From sequence record SRR22947727_95: 64,000 nt of DNA, one strand, 5' to 3'. The notes beneath the pieces were generated by a model. That model made no database searches. It saw only the letters and a list, made by a program, of their open reading frames with translations, and had not been told where the DNA came from. Below are positions 1-64,000 of the stretch, in pieces (within the stretch, counting starts at the first letter, position 1; each line of letters starts with the position of its first letter). Position numbers and translations under genes: made by a program.

Positions 1-1005
1 CTTTTCAAAATGATGATGGATTGGTGCCATACGGAAAATTCTTTTTCCTGTTAATTTAAATGAGGTAACTTGTATAATTACTGAAATAGCCTCTAAAACG
101 AATAAGCCACCGATAATAGCTAGAACTATCTCATGCTTTATAGCTACGGCAGTCACACCTAGTGCACCACCTAACGCCAGTGACCCAGTGTCACCCATAA
201 AAACCATCGCAGGTGGAGCATTATACCACAAAAAACCCAATGAGGCTCCAATGATGGCGCCCAAAAAAATAGTAATTTCAGCAGATCCGGGTATATAAGG
301 TATCCCCAAATAATTTGAAAAAATACTATTACCAACAAAGTATGCAATAAAAGCCAAACTCATACAGGCTATCATAACAGGTACTATGGCCAAACCATCA
401 AGTCCATCCGTAAGGTTTACAGCATTAGAAGCGCCCACTATTACTAGGCAACCAAAAGGAAGAAAGAAAACTCCCAGATTAAAAGTAAAATCCTTTAAAA
501 ATGGTATCGCAAGTCCTGTTTCAAACCCCTCTTTACCCGAAGGGAATACACCTGTTAAAAACCAACAAGCTACTAATGCTATAGCAAATTCAAGTACAAT
601 TTTTATTTTCCCACTAAACCCTTTTGGACTGTGCCTAGATACTTTTAAGAAGTCATCATAAAAGCCTATCAGGCCATAACTTAACGTTACTAACATCACT
701 ACCCATAAGAATGGGTTTTTTAAATCGGCCCAAAGCAATGTTGAGATTATAACACAAGTCAATATCAGCAACCCACCCATTGTCGGAGTTCCTGCTTTTT
801 TAATTATATGCCCCTCCGGTCCGTCTGTTCTTATGGGTTGTCCTTTACCTTGCCTGTCACGTAAGTATTTAATAAAATATGGACCTAGTATAAAAGCTAT
901 GAACATTGATGTCATCAATGCGCCTCCAACTCTAAATGTTATATAATTAAAAAGATTGAATATATGAATAGTTTCATCAAAAAACTTTAGTAATTCTAAG
1001 AACAT
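1..1005 (-). CDS. mraY: Phospho-N-acetylmuramoyl-pentapeptide transferase MraY (3' end runs off the window)
   Basis: Not in the ORF track. Manual translation from ATG at 1005, which overlaps the murF stop (TAATG), gives [29 protein letters not shown]... and reaches [13 protein letters not shown] at the window edge. It follows murF in dcw order. Confidence 0.96.
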
Positions 1006-2363
1006 TATATTTTTCCTACCTTTAAAGCCTCTACAAGCTTACCTAAATGAAGACTGTTTGATCCCTTAACAAGTATATTGTCACCATCTTCGATTTCATT
1101 CTTAAGCGCAATAATTGCTTGCTCCCAACATTTAACCGATGCTGAATGTGTTTGTGGAGGAAGAACATTTTTCAATGCATGCATATTTTTTCCAATCAAA
1201 ATTACTCGATCGATTGACGCTTCTTTAATCGGCTTAGAAAGTGATAAATGTAAATTTAGTTCATTTTTACCTAATTCATTCATGTCACCAAGAACAGCTA
1301 TTAAACGACCAGACTTTAAACCCAAAAGGTTTATAGAAGCCGTTGTTGATACTACGTTAGCATTATAACTTTCATCAATAAGAGTAATATTTTTGCCGTT
1401 AATATTGATTAGGGACTGCTCTCCTCTACCCGGTTGTGCTGTAATTGAGCTTAATGCAGTTGCTGCTTTTCTTAAATCAATACCTGCAGCATAGGCAACA
1501 GCCATGCATGTTGCAGCATTTTCAACCCAATGTTTTCCGGGAACCGAAATATAAATATCAATTAGCTGCTTATTTATTTTTAAACGTAAATTACTTCCAT
1601 CAACATTGCATTGATAAGACACAACTAACACATCTGATGTCACGGAATAACCAAAGGTAATTATTTTTTTGTCTTTAACCTTATTTGCAATATGGCTTGA
1701 GTATTCATTATCATTATTAAGTATTAATATTCCATTCGCAGTTAATCCATCAATAATTTCTGACTTAGCATCGGCTATTTCCATAACATTATTAAATTGT
1801 GCTAAATGCGCCTCGCCGACATTTGTTATAACTGCTATATCTGGCTTTAATAGTAATGAAAGTTCAGAAATCTCTCCTGCATGGTTCATACCAAGTTCAA
1901 ATATGCCATACCCAGTACTGCCTGGCATTCTAGCCATTGTAAGAGGTACACCCCATTTATTATTATACGACTTAATTGATTTGTGGGTACTGCCGACAGA
2001 AGAAAACATCTGAGCTAAAGCATCCTTCACACTCGTCTTTCCTACACTTCCAGTAACAGCTACTCTAAGAGATCCAGAGCGCTCTAATGCTGCCTTTCCA
2101 ATATCACATAAGGCTTCATAAGTGTTTTTAACAATAATTGTTTTATAAGAGTTTTTATTGATTGATAACGTTCCTCCAGCACCTTTTTTTATTGCTTCAG
2201 GAATAAATTTATGACCGTCACGTTCATCGATCAGCGGTACAAAAAGATCACCTTTTTGTAATGTACGTGTATCAATTGATATACCAAAGATATCAAAATC
2301 TTCAGACTCTTTGCCTCCAGTATAGTTAGCAATGTCTTTGGAAGTCCATAAAACTTTAGTCAT
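1005..2363 (-). CDS. murF: UDP-N-acetylmuramoyl-tripeptide--D-Ala-D-Ala ligase MurF
   Basis: Motifs [46 protein letters not shown]; dcw position. Confidence 0.97.
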
Positions 2364-3781
2364 AAAAAAAGCTCCTCAAGTATTAACTTGACTTCATCTA
2401 TGTCTGAAAATGGGATTGTTTGTTCTCCAATAATTTGGCCCTGTTCATGACCCTTTCCTGCAATCACCAGACAGTCTTTTGAGTTCAAACCTTTTATGCC
2501 TTCCAATATGGCGTTGTGACGGCAAGGAACCTCCAAGGCGCTCGGACAGCCCTTCATTATTGCACCCCGTATCTCAGATGGATCCTCAGTTCTAGGGTTA
2601 TCATCAGTTACAATTACTCTATCTGCTAAATGTGCAGCAACTTTGCCCATTTTAGCACGTTTACCCCTATCTCTATCACCGCCACATCCAAATACCACAG
2701 AAAGATTTCCTTCAGTGTGAGGCCTCAAGGAACGCAATAATTTATCTAACCCATCTTCAGTATGCGCAAAATCTATGAATATAGGCGATCTATCTTTTGT
2801 ATAACCAGCCAACTCCATACGACCGGAAACACCTTTTAATTTGGCAAGTGATTCAATGGCAATCTCTTCTTTCACACCAGTTTTCATTGCTAAACCTAAT
2901 GCCAAAATTGCATTCAAAACCTGAAACTCACCTACCAGAGGAAGTTCTAACTCATATTTTTTACTAAGCACTACGATCTTTATTTTTTGACTCGATGCGA
3001 GAGGCATAATCTCTTCAATTCGTATATCTTTACCAGACCAGCCGATCTCCATTACATTTTTTCCTGCCTCCAAACACTTTTTTGCCAGCCTTAAGCCATA
3101 CTCATCATCTGTGTTTATAACTGCTGTGGAATTTCTTTTGAGTAATTCTTGGAACAGTCTCTCCTTAGCTTTAAAGTAACTTTCAGCGCCTTGATGGTAA
3201 TCATAATGATCTTGAGTTAAATTAGTGAATCCTGCGACTTTAATAGTCACTGCATCAAGTCTTCTTTGATCCAATCCGTGAGAAGAGGCCTCCATAGCAA
3301 CATGAGTAATCCCATCATCGTTTAATTTTGATAAAATCTTATGTAACTGCACTGCATCGGGTGTTGTATGATCTAACTTTTGGATTGTCTTTTTTGCCAC
3401 TACACCAAGTGTTCCAAAACAAGCAGCCTGTTCTCCACAAAGAGTCCAAATTTGACGTAAAAAATCAGCAGTAGAGCTTTTCCCATTTGTTCCTGTTATA
3501 GCAACTAAATTTTCAGGCTGACCTGAATGAAACTTTCCTGCCATCTGCGCATAAATTAACCTTGGCTCTTTAGTTGAAATATAAGGCACTGATATATCCA
3601 TATGGCCATACGATAGCACAGCGATAGCGCCTTTATTTATTGCCTCACCTATAAAATTACGACCATCTATAGTAGAGCCTGGAAGAGCCGCAAAAATATA
3701 CCCTTTTTTTACTTGGCGGCTATCACAGGTTATTCCATGGACATATAAATCACTATTAAAACCAAAATCTTTTAACTTCAT
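2360..3781 (-). CDS. murE: UDP-N-acetylmuramoyl-L-alanyl-D-glutamate--2,6-diaminopimelate ligase MurE
   Basis: Motifs ITGTNGKSS, TTPD, MEASSHGL, FTNLTQDH, DNPR (mDAP-type), AGKGHE. Confidence 0.97.
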   Translation of the reverse strand: MKLKDFGFNSDLYVHGITCDSRQVKKGYIFAALPGSTIDGRNFIGEAINKGAIAVLSYGHMDISVPYISTKEPRLIYAQMAGKFHSGQPENLVAITGTNGKSSTADFLRQIWTLCGEQAACFGTLGVVAKKTIQKLDHTTPDAVQLHKILSKLNDDGITHVAMEASSHGLDQRRLDAVTIKVAGFTNLTQDHYDYHQGAESYFKAKERLFQELLKRNSTAVINTDDEYGLRLAKKCLEAGKNVMEIGWSGKDIRIEEIMPLASSQKIKIVVLSKKYELELPLVGEFQVLNAILALGLAMKTGVKEEIAIESLAKLKGVSGRMELAGYTKDRSPIFIDFAHTEDGLDKLLRSLRPHTEGNLSVVFGCGGDRDRGKRAKMGKVAAHLADRVIVTDDNPRTEDPSEIRGAIMKGCPSALEVPCRHNAILEGIKGLNSKDCLVIAGKGHEQGQIIGEQTIPFSDIDEVKLILEELFL

Positions 3782-5457
3782 GGAGACAACTCCAAACCTA
3801 AAGGGCTTTTTACTAAAGGTGATACCTTTCGCGGCACACCTAACATTGGCGCCACTCGTTCAATTATTGCCCCAGTAGTCGGGGCTGCATTCCAACCTGC
3901 TCCTTTAAATCCATATGTATCTGGCCCAGATTGAGGTTCATCATATGTTACCATAACAAGATAAGTTGGGTCTTCATAAGGAAATGCCGCAACAAATGAG
4001 GTAACTAAACGATCTTGATCATAAACACCTTTAATCGGCTTTTCAGCAGTTCCTGTTTTTCCTAGCACACCATAACCTGGAACATTTGCATTTTTTCCAG
4101 TTCCGTTTGTAACAACATATCGCATCATATCTTTTACTGACTTAGATGTTTCAGAAGAAAATACTCTTCGAGTTTCCAACTTTGAATTGGGGTTATATTT
4201 TAATATGGTTGGCGATATATATAAACCATCATTAAGCGTAGCGCCTATAGCAGCTGCTAAAGCTAAAGGAGTAACCGAAATACCATGCCCGTATGATACT
4301 GTAACCGTTGTTAAATCGATCCAATTATCTTGTATTTGAGGTTTAGTACTTTCAAATAGCTCGATAGGAGCCCTATCAAATAAACCTAATTCTTGTAGGT
4401 ATTTTTTTTGCCGTTCAACACCAACCTTTAAGGCCAGCATAGCAGTTCCTCTATTAGAGCTCTCAGCTAATATATCAGGCATAGAAAGGGGAATTTTACT
4501 TGGGTGTTCTTCACGTATAGATAAATTACGAACCCTAAAAGGCTTATGAACTGGATAAGTTTCTGTCAATGAAGACACGTCATCCTCTAAAGCCATAGCC
4601 ATTGTCAGCGGCTTGAAAACTGAACCCAAATCATAGGTTGACATAGTAGCATTATTAAATTCAGCTCTGGGATCGGTTACTCCTGGATTATTAGGGTCAT
4701 AATTTGGTAAGCTTACCATAGAGAGTATTTCACCAGTCTTAATATTTAAAACAATCCCTGCATTAGAGTACGATCGGTGCTTTTGCATACCCTTTCGCAA
4801 CTCATCATAAACTGCATACTGTACGCGCATATCAACTGAAAGGTTAATTGCTTCAAATTTACCAGATGATAGTTCTTTGTTGAAGGCACGTTCAGATCCT
4901 GCGGTACCAATGAGGTCTGGGTCAGTATGACCCACTATGTGAGATGCTAAATTTCTACGAGGATAAATTCTCTTTAATTCTTCACGAAATGTTACTCCCG
5001 GAAGACCAAGTGAAAATATAGCTTGCCGCTCTTTTGGATTCAGCCCTCGCTCAATTCGTACATATGATTTTGATGAATTTATTCGTTTAGATAAAATATC
5101 AAGATCAAGAAGTGGTCTCACTGAAGAAATTTTTTGTATAGTTTCTGAACTATCCCAAATTTTCTTTGGCTCAACATAAAGAGAATAAGTTCTTAAAGTG
5201 GTTGCCAGTACTTGATTGTTACGATCATGAATATCAGCCCTAGAAGTTTCAACAGCAGATGTAATAAAATTAGGGGCGCGCTTTTTACCAGATAGGGAAA
5301 CAAACCCTAATCTAATTATTACTAATAACAGAACAAACACAAAAAGAATTATACCGAACTTTATTCTCACGCGCGCTTCAGCTATAGGTTTAAAATCATC
5401 TTCCAAAAACATGGTACTGTTTTTTTCATAGGAGGCGGTCCCATTAAAATTAATCAA
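3778..5457 (-). CDS. ftsI: Septal transpeptidase FtsI (PBP3)
   Basis: N-terminal TM helix, RADIHDRN, catalytic SxxK (GSVFK), SxN (SSN) and KTG motifs; dcw position. Confidence 0.95.
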   Translation of the reverse strand: MINFNGTASYEKNSTMFLEDDFKPIAEARVRIKFGIILFVFVLLLVIIRLGFVSLSGKKRAPNFITSAVETSRADIHDRNNQVLATTLRTYSLYVEPKKIWDSSETIQKISSVRPLLDLDILSKRINSSKSYVRIERGLNPKERQAIFSLGLPGVTFREELKRIYPRRNLASHIVGHTDPDLIGTAGSERAFNKELSSGKFEAINLSVDMRVQYAVYDELRKGMQKHRSYSNAGIVLNIKTGEILSMVSLPNYDPNNPGVTDPRAEFNNATMSTYDLGSVFKPLTMAMALEDDVSSLTETYPVHKPFRVRNLSIREEHPSKIPLSMPDILAESSNRGTAMLALKVGVERQKKYLQELGLFDRAPIELFESTKPQIQDNWIDLTTVTVSYGHGISVTPLALAAAIGATLNDGLYISPTILKYNPNSKLETRRVFSSETSKSVKDMMRYVVTNGTGKNANVPGYGVLGKTGTAEKPIKGVYDQDRLVTSFVAAFPYEDPTYLVMVTYDEPQSGPDTYGFKGAGWNAAPTTGAIIERVAPMLGVPRKVSPLVKSPLGLELSP

Positions 5458-5788
5458 CTTTAGCCTCCCTTAATGGAAATTCATTAACTATCTCGTCAAT
5501 TGATATAATGTTCTTTGCGCTAATAGGCTGAAGGCTAAGATAAATATTCGACAAATTTCTCAAACGATCTGGATTCTCTAAAAATGCAATTTCAGCCTGA
5601 AGTACTCTTATAGCATTTTCCTCCTCAACTACCAGACGCTCCAATCTTCGAACCTCTTGATTTGCAGTTTGTGATCTTATTTTTACGTAGTATAGAGCAA
5701 TAATTAATGCCACTCCGATGATGAGCATAATTATTCCTGTCATGCGGCGAGCAATATTCATATTATTAGGAATATATACTTCATTCAT
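5450..5788 (-). CDS. ftsL: Cell division protein FtsL
   Basis: Single TM helix then coiled coil (LQAEIAFLENPDRL); lies between rsmH and ftsI. Confidence 0.85.
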   Translation of the reverse strand: MNEVYIPNNMNIARRMTGIIMLIIGVALIIALYYVKIRSQTANQEVRRLERLVVEEENAIRVLQAEIAFLENPDRLRNLSNIYLSLQPISAKNIISIDEIVNEFPLREAKVD

Positions 5789-6765
5789 AATAATTTCTCC
5801 ATTTGCTCCAACCCAATTACATCAGGCAATAATTGATCATCTGCATTGAATGACACTTTATCTGTTCTTATAGCATATCGTAGTTTTGCAGATCTTGAAC
5901 GCGGGTTTTCTTTTATTTCATTCTTCTGAGGTTTGATTACAGACCTTTTTCCATCGATAAAAGTTTGTTCAATGTCATCTTTCTGCTGCTCAGGCACATA
6001 ACGAGACACTGAGGCCATACTTCCGGAACGCCTTCTTAAAAATGATTTTACTAATCGATCTTCCAGAGAGTGAAAAGTTACAACCAATAATTTTCCGCCT
6101 GGTTTGAGAACCCTTTCAGCAGCACAAAGACCTTTATATAACTCGCCTAATTCATCATTTATAAAAATCCTTAACGCCTGGAATATACGAGTAGCTGGAT
6201 GTATTTTTCCACTTCTTCCTAATGTTTTTTCAATAATTGAAGCTAGATCAGCTGTAGTTTCTATGTATTTATTCTGTCGTGATTTTATGATGGCATCAGC
6301 AGCTTTACGCGAATATTTTTCCTCTCCATAAACCTTAAAAATTCTTACTAGGTTATCATAAGATAGTAAGTTTACTGCATCCGCAGCAGTAGCGCCCGTA
6401 CTACTCATTCTCATATCTAGAGGTCCTGAACGCATAAAAGAAAATCCTCTTTCTGCTCGATCGATCTGCATTGATGAAACGCCTATATCCATAACCACTG
6501 CATCAACCATTGGCAGATCAATTCTGTCCATTTCTGAAAATTTAGTTTCAATAAAACTAAATCGATTACTGTATTTAACTTGTAATTCTTTAACCCGCTT
6601 ATGTACATTTGGGTCTCGGTCTAAGCCTATTACATTGCACCTTTTTGAGCTTAAAAAAGCCTCGCTATACCCACCGTTGCCAAATGTAGAGTCAATATAT
6701 AGCCCTCTATCTTTCAAATCCATTGCTGCGATTACTTCAGGCAACATAACTGGATAATGCTTCAT
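5785..6765 (-). CDS. rsmH: 16S rRNA m4C1402 methyltransferase RsmH
   Basis: Motifs HYPVM, DSTFGNGGYS, DIGVSSMQID, GPLDMRM, FHSLEDR, NPRSRSAKLR. Confidence 0.97.
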   Translation of the reverse strand: MKHYPVMLPEVIAAMDLKDRGLYIDSTFGNGGYSEAFLSSKRCNVIGLDRDPNVHKRVKELQVKYSNRFSFIETKFSEMDRIDLPMVDAVVMDIGVSSMQIDRAERGFSFMRSGPLDMRMSSTGATAADAVNLLSYDNLVRIFKVYGEEKYSRKAADAIIKSRQNKYIETTADLASIIEKTLGRSGKIHPATRIFQALRIFINDELGELYKGLCAAERVLKPGGKLLVVTFHSLEDRLVKSFLRRRSGSMASVSRYVPEQQKDDIEQTFIDGKRSVIKPQKNEIKENPRSRSAKLRYAIRTDKVSFNADDQLLPDVIGLEQMEKLL

Positions 6766-7232
6766 CTAACATCTCCAGAATTACTGGTTTTTAGAATATG
6801 ACGACTTTCCCTTGCAAGAGTCAAAATAGACTCCCTTCTCTCTTCAAATAATTTAGGATTCCAAATTTCAAACCTTCTACCTAGGCCCACAAAAGTTACC
6901 TTACCATTGAGGTTCGCAAATTCATGCATATCCTTAGGTAAAGACACACGCCCGCCACCATCAAATGCAAGCTGCCGCGATGAAGCAAATATTGCATATT
7001 GTAACGCTGAACGTTCTGGATCGTAGTGCTCTTTAAGGTCCAAAGAAGCTTGGAAGTCCTCCATTAGGGATATACCGCCGCCCTCCAAGAAGTTACCATC
7101 CAGACTAGGCCAAATAACAATGCCATCAAAAGGCGATCTCTTGCTATCATTAGATATTGTAGATCGAAAATCAGCCGGCACAGAGACACGGCCCTTTGCG
7201 TCTAAATTGTTTGTTACTGTTGACAAGAACAT
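6762..7232 (-). CDS. mraZ: Division/cell wall cluster transcriptional regulator MraZ
   Basis: Two AbrB-like repeats (LDAKGRVSVP, FDGGGRVSLP) and FEIW. ATG at 7232 preferred over the ORF-track GTG at 7244. Confidence 0.95.
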   Translation of the reverse strand: MFLSTVTNNLDAKGRVSVPADFRSTISNDSKRSPFDGIVIWPSLDGNFLEGGGISLMEDFQASLDLKEHYDPERSALQYAIFASSRQLAFDGGGRVSLPKDMHEFANLNGKVTFVGLGRRFEIWNPKLFEERRESILTLARESRHILKTSNSGDVR

Positions 7233-7274
7233 GAAAACACCCACTACAAACTAATGAATTAAATAAATTTAATA

Positions 7275-7310
7275 ATGGGATAACATGGGATTGTATGGGA
7301 TACAATGCCA
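7275..7310. promoter_or_regulatory. Probable MraZ operator: three ATGGGAT direct repeats at 10-bp spacing plus a degenerate fourth
   Basis: ATGGGAT at 7275, 7285 and 7295, ATGCCA at 7305, about 45-80 bp upstream of mraZ. Matches the known TGGGN-N5 repeat operator of MraZ. Confidence 0.8.
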
Positions 7311-7395
7311 AATTAATAAAAAATTAGTAATTTTATACTGATTGAATAATAGAAATTATTAATAATTGTTGCGTAATAAAAAAAAGGAAAGTCTA

Positions 7396-7766
7396 AGTGT
7401 CGTAGGGCCTATAAGCCGGGTTCTGTATCTGCTAATGCAGTGATGATCATTCCTCTAGAAGCATTATTACTAATACTTTCAAGCGACACACCCGAACAGC
7501 GATGATAAAGCACATCACATGCTGTTCCTATTTGGTCTTGCTCCAGATGGGGTTTACCATGCCGCTAAAGTTACCTTCAACGCGGTGCGCTCTTACCGCA
7601 CCCTTTCAGCTTTTCCTAGGCTTGCCTAGGTAGTTTTCTTTCTGTGGCACTATCCCTAAACTGACACATGTGTATCAATTTGCCGGGCGTTACCCGGCAT
7701 CCTGCTTTATTGGAGCCCGGACTTTCCTCGAATAATTAATACTCGCGATCACCCAACCCTACGACA
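7396..7766 (-). ncRNA. rnpB: RNase P RNA, bacterial type A
   Basis: Minus strand has GAGGAAAGTCCGGGCTCC near the 5' end, AGTGCCACAGAAA internally and ACAGAACCCGGCTTATAGGCCC near the 3' end. P1 is formed by GTCGTAGGG/CCCTACGAC. Usual position upstream of mraZ. Confidence 0.97.
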
Positions 7767-7830
7767 AAAATAATAAAGCTTGGTTTTAACTCATAAGTCA
7801 AGATAGACTAAGAAGAAAAGAGGTAAAAAA

Positions 7831-9546
7831 ATGCTTAAAGTTTTGAGCTCTATTTTGATATTAGGTTTATTTGGATTTGGTGAAATTACTTACCCCAAAA
7901 AAGAAAATATCACTATATATCCAGCACATAAAATCTTAACAGTTGATCAAGCAATGACTGAAGCCGAAGCAGTCGCTGTAAGTGAAAATGGAAAAATTAT
8001 TGCAATTGATACCTTTTACAACCTTAAAGACAGATTTAAAAACGCCGAAATAAATAATAATTTTAGAAATAAAGTGATTATACCCGGTCTTATAGATCCA
8101 CATGTTCATATGACCCTAGGTGCTATGATGTATGGTCTAGACTTTATCCCGCCTTGGGAAATGGAAACCCCATCTGGAATAGTTAAGGGTATCTCAAATA
8201 AGCACGATTTACTAAAAAGAATCACTGAATTAGAAAAAAATTCACAAGATGGCCCCCTCATATTATATGGCTATCATAATCTAGTTCAGGGCGAACTCTC
8301 ACGAGATGACTTAGATAAAATTTCAAAATCTCGACCTATATTTATTTGGCACTATTCTGGCCATGACTTTTATCTAAATTCTGCCGCTATTAAAAAATCA
8401 GATCTCTCAAAAAAACTCGCAAATCAATTCGATGGCATAGGCTTGAATGAAAAGGGAGAACTAAATGGAAGAGTTTATGAAGATGCAGCTTTATATTTAT
8501 TTAAAACATTAGCTCCAGAACTAATGTCTTCGTCCCATATTAAAAAAGGATGGGAGGGCTATGAAAGCATTCTATCAAGGTCAGGAGTAACCTCAGTCGC
8601 AGAAATGGGGTATGGTATTTTTGGAACTCAAATAGAAGATATTTTTACAAGTAATTTTTACACAAAAGAAGATCATTACCGCCTTTTTCAAATACCTGAA
8701 CATAGAGCATTTGAAAAAGAATTTGGCCAGAACAAAATAAAAAAAATAGTCAAACTTAGCAAAGAAAAAACCAGAAGTGCTAAAGTTTTAAAACAAGTGA
8801 AACTATTTACTGATGCAGCATTTTATTCTCAAACAATGAAGATGCTGGAACCTGGTTACATAGGAGGTCAAAGCAAAGGAAAAACAGGATTACTAGTTAC
8901 TGATCCAAATATATTAACTAGAACGATTAAAGAATACTGGGATGAAGGTATTGATATTCATATCCATTCTAATGGAGACGCAGCTCAAGATGTTACTCTC
9001 GAGGCATTCGAAAAACAAAAAGAAGGAAAACTAGGTCAGCGTTTCATAATAGAGCATGGAGGTCTATTTTTACCAGAACAGATATCCAAAGCAGCAAGAT
9101 TAGGGGTAGGCCTATCAGTAGCTTCCCATTATGTAAAATATATGGGAGATGATTATAAGGATGCTATAGGCAATAAAACACAATATATCACACCTCTTGC
9201 CTCCGCATTTAGTGCTGGTATTCACACGACATTACACTCAGATGCGCCGCTAGCACCTCCACAACCACTGGTTGCGGCTAGCGCCCACATAACTAGAAAA
9301 ACAAGACAAGGCAATATAAGCAATCCAAAAGAAAGAATTACTCCAATACAGGCTCTAAAAGCAATTACAATAGAGGCGGCTTGGTCTTTAGGTCTAGACA
9401 AAGAGATCGGATCAATTGAAGTAGGTAAGAAAGCAGATTTCACCATCTTAGATAAGAATCCACTAACAACAGAACCAGAGGAATGGCCAAATATCATAAT
9501 TCATGGGACATTTGTGGATGGAGTATTCAAAAAAAATGTGTATTAA
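7831..9546 (+). CDS. Metal-dependent amidohydrolase (Amidohydro_3/YtcJ-like), probably exported
   Basis: Motifs PGLIDPHVH, HIHSNGD, IEHG, HSDAP, GSIEVGKKADF; hydrophobic signal-like N-terminus. Confidence 0.88.
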   Translation: MLKVLSSILILGLFGFGEITYPKKENITIYPAHKILTVDQAMTEAEAVAVSENGKIIAIDTFYNLKDRFKNAEINNNFRNKVIIPGLIDPHVHMTLGAMMYGLDFIPPWEMETPSGIVKGISNKHDLLKRITELEKNSQDGPLILYGYHNLVQGELSRDDLDKISKSRPIFIWHYSGHDFYLNSAAIKKSDLSKKLANQFDGIGLNEKGELNGRVYEDAALYLFKTLAPELMSSSHIKKGWEGYESILSRSGVTSVAEMGYGIFGTQIEDIFTSNFYTKEDHYRLFQIPEHRAFEKEFGQNKIKKIVKLSKEKTRSAKVLKQVKLFTDAAFYSQTMKMLEPGYIGGQSKGKTGLLVTDPNILTRTIKEYWDEGIDIHIHSNGDAAQDVTLEAFEKQKEGKLGQRFIIEHGGLFLPEQISKAARLGVGLSVASHYVKYMGDDYKDAIGNKTQYITPLASAFSAGIHTTLHSDAPLAPPQPLVAASAHITRKTRQGNISNPKERITPIQALKAITIEAAWSLGLDKEIGSIEVGKKADFTILDKNPLTTEPEEWPNIIIHGTFVDGVFKKNVY

Positions 9547-10455
9547 ATGAATATATCCAACATCGATGAAATTAGATTTGAGCTTAGCAGCAGTTCTGAA
9601 ATAGCACTTTCCGTGTCACTAGCAGTGATGATGTTTGCGGTGGCGCTAAGTTTAAAATTGGAGCACTTTCGCTTTTTTAAAGAAAATCCAAAAGTATACT
9701 TTACTGGAGTAATATCCCAAATTATTTTTTTACCCGCTTTGACAGTTATCTTATGCTATCTCACAAACCCACATCCTAGTGTAGCACTTGGGATGATTTT
9801 AATTTCCTGCTGTCCCGGCGGTAACGTGTCAAATTTATTATCAATGTTTGGAAGAGCTAATACCGCTTTATCCATTTCCTTAACTGCGACAAGTAGTTTA
9901 GCCGCAGCCTTTATAACACCTCTATCTATTATTTTTTGGTGCGGGCTTTATAGCCCCACACAAAACCTGCTATCAGAAATAACTTTTGATAAATTAAACT
10001 TTTTATTCAATACATTCTTAATATTAGCGCTACCTCTACTTATAGGTGTAAGTCTACTTTATTTATTTCCGAAGTTTGCAAAGAAAATCTATAATTCCGT
10101 ATCGCTTATTTCTGCTATTTGCTTGCTACTAATTATAGTGTTCGCATTTATCGAATACTTTGAAGTTTTTTTACAAATTGGCATTAGCATAATAGTTTTA
10201 ATTATTGTTCACAATACACTCGCATTTTTGCTTGGTTATATTTCTGGTTTGACAATAAATGCGAGTAAAGCCTCTGCTCGCTCACTTACTTTTGAAATAG
10301 GTATACAGAACTCAGGGCTAGGAATAGTAATTTTACTAACACAACTTGATGGAATAGGGGGTGCAGGTATAGTAGCAGGTTTATGGGGAATTTGGCACAT
10401 AATTGCAGGGTTAATATTAGTAGGTTTTTTCAGATGGAAAGATAGTTATGTATGA
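9547..10455 (+). CDS. Bile acid:sodium symporter (BASS/SLC10) family transporter
   Basis: Multi-TM protein with CCPGGNVSN and FEIGIQNSGL family motifs. Confidence 0.9.
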   Translation: MNISNIDEIRFELSSSSEIALSVSLAVMMFAVALSLKLEHFRFFKENPKVYFTGVISQIIFLPALTVILCYLTNPHPSVALGMILISCCPGGNVSNLLSMFGRANTALSISLTATSSLAAAFITPLSIIFWCGLYSPTQNLLSEITFDKLNFLFNTFLILALPLLIGVSLLYLFPKFAKKIYNSVSLISAICLLLIIVFAFIEYFEVFLQIGISIIVLIIVHNTLAFLLGYISGLTINASKASARSLTFEIGIQNSGLGIVILLTQLDGIGGAGIVAGLWGIWHIIAGLILVGFFRWKDSYV

Positions 10456-12217
10456 TCTTAAAATAATTGGTGGGTTAATTTTTGATGGAAAAGGAAATAA
10501 ACCATTCAAAGCGGATATCGCCATCCAAGATGGTATTATTATTGAAGTCGGTGAATGTAAGTTAGATTCCAAAGAAAAAATAATTGCTAATAACTACATA
10601 ATTACTCCTGGATTTATAGACCTACATACGCATTATGATGGTCAAATTTCATGGGACGAGGAGCTTAAACCGTCAGTAAACCATGGAGTAACAACTGCTA
10701 TTTTAGGTAACTGTGGGGTAGGTTTTGCCCCCTGCAGAGAAAGTGATAGATCTAAACTCATAAACTTAATGGAAGGAGTTGAAGATATTCCGGGAACTGC
10801 TCTTCATGAAGGCATAACTTGGGAATGGGAAACATTTCCTGAATACATGAACGCTATAGATGCCTTGCCACATACCATTGATTTTGCAGTTATGGTGCCA
10901 CATGATCCATTACGAGTTTATGTCATGGGTGAAAGAGCAGTCTCTAACGAACCCGCAACAAAGATTGATATATCTCAAATGAAACAGCTAACAAGAGATG
11001 CGCTTGAAGCAGGGGCTATCGGTTTTTCAATTGGCCGTAGTGATTTTCACAAAAGCTCTAAAGGTGAATGGACACCTGGTTCGGAAGCTGGAAAAAGCGA
11101 ACTAATTGGAATTGCATCTGCATTTAGAGGATTAAAGCATGGGGTGCTACAAGCCGTGAATGACTTCGACATGTTAAGGCCAGAGGATAATTTTGATAAA
11201 GAATTTGACCTAATGAAAGATTTTTTTATGGCTGCACCCAATCACAAAGGATCAATATCATTGATGGAAAGGGATTTTGCCCCTGATGACTGGAGGCATA
11301 TAATAAAACGTACTGAAGAAATGAATAAAAATGGTTCGGATATTTATTTTCAAGTAGCACCAAGAGCGATTGGCTCCTTTGCTGGCCTAGATTGCACATT
11401 TCATCCATTAATGGCGTTTCCAAGTTATATTGCGATAAGCGATAAAACTTTATCCGAAAGGGTTGCTATTTTACGTAAAACTGACTTTAGAGATAAACTA
11501 TTAGCAGAAACACCTCAAAAGCTTTCAGGTAAAAATAGCTCTGTACCTCCAATGATTGACTTAATAATAGAAAATTTTGAACAGATAGCAGAGAAACAAT
11601 TTAAATTAAATTATGAAGGCTATGTTGATTACGAACAACAACCTAAAAACTCAATTGCGTCATTAGCAAGAAAAAACAATTTGAGCGTATGGGAGCAAGT
11701 ATATAATATGCTATTGGAAAACAACGGCAAAGCTTTAATTTATTATCCAGTCTATAACTATTATGAAATGAACTATAGTAATGTATTAAAAATGATGAGG
11801 CATCCAAAATCACTTATGGGATTGTCGGATAGCGGTGCACACGTAGGAACTATATGTGATGCAAGCTTTTCAACTTACTTATTATCACACTGGACTAGAG
11901 ATAGAATTGCTAATGGACTTCAAGGAATTGATCTGTCTAAAGCCATTATGATGCTTACTTCAAAGATCGCAAATTATCTAAACCTTGATGACAGAGGAGT
12001 TATCGAGATCGGAAAACGGGCTGACCTGAATGTTATTGATTACAAAAATTTGGCTCTTGGTATGCCAAAGATGGTCGCAGATTTACCTACAGGAAGTCAA
12101 AGACTTCTCCAAAGCGTCAAAGGATATAAATACACAATCGTTAAAGGTCAAAAAGTTATTATTAATGATAAACTAACCAATGCAAGACCTGGAAGGCTCA
12201 TAAGAGCAGGAAGATAG
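10448..12217 (+). CDS. N-acyl-D-amino-acid deacylase family amidohydrolase
   Basis: Motifs [44 protein letters not shown]. Confidence 0.9.
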
Positions 12218-12222
12218 AAAAA

Positions 12223-12957
12223 TTAGACTTCTAGTAGACTTTTTATAATCTCCATTGTCATAATATCTAAAATTCCGTCCACTTGATCTTGGCGGTATCT
12301 TCTTTGAACGGCTAAAATAATATCAACTGTGTTCTGATCCATAACTCCAGTGATATATGCAGAATAACCCAACTTAGCTAAACCTTGCTGAACAATAGAT
12401 ATACCCCGATCTCTATCATTTAATTCAAATAAAACTCTACGGTCATTTGTCTTTACAATGGGCCATTTTCCTATGCCCTGCGATGCCATATACTGCCAAG
12501 GGAAGTGCTCGCCAGGATCCTTCTTTCTTGAAGGAGCGATATCACTATGACCAAGAAATTCCAGCTGTCCGTGTTGGTCAATTATTTTTTTTGATAAAGC
12601 AATTACTGCATTCATCTGTTTTTTTGGATATCGAGGTAACTCACCATCCAAATTCAAATAATTATGACCACAATTTACAATTTCTATACCTATAGAGCAA
12701 GAGTTTATATTCTTCTCCCCCCGCCAACTCGAAACGCCAGCATGCCACGCACGCTTATGATCAGGTACCAAATGATGAATTTCACCATTTTCGAATACTA
12801 AATAATGAGAACTTACTTTAGATTTCACACTGCAAAGTTTATCCAGCGCCTCCATGGCAGTTTTCATACCTGTATAGTGAAATATTAACAATGATATAGG
12901 CAAAGTCCTGTTATCGAAGTTAGGGCTATGAGATTGAATTATTCTTAAATCATCCAT
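12223..12957 (-). CDS. N-acetylmuramoyl-L-alanine amidase (Amidase_2, AmiD/AmpD-like) with C-terminal PG-binding domain
   Basis: Motifs SPNFD, HYTG, VSSHY, AWHAGVS, SIGIEIVN, GHSDIAPSRKKDPG. Start at ATG 12957, overlapping the upstream DMT stop, preferred over 13008. Confidence 0.92.
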   Translation of the reverse strand: MDDLRIIQSHSPNFDNRTLPISLLIFHYTGMKTAMEALDKLCSVKSKVSSHYLVFENGEIHHLVPDHKRAWHAGVSSWRGEKNINSCSIGIEIVNCGHNYLNLDGELPRYPKKQMNAVIALSKKIIDQHGQLEFLGHSDIAPSRKKDPGEHFPWQYMASQGIGKWPIVKTNDRRVLFELNDRDRGISIVQQGLAKLGYSAYITGVMDQNTVDIILAVQRRYRQDQVDGILDIMTMEIIKSLLEV

Positions 12958-13846
12958 TTTTTCTTCCATAAACTTTATTCGGGCTTCTCTTAGCAATAAC
13001 ATAGACACAAGGTAAAATTAGAAAAGCACCTAAATAGTAGCGCAAATATATAATTTCCTCCAAAAATATAACGCCTAAAATGCATGCAAATAGAGTTTGA
13101 AGCAGTGTAAGTGGCACTACCATTGATACATCATACTTTTTTATTAAACCAAAATATTGCCCATGCGCAAATACTGAAACAAAAACTGCTGCATAACTAC
13201 CTGCAATGAGTAATTTCCATTTCGCAACTTCGTATGCATAGAATTGACCATCCTCGAAAATCACTGATGTAAGTCCAGAAAACACGAATACTAAAACTGC
13301 CATCCATGCAACATATTGTTGCCATTCTACCTGCCCAACCCCTTTCATTAAAACTGAACCTACCGCTAAGGATAAATAAGCGCATATTATCCAAATTAAC
13401 CCAATATCAAACTTTAGAGCATTAGGCTCATAAATCATTACAATAGTTCCAGTTAACGCCCCTAAAATAGCGAACAACCTTACGCGTCCAATCCTCTCAT
13501 TTAAAAACATAACTGAAAGAATTGCAGCAAAAGGAATTAGCATATGTGATACTATTGAGCCACCAGAAGCTGGTGCAGTTTGCAAGCCAGTATATAAAAA
13601 GCCCAAATGAACTGGCCCAACAAACAAACAAACTAAAAAAAGCCTTTTCCAGCGCAAAGGAAAAGGTCTTAATAAAAAGGGAAACATTATTGATATAGCG
13701 AAACAACTTCTAATAAATGCGAGAAAAAAAGGAGGAATTGGTGCAGTTGATAAAGCCCATGCACTAATGACGAAATTTCCTCCCCAGCAAAGGCAACACG
13801 ATAATATAATTAAAAAATCAACGCTTCGCATGTGATTGCATAACAA
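12950..13846 (-). CDS. DMT/EamA family transporter
   Basis: About 10 TM segments; WGGNF, LSVMFLNERI and GVIFLEE repeats. Start may be ATG 13831. Confidence 0.88.
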   Translation of the reverse strand: MLCNHMRSVDFLIILSCCLCWGGNFVISAWALSTAPIPPFFLAFIRSCFAISIMFPFLLRPFPLRWKRLFLVCLFVGPVHLGFLYTGLQTAPASGGSIVSHMLIPFAAILSVMFLNERIGRVRLFAILGALTGTIVMIYEPNALKFDIGLIWIICAYLSLAVGSVLMKGVGQVEWQQYVAWMAVLVFVFSGLTSVIFEDGQFYAYEVAKWKLLIAGSYAAVFVSVFAHGQYFGLIKKYDVSMVVPLTLLQTLFACILGVIFLEEIIYLRYYLGAFLILPCVYVIAKRSPNKVYGRKNG

Positions 13847-13866
13847 GGAGCATTAATTGGTCAGAA

Positions 13867-14220
13867 CTAATCTTCAACTGACCACCCATCAGGCGTATTA
13901 TGAGCATCAATTATTGGGCCTACTGAAGCATTTAAATCCTCAGTTTTTTTGGTTTTTTCTGTTTTTACATTTGTTTTTCTCTGAGATGATTTATTAAATC
14001 TAAAAAGGGGAAAATAGCTTTCTGATAATTTTGAGCGTAACCAGAAATAACTAAAAATTATTAATCCAATCAATAACAAGCATACCAATGCAAAGAAAAC
14101 AAAAGAAGCTAGAAAAATAGTTAAAGAAACGCTTACTATTAATGCCAAAATAAATAAAATATTTTTTACTACACGTGAGAGAATAGTATTTTGACTCATT
14201 ATGTTTTTAATAAATTCCAT
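13867..14220 (-). CDS. Hypothetical membrane protein
   Basis: Long hydrophobic segment followed by a charged tail ending GPIIDAHNTPDGWSVED; co-oriented with neighbours. Confidence 0.6.
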   Translation of the reverse strand: MEFIKNIMSQNTILSRVVKNILFILALIVSVSLTIFLASFVFFALVCLLLIGLIIFSYFWLRSKLSESYFPLFRFNKSSQRKTNVKTEKTKKTEDLNASVGPIIDAHNTPDGWSVED

Positions 14221-14285
14221 GCTTATTACTTTGTTATGCTACACTCAAAGGTCAATAGAAAGAATAAAAGAATACATTAAATTAA

Positions 14286-14966
14286 TTAATCGTCACTCCG
14301 CTGAGAAAGAATTTCTGAATATGCTTTATTGACCATTGCCATTTTATGGTTTGCTAAGCCAACCAATTCAATAGGTAGTCCACGAGCCATCATTGTATCA
14401 GGGTGGCAAGCTGATGCCATGCGCCTGTATGCACTTTTTAGTTCCAAATCTGATATAGACTCATCAATACCTAAAATTAAATAGGGATCATCCGCTGCCC
14501 TTCCCAAATGAGTTGCCTTTATGCGGCTAAAGTCACTATCTGATAAACCAAACTCACTAGCAACACGCTCTAAAAAAGATATTTCAGAACTCATAACCAT
14601 ACCATCAGCCATAGCAATATGAAACAAACCATCAAGTACGCCTTCAAGAATTGATGGATTAAACCTAAATCGTTTATAAATTATTTTAGCATATTTTTCA
14701 TAACCTAATGTTGATTGACGGGCTAAATTAAAAAAGCGCGCTATTGTTTCTTCATTTTCAGGACTTGCTTGAAAAACTTTTTTAAAAGCATCAACTTCAC
14801 TCTTACTAACAGAGCCATCAGCTTTTGCCATCTTAGCACCAAGAGCCACTAATGCGGCTACCACACTAGCCTCATCTATACTGTCAGGACAGCCGTCACG
14901 ATGACTTACAACCTGAGGCCCAAAAAGTTTAGCCCCCGCATAAAATATTTTTTGCCAAATATTCAT
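14286..14966 (-). CDS. djlA: DjlA-like co-chaperone (TerB-like domain plus C-terminal J domain)
   Basis: ALGAKMAKADGSVS, MADG, then DPYLILG...CHPD J-domain motif. Confidence 0.85.
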   Translation of the reverse strand: MNIWQKIFYAGAKLFGPQVVSHRDGCPDSIDEASVVAALVALGAKMAKADGSVSKSEVDAFKKVFQASPENEETIARFFNLARQSTLGYEKYAKIIYKRFRFNPSILEGVLDGLFHIAMADGMVMSSEISFLERVASEFGLSDSDFSRIKATHLGRAADDPYLILGIDESISDLELKSAYRRMASACHPDTMMARGLPIELVGLANHKMAMVNKAYSEILSQRSDD

Positions 14967-15037
14967 AGTTTAATTTTGCCCTAATGCAGTAATTCCATCA
15001 AGCGCAGAAATAAAAATAAATAAAATATTAAGCGTTA

Positions 15038-16696
15038 CTATCTATCAAACTTAACAAATTTAAGTTTTTTAGGCATATCTGCGTCCGGACCAAGTCTTCT
15101 TTTCTTATCTTCAATATAATCTGCAAAGTTACCCTCAAACCATTCCACATGGCTATCGCCCTCATAAGCAAGTATATGCGTTGCAACGCGGTCAAGAAAA
15201 AATCTGTCATGTGAAATTACAACGGCACAACCTGGAAATTTTTCTAATGCAACCTCCAGGGAGGCTAAAGTCTCTCTATCTAAATCATTAGTAGGTTCAT
15301 CCAAGAGTAAAAGGTTTGCTGGTCTGGTCAACATTTTAGCAAGATTCACGCGGTTTCTTTCTCCGCCTGAAAGCTGACCAACATTTTTTTGCTGATCTGT
15401 TCCCTTAAAGTTAAAGGCTCCAAGGTATGCCCTAGAGGGCACTTCTCTTTTACCAAGTTTTAAAATATCTAACCCCTCAGATACTGCTTCCCATACATTT
15501 TTATTATTATCTAGAGCATCTCGATTTTGGTCCACGTAACCTAGCTCAACAGTTTGTCCAACTTTAAAGGTACCACTATCAGGCTTTTCTTCACCTGTAA
15601 TCATTTTAAATAAGGTTGTTTTACCTGCACCATTCGGACCTATAACTCCAACGATTCCACCTCTTGGGAGTTTAAATGAAAGGTCCTTTATCAATAATTT
15701 ATCCCCGAAGCCTTTTTTGATACTATTGGCTTCAACAACAATATTTCCTAGCCTTTCACCCATAGGTATTCGAATATCAGCATGGCTAACTACTTCATTA
15801 TCAGCCTCATCTCTCAATTTTTCATAAGCTGATAACCTAGCTTTTGATTTACTTTGACGTGCTTTGGGATTAGAACGTACCCATTCCAATTCACGCTTTA
15901 ATGCTTTTGTCTTCGAATCGTTTTCTCTACCCTCTTGGTCCATTCTTTTGGCTTTAGCAGCTAGCCATGATGAATAGTTACCTTCATGTGGATAAGCTTT
16001 TCCCCTATCAATTTCTAACGTCCAGTTGGTAATATTATCAAGAAAGTAACGGTCGTGAGTAATAAGTATTATAGCTCCAGAATACTTTACTAAGTAATTT
16101 TCTAACCAATTTACTGTCTCTGCATCTAAATGGTTAGTAGGTTCATCAAGTAGTAATAAATCGGGCTTTGATAATAAAAGCCTACATAATGCAACTCTTC
16201 TTGCTTCACCGCCGGAAAGGTTATTCACCGGACTTTCTTTTGGCGGGCAACGTAATGCCTGCATAGCCATTTCAATTTTTGAGTCGATATCCCAAGCATC
16301 TCGACCATCAACTTCATCTTGAAGTTTAGTCATTTCATCCATTATTTCGTCTGAGTAATCTTCAGCCATCTTCATGGCAACTTCATTATATCTGTCAAAT
16401 ATTTGTTTATCCTGACATCCTTCGATAATATTTCCCCAAACATCTTTGTCGTGATTTAAACGAGGTTCTTGAGGAAGGTAGCCTACCCTTGTGCCTTCAG
16501 CAGCCCAGTGTTCTCCTGTTACTTCAGTATCATTTCCTGCCATTACTTTCATTAATGTAGACTTACCAGCACCATTAACGCCGATTAATCCAATTTTGGC
16601 ATCTGGATAAAAAGATAGGTGAACATTATCAAGAATTGTTTTGTTGCCAAACTTCTTTGTAAGGCCTTGCATGTGGTAACAGAATTGACGTGCCAA
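15038..16696 (-). CDS. ettA: Energy-dependent translational throttle protein EttA (ABC-F)
   Basis: Two ABC domains (GVNGAGKST/LSGGE, GPNGAGKTT/LSGGE), ELEWVRSNPKARQSKSKAR linker; TTG start with GGAG upstream. Confidence 0.96.
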   Translation of the reverse strand: MARQFCYHMQGLTKKFGNKTILDNVHLSFYPDAKIGLIGVNGAGKSTLMKVMAGNDTEVTGEHWAAEGTRVGYLPQEPRLNHDKDVWGNIIEGCQDKQIFDRYNEVAMKMAEDYSDEIMDEMTKLQDEVDGRDAWDIDSKIEMAMQALRCPPKESPVNNLSGGEARRVALCRLLLSKPDLLLLDEPTNHLDAETVNWLENYLVKYSGAIILITHDRYFLDNITNWTLEIDRGKAYPHEGNYSSWLAAKAKRMDQEGRENDSKTKALKRELEWVRSNPKARQSKSKARLSAYEKLRDEADNEVVSHADIRIPMGERLGNIVVEANSIKKGFGDKLLIKDLSFKLPRGGIVGVIGPNGAGKTTLFKMITGEEKPDSGTFKVGQTVELGYVDQNRDALDNNKNVWEAVSEGLDILKLGKREVPSRAYLGAFNFKGTDQQKNVGQLSGGERNRVNLAKMLTRPANLLLLDEPTNDLDRETLASLEVALEKFPGCAVVISHDRFFLDRVATHILAYEGDSHVEWFEGNFADYIEDKKRRLGPDADMPKKLKFVKFDR

Positions 16697-16934
16697 CTTA
16701 TGCTCCGTTTATGTTGTTTTTATAAAAAAGTAATCGCGATATGCGTTGAGTTCATTTTAAATGCAAGTACTAGTAATTAATTATTTGATTTACATTAAAA
16801 CAATAAAAAGCTTGCCCCGCCTAAATGTTAAAACTAAATTATATATTTTTATAAGTGCAGGAAGTAAAAATAAAGTATCATTTTATTTTTACTCTTTAGC
16901 AATCAATTATATAAAAAAAATATGAAAGAGATTT

Positions 16935-17558
16935 ATGAAAAGCAATATACAAAATAAAATAATTGTTTTTGATTTTGATGGAACCATAACAACTAAAGAT
17001 ACTTTTAGATTATTTCTATTTTATCATTCGGGGTTAATTAAGTGGGTGATCAATATGGTGACCTTATTTCCTAGTTTTTTACTTTATCTTCTTAAAATTA
17101 TAGATCGTAACCAGATAAAAGCTAAAGTAGTTATGAAGTTTTTCAAAAACACGCCTATAAACATACTTAACGATAATGCAAAAAAGTTTGCCGAAGAAAT
17201 TATTCCTAAATACATTAGAAAAGATGCTCAAAAATACATAAATAGTAAAAAAAATGGTGATGAAAAAATTATACTATGTAGCGCATCTTTATCTATTTAT
17301 TTGAAAGTCTGGGCTGCCAGTCAAGGTATAATATATGTTTACGCCACTGAACTAGAACAAAATGAAATAAAGTACACTGGTAAAATAAAAGGTGAAAATG
17401 TTTGGGGTCAGGGTAAAATAAATAGAATAAATTCAGAACTACAGAACTATAAATATATTATAACTGAGGCTTATGGCGATAGCCGTGGAGACACCGAATT
17501 GCTAGCTCAAGCCGAAAAATCTTTTTTTAAACCCTTTAGGAGTAAAAAAAGTAAGTGA
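16935..17558 (+). CDS. HAD-IB family hydrolase
   Basis: Motif I FDFDGTIT, CSAS, GKINR, AYGDSRGD. Confidence 0.85.
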   Translation: MKSNIQNKIIVFDFDGTITTKDTFRLFLFYHSGLIKWVINMVTLFPSFLLYLLKIIDRNQIKAKVVMKFFKNTPINILNDNAKKFAEEIIPKYIRKDAQKYINSKKNGDEKIILCSASLSIYLKVWAASQGIIYVYATELEQNEIKYTGKIKGENVWGQGKINRINSELQNYKYIITEAYGDSRGDTELLAQAEKSFFKPFRSKKSK

Positions 17559-17684
17559 CGATCACCTGATCTGATACATTGTTGTTTTAATTATAGGTTT
17601 ATTATTAAGTTAATATTTTTATATCAACATGATACTAATTAAAAAAACATAACTTTTTGTTTACTTTATTTGATACAAACCACG

Positions 17685-17714
17685 TTGACACTGGCTCAAG
17701 CGGCTGTATATAGA
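17685..17714 (+). promoter_or_regulatory. Sigma70-type promoter of rplU-rpmA
   Basis: Perfect TTGACA at 17685-17690 and TATATAGA -10 region at 17707-17714. Confidence 0.6.
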
Positions 17715-17812
17715 GCACGCTTTGGTTGGAGAGTCGCATGACTAAACAATCAATTTTTATATAAAGGAAGGCGTATTAGTCAGATACTTCTTCTCAGTAA
17801 AAGGATTAATAA

Positions 17813-18124
17813 ATGTTTGCAGTCATAAAAACAGGCGGTAAGCAGTATAAAGTTACTAAAGACGATATAATTATCGTTGAGAAACTAGAAGCTGAAACTG
17901 GTAAAAAGGTCTCTTTTGACCAAGTTCTAATTACAAGTAACTCTGGTGCAGTTAAGGTAGGAGAGCCTATTGTTAAAGGCGCTCTAGTAGAGGCTGAGGT
18001 TATTGAACAACGCAAAGCAGATAAGGTTTTAGTTTTTAAAAAGAAGCGACGTCAAACCTATCGCCGTAAGCGCGGGCACCGTCAAAATGAAACAGTCGTG
18101 AAAATCACGTCTATTACAGCTTAA
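17813..18124 (+). CDS. rplU: 50S ribosomal protein L21
   Basis: MFAVIKTGGKQYKV...GHRQ. Confidence 0.99.
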   Translation: MFAVIKTGGKQYKVTKDDIIIVEKLEAETGKKVSFDQVLITSNSGAVKVGEPIVKGALVEAEVIEQRKADKVLVFKKKRRQTYRRKRGHRQNETVVKITSITA

Positions 18125-18145
18125 ACTCTAAGTAGGAGAAGGCAT

Positions 18146-18415
18146 ATGGCACATAAAAAAGCTGGTGGTTCGTCAAATAATGGACGGGATAGTGCAGGCC
18201 GAAGACTTGGTGTAAAAAAGTCTGGTGGACAATCGGTGATACCTGGAAATATAATTATTCGCCAACGCGGTACAAAGTATTACCCAGGTACAAACGTTGG
18301 AATGGGAAAAGACCACACATTATATGCACTCAAAGGAGGACGCGTAGAATTTACAACCAAACGAAACCAAAGGACTTTTGTTTCTGTTGATGAGATGACT
18401 AAAGCTGCTGAATAA
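18146..18415 (+). CDS. rpmA: 50S ribosomal protein L27
   Basis: [16 protein letters not shown]...RQRGT. Confidence 0.99.
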
Positions 18416-18449
18416 TATTTTCTTACTTAATATGTGTTATTAAAATAAT

Positions 18450-18479
18450 AGGAAACCAGTACCTTGGTTTCCTTTTTTT
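18450..18479 (+). terminator. Intrinsic terminator after rpmA
   Basis: AGGAAACCA-gtacct-TGGTTTCCT followed by a T run. Confidence 0.8.
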
Positions 18480-18696
18480 ATGCAATCTTCAGAGGTATAT
18501 ATAACAAAATTGAAACTTTTCAGATAGAGTCAATATTAATTTATTCAAGTTTGAAATCCGAAAAATGTATTAATAACTCTTATAAAAAGAAATAGGTACC
18601 TTAATTAATGCCAATTCTTGAGGAAGTGTTAAAATAGTAGTATTATATAAGCTACAGATATAGCATGCAGATATTAAAATAACTAAAAATTATTAA

Positions 18697-20891
<2,195 letters not shown>

Positions 20892-20892
20892 C

Positions 20893-22173
20893 ATGACTGA
20901 TTTTAATGTAGATAACAAATTATCAGAGTATATGCATGAGTTAGGTAGATTAGCTCGAAAGTCCTACTCTGTGCTTCGGGTCACCAACAACAACACCAAA
21001 AATTATGCTTTAAAAAAAATGGCAGAAGAGATTCGTAAAAGAGAAAAACAAATACTGGCGGCTAATGAAATAGACATCTCTAGAGCAATAGATAAATCTA
21101 TATCAGACTCATTTTTAGATAGGCTCAGACTTAATTCCGATAGAATTAATATTATCGCAAATAGTCTTGAAAACATAGCTCTTCTGCCTGACCCTATTGG
21201 TACAGTTGATGAAAGTTGGACGCAACCTAATGGATTAAAGTTCTCTAAAGTTAGAGTCCCAATTGGTGTGATTGGCATGATATATGAGAGCCGTCCAAAT
21301 GTAACCGCTGATGCGGGTGCACTGTGTCTTAAGTCAGGAAATGCATGCATCTTGAGGGGGGGATCTGAAGGACAAAATTCAAATAAAGCTATCCATATGG
21401 CCCTAATAACAGGTTTGGAAGAAGCTGGACTACCGAAAGAAACCATCCAATTGGTAAACACGACGGATAGAGCGGCAGTCGGGCTTTTGTTGGGCGGTAT
21501 AAATGAAACGGTTGATTTAATTATTCCTCGTGGTGGTAAAAACTTGATAAAACGTGTGCAAAATGATGCAAGGGTTCCGGTACTAGCGCACCTTGAAGGT
21601 ATATGCCATTCTTATATTCACTCTCAAGCCGACCTAAATAAAGCTGAAGCGATAATTTTAAATGCAAAACTTCGTAGAACAGGAGTATGTGGAGCTACAG
21701 AAACAATGTTAGTTGATAAATCAATTGCAAACAAAGCTCTTAAGCGCATTGGAAAGCAACTCTTGAGAAATAATTGCAAAATTCTTGGTGATAAAGCATC
21801 TCAAAAAATCCTACCTAATATCACAATAGCTAAAGAAAATGATTATTTTACAGAACATTTAGCACCAATTCTTAATATCAAGATTGTAAAAAATATAGAT
21901 GAAGCTATCCAGCATATTAACCATTATGGTAGCGGACACACAGATGCAATTATTACAGAAAATAAAAACTGTGCTGCATATTTTCTTAAAAGTATAGATA
22001 GTGCGATATGTATGCATAATACATCAACCCAATTTGCTGATGGAGGGGAGTTTGGGTTTGGAGCTGAAATTGGAATTGCAACAGGTCGTTTGCATGCTCG
22101 TGGTCCTGTGGGGGCAAAGCAGCTTACAACATATAAATATCAAGTTACTGGAAATGGTCAAATACGGGATTAA
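20893..22173 (+). CDS. proA: Gamma-glutamyl phosphate reductase
   Basis: Motifs IYESRPNVT, CGATET, SGHTDAI, FGFGAEIGI, HARGPVG. Confidence 0.97.
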   Translation: MTDFNVDNKLSEYMHELGRLARKSYSVLRVTNNNTKNYALKKMAEEIRKREKQILAANEIDISRAIDKSISDSFLDRLRLNSDRINIIANSLENIALLPDPIGTVDESWTQPNGLKFSKVRVPIGVIGMIYESRPNVTADAGALCLKSGNACILRGGSEGQNSNKAIHMALITGLEEAGLPKETIQLVNTTDRAAVGLLLGGINETVDLIIPRGGKNLIKRVQNDARVPVLAHLEGICHSYIHSQADLNKAEAIILNAKLRRTGVCGATETMLVDKSIANKALKRIGKQLLRNNCKILGDKASQKILPNITIAKENDYFTEHLAPILNIKIVKNIDEAIQHINHYGSGHTDAIITENKNCAAYFLKSIDSAICMHNTSTQFADGGEFGFGAEIGIATGRLHARGPVGAKQLTTYKYQVTGNGQIRD

Positions 22174-22763
22174 TGAGAAATCTGGGTAAATTGTCAATTG
22201 GACTTTTTGGTGGTTCTTTTAACCCGGCGCATGACGGGCATATGCATGTTGCCGCTTGTGGACTTCGTGAATTAGCACTCGATAGAATATGGTGGATAAC
22301 TAGCAAGCAGAACCCTCTTAAAGATAAACAAACTAAATATGATGAACGTGCCAATAGCATAAAATCCTTAGGGCTTCAAAAGCGAATGGAAATTAGCCAC
22401 GTCGAAAAACAAATGAACATTCAATACTCTATACAAATGATCAAAGCTCTAAAAGTTAGAAACCCAAATACAAAATTTATTTTCTTAATAGGAGCAGATA
22501 ATTTGAGCCAATTTACTAAATGGAAGAGTTGGAAGGAAATAATATCTTTGGTACCTATCGCTGTTGTTGCAAGGCCTGGGTACAGCTTGAAGTCTCAACT
22601 TTCTCCAACTGCTCGTTTTATGAGCAATCATAGACTGCCAGAACATAAAGCACATATTCTTAAATATCACTCTCCTCCAATGTGGACATTCATAACACCG
22701 CCACTAAATAAAAATTCATCTTCGACAATACGCAAAGAGATAGCTAATTCTTTAAGCTTATGA
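22173..22763 (+). CDS. nadD: Nicotinate-nucleotide adenylyltransferase
   Basis: FGGSFNPAHDGH, IGADN, SSSTIR; proA-nadD-rsfS synteny. Confidence 0.93.
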   Translation: MRNLGKLSIGLFGGSFNPAHDGHMHVAACGLRELALDRIWWITSKQNPLKDKQTKYDERANSIKSLGLQKRMEISHVEKQMNIQYSIQMIKALKVRNPNTKFIFLIGADNLSQFTKWKSWKEIISLVPIAVVARPGYSLKSQLSPTARFMSNHRLPEHKAHILKYHSPPMWTFITPPLNKNSSSTIRKEIANSLSL

Positions 22764-22785
22764 TATGTATTAGGTTCAAATATTT

Positions 22786-23220
22786 ATGGAGTTTAAACTG
22801 ACTGTATCAGAAACCGTGAGCATGCCCTCACCCGAAGACTCAAAAGAGTCTCGCAATCTCGCTAATTTAATTACTAATGTACTTAATGAACACTCTGCAC
22901 AGGACATTATAGAAATTGATATTAGAGGTAAGTCCTCCATATCTGATTATATGATTGTCGCATCTGGAAGGTCTAACAGGCATGTTGGCGCGTTAAGTGA
23001 CTATTTAATTAAATCACTAAAAAATATCGGAAAAAAAAATATAGGCATCGAGGGACTTAAAGGATGTGATTGGGTGCTTATTGACGTGGGAGATGTAATA
23101 ATTCATCTCTTTAGACCTGAAGTTCGAGCTTTTTATAATATGGAAAAAATATGGTCTATACCAAGTCCATTAGATCTTAATGAAAAAATTCAATATGACC
23201 CTGAGAACATGGAAGCCTAA
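22786..23220 (+). CDS. rsfS: Ribosome silencing factor RsfS (Iojap)
   Basis: DYMIVASGRS, DWVLIDVGDVIIHLF, RAFYNMEKIW. Confidence 0.95.
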   Translation: MEFKLTVSETVSMPSPEDSKESRNLANLITNVLNEHSAQDIIEIDIRGKSSISDYMIVASGRSNRHVGALSDYLIKSLKNIGKKNIGIEGLKGCDWVLIDVGDVIIHLFRPEVRAFYNMEKIWSIPSPLDLNEKIQYDPENMEA

Positions 23221-23691
23221 GTGAAAATTATACTTCGAGCTGATGGTATAATTCGATCAGGTCCCGAACGTTTGCTTATAGATGATTATATAAAAAAAGC
23301 AAAATCTATATCCCGTGCAGTTGGTTTCCTTGATGTTTTTGAAGAACAAATAAATTTGCGTGCTGTTAAAGCACTCTCAGAAAAGACAAAAATACTTACA
23401 CGTTACAACTCATCAAACGAAAAATTAATAATTTTAGATGAGAGAGGGCTACAACCAACATCAAAGCAGATATCGAAACAATTTTCACATTGGCGAGATA
23501 GTAATATTAGAAAATTAATACTTGTAATTGGAGGCGCTAATGGTTTTGATCAGTCCTATGTTTCCAATGATATTATTAGATGGGCATTTGGTCAACAAAC
23601 TTGGCCACATAAAATGGTTAGAGTTATGGCTGCTGAGCAAATTTATAGAGCAATGTCAATTTTATCATCCACTCCCTATCATCGCGATTAA
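23221..23691 (+). CDS. rlmH: 23S rRNA (pseudouridine1915-N3)-methyltransferase RlmH
   Basis: LDERG, IGGANG, TWPHKMVR, EQIYRA, PYHR. Confidence 0.93.
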   Translation: MKIILRADGIIRSGPERLLIDDYIKKAKSISRAVGFLDVFEEQINLRAVKALSEKTKILTRYNSSNEKLIILDERGLQPTSKQISKQFSHWRDSNIRKLILVIGGANGFDQSYVSNDIIRWAFGQQTWPHKMVRVMAAEQIYRAMSILSSTPYHRD

Positions 23692-23711
23692 ATTGTAAAA
23701 AGTAAATTCAA

Positions 23712-24878
23712 ATGAAATTTTTTATTTTAATTTTAATACTTATAGTCCCACTCACTCCTTGTTCTGGACAAGAGTTAAACCTTAATGATTTAGAAAAAAT
23801 AACTAAAGCTGAAAGAAAAGCACGCCTTAAAAGCAAAGCTCTTTCAAAAGAAAAAAAAGAAATTTCTATAGAACTAAAAAATCTTAAAATCCAGTTAATT
23901 GAGACAGCATCTACAGTAAAGAATTACGAATTAGAAAGTATTTCTTTGGAACAGCAAAAAATTAATTTATTGGCTTCTGAAGAAACGCTAAAAGAAAAAG
24001 TTTATGGTGATAAAAAAACATTAATACGCTTACTATCAACTTTGCAAAAAATAGAGAATAATCCACCACCTTTATCAATTAATCAGACCAAAGATTCAGC
24101 TATGTCAGCACAAGCCGCAATTATGGCATCTGCAATAATAAAAGAGCTTGAGAAAAGAGCGAATAAACTGGTTTTTAATATATCTGAATTAAAAAAAATT
24201 CAGGATGAAGTAACTGCTACTCAGTTTAAACTTACATCCAATGAGAAATTATTAAAAAAGCGTCAAAAAAAAATTGATCAATTAATAATCAATAAAAAAG
24301 AACTCAAAGTGAATGTTGAAAACGAAGAAGAAAAATCAATACGAGAAGTAGAAAATTTGGCTTTACAAGTAAACTCATTGAGAGAACTAATAGAGGCACT
24401 AGAAAAATCAGCTGCCAATGTAATACCTAGAATAAAACCTAGAAGAATGGACATTCCTTCCAAATTAGAGGCAGGCGCTCATTCGTTAAAAAACAATGAC
24501 GCTAATTTCTTATTATTTAAAGGTAAGTTAAATAAACCAGTAAACGGAAACCTTTTATTAAAATATGGAGGAGAAAATAAAGGTTTAACTTATTCTGCAC
24601 GTTCTAAATCTCAAGTTACCTCGCCAATAAACGGGATAATAGAGTTTTCAGGAGCATTTAAGAACTACGATAATATTGTTATTATAAATGCAGGCGAAGG
24701 CTACTTCGTTGTATTTACAGGGATAGGAGAAGTTTTTGTAAAAACAGGTGAAACTATTCAAACCGGGGAGCCTTTGGGAGTAATGCCTTTTAGCTCAAAT
24801 AATAAAACTAATTTATATATTGAATTTAGACGAGATGGAGAAACAATAAATCCCACTCCTTGGTTCAACTCAAATTAA
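23712..24878 (+). CDS. envC: Murein hydrolase activator EnvC family (coiled coil plus degenerate M23)
   Basis: Signal peptide, long coiled coil, C-terminal LYIEFRRDGETINP. Confidence 0.85.
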   Translation: MKFFILILILIVPLTPCSGQELNLNDLEKITKAERKARLKSKALSKEKKEISIELKNLKIQLIETASTVKNYELESISLEQQKINLLASEETLKEKVYGDKKTLIRLLSTLQKIENNPPPLSINQTKDSAMSAQAAIMASAIIKELEKRANKLVFNISELKKIQDEVTATQFKLTSNEKLLKKRQKKIDQLIINKKELKVNVENEEEKSIREVENLALQVNSLRELIEALEKSAANVIPRIKPRRMDIPSKLEAGAHSLKNNDANFLLFKGKLNKPVNGNLLLKYGGENKGLTYSARSKSQVTSPINGIIEFSGAFKNYDNIVIINAGEGYFVVFTGIGEVFVKTGETIQTGEPLGVMPFSSNNKTNLYIEFRRDGETINPTPWFNSN

Positions 24879-25004
24879 AACAAAGAAAAAAACAAAATAA
24901 AGTTTCCTGAATCAACTAAATCTTTAAAGCTTTGTATAGGTAATTAATTCAGTGAGCTTTACATTTTTTATGTCTATTATACAATTAAAAGTTGGAGTTA
25001 AAAA

Positions 25005-26321
25005 ATGAAATATGTATTCACAGTATTCGCAATGATATTTGCTGTATTCTTATACACCTCATCAAGCTTAAATAAAACAGCCATTGCATTCGACGGGAAA
25101 ACTTACAAAGACGCTTTTGAACAACTTGACTTATTTGCTGATGTCTTAGCACGAGTAAATAATGATTATGTCGTAGATATAAACAACACTGAATTAATAA
25201 GTGAAGCCATCAATGGAATGTTACTCTCATTAGATCCACACTCTTCTTATATAAGTCCCAAAGAATACAAAAACTTACTAATTTCTACATCAGGTGAATA
25301 CAGTGGACTAGGTATGGAAGTAACTTTGGATGAGGGCTTTGTAAAAGTTATTAGTCCTATCGATGATACCCCAGCAAAAAAAGCTGGGATTAAGCCTGGT
25401 GACTTCATTATAGAAATAAATGATGAAAGCATATTTGGGCTATCACTTTCAGAGGCTGTAGACTTAATGCGAGGAAAGCCAGGAGAGCTTGTAAACATAA
25501 CTATAGCCAGAAATAATGATGAGAGAATACAGTTCAATCTAAAGCGTGAAATAATTAAACGAAAAATGGTAACGTACAGCATAAAAGAAGGGATAGGCTA
25601 TATACGTATTTCCCAATTTAATGAAAATGCTTACCAAGAGCTTAGTAAAGCTATATCCTCATTAGAAAAAGAAATGTTTGGAAGTGTTCCAGGTTTAATA
25701 TTAGATCTTCGTGGCAACCCAGGTGGATTATTAGATCAGTCTATTAAAATAAGCTCAGCTTTTTTAGATGGAGGCAAAGTAGTTTCAACTAAAGGCAGAA
25801 AAGAAAGCGATAATAGAAACTATAATGCTGATAAAGGTGAATTACTAAAGGAAGTACCTATAATTATTTTGATTGATGAGGGCTCTGCATCTGCCTCAGA
25901 AATAGTTGCAGGGGCAATTCAAGACCGCAAGCGTGGACTAATAGTAGGTATGAAATCATTTGGTAAAGGGTCAGTACAATCTATAATACCACTAAAAGGC
26001 GGAGCAGAGGGTGCAATTAAACTAACAACACAGCGCTATTATACTCCATCGGGAAAATCTATACAAGGAAAGGGTATAACACCAAATATATTAATCGGTT
26101 ATTTTCCTGAGGATTTAAAAAAGAAAGAAAGAAAAAAAGAGGCAGATTTACCAAACACTTTACCTATTGAAACAGGAGAGCATCAAGCAGAATCTGAAGA
26201 AATAATGCCAATAGATTATCCACCCAATGGATTTAAGATAGATAGTGATTATCAATTAAAACGTTCTGTTGAAATCCTTAAAAGCGAGACATATGCTGAT
26301 AAACTCGATAGTTCTACTTAA
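25005..26321 (+). CDS. ctpA: S41 carboxy-terminal processing protease CtpA
   Basis: LDPHS, PDZ (GLGMEV), DLRGNPGG, catalytic SASASEI and SFGKGSVQ. Confidence 0.93.
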   Translation: MKYVFTVFAMIFAVFLYTSSSLNKTAIAFDGKTYKDAFEQLDLFADVLARVNNDYVVDINNTELISEAINGMLLSLDPHSSYISPKEYKNLLISTSGEYSGLGMEVTLDEGFVKVISPIDDTPAKKAGIKPGDFIIEINDESIFGLSLSEAVDLMRGKPGELVNITIARNNDERIQFNLKREIIKRKMVTYSIKEGIGYIRISQFNENAYQELSKAISSLEKEMFGSVPGLILDLRGNPGGLLDQSIKISSAFLDGGKVVSTKGRKESDNRNYNADKGELLKEVPIIILIDEGSASASEIVAGAIQDRKRGLIVGMKSFGKGSVQSIIPLKGGAEGAIKLTTQRYYTPSGKSIQGKGITPNILIGYFPEDLKKKERKKEADLPNTLPIETGEHQAESEEIMPIDYPPNGFKIDSDYQLKRSVEILKSETYADKLDSST

Positions 26322-26324
26322 GTC

Positions 26325-27665
26325 ATGTACTTATTAATTAAGAGTAGTATCCTTAAAATTACCTCCATCATATTAGCGGCCATATTCTTTACACTATGGT
26401 GCCCATACTTAGTTGCTAAAGCTCAAATAAGTAACAATAGCCAAACACTTAAAAAGCTGGAGTTATTTGCTGATATATTTTATCAAATTCGTGAGAATTA
26501 TGTAGATGAAATAGATGATGCATTGCTCATCCAGTCAGCATTAAATAGCGCTTTAAATTCATTAGACCCACACTCAGGGTATAGTAGTGCTTCTGATTTT
26601 ATTGAGCAAAAAAAAAGGGAGAAAAGAGAATATGGCGGTCTGGGGATAGAAGTTTCACTCGAAAATGAAGTTATTAAAGTCAACCATGCGATAAAGGATG
26701 GGCCAGCATATATGGCAGGAATTCGCACAGGAGATATGATCACCTCTGTCGGAGGAAATCCTGTTAAAGGCAAAACACTTGCAAAAGCAGTAGAGGGAAT
26801 GAGGGGGGATCCAGGAGATCCAATAAAATTGATAATATTAAAACCAGATGACACGAAAACTGAACTTACAGTTATTAGGCAAGTGGTTCGCGGTCGAGCA
26901 GTAAGACACAGAATTGAATCAGGTTATGGTTATGTTTATATCGAAACTTTTAATAACTCGGAGTTAACTGAAGATTTAATTGATGCGCTCAATTCGATAA
27001 CTCAGGGTCTTAATGGAGACCTACCAGGCTTGATAATTGATCTACGTGGTAATCGAGGAGGTTTACTTGAACAATCTATTAAAGTTTCAAGCTTGTTCTT
27101 AAATGGCGGTGAAGTGTTATCTGCAAAAGGGAAAAAACTTCAAGATACGCAAAGGTACCATGCTGAACATGGAGAACTATTCCCCGATACGCCAATAGTA
27201 ATTCTGATAAATTCAGGATCTGCTTCTGCTGCAGAAATTGTAGCTGGGGCTCTACAAGATAGAGGTAGAGCTGTAATTGTTGGAAGGCGAAGTTTTGGAA
27301 AAGGCTCAGTACAGTCTGTTATACCGTTATCAGAGGATAATGGTGCTCTAAAAATAACAACCCAGCGATATTATACTCCCTCTGGAAAATCCATTCAGAG
27401 TAGAGGTATTATGCCAGATGTATTAGTCGCTATAACTCCTGACACGGGAGAAATAAAAAAGCGATTAAGGGAGTATAACTTACCAAATTCTCTATCAAAC
27501 AAAGATGATACAAACTTTAAAGAAGTCTATGAAGAAATAATTTATCCGAATGACGATTGGAATACTTCGGATGATTTTCAACTTCATAAAGCAATTCAGG
27601 TTTTATCTCTTAAAAAATATCATGAAATAATTGAAAAAAATATGAATATAGGAAATTTAAATTAA
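26325..27665 (+). CDS. Second S41 carboxy-terminal protease (CtpA paralog)
   Basis: LDPHS, GLGIEV, DLRGNRGG, SASAAEI, SFGKGSVQ, TTQRYYTPSGKSIQ. Confidence 0.92.
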   Translation: MYLLIKSSILKITSIILAAIFFTLWCPYLVAKAQISNNSQTLKKLELFADIFYQIRENYVDEIDDALLIQSALNSALNSLDPHSGYSSASDFIEQKKREKREYGGLGIEVSLENEVIKVNHAIKDGPAYMAGIRTGDMITSVGGNPVKGKTLAKAVEGMRGDPGDPIKLIILKPDDTKTELTVIRQVVRGRAVRHRIESGYGYVYIETFNNSELTEDLIDALNSITQGLNGDLPGLIIDLRGNRGGLLEQSIKVSSLFLNGGEVLSAKGKKLQDTQRYHAEHGELFPDTPIVILINSGSASAAEIVAGALQDRGRAVIVGRRSFGKGSVQSVIPLSEDNGALKITTQRYYTPSGKSIQSRGIMPDVLVAITPDTGEIKKRLREYNLPNSLSNKDDTNFKEVYEEIIYPNDDWNTSDDFQLHKAIQVLSLKKYHEIIEKNMNIGNLN

Positions 27666-28156
27666 TGGAAAATGTTCAAAAATTAGGGAACTATCGACTG
27701 GCTGTAGGAGCAGCTATATTTAATAAAGATGGCCTCATTTGGCTTGGAAAAAGATATGGCCAAAAAGGTCTGTTTGATTGGCAAATGCCGCAGGGCGGTA
27801 TTGATAAAGGTGAAACACCAGAGTTTGCTGTTAAAAGGGAAATTTATGAAGAAACAGGAATTTCTGACAATTTAATCATAAAAATTGGTGAAATACATGA
27901 ATGGCTATATTATGAAATACCCTCTAATTATCAAAAAAAAAATGTTACCCACCAATGGACAGGCCAGAAACAAAAATGGTTTGCGTTCAGATTTCAAGGT
28001 GAAAATAAAGAAATTAATTTAAAAATTCAAAAGGAGCAAGAATTCTCTGAATGGAAATGGGTAAAACTATCAGAAATTGAATATAAAGTTATACCATTCA
28101 AACGAAATATTTATAAGCGAATAACTAAAGACTTTATGAAGTTCGCAGAAACGTAA
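27665..28156 (+). CDS. rppH: RNA pyrophosphohydrolase RppH
   Basis: WQMPQGGID...REIYEETG Nudix box, GQKQKWF, PFKR. Confidence 0.94.
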   Translation: MENVQKLGNYRLAVGAAIFNKDGLIWLGKRYGQKGLFDWQMPQGGIDKGETPEFAVKREIYEETGISDNLIIKIGEIHEWLYYEIPSNYQKKNVTHQWTGQKQKWFAFRFQGENKEINLKIQKEQEFSEWKWVKLSEIEYKVIPFKRNIYKRITKDFMKFAET

Positions 28157-28175
28157 ATATACTTTACCTTATAAA

Positions 28176-28718
28176 TTAAAGAGGCATTAGTGATTTATAG
28201 TTACCCTCTGGTTTAATAGTGATTATAGTATCTCCCTTACGAATTACGCCTCCAGTAATGACTACAGCCATTACTCCGGATTTATAATACAAAGTTCCAT
28301 CAGTTTTTTTTTCAATAACAGATTTTAATAAATTAGGGTGAATTTTATTTAATTTTAAACATGGTTTTCGTAAACCAGTTAACTTAAGCATAACATTTCC
28401 TATGCGCAGAATAGTATCGCTCGAAAGACTCAACAAATCTATGCCAAGAGTCGTTATATTTTCTCCCATTTGTGCAGGTAAAATTTCCATTCCTTTTTCT
28501 TTCAACTCACCAAATAACTCGGACTGAATTAAATGAACCTGACGTAAGTTTTGAAAATCTGGTGTCCTCTTTTTGTCATATAAATGTTGCACTTTTTTAC
28601 CAGCATGCACATCTCCTTTAACTCCATAATTAGCTAAAAGAGTTATTTCCTGTTTTGCTATTTTAGAAAAATTATGCTTTTTATCAGAAGCAACAGAAAT
28701 GACTTGTCCAATAGACAA
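28176..28718 (-). CDS. MOSC domain protein
   Basis: GVKGDVHAG, NLRQVHLI, GENITT, LRKPC, GVMAVV...GDTI; TTG start. Confidence 0.88.
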   Translation of the reverse strand: MSIGQVISVASDKKHNFSKIAKQEITLLANYGVKGDVHAGKKVQHLYDKKRTPDFQNLRQVHLIQSELFGELKEKGMEILPAQMGENITTLGIDLLSLSSDTILRIGNVMLKLTGLRKPCLKLNKIHPNLLKSVIEKKTDGTLYYKSGVMAVVITGGVIRKGDTIITIKPEGNYKSLMPL

Positions 28719-28720
28719 GT

Positions 28721-29110
28721 TTAATTAGCTAAAATATCTTGAAGACCATCAAGGTTCTGCTGCATGGATAATGCTGCTTCACCCTCAAGAGAAACCAAAG
28801 CCTTTTTAGCTGATTCAATTTCCTGTTTGATTTCTTTATGGTCAATATCATCGATAAAACAGGCTTTTTCTGCTAAAATAACTAACTCCTCTGTTGTTAC
28901 ATCTACGAAACCGCCTTGCACAAAAAAACTTATATTCTCATCAGATCTGTATACATTAACAATACCAGTCCTAATGGCTGCCATTAAGGGTGCATGCTTA
29001 GGGTGTATCCCCATATCACCTTCAGTTCCTGGAACATCTACATGTATCACCTCACCACTAAAGAGCTCACACTCAGGTGATACTAGCGAAAAATTTAGAG
29101 TTTCAGCCAT
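28721..29110 (-). CDS. atpC: ATP synthase F1 epsilon subunit
   Basis: LVSPE, VPGTEGDMGI...HAP, GGFVDV. Confidence 0.95.
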   Translation of the reverse strand: MAETLNFSLVSPECELFSGEVIHVDVPGTEGDMGIHPKHAPLMAAIRTGIVNVYRSDENISFFVQGGFVDVTTEELVILAEKACFIDDIDHKEIKQEIESAKKALVSLEGEAALSMQQNLDGLQDILAN

Positions 29111-29125
29111 CAGATTAAACCTTAT

Positions 29126-30649
<1,524 letters not shown>

Positions 30650-30657
30650 CTAGCTAT

Positions 30658-31557
30658 TTAAAGCGCTTCAGCGCCGGAAATAATCTCAATTAGCTCAGAA
30701 GTAATTTGAGCTTGTCGAGTTCGGTTAAATGTTAGTGTTAATTTATCTATCATGTCGCCTGCATTGCGAGTGGCATTATCCATTGCAGTCATTTTAGAAC
30801 CCATTTCGCCAGCTTGGTTTTCTAATAGTGCTGTGAATATCTGAGTATTAATATTTCTAGGGAGTAATACATTAAGAATTCCAATTTCATCAGGCTCATA
30901 AGAATATATTGCCCCATTAAGTTTAGCATCAGAAGTTTTCGGTGGTGTGACTTCGTCTAAATCAACAGATGCGGGTATAATTGTCTTTGAAATAGCATGT
31001 TGCGTCATGACGTTTTCAAACTCAGAATATATAATTTTACACACATCAAATTCATTATTTTCAAACATTTTTGTAATTTGACTACCTATCTTTTGCGATA
31101 TTCCTGAGTGGATACTACGTTCTTCCTTGAGTGAAACATTGTAAACAATCTTATTGTTATGACTTCTTTTAAGTTGGTCAAAACCTTTTTTACCAATGAG
31201 ATATAGCTTAACTGTTTTTCCTTGGTTTTCTAAATCAATTATCTCCTGATTAGCTTTTCTTACTATATTGGTGTTAAATCCACCACACAAACCTCTGTCA
31301 GCAGTTGCAACTACCAAAAGAAAAGTATCCGATTTGCCATTACCTTTTAGTAATTTAGGTGCATCTCCGACGTTTATCATAGAAGCGGCTAAATTCTTAA
31401 TTATCTCATAAATTCTTTCTGAATATGGACGTGATTTTTCCGCAGCCTCTTGAGCTTTTCGTAGCTTTGCAGCGGCAACCATTTGCATTGCCTTAGTGAT
31501 CTTTTGTGTATTTTTTACACTTTTGATCCTGTTCTGGAGGTCTTTTAAAGACGCCAT
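30658..31557 (-). CDS. atpG: ATP synthase F1 gamma subunit
   Basis: KITKAMQMVAAAK, DRGLCG, RQAQITSELIEIISGAEAL. Confidence 0.98.
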   Translation of the reverse strand: MASLKDLQNRIKSVKNTQKITKAMQMVAAAKLRKAQEAAEKSRPYSERIYEIIKNLAASMINVGDAPKLLKGNGKSDTFLLVVATADRGLCGGFNTNIVRKANQEIIDLENQGKTVKLYLIGKKGFDQLKRSHNNKIVYNVSLKEERSIHSGISQKIGSQITKMFENNEFDVCKIIYSEFENVMTQHAISKTIIPASVDLDEVTPPKTSDAKLNGAIYSYEPDEIGILNVLLPRNINTQIFTALLENQAGEMGSKMTAMDNATRNAGDMIDKLTLTFNRTRQAQITSELIEIISGAEAL

Positions 31558-31570
31558 TATACTTACCTAA

Positions 31571-33103
31571 CTAAGCTTCAAACTGTTTTGCAAATGCATC
31601 AAGGGCTGACTTCAGTCGATCTTCTATATCGTCTGTAAGTTTCTTTTGGGAAGCAATATCAGAAAGTAAAGATTTTTGTTCACTTTTTAAATATGAAAGA
31701 AGGCTTGATTCATAACTTTGAACTGACTTAACAGGTATCGCATCGAGGTAGCCACGAGTACCAGCATAAATAACTGCAACTTGCTCTTCAACTTGAAGTG
31801 GAGAGAATTGAGGCTGCTTTAGCAACTCCGTCAAGCGCTCACCACGGGACAATAAAGCTTGTGTTGAGGCATCTAAATCTGAACCGAACTGAGCGAAAGC
31901 AGCCATTTCTCTATATTGGGCCAGTTCACCCTTTATAGGTCCTGCTACCTGCTTCATTGCTTTTATCTGAGCGGAAGAACCTACACGGGATACAGATAAT
32001 CCAACATTTAAAGCAGGCCTTATACCTTGAAAGAACAAATCTGTTTCCAAAAAGATTTGGCCGTCAGTTATCGATATTACGTTAGTGGGAATAAAAGCTG
32101 ACACATCATTGCCTTGAGTTTCAATTATAGGAAGAGCAGTCAGTGAACCGCTTCCATTATCCGCATTCAACTTAGCAGCTCTTTCTAAAAGACGTGAGTG
32201 TAAATAAAATACATCTCCGGGATAAGCTTCTCTTCCAGGCGGGCGTCTAAGTAACAGTGACATTTGCCTGTAAGCAACAGCTTGCTTGGACAAATCGTCA
32301 TAAATTATTAATCCATGCATTCCATTATCTCTAAAGTATTCACCCATTGCACATCCTGCAAAAGGAGCTAAAAACTGGAGTGGAGCTGGCTCCGATGCTG
32401 TAGCAGCCACAATGATGGAGTATTCCATTGCGCCATTTTCTTCTAAAGTTTTTACAAGTTGTGCCACGGTAGAACGCTTTTGACCGATAACCACATATAT
32501 ACAGTATAGTTTATCATTTTCACGGTCTTCATCAAACGCTGCCTTTTGGTTTAGTATGGCATCTACAGCGACAGCTGTTTTTCCTGTCTGCCTGTCACCA
32601 ATTATTAATTCGCGCTGCCCACGACCAACAGGAATTAATGCATCAATAGCCTTTATTCCTGTTTGTACTGGTTCATGGACACCTTGTCGCGGCATAATTC
32701 CAGGAGCTTTAACATCAACTCGTCTACGTTCTGAAGATTTAATAGGGCCTTTACCATCAATAGGCTCTCCTAGTGGGTTTACGACCCTACCAAGTAAACC
32801 TTTTCCTACTGGAACATCTACAATTTCACCAAGACGCTTTACTGTATCTCCTTCTTTTATTCCCCTGTCATCACCAAAAATAACAGCACCAACATTATCA
32901 TTTTCGAGATTTAGCGCCATCCCTTTGATGCCTCCAGGAAACTCAACCATTTCACCGGCACCAACACTATCAAGTCCGTATATTCGAGCAATCCCGTCAC
33001 CAACTGAAAGTACTTGACCAACATCTGAAACCTTGGCTTCTTTACCAAAGTCTTTAATTTGCTTTTTTAAAATATTGGAAATTTCCGCAGCACGAATATC
33101 CAT
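31571..33103 (-). CDS. atpA: ATP synthase F1 alpha subunit
   Basis: [29 protein letters not shown]. Confidence 0.99.
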
Positions 33104-33106
33104 GGA

Positions 33107-33664
33107 CTATACCTCTTTTAGGGCTATTTTGAGATCCTCAAGTTTAGTTTTGAGAGAACTATCGTAAAGTCGAGAACCAACCCGTAGGATGAAACCACCT
33201 AGCAAGTCTGGATCGACACTTGTTTCAACATCGACCTGTCGACCGAGTGTTTTCTTTAAATTTGATTTGATTTCTTTTAGTTGCGCGGGAGTCAATGGCT
33301 GTGAACTGGTGAGCTTAGCCAGCTGTGTACCTTTTTTTTGAGCTACCATTACCTGAAAAAAAGAAAGTATGTTCAGTAAATCATGTGAACGGCGATTCTT
33401 AGTTACAGTGCCAATAAATTGAGTTGATAATTTACTTAAACCTGCTGCTTTAGCAATTGAAGTTAAAACTTTTATTTTTTTTTCAACATCAATAACAGGG
33501 CTAGAAATAGCCTTCTGTAAGTCATTAGATTCTATTAATATAGACTTTAGAATTGAAACATCATTTTCTATTTTTTTCAAGGACTTAGAATCAAAAGCGA
33601 GGTCAAGCAAAGCTTGAGCGTAGCGCTTAGATGCTTCCCCAGTGATGACTTCAATTTGTGACAC
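33107..33664 (-). CDS. atpH: ATP synthase F1 delta subunit
   Basis: RYAQAL, VDPDLLGG...DSSLKTKL; GTG start. Confidence 0.95.
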   Translation of the reverse strand: MSQIEVITGEASKRYAQALLDLAFDSKSLKKIENDVSILKSILIESNDLQKAISSPVIDVEKKIKVLTSIAKAAGLSKLSTQFIGTVTKNRRSHDLLNILSFFQVMVAQKKGTQLAKLTSSQPLTPAQLKEIKSNLKKTLGRQVDVETSVDPDLLGGFILRVGSRLYDSSLKTKLEDLKIALKEV

Positions 33665-33804
33665 TATATAGAGCCTATGATTATAAAGCTATTGATAAAT
33701 AATAGCTCGAAGAAAAAGCAGAGCTCGAAGAAAATTTCGTTCAAACTCTTTAAGTTGGTGCGCGCTTTAACATGACTATTTTTAAAAGCCAAGACTCAAT
33801 AGAC

Positions 33805-33819
33805 TGCGGCAATCTGGCA
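33805..33819 (-). promoter_or_regulatory. Candidate RegA/PrrA-like binding site upstream of the F1 operon
   Basis: TGCCAGATTGCCGCA on the coding strand, 12 bp upstream of a candidate -35 (TTGGCT, 33792-33787). Near-identical to the site at 48968-48983. Confidence 0.45.
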
Positions 33820-33839
33820 TGGTGCAATTATTTGTAAAA

Positions 33840-35999
33840 TCACATGAAATTTTGTGGGTCAATATCAATCTGAAGTTTGAGATTCGAATGTGTCTTAATT
33901 CTATCCTTCCATATCTGCATATATTTCGATAAATTAAATTCTAACCCTGATTGTACCAATATTCTTCTACGGTAACGCCCTCTGATACGACCCATAAGTG
34001 GTTCACTTGGACCCAAAACGGTCAAGTCATTGACCTTGGGTGCAACAGAAATAAATTTCTTCGCAAAAATATCAGTTTTTTTCTCATCAATACCAGAGAT
34101 TATAACTGCTGCGAGCTTACCAAAAGGAGGTAGTAGCAAGGCTTCTCGCAAATTTAATTCAGCCTCTATAAAGCTATCTCTATCACCTAACTCCAAAGCT
34201 GCTAATGCTTCATGTTCTGGTTGATGGGTTTGAATTAATGCATGTCCAGACTTTTTAGTTCGACCTGCCCTGCCAGATACCTGAACTAAGGTTTGAAAAG
34301 TTCTTTCACCTGCTCTCAAATCTCCTCCTGACAAGCTTAGGTCTCCATCTATAACACCAACAAAGGTTAAATTAGGAAAATTATGACCTTTGACTACCAT
34401 TTGCGTTCCAATCAATATATCGATCTCACCTTTTTCCATTCGTGACATTCTTGAAGCTAATTCTTTTGGTTTACCTGAGGTATCTGAAGAAAGTATTTCA
34501 ACATTAGCATTAGGAAACAAAATAGAAACTTCTTCATAAATTCTCTCAACACCTGGTCCTATTGATGTAAAAGAATCTTCTGCACAGCATTTAAGGCAAC
34601 TTTTTGGAATAGGCATTGAAAAACCTGTAAAATGACAAACTGCACGATTTGTAGATCTATGCTCGACTAACCAGCTATCTGTGTCTGGACTTTTTAATTT
34701 TTCTCCACAACTTTGACATAAAATTAGAGGCGCATACCCTCTTCTATTAAGATAAAGCATAGCCTGTTCATTATTCTGAAGCACTTTTTTAATCGCTAAG
34801 ATTAGTGGTTCTGATATAAATTTACCCTTTCTGGTTGGAAATTTTTTTAAATCCACCAATTCAACTTTTGGCAAGAAAGCAGAACCGGGTCTTTCCGGAA
34901 GTATAATGTGTGCATACTTACCACATCTCGCATTGACTAATGTCTCAAGAGAGGGTGTAGCAGAGGCCAAAATAACGGAATGATTTGATATTTTGGATCG
35001 TACGACTGACATATCTCTGGCATTATAAGTTACACCATCTTCTTGTTTGTAAGATGTATCGTGCTCCTCATCAACCACAATCAGTCTCAAACTTTCAAAA
35101 GGCAAATAAAGGGCTGACCTAGCACCAACAACTAACTTTGCTTGACCATTTTTTACTTCGCGCCATACTCTGCGTTTTGCGGCAACAGTCATTTGTGAGT
35201 GCCATGTAGCCGGAAATACTCCAAAACGCTTCTTAAAACGCGAGATTACTGCTTGAGTAAGAGAAATTTCAGGTACCAATATTAATGCTTGTCCGTTTTC
35301 TTTAATCGCCTCAGCTACAGCTTCGAAATAAACTTCCGTTTTTCCACTGCCGGTGACACCATCAAGAAGACTCACGTTAAAGGCTTTTTTTCTTACCTGT
35401 GAAACTAATTGTTCTGAAGCTATTGATTGGTCATTTGTTAAATTAAGTTTACCATAATTAACTATTGGTGCATCAAAGGGCCTGTCAACTTGATGTGCTT
35501 CGGAAATTAATCCTCCAGATCTAATAAAATTTCTGACAACGCCAAGACTGATATTCGCCCGTTTGGCTATTTCGCTAGCTCTAGCTGGAAAAGGACCTCC
35601 ATTATTTATCAGTGATAGCCTGGCAGTCGTTAATTTTGTTGGGAGGTTCTTGCTCAATGTAAAATAGTTTACTGTAGGACTTGTAACAAGAAACTTTAGG
35701 TTTCCTAAAACCATTTTTAAAACAAGGCCCGCAGGAACGCAGTTATATCTTGCTGTCCAAAAAATAAAATCAATCATCTCAAGGGTTATTGGCTTTACTG
35801 ACTTTATTGATACTACTTCTTTTAATTTTCTACTCTGATCTGCTTTGTCTAAGCTCACAACTACCCCTAATTTGATGTGTTTTCCGATTGGAGCATAGAC
35901 AAGGTTTCCAATTGAAATTTTAAAATCATAGGGAACGCTATAATCGAATGCACCAGGAACATTCACAGGAAAAAGAATTTGAGCATTTTGCATATCCAT
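33840..35999 (-). CDS. priA: Primosomal protein N' (replication restart helicase)
   Basis: GVTGSGKTEVY, DEEHD, SATPS, QVSGRAGR, DIDP. Confidence 0.96.
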   Translation of the reverse strand: MDMQNAQILFPVNVPGAFDYSVPYDFKISIGNLVYAPIGKHIKLGVVVSLDKADQSRKLKEVVSIKSVKPITLEMIDFIFWTARYNCVPAGLVLKMVLGNLKFLVTSPTVNYFTLSKNLPTKLTTARLSLINNGGPFPARASEIAKRANISLGVVRNFIRSGGLISEAHQVDRPFDAPIVNYGKLNLTNDQSIASEQLVSQVRKKAFNVSLLDGVTGSGKTEVYFEAVAEAIKENGQALILVPEISLTQAVISRFKKRFGVFPATWHSQMTVAAKRRVWREVKNGQAKLVVGARSALYLPFESLRLIVVDEEHDTSYKQEDGVTYNARDMSVVRSKISNHSVILASATPSLETLVNARCGKYAHIILPERPGSAFLPKVELVDLKKFPTRKGKFISEPLILAIKKVLQNNEQAMLYLNRRGYAPLILCQSCGEKLKSPDTDSWLVEHRSTNRAVCHFTGFSMPIPKSCLKCCAEDSFTSIGPGVERIYEEVSILFPNANVEILSSDTSGKPKELASRMSRMEKGEIDILIGTQMVVKGHNFPNLTFVGVIDGDLSLSGGDLRAGERTFQTLVQVSGRAGRTKKSGHALIQTHQPEHEALAALELGDRDSFIEAELNLREALLLPPFGKLAAVIISGIDEKKTDIFAKKFISVAPKVNDLTVLGPSEPLMGRIRGRYRRRILVQSGLEFNLSKYMQIWKDRIKTHSNLKLQIDIDPQNFM

Positions 36000-36050
36000 A
36001 AACTATGTTAGCAGAAATAAAAATAGAATCGCCCCCTAATGGAGAATACA

Positions 36051-36704
36051 ATGAAATTTTTTGTTGATAGTGCAGATCTTGATGCAATTGCAGAGTTAAA
36101 CGATATAGGATTGGTAGATGGAGTGACAACTAACCCCTCTATCATCGCTAAGTCTGGAAGAGATTTTAAACAGGTTATATCAGAAATATGTAAAATTACA
36201 GATGGACATGTAAGTGCCGAGGTTGTTGCTTTGGAAGCTGAAAAAATGATTGAGGAAGGGCGTTATCTTAGAAAAATTGCACCTAATGTTTGCGTTAAGC
36301 TTCCACTAACAATGGATGGCTTAAAAGCATGTAATATACTATCTAAAGAGGGTACACCAACAAATGTGACATTATGCTTTTCGCCAAATCAAGCGCTGCT
36401 TGCTGCTAAATGCGGTGCCACGTACATATCACCATTTATTGGTAGGTTAGATGACATCTCTCTTGATGGTATGGAACTAATTGAAGATATAAGAACAATC
36501 TACGATAACTATGGTTATGAAACTGAAATTTTAGCCGCCTCAATAAGGAGCGCAAATCATGTTAAAGAATGCGCAATTGTCGGAGCAGATGTTATGACAG
36601 CACCACCAAAGGTTATTAAGGCTTTATCAAGCCATGCTCTTACAGATAAAGGATTAGCTGCATTTATGGTTGATTGGAAAAAAACTGGCCAGACAATTCT
36701 TTAA
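36051..36704 (+). CDS. tal: Transaldolase (small Tal/Fsa family)
   Basis: [19 protein letters not shown] (Schiff-base Lys), YISPFIGR (Phe, transaldolase-type), AASIR. GGAG RBS before ATG 36051. Confidence 0.9.
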
Positions 36705-36740
36705 CACTAAAAAATCAAATTCCCATGGTGAACTAAAGCT

Positions 36741-37364
36741 ATGTCTTTAGAGCTTTGGCTGGCCTTGGTTGCTTTATTTGGTGTTGGCGGTTTGACACCC
36801 GGACCAGCAGTAATGTTGGTTATGTCTTCTTCATTTAGATTTGGTTTCAAGTCAGCAATGCTTCCTGCATTTGGCATAGCCAGTGCCAATGTTGTATGGC
36901 TTTTGATGGCTGCTACTGGGGCTGCCATTCTAGCAACAAAATTTCCTAATGCATTTATGATTTTAAAAGGCGTAGGGTTCTTGGTAATATTATACCTTGC
37001 ATTATCAGCTATTTTTGGTCCTCTACCAGATACGAATGCTAAAATTAATAATGCACCTCGTAAGAAAAATTTATACTCTAAAGGCCTTGCATTACAATTA
37101 TCCAGTCCAATGCCTCTGGTTTATTTTGGACTTCTCTTACCAAACTATTTTGATACGTCCTACTCATTAAAAAGCCAAGTTTTAATAATGTTTCTAACAG
37201 TAACTATCACCGAACTCATTGGGTTGAGTGTGTATGCTTATTGTGCCGACAAAATAAGACATTGGTTAAAACAAACTTGGTCAGCAAGAGTCTTTAATAT
37301 TCTAATTGGGCTTATAATGATTGCATCTGGAGTATGGGCTTTAATGTCTACAACTGAATTTTAA
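36741..37364 (+). CDS. LysE/RhtB family translocator
   Basis: LTPGPAV motif, about 6 TM segments. Confidence 0.88.
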   Translation: MSLELWLALVALFGVGGLTPGPAVMLVMSSSFRFGFKSAMLPAFGIASANVVWLLMAATGAAILATKFPNAFMILKGVGFLVILYLALSAIFGPLPDTNAKINNAPRKKNLYSKGLALQLSSPMPLVYFGLLLPNYFDTSYSLKSQVLIMFLTVTITELIGLSVYAYCADKIRHWLKQTWSARVFNILIGLIMIASGVWALMSTTEF

Positions 37365-37431
37365 ATATTGTATTTGATACTAAAAAAGCTAAAGCAACAC
37401 AAATGATCAAATAACTGCAAGATAAGTTTAA

Positions 37432-37959
37432 ATGAATATAAATAATATATCCTCAGGGATAAACCCTCCAAATGACATTAATGTAATAATTGAAGTGCCC
37501 CTAGGAGGGGAACCTATAAAGTATGAGATGGATAAAGACTCAGGTGCAATGTTTGTTGATCGGTTTCTTTACACTGCGATGCGGTATCCATGTAATTATG
37601 GCTTCATACCACATACATTATCAGACGATGGCGACCCGACTGACGTCCTTGTGGTTGGTAACAGGGCTTTAATGCCAGGCTCTGTGATCAGAGCAAGGCC
37701 AATTGGAGTTTTAATGATGGAAGACGAAGCTGGTATAGATGAAAAAATCATAGCTGTACCACACCAAAAATTAACGAAGTACTATGATTTAATTCAAGAT
37801 TACACTGATTTACCTCAATTAATGCAGGACAGAATTCCACATTTTTTTGAACATTACAAAGACTTGGAACCTGACAAATGGGTTAAAATTCTAGGTTGGG
37901 AAACAAGAGAAAAAGCTCATGATTTGATTGAAAAAGGCATAATAGCCTTTACGCGCTAA
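37432..37959 (+). CDS. ppa: Soluble inorganic pyrophosphatase (family I)
   Basis: [35 protein letters not shown]. Confidence 0.97.
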
Positions 37960-38056
37960 ACAACCACTCATTATACTTTATTGAACATTTAGTCTAATCT
38001 ATCAAAATAAGACTCTTGATTATAACTCTTAATTGCTTAAAGAGAACTTATTAACC

Positions 38057-38147
38057 GCGAGGGGAAGCGTTTATCTATTAAAGGTATTCGGCCAACTTTA
38101 CTTTAGCGAGGGGAAGCGATTGTTTGTTTAAAACAGCCGGCCAACTT
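38057..38147 (+). ncRNA. Tandem structured leader motif (two 42-nt units), candidate orphan riboswitch upstream of hppA
   Basis: GCGAGGGGAAGCG-N19-CGGCCAACTT at 38057-38098 and 38106-38147. The 19-nt spacers differ but both form hairpins. Confidence 0.6.
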
Positions 38148-38198
38148 CATTACATATGCACCGTTGAATACGGTCTTAACTATTAGGAGAGAGTAAAA

Positions 38199-40295
38199 AT
38201 GACTCTTAATCTTATCATAGCAGCGGGATTACTCGCTGTGATTTATGGTATCATAACTCGAGCAAGCTTAATGAAAGCTTCAACCGGTAATGAACGAATG
38301 AATGAAATTGCGGGGGCAATTCAAGAAGGAGCGAAAGCATACTTAAACAAACAGTATAAAACTATAGCAATAGTTGGTGTTGCTGTAACAATTTTACTTT
38401 ATTTATTATTTCAAAACGCAATAGCCCCTATTGGTTTTGTTTTAGGTGCCGTTTTATCAGGTATAGCTGGCTATGTTGGAATGCTTGTATCCGTTCAAGC
38501 GAATGTTCGTACTACTGAAGCTTCTCGAGAGAGTTTAGGCTCAGGACTTAATGTAGCATTTAAAGCTGGCGCAATAACAGGAATGCTTGTTGCAGGATTA
38601 GCTCTGCTAGGACTATCAGGATACTACATGGTTCTAACTGGTCCTATGGAAGCAGATGCACGTGGCATAATTGATGGGTTGGTTTCTCTTTCACTTGGCG
38701 CCTCACTAATTTCAGTATTCGCCAGATTAGGAGGAGGAATATTTACTAAAGGAGCCGATGTTGGTGGTGATTTAGTGGGTAAGGTAGAAGCAGGAATTCC
38801 CGAAGACGATCCACGGAATCCAGCCACTATAGCGGATAATGTTGGTGATAATGTTGGTGATTGCGCAGGTATGGCCGCAGACTTATTTGAAACATATGTT
38901 GTGACAATTGCTGCAACCATGGTTCTCGGTTCAATACTATTTGCAAGTATTGAAACATTAAAACTATATCCAATGGCAATAGCAGCTTCTTGTATAGTAA
39001 CATCAATTATCGGTACATATTTTGTTAAACTCGGTAAAAACTCTACAAATGTTATGGGGGCTTTGTACAAGGGTCTGATAGCAACTGGTGTACTATCCGC
39101 AGCTGCTATATATATCGTCACACGCCATACAATCGGTCTAGGAGAAATTGAAGGTACTAGCTTCTCTGGAATGGATCTTTTCTTTTGCTCAATAATTGGC
39201 TTAATAATAACTGGTGCTATTGTTGTAGTTACAGAGTACTATACAGGAGTTAACTATCGTCCAGTAAAATCTGTTGCAGCTGCATCAGAGTCTGGTCATG
39301 GCACCAATGTTATCCAAGGTCTTGCAGTATCTATGGAGGCTACAGCAGTGCCTGTATTAATTATTGTTTTTGGTATAATTGGAACATATGCTTTAGCTGA
39401 TCTTTACGGCATCGCAATAGCGGTTACTGCTATGCTGGGCGTCGCCGGCATGATAGTTGCTCTCGATGCTTTCGGACCTGTAACTGATAATGCAGGCGGT
39501 ATTGCTGAAATGGCAGAGCTTCCCTCAGAGGTCAGGAACACTACTGATACTTTAGATGCGGTAGGTAATACAACAAAAGCTGTAACCAAAGGTTATGCGA
39601 TTGCGTCAGCTGGTTTGGGAGCTTTAGTATTATTCGCAGCTTACTATAAAGATGTTGAGTATTTTGCATCCAAAGCAATAGAAGGTTCCTTTTTCTATGG
39701 ATTAGATACATTGCAATTTAGTTTAACAAATCCATATGTTATTGTAGGCTTGTTCATTGGTGGTCTTTTACCATATCTATTTGGTGCATGGGCTATGCAG
39801 TCAGTAGGTCGCGCTGCTAGTGCAATCGTTGAAGAAGTTAGACGCCAATTTAAGGCTGATCCAGGCATTATGAAAGGTACTTCGCGACCAGATTATGCAA
39901 AAGCGGTCGACTTACTAACTGGTGCTGCGATTAAAGAAATGATTAAGCCTTCATTGCTACCAATCCTTGCGCCAATCGTTCTATTTTTTGCTGTAAAACT
40001 GATGGCAGGCAATGCGGCGGCTGTTGAAGCTTTAGGAGCAATGCTTCTGGGTGTTATTGTTACTGGTTTATTTGTTGCGCTCTCCATGACTGCCGGTGGC
40101 GGTGCTTGGGATAACGCCAAGAAATATATCGAAGACGGCAATCACGGCGGAAAAGGCTCTGATGCTCATAAAGCATCAGTGACAGGAGATACTGTAGGAG
40201 ACCCCTATAAAGATACTGCGGGACCAGCTGTGAATCCGATGATAAAGATAACAAATATCATTGCTCTTCTTTTATTAGCTGTATTAGCTCATTAG
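38199..40295 (+). CDS. hppA: Membrane-bound proton-translocating pyrophosphatase, K+-independent type
   Basis: [49 protein letters not shown] (Lys = K+-independent), [10 protein letters not shown]. Confidence 0.96.
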
Positions 40296-40324
40296 CTAGT
40301 TCGATTTTAAATAGCTAAATAGTT

Positions 40325-40348
40325 AACCCCGCCTAGGCGGGGTTTTTT
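40325..40348 (+). terminator. Intrinsic terminator after hppA
   Basis: AACCCCGCC-ta-GGCGGGGTT followed by a T run. Confidence 0.88.
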
Positions 40349-40431
40349 ATTTTCAATAAAAAACTTAACTATATTTAATTATACTTTTACCTTAAATATG
40401 ATAATGTTATTTTAATTAAAGGAGTTTGCAC

Positions 40432-41067
40432 ATGAAAATTCAAAAATTAATCACTTTATTTGTATTTTCAATCCTTGCCTCATGTACTACCGCTACACCT
40501 TATCAGCCAGCTTCAAAAACAGGTTCGTATGACGGTTTTAGCCAAACTAACATCGAAAAAGATAGGGTAAGAATAACATTTGGAGGAAATTCTCTAACTG
40601 ACCGTGAAACAGTAGAGAACTATCTTCTCTTCAGAGCAGCAGAAATTGCATTAGAAAAGAAATTTGATCACTTCATACTGGTAAAAAGAGATGTAGAAGA
40701 AAAAAAGCGTATAAGAACAACATCTAGTTCACACTCTAGTATATATGACCCATATTTTGGGTACAGTTTTTTTAGCCCAAATTTTGGTTGGAGCCAGAGA
40801 TACCCTTACTCTAGTTTCGGAGGCTTTTCATCTGCCAGGTTATATGGAAGAGCAAGGTTTGGACATAGAGGATTTGGATACGGATCCGCCTTTAGATACG
40901 ATCCATTTTTTGATGATATCGAAATACGCGAAATAATAAAATATAAAGCAACTGCAGAAGTTGTGTTTGGTAAAGGTAATAAACCAATGGATAAAGAAAA
41001 TGCATTTAATGCACCTGAAGTATATAAAAATCTAAAGGGTAAAATAATAAGACCAGAAATTAAATAA
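40432..41067 (+). CDS. Lipoprotein of unknown function (resembles the Caulobacter CC0125/CC1285-type family)
   Basis: Lipobox LASC, TPYQP, RITFGGNSLTDRETVENYLLFRAAE, aromatic/Gly-rich insert. GGAG RBS fits ATG 40432. Family assignment is from memory. Confidence 0.7.
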   Translation: MKIQKLITLFVFSILASCTTATPYQPASKTGSYDGFSQTNIEKDRVRITFGGNSLTDRETVENYLLFRAAEIALEKKFDHFILVKRDVEEKKRIRTTSSSHSSIYDPYFGYSFFSPNFGWSQRYPYSSFGGFSSARLYGRARFGHRGFGYGSAFRYDPFFDDIEIREIIKYKATAEVVFGKGNKPMDKENAFNAPEVYKNLKGKIIRPEIK

Positions 41068-41088
41068 TTACATAAACTAACAAGAGCT

Positions 41089-41119
41089 AAAAAACCCATC
41101 TTTCAGATGGGTTTTTTTT
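41089..41119 (+). terminator. Intrinsic terminator (potentially bidirectional)
   Basis: AAAAAACCCATC-tttca-GATGGGTTTTTTTT. Confidence 0.85.
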
Positions 41120-41151
41120 AAATAAATAACAAATAAAATTTATATTTACAC

Positions 41152-41208
41152 TTGCGAATAATTCTCAATTGCATTAGGAGATTTTCTGTTAATGAGAATT
41201 ATTCGCAA
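41152..41208. promoter_or_regulatory. Two Fur-type boxes upstream of the TonB-dependent receptor
   Basis: TTGCGAATAATTCTCA (41152-41167) and its exact reverse complement TGAGAATTATTCGCAA (41193-41208); each is a near-palindromic 7-1-7 box. Confidence 0.75.
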
Positions 41209-41220
41209 AAGGTAAAAATA

Positions 41221-43404
41221 ATGTTTATCAGAACACATACTAAAAATTTTCATGAATTACTTCTTGGATTAAGTTTATCAGTACTATCCAGTTCAATAGC
41301 AGTCGCCCAATCTTATTCGGGGTCCAGCGAGAACAAAAAAGTTGAAGAAATTGTCGTCACCGGAAAATACTTGTTTTCAGATCAAGTTAATGCGCTTAAA
41401 AGTCCAACGCCAATCATTGACGTCCCGCAATCACTTTCTATTATAACGGCTGATCAAATCACAAACCAAGGGTTTGATACTGTCGGCGACATCATCAATT
41501 ATATTCCAGGCGTCACCAACTCCCAGGGCGAGGGTCATCGTGATTCAGTTGTTTTCCGAGGTGTTCGTTCAACATCTGACTTCTTCGTCGATGGTGTACG
41601 CGATGATGTTCAATATTATCGCAGTCTTTACAATATCGACCAAGTTGAAATTCTACGCGGCGCTAATGCGCTCCTATTCGGTCGCGGCGGTACAGGCGGC
41701 CTCGTTAATCGAGTAACAAAAAAAGGTCAAATTGGTGAAGATTTTACAGGTTACAAGGCAGCCATCGATACATTTGGCGCTTTTGCAGCCGAAATCGACA
41801 GTAACTTTGCAGCAAGCGACACTTCAGCATTCCGTATCAATGCCATATATGAGAGCCTGAATAACCACCGTGATTTCTATGATGGCGACCGGGTTGCATT
41901 TAACCCAACAGTGCGTTTTGAACTAAGTCCATCGTCCACAGTCGATTTGTCTTATGAATATATCGACAATGAACGTTTCATTGACCGCGGTATTCCTATT
42001 AATGATTTGGCTGGCGGCGACTTCCAGCCCGTTGAAGCTTTTGAGAACATTGTTTTTGGTGACCCAGAACTAAATACAGCTGAAGCTAAAGCTCACATCT
42101 TACGCGCAACATTGACACAAAACTTCTCTGACAACTTTAAGGGTGTTTTTAACGCAACTTATAGTGACTTTGATAAACTATATCAAAACTTCTATTCACA
42201 AGACCTGCGCTCTCTAACGACAGACAGGACAAGCGGTATCGTTCGTCTCGACGGTTATGTCGATACAACTCAGCGTAAGAGCTTTAACATCTCAGGCAAC
42301 CTTATTGGTGAATATGCTACGGGCGGTATTGAGCACACAATCGTGACAGGCATAGAGTATCGCGGCACATCAAACAACAATGATCGTTTCAATCCCGAAT
42401 TCCCATTTGGGGCTGATGGTATCGGCGATGATCGTGAAGATTTTATTATCGCGCGTCCTTTAAACTTATCCGGCGGTTCTGGCGTAGACTCTGATGATAA
42501 TGTATTTACTGTTACATTTACAGGCCTCAATGATCAAACAGAGTCAGATATTAAAGTCTTCTCTGCTTTCATCCAAGACGAAATAGCGGTTTCCGATAAC
42601 TTTGACATTATTCTGGGCGGACGATTTGATAGCTTTGATATGTCAACAGATGATATTGGACGCAATACTTATGGCTTATCGCGTAAAGATAAAAAGTTTT
42701 CCCCGCGTGCGGGTCTGGTTTTTAAGCCTCAAGAAAATATCTCTGTTTACGGTAGCTATAGCCAAAGTTTCCTGCCCCGTACAGGAGAACAATTCGCAGG
42801 CCTAAGAAGATCTTCCCCTGGAAGTGTTCAAAGCGACATTCTCTCACCTGACGAATTTGAAAACCTGGAGGCAGGTCTTAAATGGGACTTAATAGATGGC
42901 CTCAGCTTTACAGCGTCAGTTTTCAAAAATGAGTCAATGCGTGCCTCACGTGCAGATATAAATGCAGACGAAACAGAAGTGCAAGGATTGTCAGTTGATG
43001 GCTTCGAGCTTCAACTTGAAGGTGAAGTCACAGACCGTCTGTACGTTCGGGCAGGTTATGCCAACCTCACCGGTGAAACATCTAATGGCGGTGTTACACC
43101 GCGTGAATTACCTAAGAAGACCTTCTCAATCTGGACCAATTATAGAGTCACAGACAAATTTGGTTTTGGCCTGGGAGCTACTCATCAAGGTGAGGCATTG
43201 ACAGGTAATGGAAGCGCAACATTCCTCCCCTCTTTCACTCGTTTTGACGCTGCAGCTTATTATGATGTGAATGATACTTTTCGTGTTCAAATCAATGTTG
43301 AAAACCTGACAGATACGCTATACTTCCCATCATCGCACAGCACACACCAGGCAACAGTTGGAGTACCGCTCAACGCACGCATCTCTGTATCAGGACGCTT
43401 TTAA
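41221..43404 (+). CDS. TonB-dependent receptor, probably siderophore/iron uptake (Fiu/PiuA-like)
   Basis: Signal peptide, TonB box EEIVVTG, plug motifs PQSLSII and VEILRGANALLFGRG, NVENLTD, terminal Phe. ATG 41221 preferred because the ORF-track start lies in a Fur box. Confidence 0.93.
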   Translation: MFIRTHTKNFHELLLGLSLSVLSSSIAVAQSYSGSSENKKVEEIVVTGKYLFSDQVNALKSPTPIIDVPQSLSIITADQITNQGFDTVGDIINYIPGVTNSQGEGHRDSVVFRGVRSTSDFFVDGVRDDVQYYRSLYNIDQVEILRGANALLFGRGGTGGLVNRVTKKGQIGEDFTGYKAAIDTFGAFAAEIDSNFAASDTSAFRINAIYESLNNHRDFYDGDRVAFNPTVRFELSPSSTVDLSYEYIDNERFIDRGIPINDLAGGDFQPVEAFENIVFGDPELNTAEAKAHILRATLTQNFSDNFKGVFNATYSDFDKLYQNFYSQDLRSLTTDRTSGIVRLDGYVDTTQRKSFNISGNLIGEYATGGIEHTIVTGIEYRGTSNNNDRFNPEFPFGADGIGDDREDFIIARPLNLSGGSGVDSDDNVFTVTFTGLNDQTESDIKVFSAFIQDEIAVSDNFDIILGGRFDSFDMSTDDIGRNTYGLSRKDKKFSPRAGLVFKPQENISVYGSYSQSFLPRTGEQFAGLRRSSPGSVQSDILSPDEFENLEAGLKWDLIDGLSFTASVFKNESMRASRADINADETEVQGLSVDGFELQLEGEVTDRLYVRAGYANLTGETSNGGVTPRELPKKTFSIWTNYRVTDKFGFGLGATHQGEALTGNGSATFLPSFTRFDAAAYYDVNDTFRVQINVENLTDTLYFPSSHSTHQATVGVPLNARISVSGRF

Positions 43405-43541
43405 GAAAGATTTTTTATCCATACGATTTTAGATGCCAAAAAAAATAAAAATCATACACTTGATTTTTTATTAATTTAACGCGATATAGCCCGCCACAGT
43501 GGCACGCTTTTTTTGTGCAATTATAATAGCAAGGATTTTTC

Positions 43542-43883
43542 ATGAGTTTACCAGGGCAAAATTTTAACGATCGCCTTAAAGAACAAAAGCAAGCTAAGTT
43601 AGCTATGCTCAAGCGAGCCAAAGATAAACAACTTGATCCTGAGCAAAAAGCAAAGCTTCTAAAAGAAAGAGCCATCCGTAATGAAGAAAGAGCTAAGCGT
43701 GAAGCTGAAAAAGAAGCCTTACGCAAATCAAAAATAGAAAAGCTAGCCCTAGAAAAAGCTGAAAAAGATAGAAAAAATAAATTAGCTCAAGAAGCAGCAC
43801 AAAAAGCAAAAGTAGAAATGGAGCGAGCCGCAAAGGCCCGTAGAGATGCCAAGTATGCAGCCAGAAAAGCACGCAAACGCTAG
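43542..43883 (+). CDS. Charged helical protein (DUF6481-like)
   Basis: FNDRLK N-terminus and KARRDAKYAARKARKR C-terminus; family assignment from memory. Confidence 0.7.
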   Translation: MSLPGQNFNDRLKEQKQAKLAMLKRAKDKQLDPEQKAKLLKERAIRNEERAKREAEKEALRKSKIEKLALEKAEKDRKNKLAQEAAQKAKVEMERAAKARRDAKYAARKARKR

Positions 43884-44641
43884 ATCTTCCAGCCCCAATA
43901 TAAAGTTGCAATTCCCCCTGAAAATTTTCTAAAGGAAACTTTAGAAAATCCAGAAGTTTCAATCATACTGGAAAACTTATTTTGGCTAGGGAATCTACGT
44001 ATGGATTCAACCAAGTATTGATAACTCTCAACTTCGCCTGCAAGCAGATTTCCAATCTTAGGAATAAAGCTGAATGAGTAAGTATCATAAATTTTTCGTA
44101 AGTTTTTATCTTCAGGTGTTGAAAACTCGAGTACAAATAGTCTTCCGCCCGGTTTCAATACTCTAAAAAATTCGGTTAGAGCAGACTGTCTGTCTGTTAC
44201 ATTTCTAATCCCAAAAGCTATCGTAAGAACATCAGCACAATTGTCAGGAAAAGGAAGTTTTTGTGCGTCTCCGCAAACACGTGAAATGTTATTTTTATTC
44301 TTTATTTGATTAATTCCAGCCAACAACATTTGATCATTTATATCACATATATATGCAGTAGCGGATTCTCCTCCACGCCGGACCCTAACCGCCTCAGCAC
44401 GTTTTAAAAATCTATGCGCTAAATCACCTGTGCCTCCAGCGACATCAATTAATATCTCTCTTGGTTGAGGGTTTATTTTTGTGATTGTAAGGTTTTTCCA
44501 TAAACGATGAACACCAAATGACATAGCATCGTTCATTAAATCATATTTTCCAGCTACAGAGTCAAAAACGTTTTTTACTCGTTCTTTTTTTTCTTCAACT
44601 GGTATCTCTTGATAACCAAAATCGATTGTATTTTTATTCAT
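43880..44641 (-). CDS. ubiE: Ubiquinone/menaquinone biosynthesis C-methyltransferase UbiE
   Basis: VFDSVAGKYDLMNDAMSFGVHRLWK, DVAGGTGD, AFGIRNV, YLVESIRRFP. Confidence 0.96.
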   Translation of the reverse strand: MNKNTIDFGYQEIPVEEKKERVKNVFDSVAGKYDLMNDAMSFGVHRLWKNLTITKINPQPREILIDVAGGTGDLAHRFLKRAEAVRVRRGGESATAYICDINDQMLLAGINQIKNKNNISRVCGDAQKLPFPDNCADVLTIAFGIRNVTDRQSALTEFFRVLKPGGRLFVLEFSTPEDKNLRKIYDTYSFSFIPKIGNLLAGEVESYQYLVESIRRFPSQNKFSSMIETSGFSKVSFRKFSGGIATLYWGWKI

Positions 44642-44762
44642 ATTCTACGAATGCCTTCATTATAATCCTTAAGCTAGACGACACACTAGCGCACCACAAG
44701 ACCATACCCATAAATACTGAATGTGGCTCTTGCTATCTACAGAAAAATTGCGAAAATTAAAT

Positions 44763-45491
44763 ATGTTTAAAATTAAAAAAATTGATTCGTTATTTTTCAC
44801 GTCTTTTATATGTTTTATCTCACTCACCCTTACCGGATGTAGTGATAGTGGGGTTTCAAAATTCTCGCAAACAATAGAAAAAAATTCGGATGTCTCGCCA
44901 TATTTAATAGAAAATGACCATACTGTTGGTTCAAATAACGCCCCAGTCACTATTGTTGAATATGCTTCCGTAGCATGTGGTGCATGTGCCAATTGGCACA
45001 ACCAAGTATACCCAGAACTTAAGAGTAAATATGTCGATACGGGAAAAGTAAAATATGTTTTCCGAGAATTTGTCACTGGGGTTCCAGAATATGCAGATGC
45101 AGGTTTTATGATTGCACTCTGTGCACCAGAAGAGAATTACTTTAAGAATATTGCTCTACAATTTAAGCGGCAACAACAAATATTTAAGATGGGGTCAGAA
45201 GGAAAAGCACGTGAAGCGTATATTGGAATAGCTAAGTCTGCTGGATTATCAGAAGATAAGTTTTTAGAATGTATGCAGAATCAAGAACTACGATCTGAGT
45301 ACCGAAATAAAATGCAATCGGGTAAAGATATGGGCATCAATGCTACACCTACATTTATTATAAATGGTAAACAAGAAAAGGTATTTACCTTGGAATCCAT
45401 CGAAGAATTAATTATACCATTAATAGGTGTTACAGAAATTAAAGAAGATACTATTGAAGACTCCACTTCAACAGAGGCTATTAGTGGTTAA
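44763..45491 (+). CDS. DsbA-family thioredoxin-fold lipoprotein
   Basis: Lipobox LTGC, APVTIVEYASVACGAC, ATPTFIING; upstream of smc. Confidence 0.88.
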   Translation: MFKIKKIDSLFFTSFICFISLTLTGCSDSGVSKFSQTIEKNSDVSPYLIENDHTVGSNNAPVTIVEYASVACGACANWHNQVYPELKSKYVDTGKVKYVFREFVTGVPEYADAGFMIALCAPEENYFKNIALQFKRQQQIFKMGSEGKAREAYIGIAKSAGLSEDKFLECMQNQELRSEYRNKMQSGKDMGINATPTFIINGKQEKVFTLESIEELIIPLIGVTEIKEDTIEDSTSTEAISG

Positions 45492-45496
45492 TTCTG

Positions 45497-48400
45497 ATGG
45501 GGTCCCTGGTATTTAATCAAATCAAGTTAACAGGGTTCAAATCATTTGTAGAGCCAACTGATTTTATTATAAAGTCTGGCTTAACAGGAATAGTTGGCCC
45601 AAATGGGTGCGGAAAATCAAACCTGCTCGAGGCAATTAGATGGGTAATGGGGGCAAACTCTGCTAAAGCCATGCGCGGAGCTGCCATGGAAGATGTTATT
45701 TTTTCAGGTACCAAACAAAGGCCTGGCCGCAATCAAGCATATGTAACCCTCACAATTGATAATAGCTCGAGAATTGCACCTTCAATTTTTAATGACAATG
45801 ATACACTTGAAATTACGAGAATAATAACGAAAGGCAAAGGATCCGCCTACAAAGTAAACAATCGAACTGTAAGAGCTAAAGATGTTCAGCTTTTATTTGC
45901 TGATGCTAGCACCGGAGCCAACTCTCCAGCATTAGTTAGGCAAGGTCAAATTAATGAATTAATTTCAGCAAAGCCCTCTAATAGACGTCGTATTTTAGAA
46001 GAAGCTGCCGGTATATCTGGACTTTATTCAAGAAGACATGAGGCTGAACTACGACTTAAAGCTGCAGAAACTAATTTATCTCGGCTTGACGTAATATTGG
46101 GACAAATTGAAAGCCAACTTTTATCTTTAAAACGGCAATCAAGACAAGCTGCTAGATATAAACGGCTTGCGGGAGAAATACATGAATATAAAGCCTTATT
46201 GTGGCTTATAAGATGGTCAGCTGCACTTGAAGGTCATGAGCAATCCTCAGAAACAGTCAGAAAATGTGAGAAATTAGTTTCTGATACTGCATTAAAAGCT
46301 CTGAACATTCAAAATATTGCCGAAAAAATGCGAGTTTCACTTGAGCCAAAGCGTGAGGAGCAAATAATAGCAGCAGCAGTTTTAGGAAGATTGAATGCTT
46401 CAAAAGAAGCTTTAGAGAATGAGGAGTATGCTGCTAAATCAGAACTACGAAAACTAGAAACTCAAAAGGAACAGCTCGAAACAGATCTTTCTCGAGAAAA
46501 AGGCATTGTAGAAGATGCATCAATTGCAGAGGCAAGACTAAATAGTGAGTTTGAAAAATTAAATTCAGCTGAAGATATAAGTTTAGTATTGCAAGAAGCA
46601 GCTGATAGCGCGGAATTGGCAATATCAAAAAGGTCAAACCTAGAGAGTGAATATAATGAGTACACTCGAAAGATAGCAGATCATATTGCGAGAAATGAAG
46701 CAATTAATAAAGAAAAAAAACAAATAGAAGACCGACTTAAAAAACTTAAAGAAGAAGATAAAGAAATAAATTATAAATTAAATGATATAAAAGGAGAAAA
46801 AAATTCTAGTGAAAATCTTTTTTCAACTGAAGCAAAACAAGCTTTAATTGATCTAGAACTTGCAAGAAAAAAAGAATTAAGCCATTTGGCAGTAAAACAA
46901 AGCATTGAAAATAAGTGTAATATTGCCAGTGAATTATTTCAAAAGTCTCAAAATAAATTATCTACTCTTCTTGCAGAAAAATCAGCACTTAAAAAAGTTA
47001 TTACTCGTGCGTACGACTCTAATTGGACGCCCGTCTTATCTTTGCTTGACGTTCAAAAGGGGTATGAGTTAGCAATTGCTGCATCAGTGGGAGAAGATTT
47101 GGATGCAGCAATTGATAATGGAGCAAATTTAAGGTGGTCTGGTGCGCCTACGCCATCACAAACTTTACCGCCAGGAGCACAATCAATAACTCATTTTGTT
47201 AAAGCACCTCGTGAATTGCAAGCTAGAATGTCTCAGATAGGTGTAGTTCATGTCGAAAAAATAGTCACATTGGCTAGAGAATTAAAACCAGGACAGTGCC
47301 TTGTAACAGTTGAAGGTCATGTAGCGCGATGGGATGGATTTGAAATAACTGCAGGAACGGAAACTTCCGCAGCCATCAAAATAAAACAACAAGCAAGAAT
47401 AAATGAAATCACAGAAGAAATAAATGTCCTTGAAAGAGAAACTAATAACTATCGAACTAACCTTGAAAAACTAAAAAGTGATTTGTCCTCAGCAACTGAT
47501 GAAGTTTTGCTAGCGAAAAAAGCTCTCCCTGAACTTGAAAGACGTGAAAGGTCTGCTCAACTTGCTAAAGTAAAGTATGAATCAGATATAACAACACAAA
47601 TTATAAAAAAGCAGTCTCTTGTTGGGCGAAAAGATCAGATCACTAATGAAATAACAAAATTAAATGCACAATATGAACCTTTATTACAACTTCATTCAAA
47701 TCTTTCAAAAGTTGAAGATCTTTCAAAAGTACAGAATGACGTATCCATAAGACTTAATAATGCAAGGTCTATTGCAGATGAAAAAAGTGGCCTATATCAA
47801 GGCTTAAAAAATGAACTACAAACAAGATCCTTGAGACTTAGGTCTGTTGTAGAAGAGAGATCAAATTGGAAAATTCGTTCTGAAACAGCCACATCACGCG
47901 TTATTATACTCGAGGGAAGGCTGAGTGCAGTTGAACTCGTTCTGAGTAAAGCACTAAATAATCCTGATGAGTTTAGCGATAGAAGAAATAAGTTATTTAG
48001 AGAATTAGAAAAAGCTGAAAAAAAACGATCTGATGCAGCTGATACGCTCGCAAAGGCAGAAAAAGAATTTCAAGAAACTGATAGAACAGCTAGATCCGCA
48101 GAAGCTAAAGCCAGCGAAGCTCGTGAAACAAGAGCATCTGCTCTGGCGCATGAGATAGCTGCTAAAGAAAAAATAGTAGAAACTCAAGCTCGTATTAATG
48201 AAGCCCTTCAGTGTACACCAGAAGACTTACCTACACATCTTATTAATCTAAAACCAGACAGCGCACTTTCTGAATATGATATTGAACGCAAAATTGAGAG
48301 ACTTTCTAATGAGCGCGAAAGAATGGGCGATGTAAATTTACGTGCTGATGAAGAAACTAATGAGCAAAAAGATAAGTTTGAAGAGCTAAACAAAGAGCGT

Positions 48401-48949
48401 TTGGACTTACAAGCCGCAATTAACAGGCTTAGGGATGGGATCAGTGAATTAAATGCAGAAGGAAGACAACGCCTTCTTAAAGCATTTGATATCGTAAATG
48501 AACATTTTAGCAAACTATTTAAAACTCTTTTTGGTGGAGGTGAAGCCTCACTTGCTCTAACAGAATCCGATGATCCTTTAGAGGCTGGTCTAGAGGTAAT
48601 GGTTAGTCCGCCAGGAAAAAAACTAGGCTCTATGTCACTCATGTCAGGTGGAGAGCAAGCCTTAACAGCCACTGCGCTAATATTTGCAGTATTTTTATCA
48701 AATCCTGCTCCGATTTGTGTATTAGATGAAGTTGATGCCCCCTTAGACGACACCAATGTAACAAGATATTGCAATCTCCTTGATGCAATGACAAAACAAA
48801 CAAAAACCAAATTCATAGCCATAACACATAATGCAGTTACAATGAGTCGAATGGATAGACTTTTTGGCGTTACGATGGCAGAGCAAGGTGTATCGCAACT
48901 TCTATCAATGGAGCTTGGGGATGCTAAGAATTTAGTTGCGGATGAATAA
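45497..48949 (+). CDS. smc: Chromosome segregation protein SMC
   Basis: GFKSF, GPNGCGKSN, coiled coils, MSGGEQ, LDEVDAPLD, ITH. Confidence 0.97.
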   Translation: MGSLVFNQIKLTGFKSFVEPTDFIIKSGLTGIVGPNGCGKSNLLEAIRWVMGANSAKAMRGAAMEDVIFSGTKQRPGRNQAYVTLTIDNSSRIAPSIFNDNDTLEITRIITKGKGSAYKVNNRTVRAKDVQLLFADASTGANSPALVRQGQINELISAKPSNRRRILEEAAGISGLYSRRHEAELRLKAAETNLSRLDVILGQIESQLLSLKRQSRQAARYKRLAGEIHEYKALLWLIRWSAALEGHEQSSETVRKCEKLVSDTALKALNIQNIAEKMRVSLEPKREEQIIAAAVLGRLNASKEALENEEYAAKSELRKLETQKEQLETDLSREKGIVEDASIAEARLNSEFEKLNSAEDISLVLQEAADSAELAISKRSNLESEYNEYTRKIADHIARNEAINKEKKQIEDRLKKLKEEDKEINYKLNDIKGEKNSSENLFSTEAKQALIDLELARKKELSHLAVKQSIENKCNIASELFQKSQNKLSTLLAEKSALKKVITRAYDSNWTPVLSLLDVQKGYELAIAASVGEDLDAAIDNGANLRWSGAPTPSQTLPPGAQSITHFVKAPRELQARMSQIGVVHVEKIVTLARELKPGQCLVTVEGHVARWDGFEITAGTETSAAIKIKQQARINEITEEINVLERETNNYRTNLEKLKSDLSSATDEVLLAKKALPELERRERSAQLAKVKYESDITTQIIKKQSLVGRKDQITNEITKLNAQYEPLLQLHSNLSKVEDLSKVQNDVSIRLNNARSIADEKSGLYQGLKNELQTRSLRLRSVVEERSNWKIRSETATSRVIILEGRLSAVELVLSKALNNPDEFSDRRNKLFRELEKAEKKRSDAADTLAKAEKEFQETDRTARSAEAKASEARETRASALAHEIAAKEKIVETQARINEALQCTPEDLPTHLINLKPDSALSEYDIERKIERLSNERERMGDVNLRADEETNEQKDKFEELNKERLDLQAAINRLRDGISELNAEGRQRLLKAFDIVNEHFSKLFKTLFGGGEASLALTESDDPLEAGLEVMVSPPGKKLGSMSLMSGGEQALTATALIFAVFLSNPAPICVLDEVDAPLDDTNVTRYCNLLDAMTKQTKTKFIAITHNAVTMSRMDRLFGVTMAEQGVSQLLSMELGDAKNLVADE

Positions 48950-48967
48950 CATTTTAAAAAATGACTC

Positions 48968-48983
48968 TGCACAGATTGTCGCA
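48968..48983 (+). promoter_or_regulatory. Candidate RegA/PrrA-like binding site upstream of the Fo operon
   Basis: TGCACAGATTGTCGCA; near-identical to the site upstream of atpH, in the same orientation relative to transcription. Confidence 0.45.
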
Positions 48984-49042
48984 CTTAAAAATAATGTAAT
49001 AATTTATAATAAAATCAGTTATTTAGTATATAAATGTCACTG

Positions 49043-49071
49043 TTGACTTATACTTGCCCAATAGGTAGGTT
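49043..49071 (+). promoter_or_regulatory. Sigma70-type promoter of the Fo operon
   Basis: TTGACT-N17-TAGGTT followed by GC-rich CCGCCCGC. Confidence 0.6.
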
Positions 49072-49126
49072 CCGCCCGCTTTGGTAGAGTTTATTTTAGA
49101 TTCTATTGAGGTTCGAGTAAGTAACC

Positions 49127-49435
49127 ATGACAAACAAAAACGGAATATCTCAAGAAGCTCAAAAAGATCCACTTAAGGTTTTTGATAAAAAGTTAAAAGC
49201 TTTAAAAAGTGACAATAAAGGCCATGAGATTGAAAAAAGTAGTTCTGGAATGGCAACAGGCTTGAAATATGCTAGCGAATTCTCAGCTGCTGTGCTAGTA
49301 GGTGCGTTTTTTGGATACTTGGCTGATAAATACATAGGTACTACACCTTGGGGTTTATTAGTGGGTTTAATATTTGGGTTTGGCGCAGGCGTTATAAATG
49401 TTATACGTGCTGCAAAAGAAGGAATGAATGGTTAA
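49127..49435 (+). CDS. atpI: ATP synthase accessory protein AtpI/AtpZ family
   Basis: SEFSAAVLVG...GYLADKYIGTTPWGL; first gene of the Fo operon. Confidence 0.9.
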   Translation: MTNKNGISQEAQKDPLKVFDKKLKALKSDNKGHEIEKSSSGMATGLKYASEFSAAVLVGAFFGYLADKYIGTTPWGLLVGLIFGFGAGVINVIRAAKEGMNG

Positions 49436-49472
49436 AACAGTTTTGTCTGTTAAAACCTAAGAGGAAATATAG

Positions 49473-50237
49473 ATGATCGCAGCAGGTCTAGACCCTATTG
49501 CTCAGTTCGAAATCCATAAATTGGTAGAACTGAGTATTGGTAAGTACGATATAAGCTTTACAAACTCCTCTTTGATGATGGTTGTTGCAGTACTGTCGGT
49601 ATCTATATGGCTTTTATTATCTAGTAAAAAATCACTAGTACCTGGAAGAGCCCAATCAGTAGCAGAAATTTCCTATGAGTTTGTCGCAGATATGGTTAAA
49701 TCAGCGGCAGGTAAGGAGGGTCTACGGTTTTTTCCCTTTGTTTTCACTTTATTTATATTCATACTATTTGCTAATCTTTTAGGAATGATCCCGTTTTTCT
49801 TTACAACCACAAGCCATATAATTGTGACTTTTACTTTGGCAATGATGGTAATGAGTCTAGTTATTGGATACGGAGTATTCAAAAATGGTTTTAAATTTTT
49901 AAAGTTATTTTGGCCTTCTGGAATTCCTATGGCAATATTGCCTTTTGTTTCAATTTTAGAGATTATATCATTTGTATCCAGACCAATAAGTCTTTCTGTT
50001 AGACTATGGGCAAACATGTTTGCAGGACATATCTTACTCAAACTTTTCGCTGGGTTTTCAATCATGATGATTACCGGGTTAGGTTTTTTCCCAGGAGCGA
50101 TAGGTGCGTTAATTCCCTACGCGATGACCTTAGCTCTAACACCACTAGAATTCCTGGTTGCATTTGTGCAAGCATACGTTTTCGCCCTGCTTACATGCGT
50201 CTATTTATCTGATGCATTGCATCCAGGACATCATTAA
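49473..50237 (+). CDS. atpB: ATP synthase Fo subunit a
   Basis: SFTNSS, PGRAQS, RPISLSVRLWANMFAGH, QAYVF. Confidence 0.97.
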   Translation: MIAAGLDPIAQFEIHKLVELSIGKYDISFTNSSLMMVVAVLSVSIWLLLSSKKSLVPGRAQSVAEISYEFVADMVKSAAGKEGLRFFPFVFTLFIFILFANLLGMIPFFFTTTSHIIVTFTLAMMVMSLVIGYGVFKNGFKFLKLFWPSGIPMAILPFVSILEIISFVSRPISLSVRLWANMFAGHILLKLFAGFSIMMITGLGFFPGAIGALIPYAMTLALTPLEFLVAFVQAYVFALLTCVYLSDALHPGHH

Positions 50238-50270
50238 CTGCAATTTAACGCTTTTCTATAGGAGATTAAC

Positions 50271-50498
50271 ATGGAAGCAGAAGCAGCAAAATACATAGGC
50301 GCAGGCCTTGCATGTTTAGGTATGGCTGGTGCCGGTATCGGTGTCGGCAACCTATTTGGCCAGTACTTATCAGGCGCACTAAGAAATCCATCAGCTGCAC
50401 CAGGTCAGTTCTCAAACCTCATCTTTGGTTTTGCCGTTACTGAGGCCTTGGGAATATTTTCATTCGCAGTTGCGCTGATATTAATGTTCGTTCTTTAA
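50271..50498 (+). CDS. atpE: ATP synthase Fo subunit c
   Basis: [18 protein letters not shown] (no Na+-type signature). Confidence 0.98.
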
Positions 50499-50524
50499 TA
50501 TAATAAACCAACAAAGGCGTCGCT

Positions 50525-51091
50525 ATGCTTAACGCGATAACATTGATTGGGTTAAATCTAGCTCCTACCGGATCAAAAAATGTAAATGGTGGAGAGCTTA
50601 TGGAGGAAGCACCGTTTCCTCCATTTGACCCTACTTATTTTCCTAGTCAAATATTTTGGCTTTTAGTAAGCTTTTTTGCATTGTATTTTTTGCTTTCAAA
50701 AATCTTCTTACCCAAAATATCTTGGGCAATAGATGAAAGGTCAGAAAAAATATCAGATGACTTAGAGAACGCAGAGCGCATGCAAAAAGAAGCTCAGGAA
50801 GCAGAGATATCATACACAGAAAGTTTAGCGCTCGCCAGAGCTAAATCAAATAGCGTTGCTGAAACTACTCGCCAAGCAATTGAAGCTGAACTTAAACTTG
50901 AAATGGATGCCGAAAACAAAAAAGCAGATATTAAATCAAAAGCAGCAGAAGATCATATTAAATCAATTCGCGATAACGCTATGAAAAATTTAGAAATTGT
51001 ATCATGTGAAGTTGCTCAAACTGCAATTGAATCACTTACAGGCAGCAAAATAAGCTTAAAAGTAATTAAGAAAGCACTTAAAGAAGGCTAA
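50525..51091 (+). CDS. ATP synthase Fo subunit b'
   Basis: FPPFDPTYFPSQIFWL, TM helix plus coiled coil. Confidence 0.92.
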   Translation: MLNAITLIGLNLAPTGSKNVNGGELMEEAPFPPFDPTYFPSQIFWLLVSFFALYFLLSKIFLPKISWAIDERSEKISDDLENAERMQKEAQEAEISYTESLALARAKSNSVAETTRQAIEAELKLEMDAENKKADIKSKAAEDHIKSIRDNAMKNLEIVSCEVAQTAIESLTGSKISLKVIKKALKEG

Positions 51092-51096
51092 GAGTT

Positions 51097-51597
51097 ATGC
51101 ATTTTGATTTTGCTTTAAACAGTCCAACAATATGGGTTTTCTTGGCTGTTATAATTTTTATTTTACTACTTGGATACTTTGGTATTCACAAAAAAATTGC
51201 AACATCCCTAGATACTAGGTCTGAAAAAATAAGAAACGAGCTCAAGCAAGCAACGCTTTTACGCGAAGAAGCACAAGCGCTAGTTACATCTTATATTAAC
51301 AAACAAAAAGAAGCTGAAAAACAAGCAAAAAATATAATCAAACAAGCTCAAAAAGATGCTGAAAATATGGCAAAAATTGCTAGAGAGGAATTTGAGGTAA
51401 AACTCAAGCGTAGAGAAGAACAAGCAGAAGCAAAAATTAAAGCTGCAGAAGCACAGGCTATGCGTGATGTGAAATCAAAAGCTGCTAATACCGCAATCGC
51501 AGCAGTAGAAAAAATTCTACGGTCAGGTGGCATTGTTGACCATGACGAACTAATCAAAAATGGAATTTCTGAATTAGGAAAGCTTCAGAATAAGTAA
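51097..51597 (+). CDS. atpF: ATP synthase Fo subunit b
   Basis: TM helix, LDTRSEKIRNEL, coiled coil. Confidence 0.93.
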   Translation: MHFDFALNSPTIWVFLAVIIFILLLGYFGIHKKIATSLDTRSEKIRNELKQATLLREEAQALVTSYINKQKEAEKQAKNIIKQAQKDAENMAKIAREEFEVKLKRREEQAEAKIKAAEAQAMRDVKSKAANTAIAAVEKILRSGGIVDHDELIKNGISELGKLQNK

Positions 51598-51607
51598 ATA
51601 ACAAAGC

Positions 51608-53155
51608 TCAAGCGTCATATCTTAAAATTGGCTTTCGTGCTGCTAGAGTTTCATCAAGCCTTTTGGTAGGGGCATATTGTGGAGCAGACTTAAAACTTTC
51701 TACATCCCCGTTTTTAGCTTTTTTAGCTAAGCCTCTCATTGTATGAATAAATCTATCTAGCTCATATTTTGATTCACTTTCCGTAGGCTCTATCAACATT
51801 GCCCCATGAACGACCAAAGGAAAGTACATAGTCATTGGATGATAGCCTTCATCTATCATGGCTTTTGCAAAATCAATTGTATCAATTCCAGTATTCTTTA
51901 AAAAAGTATCATTAAATAGTACTTCATGCATGCAATGACCAGAGTAGGCAGGTGACATTAAATCAGATAAAGATGCTAATATATAATTAGCATTCAGTAC
52001 TGCATCTTCAGTGGCTTGTTTTAATCCATCTCTACCATGGCTCATTAAATATGACAGCGCTCTACTATACATACCCATTTGACCATGAAATGCACAAAGT
52101 CTTCCCATAGACATTTCATCAATTTCTTCAACTAGACTATAATAACCGAGCTTATCTTTAATAACATAAGGTACTGGCGCAAAGTCTTTGAGAGCTTCTG
52201 ACAAAACAGTAGGTCCAGAACCGGGGCCTCCACCACCATGAGGAGTTGAAAATGTTTTATGAAGATTAATATGCATCGCATCCACCCCCAAATCTCCTGG
52301 TCTAACGCGTCCAACTAAAGCATTGAAATTAGCACCATCACAATAAAAGTATCCACCTGCAGAATGAATAAGTTCAGAAATTTCAATTATTTCACTTTCA
52401 AATAAACCACATGTGTTGGGGTTAGTTAACATTATCCCAGCTATATCGTTATTTTCCCCTAATTCATTTACCTTGGAACGCAGTACTTTCATATCAATGC
52501 AACCTTTGTCATTAGCTGGGAGTTCATCCACAAAAAAACCACATTGCACTGCAGTTGCAGGGTTAGTCCCATGAGCGCTTTCTGGCACAAAAACTCTACG
52601 TTTATGACTGTTTCCATCTGCATCCAAACGAGCACGAATAGTCATCATTCCGCAAAGCTCACCATGCGCTCCAGCCTTAGGTGTGAGCGCAACTGCAGGC
52701 ATATTGCATAATTTAGTTAGCCAATTGGATAACTCATACATGAGTTCTAGGGCACCTTGCACTGTTGATATTGGTTGCAATGGGTGAACATCAGCAAATC
52801 CGGGTAGTCTTGCAATTTTTTCATTTAACCTTGGATTGTGCTTCATAGTGCAAGATCCAAGAGGATAGACTCCTAAATCAATAGCGTAATTTTTTTGAGA
52901 TAAGCGTACATAATGCCTAAGTATTTCTGGCTCAGAAAGGCCCGGAAGCTCAATATCTTTTTTTTGCTCTAGGCCGCCAAGCCGGTACTCCAAACCCTTA
53001 GCGGCTGGAAAATCAATACCTGTTTTATTGAAGTTTCCCGTTTCAAATATTAACTTCGTAGCTTGCTCTAATGCCTTATTACCGGAAAAACTTTTAGAGA
53101 CATTATAGTTTATTTTAGTCGGTGCGGTAATCCTACCTTGGGTATTCATACTCAT
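51608..53155 (-). CDS. gcvPB: Glycine dehydrogenase (decarboxylating) subunit 2
   Basis: PLGSCTMKHNP, SAHGTNPA, HINLHKTFSTPHGGGGPG, IEPTESE. Confidence 0.97.
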   Translation of the reverse strand: MSMNTQGRITAPTKINYNVSKSFSGNKALEQATKLIFETGNFNKTGIDFPAAKGLEYRLGGLEQKKDIELPGLSEPEILRHYVRLSQKNYAIDLGVYPLGSCTMKHNPRLNEKIARLPGFADVHPLQPISTVQGALELMYELSNWLTKLCNMPAVALTPKAGAHGELCGMMTIRARLDADGNSHKRRVFVPESAHGTNPATAVQCGFFVDELPANDKGCIDMKVLRSKVNELGENNDIAGIMLTNPNTCGLFESEIIEISELIHSAGGYFYCDGANFNALVGRVRPGDLGVDAMHINLHKTFSTPHGGGGPGSGPTVLSEALKDFAPVPYVIKDKLGYYSLVEEIDEMSMGRLCAFHGQMGMYSRALSYLMSHGRDGLKQATEDAVLNANYILASLSDLMSPAYSGHCMHEVLFNDTFLKNTGIDTIDFAKAMIDEGYHPMTMYFPLVVHGAMLIEPTESESKYELDRFIHTMRGLAKKAKNGDVESFKSAPQYAPTKRLDETLAARKPILRYDA

Positions 53156-54504
53156 CGTAATTCTTCTTCTAATGCACTACAAAGTGTATCAATATCATGC
53201 TGATCAACAATTTCTGTTGCACATATTAGTAATATATCTTTTGCACCAGCTTTATTTAATCGAGAAAATGGTACTCCTCCAAGAATATTCTTGCTAGCTA
53301 GAGAATCCACAACATCTTCCGCACATTTATCAAGCTCTACTGCGAATTCATTAAAAAAAGAAGAATTCAATACTTTTGCACCATTTATTTTATCAATTCT
53401 GGCCGCTAATAAGTTTGCTTTCTCATGGTTCAAGATAGCAAGTTTACGTAATCCTTTACCTCCTAATAAACTCATATGAATTGAAAATGCCAAACAACAT
53501 AAACCGCTATTAGTACATATATTTGAAGTTGCCTTATCTCTTCTAATATGTTGCTCACGTGTTGACAAAGTTAGCACAAAGGCTCGATTACCATCTGCAT
53601 CAATAGTTTCACCACAAATTCTTCCTGGCATTTGACGAACTAGCTTTTTATTGCAAGCGAATAAACCTACATGAGGTCCGCCAAAGTTAAGACCAACTCC
53701 TATTCCTTGACCCTCACCTACAACTATATCAGCTCCCTGCTCTCCTGGAGGTTTGATAAGGCCTAAAGCTACTGGCTCAGTAAAAACAGCAATTAATAGA
53801 GCTTTATGTTGATGCGCTTTTTCAGCAATAGGAGTTAAGTCAACAATTTCTCCGAATACATTTGGTGATTGCACAACAATACAGGCTGTTTCGTCATTAA
53901 TTAAATCTATGACTTCATAATCAGAAGAAATTTCTGAGTCTAATACACATACATCAATGTCAACAGAGGATGCAAGAGTTTTGGTCGCTAATGAATAATG
54001 TGGATGCAAACCAGGAGCAATAATAGCCTTATGTTTTTTTGTTACCCGTTTAGCCATTACAACCGCTTCTGCGCAAGCGGTTGATCCATCATACATAGAA
54101 GCATTTGCAACTTCCATTCCGGTAAGAATTGCAACCTGCGATTGAAACTCAAATAACACCTGAAGTGTACCTTGACTTATTTCAGGTTGATAAGGTGTAT
54201 ATGCTGTCAAAAACTCTGATCTTTGAATTAAATGGTCAACAGATGACGGCACATGGTGTTTATAAGCTCCCGCACCGCAAAAAAATGGAACTGAAGAAGC
54301 ATTAATTGACTTATCGGATAATCTGATCATATATTTTTCAACTTCAGATTCGGGTTTATGGCATGGAAGGTCAAATAATTCTGATGAACGTGCCTGTTTT
54401 GGGATACATTCAAATAAGTCTTCTATATCTTTAACACCTATTGCCCCCAACATTTGAGATCGATCTTTATTGTCTAAAGGTAGATAACGCATATAATTTT
54501 CCAT
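53152..54504 (-). CDS. gcvPA: Glycine dehydrogenase (decarboxylating) subunit 1
   Basis: TAYTPYQPEISQG, NASMYDG, TREQHIRRDKATSNICTN. Start may be ATG 54492. Confidence 0.97.
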   Translation of the reverse strand: MENYMRYLPLDNKDRSQMLGAIGVKDIEDLFECIPKQARSSELFDLPCHKPESEVEKYMIRLSDKSINASSVPFFCGAGAYKHHVPSSVDHLIQRSEFLTAYTPYQPEISQGTLQVLFEFQSQVAILTGMEVANASMYDGSTACAEAVVMAKRVTKKHKAIIAPGLHPHYSLATKTLASSVDIDVCVLDSEISSDYEVIDLINDETACIVVQSPNVFGEIVDLTPIAEKAHQHKALLIAVFTEPVALGLIKPPGEQGADIVVGEGQGIGVGLNFGGPHVGLFACNKKLVRQMPGRICGETIDADGNRAFVLTLSTREQHIRRDKATSNICTNSGLCCLAFSIHMSLLGGKGLRKLAILNHEKANLLAARIDKINGAKVLNSSFFNEFAVELDKCAEDVVDSLASKNILGGVPFSRLNKAGAKDILLICATEIVDQHDIDTLCSALEEELR

Positions 54505-54545
54505 AGGTACATAATTTATTTCTCTTTTAAACGAATTTGTATGAA

Positions 54546-54917
54546 TTAACTCTCATCACAATATACATTGTATTCATCTTGATTCATTAGACCCTTTAGT
54601 TCATTCAAATCAGATATAGATATTTTCACAAACCACCCATCTTCAAATGGAGACTCATTCACAATTTGAGGATTTTCCTCTAGTTCCTTATTTACACTCA
54701 GTACTTTTCCAGAAACAGGACTATATACCTCTGAAGCCGCCTTGACAGACTCAACCACAGCGAGCTCTTCACCACTTTCCAATGTTTTTCCAATCTCAGG
54801 AAGTTCTACAAAAACAACATCTCCAAGTTGAGAGGCAGCATGAGAAGAGATTCCTACAACACCTTCTTTTTGGTTAATATTTATCCATTCATGGTCTTTA
54901 GTAAAATAAATTGACAT
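54546..54917 (-). CDS. gcvH: Glycine cleavage system H protein
   Basis: FTKDHEW, lipoyl site VESVKAASEV, GWF. Confidence 0.97.
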   Translation of the reverse strand: MSIYFTKDHEWININQKEGVVGISSHAASQLGDVVFVELPEIGKTLESGEELAVVESVKAASEVYSPVSGKVLSVNKELEENPQIVNESPFEDGWFVKISISDLNELKGLMNQDEYNVYCDES

Positions 54918-54921
54918 TTTT

Positions 54922-56067
54922 TTATCCCCTATAATATTTAGTGCTCACAAATGGCATTTTAACAACGCTAGCAGGCATAGTTTTGTTACGGATTATTAAA
55001 TTTATGGGGGTTCCTATTTTTTTAAATTCACCAACCACATACCCCATTGCAATTGGAAAGCCTAAAGAAGGGCTATAACTACCACTCGTTACAACTCCAA
55101 TTTTATTACCTTTAATATCTTGAATTTCAGCGCCTGCACGTGCAGGAATTCTGCCATCAGGTTTTATACCAACTAATCTTTTAGTGTTAACACACTCAAT
55201 ATCAGAAATAACTCTCTCAGAACCCTTGAATTTTACATTAGGTAATCTTCTATTTTTTTGAATTGACCAAGTAAGTCCAGCCTCGACAGGCGAAACGCTT
55301 TCATCAATATCTTGACCGTAAAGGCAAAGTCCGGCTTCAAGCCTTAAACTGTCTCGCGCACCCAATCCTATCATTTCAACATCTTCGTTTTGTAAAAGCA
55401 TGTCCACTAAAGTGCATACATCACTATTCTTCATTGAAATCTCAAATCCATCTTCACCTGTATATCCAGAACGAGAAACATGACCCCATATATTTGGAGT
55501 CAATGGCACATAAATTGATGACATAAATGATAGATCCGCAATTGAAGAATTAAGCCGCGCGAGGACTTCGACTGATTTAGGTCCTTGAAGCGATATTAAA
55601 GACAAAGAGTTATCTTCAATATCAAGATTTATCCCTTCTGGTAAATTTTTTTTAATGTATTCAAAATCTGAATGTTTCTTGTTGGCATTAACTACTAAAT
55701 AAAGTTTATGACTCTGCCCCTCAACTCCAAGTCGACCAACAATTAAATCATCTATGATACCGCCATCAGCATTCAATAGTTGTGAATATTTTTGTTTACC
55801 TGGTTCCAAACTAGAAATATCAGCTGGAACTAATGCTTCCAGAGCCTTTGCCACGTGTAAAAAATCAAGGTTATCTGAATATAAAAAACACTGCCCCATG
55901 TGCGAAACATCAAATAGTCCAGCTTTTGAACGTGTATGCAAATGTTCTTTAAGTATACCCAAGTTATAGTGAAGTGGCATACTATAACCTGCAAAGGAAA
56001 CCATATTTGCGCCATAAGACAAATGATTGTCGTAAAGCTTAGTTTTCAATAAATTGATTTCAGACAC
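54922..56067 (-). CDS. gcvT: Glycine cleavage system aminomethyltransferase T
   Basis: GLFDVSHMGQ, SRSGYTGEDGFEI, GLGARDSLRLEAG; GTG start. Confidence 0.97.
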   Translation of the reverse strand: MSEINLLKTKLYDNHLSYGANMVSFAGYSMPLHYNLGILKEHLHTRSKAGLFDVSHMGQCFLYSDNLDFLHVAKALEALVPADISSLEPGKQKYSQLLNADGGIIDDLIVGRLGVEGQSHKLYLVVNANKKHSDFEYIKKNLPEGINLDIEDNSLSLISLQGPKSVEVLARLNSSIADLSFMSSIYVPLTPNIWGHVSRSGYTGEDGFEISMKNSDVCTLVDMLLQNEDVEMIGLGARDSLRLEAGLCLYGQDIDESVSPVEAGLTWSIQKNRRLPNVKFKGSERVISDIECVNTKRLVGIKPDGRIPARAGAEIQDIKGNKIGVVTSGSYSPSLGFPIAMGYVVGEFKKIGTPINLIIRNKTMPASVVKMPFVSTKYYRG

Positions 56068-56094
56068 AATTACACTTCCGTGTTCTGTGCCACC

Positions 56095-56280
56095 CGCTGT
56101 CCTTGAAACCTGAGAGATTCACCTAAATACTAACACTAGCAATAGGCTTACTCCGTCGGTGGAAAATAATACTAAATTTCACTTTCCAGCGTTTTAAAAA
56201 ATAAGCGGTCCATTTTACCTGAGAGTTTCCGGTGGCGGTTGCTCCTTCGGTGGCGGATTAATTCGCACTCTCCCGCTTAT
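56095..56280 (-). ncRNA. Tandem glycine riboswitch
   Basis: Minus strand aptamer 1 (56280-56201): ATAAGCGGGAGAG...CACCGAAGGAGCAA...AAACTCTCAGGTAAAATGGACCGCTTAT. Aptamer 2 (about 56191-56095): GCTGGAAAG...CACCGACGGAGTAA...AATCTCTCAGGTTTCAAGGACAGC. Directly upstream of gcvT. Confidence 0.96.
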
Positions 56281-56349
56281 TAATATTAAAATAAAATTAG
56301 ACGTTAGAAATTACATGTCAATAAGTAATTTTAAACATTAGACTACTTC

Positions 56350-58131
56350 TTACATACGTTCTGGGGCTTCAATTCCTAAAATATTTAAAGCCTTTTCCAA
56401 TTGTAGCAATGTTAGTTTAGCTAATGACAATCGAGAACTTTGTAAAGGTTTAGGTATTTCTTCAGAAAGTATAGGGCAGTCAGCATAAAACCTCGAAAAT
56501 GCCTGTGCCACTCTATAAACATGATCACATAAAATATGCGGTGAATATTTAACCCCAGCAATTGAAACTGATTTTCCGAAAGCATCTAATGCAATTAACA
56601 GCTGCTGTTCGGAACTATGGGATAAATCAATACTTTGGTCTTCTAAAACAATATTCGCAGATACAGCCTTTCTAAGTATAGATTTGATACGCACAACTGC
56701 ATAAAGTAAATAAGGTCCAGTTTTACCTTCAAAAGATGTGAAACGCACAGGGTCGAATATATAATTAGTAAGTCTTTGGTTCTGCAAGTCTGCAAATTTT
56801 AGAGCTGCTAAGCCAACCTTACGTGCAATTTCTAATCTTTCATGATAATCAAAACCTATACCAATTCCAGATTCTTCCAATCTTTTTCTTGCAGAATTAT
56901 TCATAATATCCAAGAGATCCTGCAAACGTAAAACACCACCCTCTCGAGTTTTGAATGGTTTGCCATCCTTACCATTCATAGTACCAAAGCCTACATGAAT
57001 TAGTTGATCAGGGTGAAACCAACCCGCCTTAGATGCAGCACGAAAAACTTGTTCAAAATGTAGTGCTTGTCTCTGGTCAACAACATAAATTATAAGGTCT
57101 GGGTTATTTGTCTCTTTTCTATCCACTAACGTAGCCATGTCAGTAGTATGATATAATACTGCACCAGAACTAGCCAGAAGCATTAAAGGCGGTATATCTA
57201 ATTTTTCATTTTCTTCCTGAACTCTTATTATTAAAGCGCCATTATCTTCTTCAGTTATATTTTTCAGCTTAAGTTCTTTAATCATATCGGGTATTAATGG
57301 GTCAACGCACGCTTCACCTTTCCATAAGTCAAATTCTACTCCAAGTTTTCCATATCCAACCTTTAATGCAGCTACCGATACAGATATAAAATGCTCTAAA
57401 AGAGCACGATACCCTAACCTACCTGATTGCAATTCAGCGGTGGCAGTTCTTGATAGTTCCATTCTATCATCATCATTTTTTGCAGCTGCACTCGCTTGAG
57501 GATAAAGTCGAGCTAAATCATCCATATTTACAGGAGATATATCAGGGAAATCTGAAGTAATATTTTCATCAAAATATGGTAAGTTAGGCTGTTCGATTTG
57601 TAATTCAGATATGAGATGACCCATCTGCAAACCCCAATCACCCATGTGTACATCACCAATGACATTATGTCCTTGGGCTCGCAAAATTCTTTTTATAGAC
57701 TCTCCAATTACTGCCGATCTAAGATGTCCAACATGCATAGGTTTTGCGACATTAGCTCCACCATAATCAATTATAATTGATAAGGGCAATTCCTGCTTAA
57801 TACCAAGATTCTTATCAAAAAGAAGCTCCAAGGCACGATCACGCAATGAGTTAACTGAAGGAAAAATATTTATAAAACCTGGACCCCCAATTTCTAATTT
57901 ATCAATCATTGGGTGGTTTTGAAGGTTTTTAATGACTAATGATGCAACATCTGATGGAGAAACATATGTTCCCCGTTTTTTAGATATGCCTGAAGCACGC
58001 ATAGCACCATTACATTGATAAGGTGCAATGCCACGAAAACTTTCTTGCACACCCCCAAGTTCTCCGGGGTAACCTATAGTGATAAAAGCTTCTCGGAATA
58101 ACTCGTCAAATGTCTCTAATATTGATTGCAT
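56350..58131 (-). CDS. argS: Arginine--tRNA ligase
   Basis: DYGGANVAKPMHVGHLRS, GDWGLQMG, FKTREG, GPYLLYA, PERM C-terminus. Confidence 0.97.
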   Translation of the reverse strand: MQSILETFDELFREAFITIGYPGELGGVQESFRGIAPYQCNGAMRASGISKKRGTYVSPSDVASLVIKNLQNHPMIDKLEIGGPGFINIFPSVNSLRDRALELLFDKNLGIKQELPLSIIIDYGGANVAKPMHVGHLRSAVIGESIKRILRAQGHNVIGDVHMGDWGLQMGHLISELQIEQPNLPYFDENITSDFPDISPVNMDDLARLYPQASAAAKNDDDRMELSRTATAELQSGRLGYRALLEHFISVSVAALKVGYGKLGVEFDLWKGEACVDPLIPDMIKELKLKNITEEDNGALIIRVQEENEKLDIPPLMLLASSGAVLYHTTDMATLVDRKETNNPDLIIYVVDQRQALHFEQVFRAASKAGWFHPDQLIHVGFGTMNGKDGKPFKTREGGVLRLQDLLDIMNNSARKRLEESGIGIGFDYHERLEIARKVGLAALKFADLQNQRLTNYIFDPVRFTSFEGKTGPYLLYAVVRIKSILRKAVSANIVLEDQSIDLSHSSEQQLLIALDAFGKSVSIAGVKYSPHILCDHVYRVAQAFSRFYADCPILSEEIPKPLQSSRLSLAKLTLLQLEKALNILGIEAPERM

Positions 58132-58140
58132 TATTAAATC

Positions 58141-58731
58141 TTAGCTCTGACCGGCTGAAACACGAAAGCGTTTTCCTTGTATATTAAATTCCCTTTGCTC
58201 TGGAGTTAAAATGAAGCCTACAATGATTTCAAAATTTTCTCCAGATGTACCAGCGTTAGCACGAGGGATAGTTATTTTATTTATACGTTCTGTTATGGTA
58301 ACTCTATTTTTACCAGACGGGAACTTCACTTGGATAGGGAAAGTTTTCTTATTTATTACCCCAATGTTTTTGCGGGTAACAGCTACAAAGTATTCATATT
58401 CAATGGTAGTCTGAGTGTTGGATGCTGGACCACGCCCAAAACTTATATCCATCTCGAGATCTCCCTCTATAGGTTTGTCACCATAATAACGACAAAGACT
58501 ACGAATTTTTTGAAATTCACCTGTAAAGCTAACATTTGAAAAAGTCTCAGCATCACCGGAAAACTCCACTATACGTGATGCATCATAGAGAGCAAAAGCT
58601 CTAGGACACGGCCCTGGATTAGCATCAGCTGCCTCACCGATCTGCAAAATTTCTTGCGTGCTTCTACAGCCACCGAAATTTATCAATAGTATTGTAAAAA
58701 ATATTAGTATTACTATTTTCGGAAATTGCAT
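58141..58731 (-). CDS. Hypothetical lipoprotein
   Basis: Signal peptide ending FGGC; PGPCPRAFALYDASR; co-oriented with argS. Confidence 0.65.
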   Translation of the reverse strand: MQFPKIVILIFFTILLINFGGCRSTQEILQIGEAADANPGPCPRAFALYDASRIVEFSGDAETFSNVSFTGEFQKIRSLCRYYGDKPIEGDLEMDISFGRGPASNTQTTIEYEYFVAVTRKNIGVINKKTFPIQVKFPSGKNRVTITERINKITIPRANAGTSGENFEIIVGFILTPEQREFNIQGKRFRVSAGQS

Positions 58732-58867
58732 TATATTATCCCAAATTTATTAAATATCCAGAGCTTCACTATAGCTTGATTGGAATGAGTCTGCTAGGTC
58801 ATAACAGATATAAATACGTCTGCAACGCTGAAGATTAAGTATAGCAATTAATTTGGAGATAATAGTT

Positions 58868-59821
58868 ATGGAGAATAGCACCTCAAAAACAGTGCTTTTA
58901 GCAGCTCCTAGAGGTTTTTGTGCAGGGGTAGACAGAGCTATTCAAATAGTAGAAAAGTCAATTCAAAAATACGGAACCCCTGTATACGTGCGACATGAAA
59001 TTGTTCACAATCGTCATGTGGTTAATAAACTAGTTAATTTAGGTGCTATTTTTGTTGAGACATTAGAGGATTGTCCTAATGATAGACCCGTCGTTTTTTC
59101 TGCTCATGGTGTTCCAAAGTCAGTTCCAAGAAAAGCAGAAGCAAGAGCAATGAATTTTCTTGATGCAACATGCCCACTTGTATCCAAAGTCCATGTTGAA
59201 GCTGAAAAACATGCTAAATCTGGTCATCATATTTTATTAATAGGGCACTCAGGACACCCCGAAGTCGTAGGAACTATGGGACAATTACCTGATGGTAATA
59301 TAACCCTTATTGAGACCGAAAAAGATGCTCTGAATTTTAATTCAGAAGCCTATGATAGTCTTGCTCTAGTAACACAAACAACACTTTCCGTTGACGACAC
59401 ATTCCATATAATCAGCATATTAAAAGATCGCTTTCCAAATATAGCCTTACCGTACAAAGAAGATATATGCTACGCTACAACAAATAGACAGACAGCAGTT
59501 AAAGCAATAGCAGAGAAATGTGATTTATTACTTGTAATAGGTTCAATAACTTCTTCTAACTCAAAACGTCTCGTCGAAGTAGGAGATAAAGCAGGAGCAA
59601 AAAATTCAATGTTAATTTCAAGTTCTGAAAGTATAGACTGGGAAATTGTAGACAAAGCAGATATTATTGGTCTTTCTGCAGGAGCAAGTGCCCCAGAATA
59701 CTTAACGGATGGAGTTATAGCAGCTTTAAAATCAAGATATAAAATCGAAATCAATGAAGTAGAGGTTACCAAGGAAAAGGTAATCTTTCGTTTGCCAAGA
59801 AAGTTACTTGACGTTGGATAA
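58868..59821 (+). CDS. ispH: 4-hydroxy-3-methylbut-2-enyl diphosphate reductase
   Basis: [49 protein letters not shown]. Confidence 0.98.
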
Positions 59822-60284
59822 AAAAATAAAATTAACAATTTATACCGATGGCGCATGTTCTGGAAACCCTGGTCCTGGAGGCTGGGGAGTTTTATTACAA
59901 TATGGCGATAAAGAAAAAACATTAAAAGGCGGTGATCCTAAAACTACTAATAATCGCATGGAAATGATGGCAGCAATAAAAGCTATAGAATCAGTAAATA
60001 AAACCTATACTGGTGAAATTATTTTATGGACAGATAGTACCTATGTTATGAAAGGCATTACCGAATGGATACATGGTTGGAAAAAGAAGAACTGGGTTAA
60101 GTCGGATAAAAAGCCTGTTGTTAATACTGACCTGTGGAAAGTACTGGATAACCTCAACTCGAAGAGAAATATTCAATGGAATTGGGTCAAAGGGCATGCA
60201 GGTGTTGCCGGAAACGAACGCGCAGACGAGTTAGCGCGCCAAGGGCTTGAAGAAATGAGGTCTGCAAATAAGATACCGACTTAA
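59808..60284 (+). CDS. rnhA: Ribonuclease HI
   Basis: [40 protein letters not shown]. Confidence 0.98.
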
Positions 60285-60300
60285 TCAAAATAGTTTATAA

Positions 60301-60783
60301 TTAAATTTTCTCTAACAAATAATCTGCTGCTGATACTTTAAATTCCCCACCCTTTTCAACGAAAACATTTTCGACAACTAAATCATTAACTACCATAGCA
60401 TATCTTTGGGAACGACTTCCCATGCCGAACCCAGACCCATCCAACTCAAGTCCTATAGTTTTTGCAAAAATACCATTGCCATCCGCTAAAAGTATTATTT
60501 CCCCTGTAAGGCCTTGATCCTTACCCCATGCATCCATAACAAAAACGTCATTTACCGAGGTACATGCTATTGTGTCTATTCCCTTATCTTTAAATTCATT
60601 CACTAGATCCTTATAACCTGGAAGGTGTTTTGCAGAACAAGTTGGTGTAAATGCGCCGGGGACAGCAAATAGCGCTACTCTTTTTCCATTAAAAATTGTA
60701 TTTGTATCTATAGGTTCAGGACCATCAGATCCCATAGTCATAAAAGTAGCTGAAGGAAGTTTATCACCTTTTTGTATAGACAT
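60301..60783 (-). CDS. Peroxiredoxin (Prx5-like)
   Basis: VPGAFTPTCS, VNDVFVM, LADGNG, RSQRYA. Confidence 0.94.
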   Translation of the reverse strand: MSIQKGDKLPSATFMTMGSDGPEPIDTNTIFNGKRVALFAVPGAFTPTCSAKHLPGYKDLVNEFKDKGIDTIACTSVNDVFVMDAWGKDQGLTGEIILLADGNGIFAKTIGLELDGSGFGMGSRSQRYAMVVNDLVVENVFVEKGGEFKVSAADYLLEKI

Positions 60784-60892
60784 GTTTTCTCCTATATTAA
60801 ATATACACCTTTTAGTCTTATAATAAGTTCCATTACAAGGTTAAGATAATATTATTTTTTGATTGTTTAAAGAAATAGACCTTAATAAGTCC

Positions 60893-61471
60893 TCAAGCAT
60901 AGTTGTCTGATAAAATCTTTGAGAAAATATAATGATCTTCCCAATTACCATTAATTTTTAAATTCTTACGTAAAATTCCTTCTTCTTTGAAACCCAAAGC
61001 TTTAAGAATAGAAATAGATGGAGCATTTTTGACCATAACCGCGGCTTCTACTCTATTTAAAGACAACTCATTAAAGCAATAATTTGTAACTGCTAATACA
61101 GCTGATTTACCAAAATTTAAACCGGAGTATTCTTTCCCAATCCAATATCCAATTTTTGCTGTCTGCGATATATTTCTTTGAATATCTAAAATATTACAAA
61201 CACCTATCATTCGTTTATCTTTCGAACGAAAAACATAAAAGGGCAGAGCTTTTCCAAGGCGGGCCATCTTATTATAACTTTTTAATCTCGTTAAATAATG
61301 TTTTTTCACTAACTTAAGGTTGTTGAACTCTGGTTCCCAAGGCTTCAGATATTCTTGATTATGTTTTCTTAAACTAACCCATTCATTAAAATTTGATTTG
61401 ACAGGCTGGCATAAAACTACCGATGCTCCGCACCAATTACCCTCTAGAGTAATATTTTTATTAATTTTCAT
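60893..61471 (-). CDS. rimJ: RimJ/RimL family GNAT N-acetyltransferase
   Basis: LKPWEP, IGYWIG, LNRVEAA, EGILRKNLKINGNWEDH. Confidence 0.85.
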   Translation of the reverse strand: MKINKNITLEGNWCGASVVLCQPVKSNFNEWVSLRKHNQEYLKPWEPEFNNLKLVKKHYLTRLKSYNKMARLGKALPFYVFRSKDKRMIGVCNILDIQRNISQTAKIGYWIGKEYSGLNFGKSAVLAVTNYCFNELSLNRVEAAVMVKNAPSISILKALGFKEEGILRKNLKINGNWEDHYIFSKILSDNYA

Positions 61472-62198
61472 TATAGAATTTTAGCCTACCTGCCCTGTGA
61501 TGAATAATTAAATATATTATTAGTAAAATAATTGCAAAACTATACCATGTAAGCATGTAATCCATATGATTATTTCTAATATCCGGCCTCATTGCTTTCA
61601 AGGAAGTGTTACTGAGACTCGTAGATTTAACATCAATATAAAATCTCATATCAGCATCAATATCCGCTAAATCATTCCACCCATGACTATCTGGCAATTG
61701 ATTAAAACCAAACCACCTATTTTCTTCAGGAGTATTTTTGGGTGCACCTGTTGTAACTTCTCGTGCTAATCTAACATAACCAACGATTGGTAAGTTATTT
61801 CTGTTTACATAGTTTTTGTATCTTAATTTATCACTATCACTAATAGTCTCAAGGCTAGCAAACACTGTAACGCCTGAGCTGGTAATAGGTTTAAATACTC
61901 TCCAATTTATATTCCTATTTTCTGCACTAAAAACAAAAAAGTGAGAGCTAGAATTTTGACTACTGCTGGTTAGAATTATACGACGAAAATCAACCGGAGA
62001 CGAACTAGAAATGGCTTTTTGTACTTCTTCTAGTGAGGAAAATGGTTCAGAAACTGCCGCACTTTCAACTTCAGCAAGCAATTTAGTTTTCCATTTGAGG
62101 CGTTCGTACTGCCATGTTCCAAGATTAATAAGAATTAATAAAATAGAGATCACAATGACTGTTAGCCATGGCATAGGATTAAAGTGTATTTTCCTCAA
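61461..62198 (-). CDS. SURF1 family cytochrome oxidase assembly protein
   Basis: LGTWQYERLKWK near the N-terminus, NNHMDYMLTWY near the C-terminus; cox cluster; TTG start. Confidence 0.92.
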   Translation of the reverse strand: MRKIHFNPMPWLTVIVISILLILINLGTWQYERLKWKTKLLAEVESAAVSEPFSSLEEVQKAISSSSPVDFRRIILTSSSQNSSSHFFVFSAENRNINWRVFKPITSSGVTVFASLETISDSDKLRYKNYVNRNNLPIVGYVRLAREVTTGAPKNTPEENRWFGFNQLPDSHGWNDLADIDADMRFYIDVKSTSLSNTSLKAMRPDIRNNHMDYMLTWYSFAIILLIIYLIIHHRAGRLKFYNEN

Positions 62199-62299
62199 AG
62201 TTCTATCTTTGAAGATTTAACTTCACCACATTTAGGGCAAAGCCCCCTAAACCCTGTGGCAAATGGAGATAACCCTTCTCTGCTAATGAGCAGCTCCAT
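62195..62299 (-). pseudogene. Internally deleted DUF983-family remnant (34-aa mini ORF)
   Basis: Manual translation MELLISREGLSPFATGFRGLCPKCGEVKSSKIEL*. It matches the DUF983 N-terminal pattern (GxRGxCPxCGE) at the usual coxC-DUF983-SURF1 position. Confidence 0.7.
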
Positions 62300-63248
62300 T
62301 CATAGCAAATATGATGTATACAAAAGCAAAGAGAAATAACCAAACAACATCTACAAAATGCCAGTACCAAGCAGCTGCTTCAAAACCAAAGTGTTTTTCT
62401 GGTTTAAAGCCACCCTTCAGTAACCTCACCCAACACACGAATAAAAATATTGTACCTATTAAAACATGGAATCCGTGGAAGCCTGTCGCCATGAAGAAGG
62501 CTGATCCATAAGCATTATTTCCAATCCAGGCCTCGTGACCACTTTCACGTAAATGAAATAACTCAGCATATTCGATCAATTGCAACCAAGTAAATATAAC
62601 GCCTAAGGCTATCGTAAGGAATAATCCCCATTTTGCTCCTTTACGATCATTATGCATCAAAGCATGATGAGCCCAAGTAACAGTCGTTCCCGAAAGTAAC
62701 AACACCAATGTGTTCATTAAGGGCAAATGCCAAGGGTCAACTGATGTAACACCAGGGGCCATTGACTCTGCATAACCAGCTGCATTCTCAAGAATATCTG
62801 GATTCCAAGTAGCTCGTACCTTATGAAAAAGGCCTAATTCAAAAAACATCCAAAACCATCCAACAAAAAACATTGCTTCTTGCATGATAAACATAATCAT
62901 ACCGTAGCGCAGTCCAATGTCTACAACTGGAGTATGATCACCGGCTTCTGATTCAGCAGCTACATCTTTCCACCAGCCATACATCACATAAGCAGCAAAT
63001 AGACAACCAACCAAAAGGATTATCCATCCACCAGAGATTGAGCCGTCACCGATTAATGATGATTTTAAAGTATCTAATCCGTTGGCAAAAAACCATTCTG
63101 TCATGGGAGATTCGCCTGTTCGGTCAACTAGACCAGCAAAAAACGTAACCATTCCAAGTCCCCAGACCAATGCAGCACATCCAGATAAAAATGGCCACGG
63201 GCTTGGCGGTATTAAGTGATAATCGTGTTCAACAGCATGACCGGCCAT
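62283..63248 (-). CDS. ctaE: Cytochrome c oxidase subunit III
   Basis: HDYHLIPPSPWP, GDHTPVV, NTLVLLLSG, FFMATGFHGFHV, AAWYWHFVDVVW. ATG 63248 preferred. Confidence 0.97.
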   Translation of the reverse strand: MAGHAVEHDYHLIPPSPWPFLSGCAALVWGLGMVTFFAGLVDRTGESPMTEWFFANGLDTLKSSLIGDGSISGGWIILLVGCLFAAYVMYGWWKDVAAESEAGDHTPVVDIGLRYGMIMFIMQEAMFFVGWFWMFFELGLFHKVRATWNPDILENAAGYAESMAPGVTSVDPWHLPLMNTLVLLLSGTTVTWAHHALMHNDRKGAKWGLFLTIALGVIFTWLQLIEYAELFHLRESGHEAWIGNNAYGSAFFMATGFHGFHVLIGTIFLFVCWVRLLKGGFKPEKHFGFEAAAWYWHFVDVVWLFLFAFVYIIFAMNGAAH

Positions 63249-63343
63249 AAATACCTCAAGATTTAAATGCACCTACGATTCGAAGATGCTTATTTCCATC
63301 ATCCTATAAACAAGGTCCGTGCAGCCTGCAATACTCTAGTGTG

Positions 63344-63907
63344 TTAGTTTAGTACCTCGCGGCCTTGCGCCGCAGTTAGATTCTCATTTGCACTTTTAAC
63401 ATCAAAAAAAGTATATGAGAGAGTTATATCCTTCACATCAGCTAATCTTTGATCTTCATCTAATTGTGGATCAACAAAAAATATAACTGGCATTGATAAC
63501 TCTTGGCCAGGTTCAATACGTTGTTCTGTAAAGCAAAAACATTCTGTTTTTATAAAAAAAGGTGCAGCCTTTATAGGGGTTACATTAAATGTAGCAGTAC
63601 CAATCAAAGCTTTATTACTAGTATTTTTAACTTTGTAATACGCCAGCCCTGTTTGACCAAGCTTTATAGACATGTCAGATTGCTCAGGTGAAAACTCCCA
63701 AGGGAGACCATTTACATTTGAATCAAAATTTACTTTCACAGCGCGCTCTAAAATCTCTGAGAAATTGTCTTTTGAATACCCAGTAGTACCCCCGTAACCA
63801 GTTATTCGACAAAACGTATCGTATAGAGGTTTAGACGCAAACCCTAAACCAAGCATTGAAAAGCATAAAACTATTAAAAGCGATAGAGTTTTTCTATTAG
63901 CTGACAT
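63344..63907 (-). CDS. ctaG: Cytochrome c oxidase assembly protein CtaG/Cox11
   Basis: PLYDTFCRITGYGGT, CFCFTEQ, MPVIFFVDP, ITLSYTFF. ATG 63907 preferred. Confidence 0.96.
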   Translation of the reverse strand: MSANRKTLSLLIVLCFSMLGLGFASKPLYDTFCRITGYGGTTGYSKDNFSEILERAVKVNFDSNVNGLPWEFSPEQSDMSIKLGQTGLAYYKVKNTSNKALIGTATFNVTPIKAAPFFIKTECFCFTEQRIEPGQELSMPVIFFVDPQLDEDQRLADVKDITLSYTFFDVKSANENLTAAQGREVLN

Positions 63908-64000
63908 TAGGGATATTTCCACTTGAAACCATTGTAATAAATACAAACGCCATAAACAAGCTCAAACCAACGGCTATTGCAATGCTTCGCTTTCTACGGG
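63897..64000 (-). CDS. Small membrane protein of the cox cluster (CoxF-like), 5' end outside the window
   Basis: Manual translation ...RRKRSIAIAVGLSLFMAFVFITMVSSGNIPNVS*: a basic patch plus TM helix immediately upstream of ctaG. Confidence 0.65.
   Translation of the reverse strand, partial: RRKRSIAIAVGLSLFMAFVFITMVSSGNIPNVS

Follow-up and report, generated by a model that had tools for sequence, protein, structure and literature searches.

Analysis of the DNA upstream of hppA, which encodes a membrane-bound pyrophosphatase, led to a leader RNA built from two tandem aptamer-like modules, which we propose to be a translational riboswitch with a small-ligand effector and ON behavior, a reading to which we give a probability of roughly 0.5. 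On our best reading, the element is a new, lineage-restricted candidate riboswitch that lies outside Rfam and the literature searched. The leader was studied in the window, i.e., the whole stretch of 64,000 nt that was analyzed (sequence record SRR22947727_95), and in the corresponding loci of related genomes. The features of the window are the following:

37432-37959, plus strand: ppa, soluble inorganic diphosphatase (NCBIfam NF002317, 286 bits), directly upstream and given as context, outside the element
38016-38021, plus strand: putative -35 box TTGATT
38038-38043, plus strand: putative, weak -10-like hexamer TAAAGA, placed by its spacing from the -35 box
38050-38058, plus strand: 5' flank ATTAACC, then the invariant GC directly before P1, from the aligned relatives
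38059-38099, plus strand: module 1, with covariation of P1 and P2 and an invariant loop
38059-38062 with 38096-38099, plus strand: P1 of module 1 (GAGG:CUUU), which covaries across genera
38063-38067 and 38091-38095, plus strand: internal loop of module 1, GGAAG facing GCCAA, invariant in 83 of 84 distinct sequences
C68-G90 and G69-C89, plus strand: clamp of module 1
38070-38088, plus strand: P2 hairpin of module 1, which covaries
38100-38107, plus strand: linker ACTTTAGC between the modules, 7-11 nt in relatives and variable there save for the final GC
38108-38148, plus strand: module 2, its core invariant in 84/84 distinct sequences, folding in this way on its own
38108-38111 with 38145-38148, plus strand: P1 of module 2 (GAGG:CUUC), with GAGG, or GAAG in 2 sequences
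38112-38116 and 38140-38144, plus strand: internal loop of module 2, GGAAG facing GCCAA
C117-G139 and G118-C138, plus strand: clamp of module 2
38119-38137, plus strand: P2 hairpin of module 2, which covaries
38160-38174, plus strand: P3 hairpin ACCGT-TGAAT-ACGGT of the expression platform, present in the minimum free energy (MFE) fold, with a hairpin of variable sequence and length in relatives
38175-38198, plus strand: ribosome-binding region, with the Shine-Dalgarno (SD) sequence AGGAGAGAG at 38185-38193 and a local hairpin in the MFE fold
38199-40295, plus strand: hppA, an ORF for a membrane-bound pyrophosphatase of 698 aa (NCBIfam NF001951, 1115.9 bits; TIGR01104 V_PPase)

Sequence reading and a repeat finder both led to two 42-nt units, at 38057-38098 and 38106-38147, with a start-to-start period of 49 nt. 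The 13-nt block at their 5' end (GCGAGGGGAAGCG) and the 10-nt block at their 3' end (CGGCCAACTT) are identical in both units, a layout that the first-pass annotation had already reported and that was hereby reproduced. The 19-nt spacers of the two units are unlike, with a whole-unit identity of 76%, and folding recovered a hairpin in each of them, as had also been claimed. In the window, the 13-mer is confined to these two places even when up to two mismatches are allowed (0.19 expected; 2 of 100 shuffles reach two), and the 10-mer alone is not rare (4 matches vs 2.58 expected with up to one mismatch). The starts and the period of the units stand as originally given, but their ends do not, since P1 pairs 38059-38062 with 38096-38099 and 38108-38111 with 38145-38148 and each unit is consequently one base longer. 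Similarly, the partial pairing proposed between the 5' GAGGGG and the 3' CCAACTT is retained for GAGG:CUUY only, while GGAAG and GCCAA form a facing internal loop. A module starts from a 4-bp stem P1 (GAGG:CUUY); a 5x5 internal loop (GGAAG/GCCAA) and a clamp of C-G and G-C join this stem to the hairpin P2, which is variable, and the general order is 5'-GC, P1, GGAAG, CG, variable hairpin P2, CG, GCCAA, P1', A-3'. The CGC immediately 5' of P1 is invariant in 84/84 distinct sequences and the ATTAACC flank is kept in the Hellea group. The number of modules is usually two, although three are found in L092/G091 and one in the metagenome locus L156. The surrounding signals, namely the hairpin at 38160-38174, the AGGAG at 38185-38189 and the TTGATT at 38016-38021, are located where they had been described, and the ATG is at 38199.

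Comparison with relatives was based on two alignments, A1, which was made with MAFFT, and A2, which was fitted to the covariance model with 84 distinct sequences and leans towards that model. P2 has a length of 8-45 nt in the species set, while two loci from metagenomes have 67 and about 105 nt as the limits of theirs. In the 8-45 nt range, the inserts are more stably folded than when shuffled, in module 1 (mean z -2.46, 66/67 below 0) as well as in module 2 (mean z -2.71, 67/67 below 0). On A1, 86.5% of the P2 cells pair vs 77.4% after shuffling, and the covariation score is 0.313 vs 0.146, with none of 500 shuffles reaching 0.313; when the partner is moved by 1-3 columns, pairing is 38-48%. 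The corresponding share of pairing cells on the model-leaning A2 is 88.1% vs 76.8%. The first P2 pair is CG in 28 cases, UA in 27, UG in 7 and AU in 2, with 3/67 unpaired, and the first pairs of P2 generally switch among C-G, U-A, G-C and A-U with few mismatches.

Concerning P1, the stem of module 1 takes the forms GAGG/CUUC, GAAG/CUUC, GGGG/CUCC (5 loci of two genera), GAGG/UCUC and CUGG/CCUG, and the P1 of L156 is GGGG/CUUC. On A2, columns 12-89 of this stem hold AU 75, GC 6 and GU 1, and columns 13-88 hold AU 45, GU 32 and GC 7. The stem of module 2 is fixed as GAGG/CUUC, with GAAG in two sequences, and its third pair is G-U in 82/84 sequences of A2. Since G-U pairs would be C-A mismatches on the other strand, the folded strand is the hppA sense strand. 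In module 2 none of the ten loop bases varies across the 84 distinct sequences, and in module 1 all ten are kept in 83/84. This invariance is partly by construction in the 68 loci of a pattern scan, where the pattern fixed much of the core, and it is equal in the loci reached via protein or covariance model. Its sole exception is L132, with GAAAG/ACCAG in module 1. The first-pass annotation had made its RNA reading depend on conservation and covariation in relatives; both are seen, the latter in the P2 of both modules and the P1 of module 1, and it is very likely that the leader is a structured cis-acting RNA.

This model is not favored by folding energies. In stability the window leader does not exceed its shuffles (z +1.34), and the single units of the window give z values of +0.63 and -0.30. 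Among 81 leaders, the MFE fold contains the full P1 of module 1 in 3 and that of module 2 in 6, and a fold constrained to contain the two modules is less stable than the MFE by a median of 4.8 kcal/mol. Nearest-neighbor energies penalize a 5x5 loop, and the conserved loop may be ordered or may need a ligand.

The element is tightly and exclusively linked to hppA and lies upstream of this gene in every checkable case. A protein-first search found hppA in 40/41 relatives; the element is present in 16/16 hppA loci for which upstream DNA was available and whose N-terminal identity is 85% or more, and in 0/15 loci at 67% identity or less. Metagenome hppA loci gave the same picture, with the element in 9/9 at 85% identity or more and in 0/71 at 57-66%. 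Additionally, a DNA-pattern scan with one genome per species led to 68 loci, all of which come from Hellea, Litorimonas, Algimonas, or from MAGs assigned to Caulobacterales, Maricaulaceae, Hyphomonadaceae, Alphaproteobacteria or Pseudomonadota. Algimonas is placed in Robiginitomaculaceae in the available text of PMC11556061. The carriers of the genera Hellea, Litorimonas and Algimonas are marine bacteria. In 77/82 loci the N-terminus of hppA begins 121-255 nt after the element, and the remaining 5 loci end sooner. Covariance model R1 gave one full match per genome in 49/151 genomes of the family, representing 8/26 genera. In an order-level search with the covariance model, no element was found in 120 genomes of five sister families and all matches fell within the window's family, while a class-wide sample of 151 genomes had G001 as its sole match, the 150 others being without the element; these negatives rest on samples and apply to the genomes searched. 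G001 is the nearest genome, with 87% of sampled words in common with the window, and served as the reference relative; the 13-mer is found in it at 3 places with up to one mismatch, two of which are in the hppA leader. A dispersed, REP-like repeat was ruled out by the single locus per genome in 49/49 positive genomes. A weak covariance-model match in G067 (21.3 bits) was discarded as spurious, as it is located inside a 258-aa ORF of the opposite strand and not close to hppA.

In the window the element sits between ppa and hppA; in other genomes the gene upstream of hppA differs and the neighbors of hppA are not conserved. According to the available text of PMC10897367, Lys 12.46 and Thr 12.49 in GNTT(K/A)xx(T/G/A)KG mark enzymes that do not depend on K+, all known examples of which are H+-PPases. 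The window HppA fits this K12.46/T12.49 signature, the residue numbers being placed by eye alignment, and the label "sodium-translocating" that NCBIfam gives to the window hppA is probably generic. A K+-independent H+-pump signature lends no particular support to Na+ or K+ sensing.

Upstream of the element, a TTG[ACT] is located 38-45 nt before P1 in 86/86 unique leaders. At about 16-17 nt after this -35 box, at the -10 place, relatives bear TTACAA, TTGCAA or GTCACA-type boxes, and we take this downstream box to resemble the alphaproteobacterial -10 element. Two relatives, L018 and L032, have a terminator of the preceding gene whose end is about 45-50 nt away from the motif, which leaves room for the TTG[ACT] promoter only. 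Transcription is predicted to start at about 38047-38052, that is 5-10 nt before module 1. A promoter just before the first unit had been suggested earlier, and its -35 box is indeed conserved at a fixed distance; however, a simple sigma-70 scan reports nothing at the proposed promoter, either in the window or in three relatives. The same scan flags TTTACG-18-TATACT at 37948-37977. A metatranscriptome contig is unbroken over 37300-38800, from ppa through the leader to hppA (four runs of one study; contigs show no starts or ends), and this continuity may reflect read-through from ppa or DNA in the libraries.

The stretch of the window from the modules to the start of hppA has no terminator-like site, in keeping with control at the level of translation. 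By the sequence that follows their last module, the leaders are of three types, named here after Hellea, Litorimonas and Algimonas. In the Hellea type, CUUCAUAA, which comprises the 3' strand of P1 and four further bases, is complementary to UUAUG(G/A)GG at -20 to -10, which places the first half of the Shine-Dalgarno sequence GGGGAGAG inside the helix. In the Litorimonas type the helix spans the start codon, from -5 to +4, with UCAUAACA and UGUUAUGA as its two strands. Finally, in the Algimonas type CUUCAG pairs with CUGAGG in the conserved CUGAGGGAGAC, 33-56 nt before the AUG, with an intervening hairpin. The three-module leader L092 carries the helix on its third module (CUUCAAUU:AAUUGAGG). 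Compensatory variants of the helix were detected as AUU:AAU, AUUAU:AUAAU, AGAAA:UUUUU and AUG:CAU, and as AAUU:AAUU after the third module of L092.

Taking 80 unique leaders together, 46 have a G[AG][AG]G site that pairs with the complete 3' strand of the last P1 (4 nt) and with the 2-5 nt that follow it, and 37 of these 46 sites lie 5-25 nt before the AUG. The pair at +2 of this anti-SD helix is U:A in 34 leaders, G:C in 7, G:U in 2, U:G in 2 and A:U in 1. The junction-anchored helix has a mean of 7.35 pairs in native leaders vs 5.47 after tails are swapped between leaders and 5.41 with shuffled tails, and the native helix exceeds the swapped mean in 73/80 leaders, although 53/80 are related, with a common tail AUAA, and the swap control overstates their independence. 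Anti-SD pairing scored with RNAduplex against shuffled queries gives a weak signal (mean z -0.87), since the purine run is matched by every query rich in C and U; it was replaced by the junction-anchored helix together with the swap control. Control through competition between P1 and the anti-SD helix is, in our judgment, somewhat likely. The words GGGA/GGAG, which are SD-like, were also considered in the P2 loops, where module 1 has 34 vs 26.2 +/- 3.8 and module 2 has 25 vs 22.0 +/- 3.7 in shuffles; the enrichment is mild at most and they were dropped as a feature.

The window (L001) and its two closest relatives (L068 and L070) are among the 34/80 leaders without the anti-SD helix. The window MFE fold pairs 38097-38104, i.e., the P1 3' strand of module 1 and the linker, with 38190-38197, and also CUUAA at 38175-38179 with UUAGG at 38183-38187. 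No variation is present in the AT-rich subclade of the window at either of these local pairings. The first-pass annotation had regarded the leader as a cis-regulatory RNA for hppA. This view is supported in part, as regards an RNA of the sense strand with covarying stems, linked to hppA and having a tandem invariant core with a variable hairpin, whose last stem competes with a helix at the SD sequence or start codon in most relatives; in the window's own subclade no anti-SD helix is evident.

The mechanism that we propose is as follows. With the gene-proximal module folded and liganded, its P1 would hold the strand CUUC, whereas in the unliganded state CUUC and the following bases would close the ribosome-binding site by pairing with the Shine-Dalgarno purine run or, in certain genera, with the start codon. 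CUUC cannot sit in P1 and in the anti-SD helix together, so that a folded module 2 would free the ribosome-binding site. Ligand binding would in this way turn hppA translation on, where we infer both the switching and its ON direction, and module 1 may contribute added cooperativity or stability. The P1 versus anti-SD competition works for a ligand or a protein alike and does not discriminate between them.

The chances are about even that the effector is a small molecule or ion. Given the ON logic, one would first think of Mg-PPi, the substrate, or of a signal of low energy. In Rhodospirillum rubrum, hppA is induced by salt stress and by low-energy stress. That the ligand is specifically PPi (as Mg-PPi) is doubtful, and the full version of this idea, a first natural riboswitch for Mg-PPi in which two cooperative aptamers sense rising PPi and switch on hppA translation, is a long shot. 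If the Mg-PPi reading were true, the energy of PPi could be harvested by HppA instead of being wasted by the neighboring soluble enzyme.

Among the alternatives to a ligand-sensing switch, the main rival is an RNA-binding protein specific to the lineage, which could repress or activate hppA translation with the loop as its recognition surface and might bind as a dimer, each subunit taking one module; we consider this possible, though on the unlikely side. Loops that are invariant while the stems covary are also the pattern of protein-binding internal loops, and RNA folding alone does not favor the modules. The narrow spread (8/26 genera of one family) fits a lineage-specific protein, yet it has no known candidate, the gene neighbors of hppA are not conserved, and HppA itself is a membrane pump, for which autoregulation is implausible. 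Variation of the module number, here from 1 to 3, is shared with protein operator sites, whose number also varies. The obvious GGA-binding regulator would be CsrA, and the element does resemble CsrA/RsmA leaders in having several GGA sites in the putative 5' UTR, including one at the Shine-Dalgarno sequence; however, CsrA sites are located in hairpin loops and need no conserved opposite strand, and CsrA was not found in 5/5 motif-bearing genomes. CsrA was rejected as the effector on the basis of PF02599, present in 0/5 of these genomes (97-99% complete) vs 3/14 control genomes.

A constitutive leader that senses nothing, either a 5'-terminal stabilizer against RNase or a platform for folding or ribosome standby by which translation of a membrane protein that is hard to express is tuned, is improbable. 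The element starts within about 10 nt of the predicted 5' end, where stabilizing stem-loops sit, but a stabilizer needs stems and not ten invariant unpaired bases per module, and these loop bases are kept across genera whose hppA N-termini are up to about 20% different. The 5' strands are Shine-Dalgarno-like (GAGGGGAAG), but a standby site would have no use for the 3' loop strand GCCAA. Moreover, the complementarity of the last P1 to the SD sequence or start codon is kept by compensatory change, which points to alternative states. Lastly, a role of the repeats in dsDNA, where a transcription factor would bind them as direct repeats close behind the promoter, might be suggested by the identical blocks of 13 bp and 10 bp that are directly repeated shortly after the conserved -35 box. 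It is hardly credible, as the block-to-block distance within one unit ranges from 8 to about 105 bp, the inserted DNA keeps its hairpin potential via compensatory changes, and P1 covaries and uses G-U pairs, which are meaningless in DNA.

To our knowledge, the regulation of bacterial membrane pyrophosphatases is poorly understood. The motif of the hppA leader is a compact and sharply defined orphan candidate: each module has ten loop bases that do not vary, the covariation is clean and the expression platform can be read. Should the ligand be PPi or another energy-state signal, the element would represent a new riboswitch class and show a choice between wasting and conserving the energy of PPi; should a protein bind, it would be part of a new RNA-protein regulatory pair in Caulobacterales. 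Cultured hosts are available in Hellea balneolensis DSM 19091 and the type strains of Litorimonas and Algimonas, so the question of sensing is directly testable.

The covariance-model search against Rfam that the first-pass annotation had suggested was run on the whole window (Rfam 15, 4227 models, gathering score) and matched no described family to the element. The only matches in the window at gathering score were RNase P RNA, a glycine aptamer at 56196-56285 and a borderline Rp_sR47. With the threshold relaxed to E<=10, the stretch 37900-38300 gave two hits, psRNA6 with 11.7 bits (E 0.5) and the S15 leader with 11.2 bits (E 4.9), and no others; both are at chance level and fall well short of their cut-offs. 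The element had not been recognized earlier as the fluoride, Na+ (DUF1646) or Li+ (nhaA) motif, and in agreement none of these was matched even at E<=10. Concerning the literature, no paper tying hppA to any RNA element was found in a search of main texts, largely open-access. The terms "hppA" and "riboswitch" co-occur in a single paper, a proteome study of sulfur limitation in Pelagibacter, which was not counted as relevant. Among titles and abstracts on pyrophosphate riboswitches and orphan riboswitch candidates none concerned hppA or free PPi, and no mention of a riboswitch was found in the Hellea/Litorimonas literature.

Several known riboswitches share part of this architecture. The NAD+ class I riboswitch (nadA motif) has two tandem, similar stem/internal bulge/stem domains of about 40-50 nt in the 5' UTR, and its first domain grips the ADP diphosphate via Mg2+, which would be a precedent for an RNA recognizing a pyrophosphate group. 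The hppA modules are likewise tandem and mutually similar stem/bulge/stem domains in a putative 5' UTR, but bear GGAAG/GCCAA where the nadA motif has a C-rich bulge; the lineage and the gene also differ and Rfam gave no match. The guanidine-II riboswitch (mini-ykkC) has conserved ACGR in its terminal loops, and its hairpins dock loop to loop. Like it, the element would have two small, similar hairpin modules in tandem acting on the Shine-Dalgarno sequence; unlike it, its terminal loops are free to vary and its conserved bases lie in the internal loop, again with no match in Rfam. The riboswitches for Na+ (DUF1646 motif), Li+ (nhaA-I) and fluoride (crcB) are also structured leaders before membrane ion-transport genes, whereas the element has no Rfam match to them at E<=10 and the window HppA has the signature of a K+-independent H+ pump and not of a Na+ pump. 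Finally, the tandem glycine riboswitch has a similar layout in that two homologous domains are placed in series before one gene, singlet and tandem forms exist, and the core is conserved while peripheral stems vary. It has, however, a three-way junction where the hppA modules are simple stem-loop-stem structures, its gene association differs, as would any ligand, and its Rfam model has no match in 37900-38300. The glycine model does match elsewhere in the window, at 56196-56285 on the minus strand (63.7 bits).

Two pyrophosphatase genes lie in succession at this locus:

37432-37959, plus strand: ppa, soluble pyrophosphatase gene, directly 5' of hppA on the same strand
38199-40295, plus strand: hppA, membrane pyrophosphatase gene, directly 3' of ppa

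Comparison of the DNA upstream of hppA in relatives showed the same ppa-hppA adjacency in several close relatives, while in other genomes ppa is replaced by the end of a bacterioferritin-like gene. The best NCBIfam model for the hppA product (38199-40295) is named "sodium-translocating pyrophosphatase". This name is probably misleading, as judged from the protein sequence, because the product bears the Lys/Thr signature, which is presented in PMC10897367 as a mark of K+-independent H+-PPases.

Several hppA leaders depart from the usual layout of the candidate riboswitch in module number or in the length of P2. The leader L092 (G091:C31, 3,247-3,439, minus strand) carries three consecutive modules where two are usual; its third module begins with GUGAGGGGAAGCG and also holds the complementarity to the Shine-Dalgarno region (CUUCAAUU:AAUUGAGG). 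Of the two metagenome variants, L156 (278-403, plus strand) has one module with a P2 insert of 67 nt and a P1 of GGGG/CUUC, and in L154 (177-357, plus strand) the P2 insert of module 1 reaches about 105 nt. Concerning the internal loop, L132 (345-455, minus strand) is the sole leader with a divergent module-1 loop, in which GAAAG/ACCAG stands in place of GGAAG/GCCAA, and its module 2 is intact. Module 1 of L132 may be decaying, or its three loop changes may be linked.

Two further complementarities were located around the element. GAGAGU (38189-38194), from the 3' portion of the Shine-Dalgarno region, is complementary to ACUCUU of codons 2-3 (38202-38207), a pairing that would put the AUG inside a 7-nt loop. 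The GAGAG...CUCU arrangement is repeated in most relatives among the hppA leaders compared, and it could add another level of translational control or simply follow from the conserved Thr-Leu codons. At 38026-38045, CTCTTAA-TTGC-TTAAAGAG forms an imperfect inverted repeat that covers the spacer and the -10 region of the putative promoter. Among the relatives compared it was observed only in the AT-rich Hellea subclade, and ACTCTTAAT was found again by the repeat finder at 38202-38210 (families D2 and D3).

The Rfam search of the window also gave three matches elsewhere:

7396-7764, minus strand: RNase P RNA, bacterial class A, full length (297 bits)
25707-26008, minus strand: match to Rickettsia sRNA47, Rp_sR47 (60.3 bits, barely exceeding the gathering score of 60)
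56196-56285, minus strand: glycine riboswitch aptamer (63.7 bits, gathering score 32)

For the Rp_sR47 match, which comes from a genome of the Hellea group, there are two readings: a chance hit at the margin of the threshold, or an RNA that is distributed more widely in the Alphaproteobacteria. The search detected a single glycine aptamer at 56196-56285.
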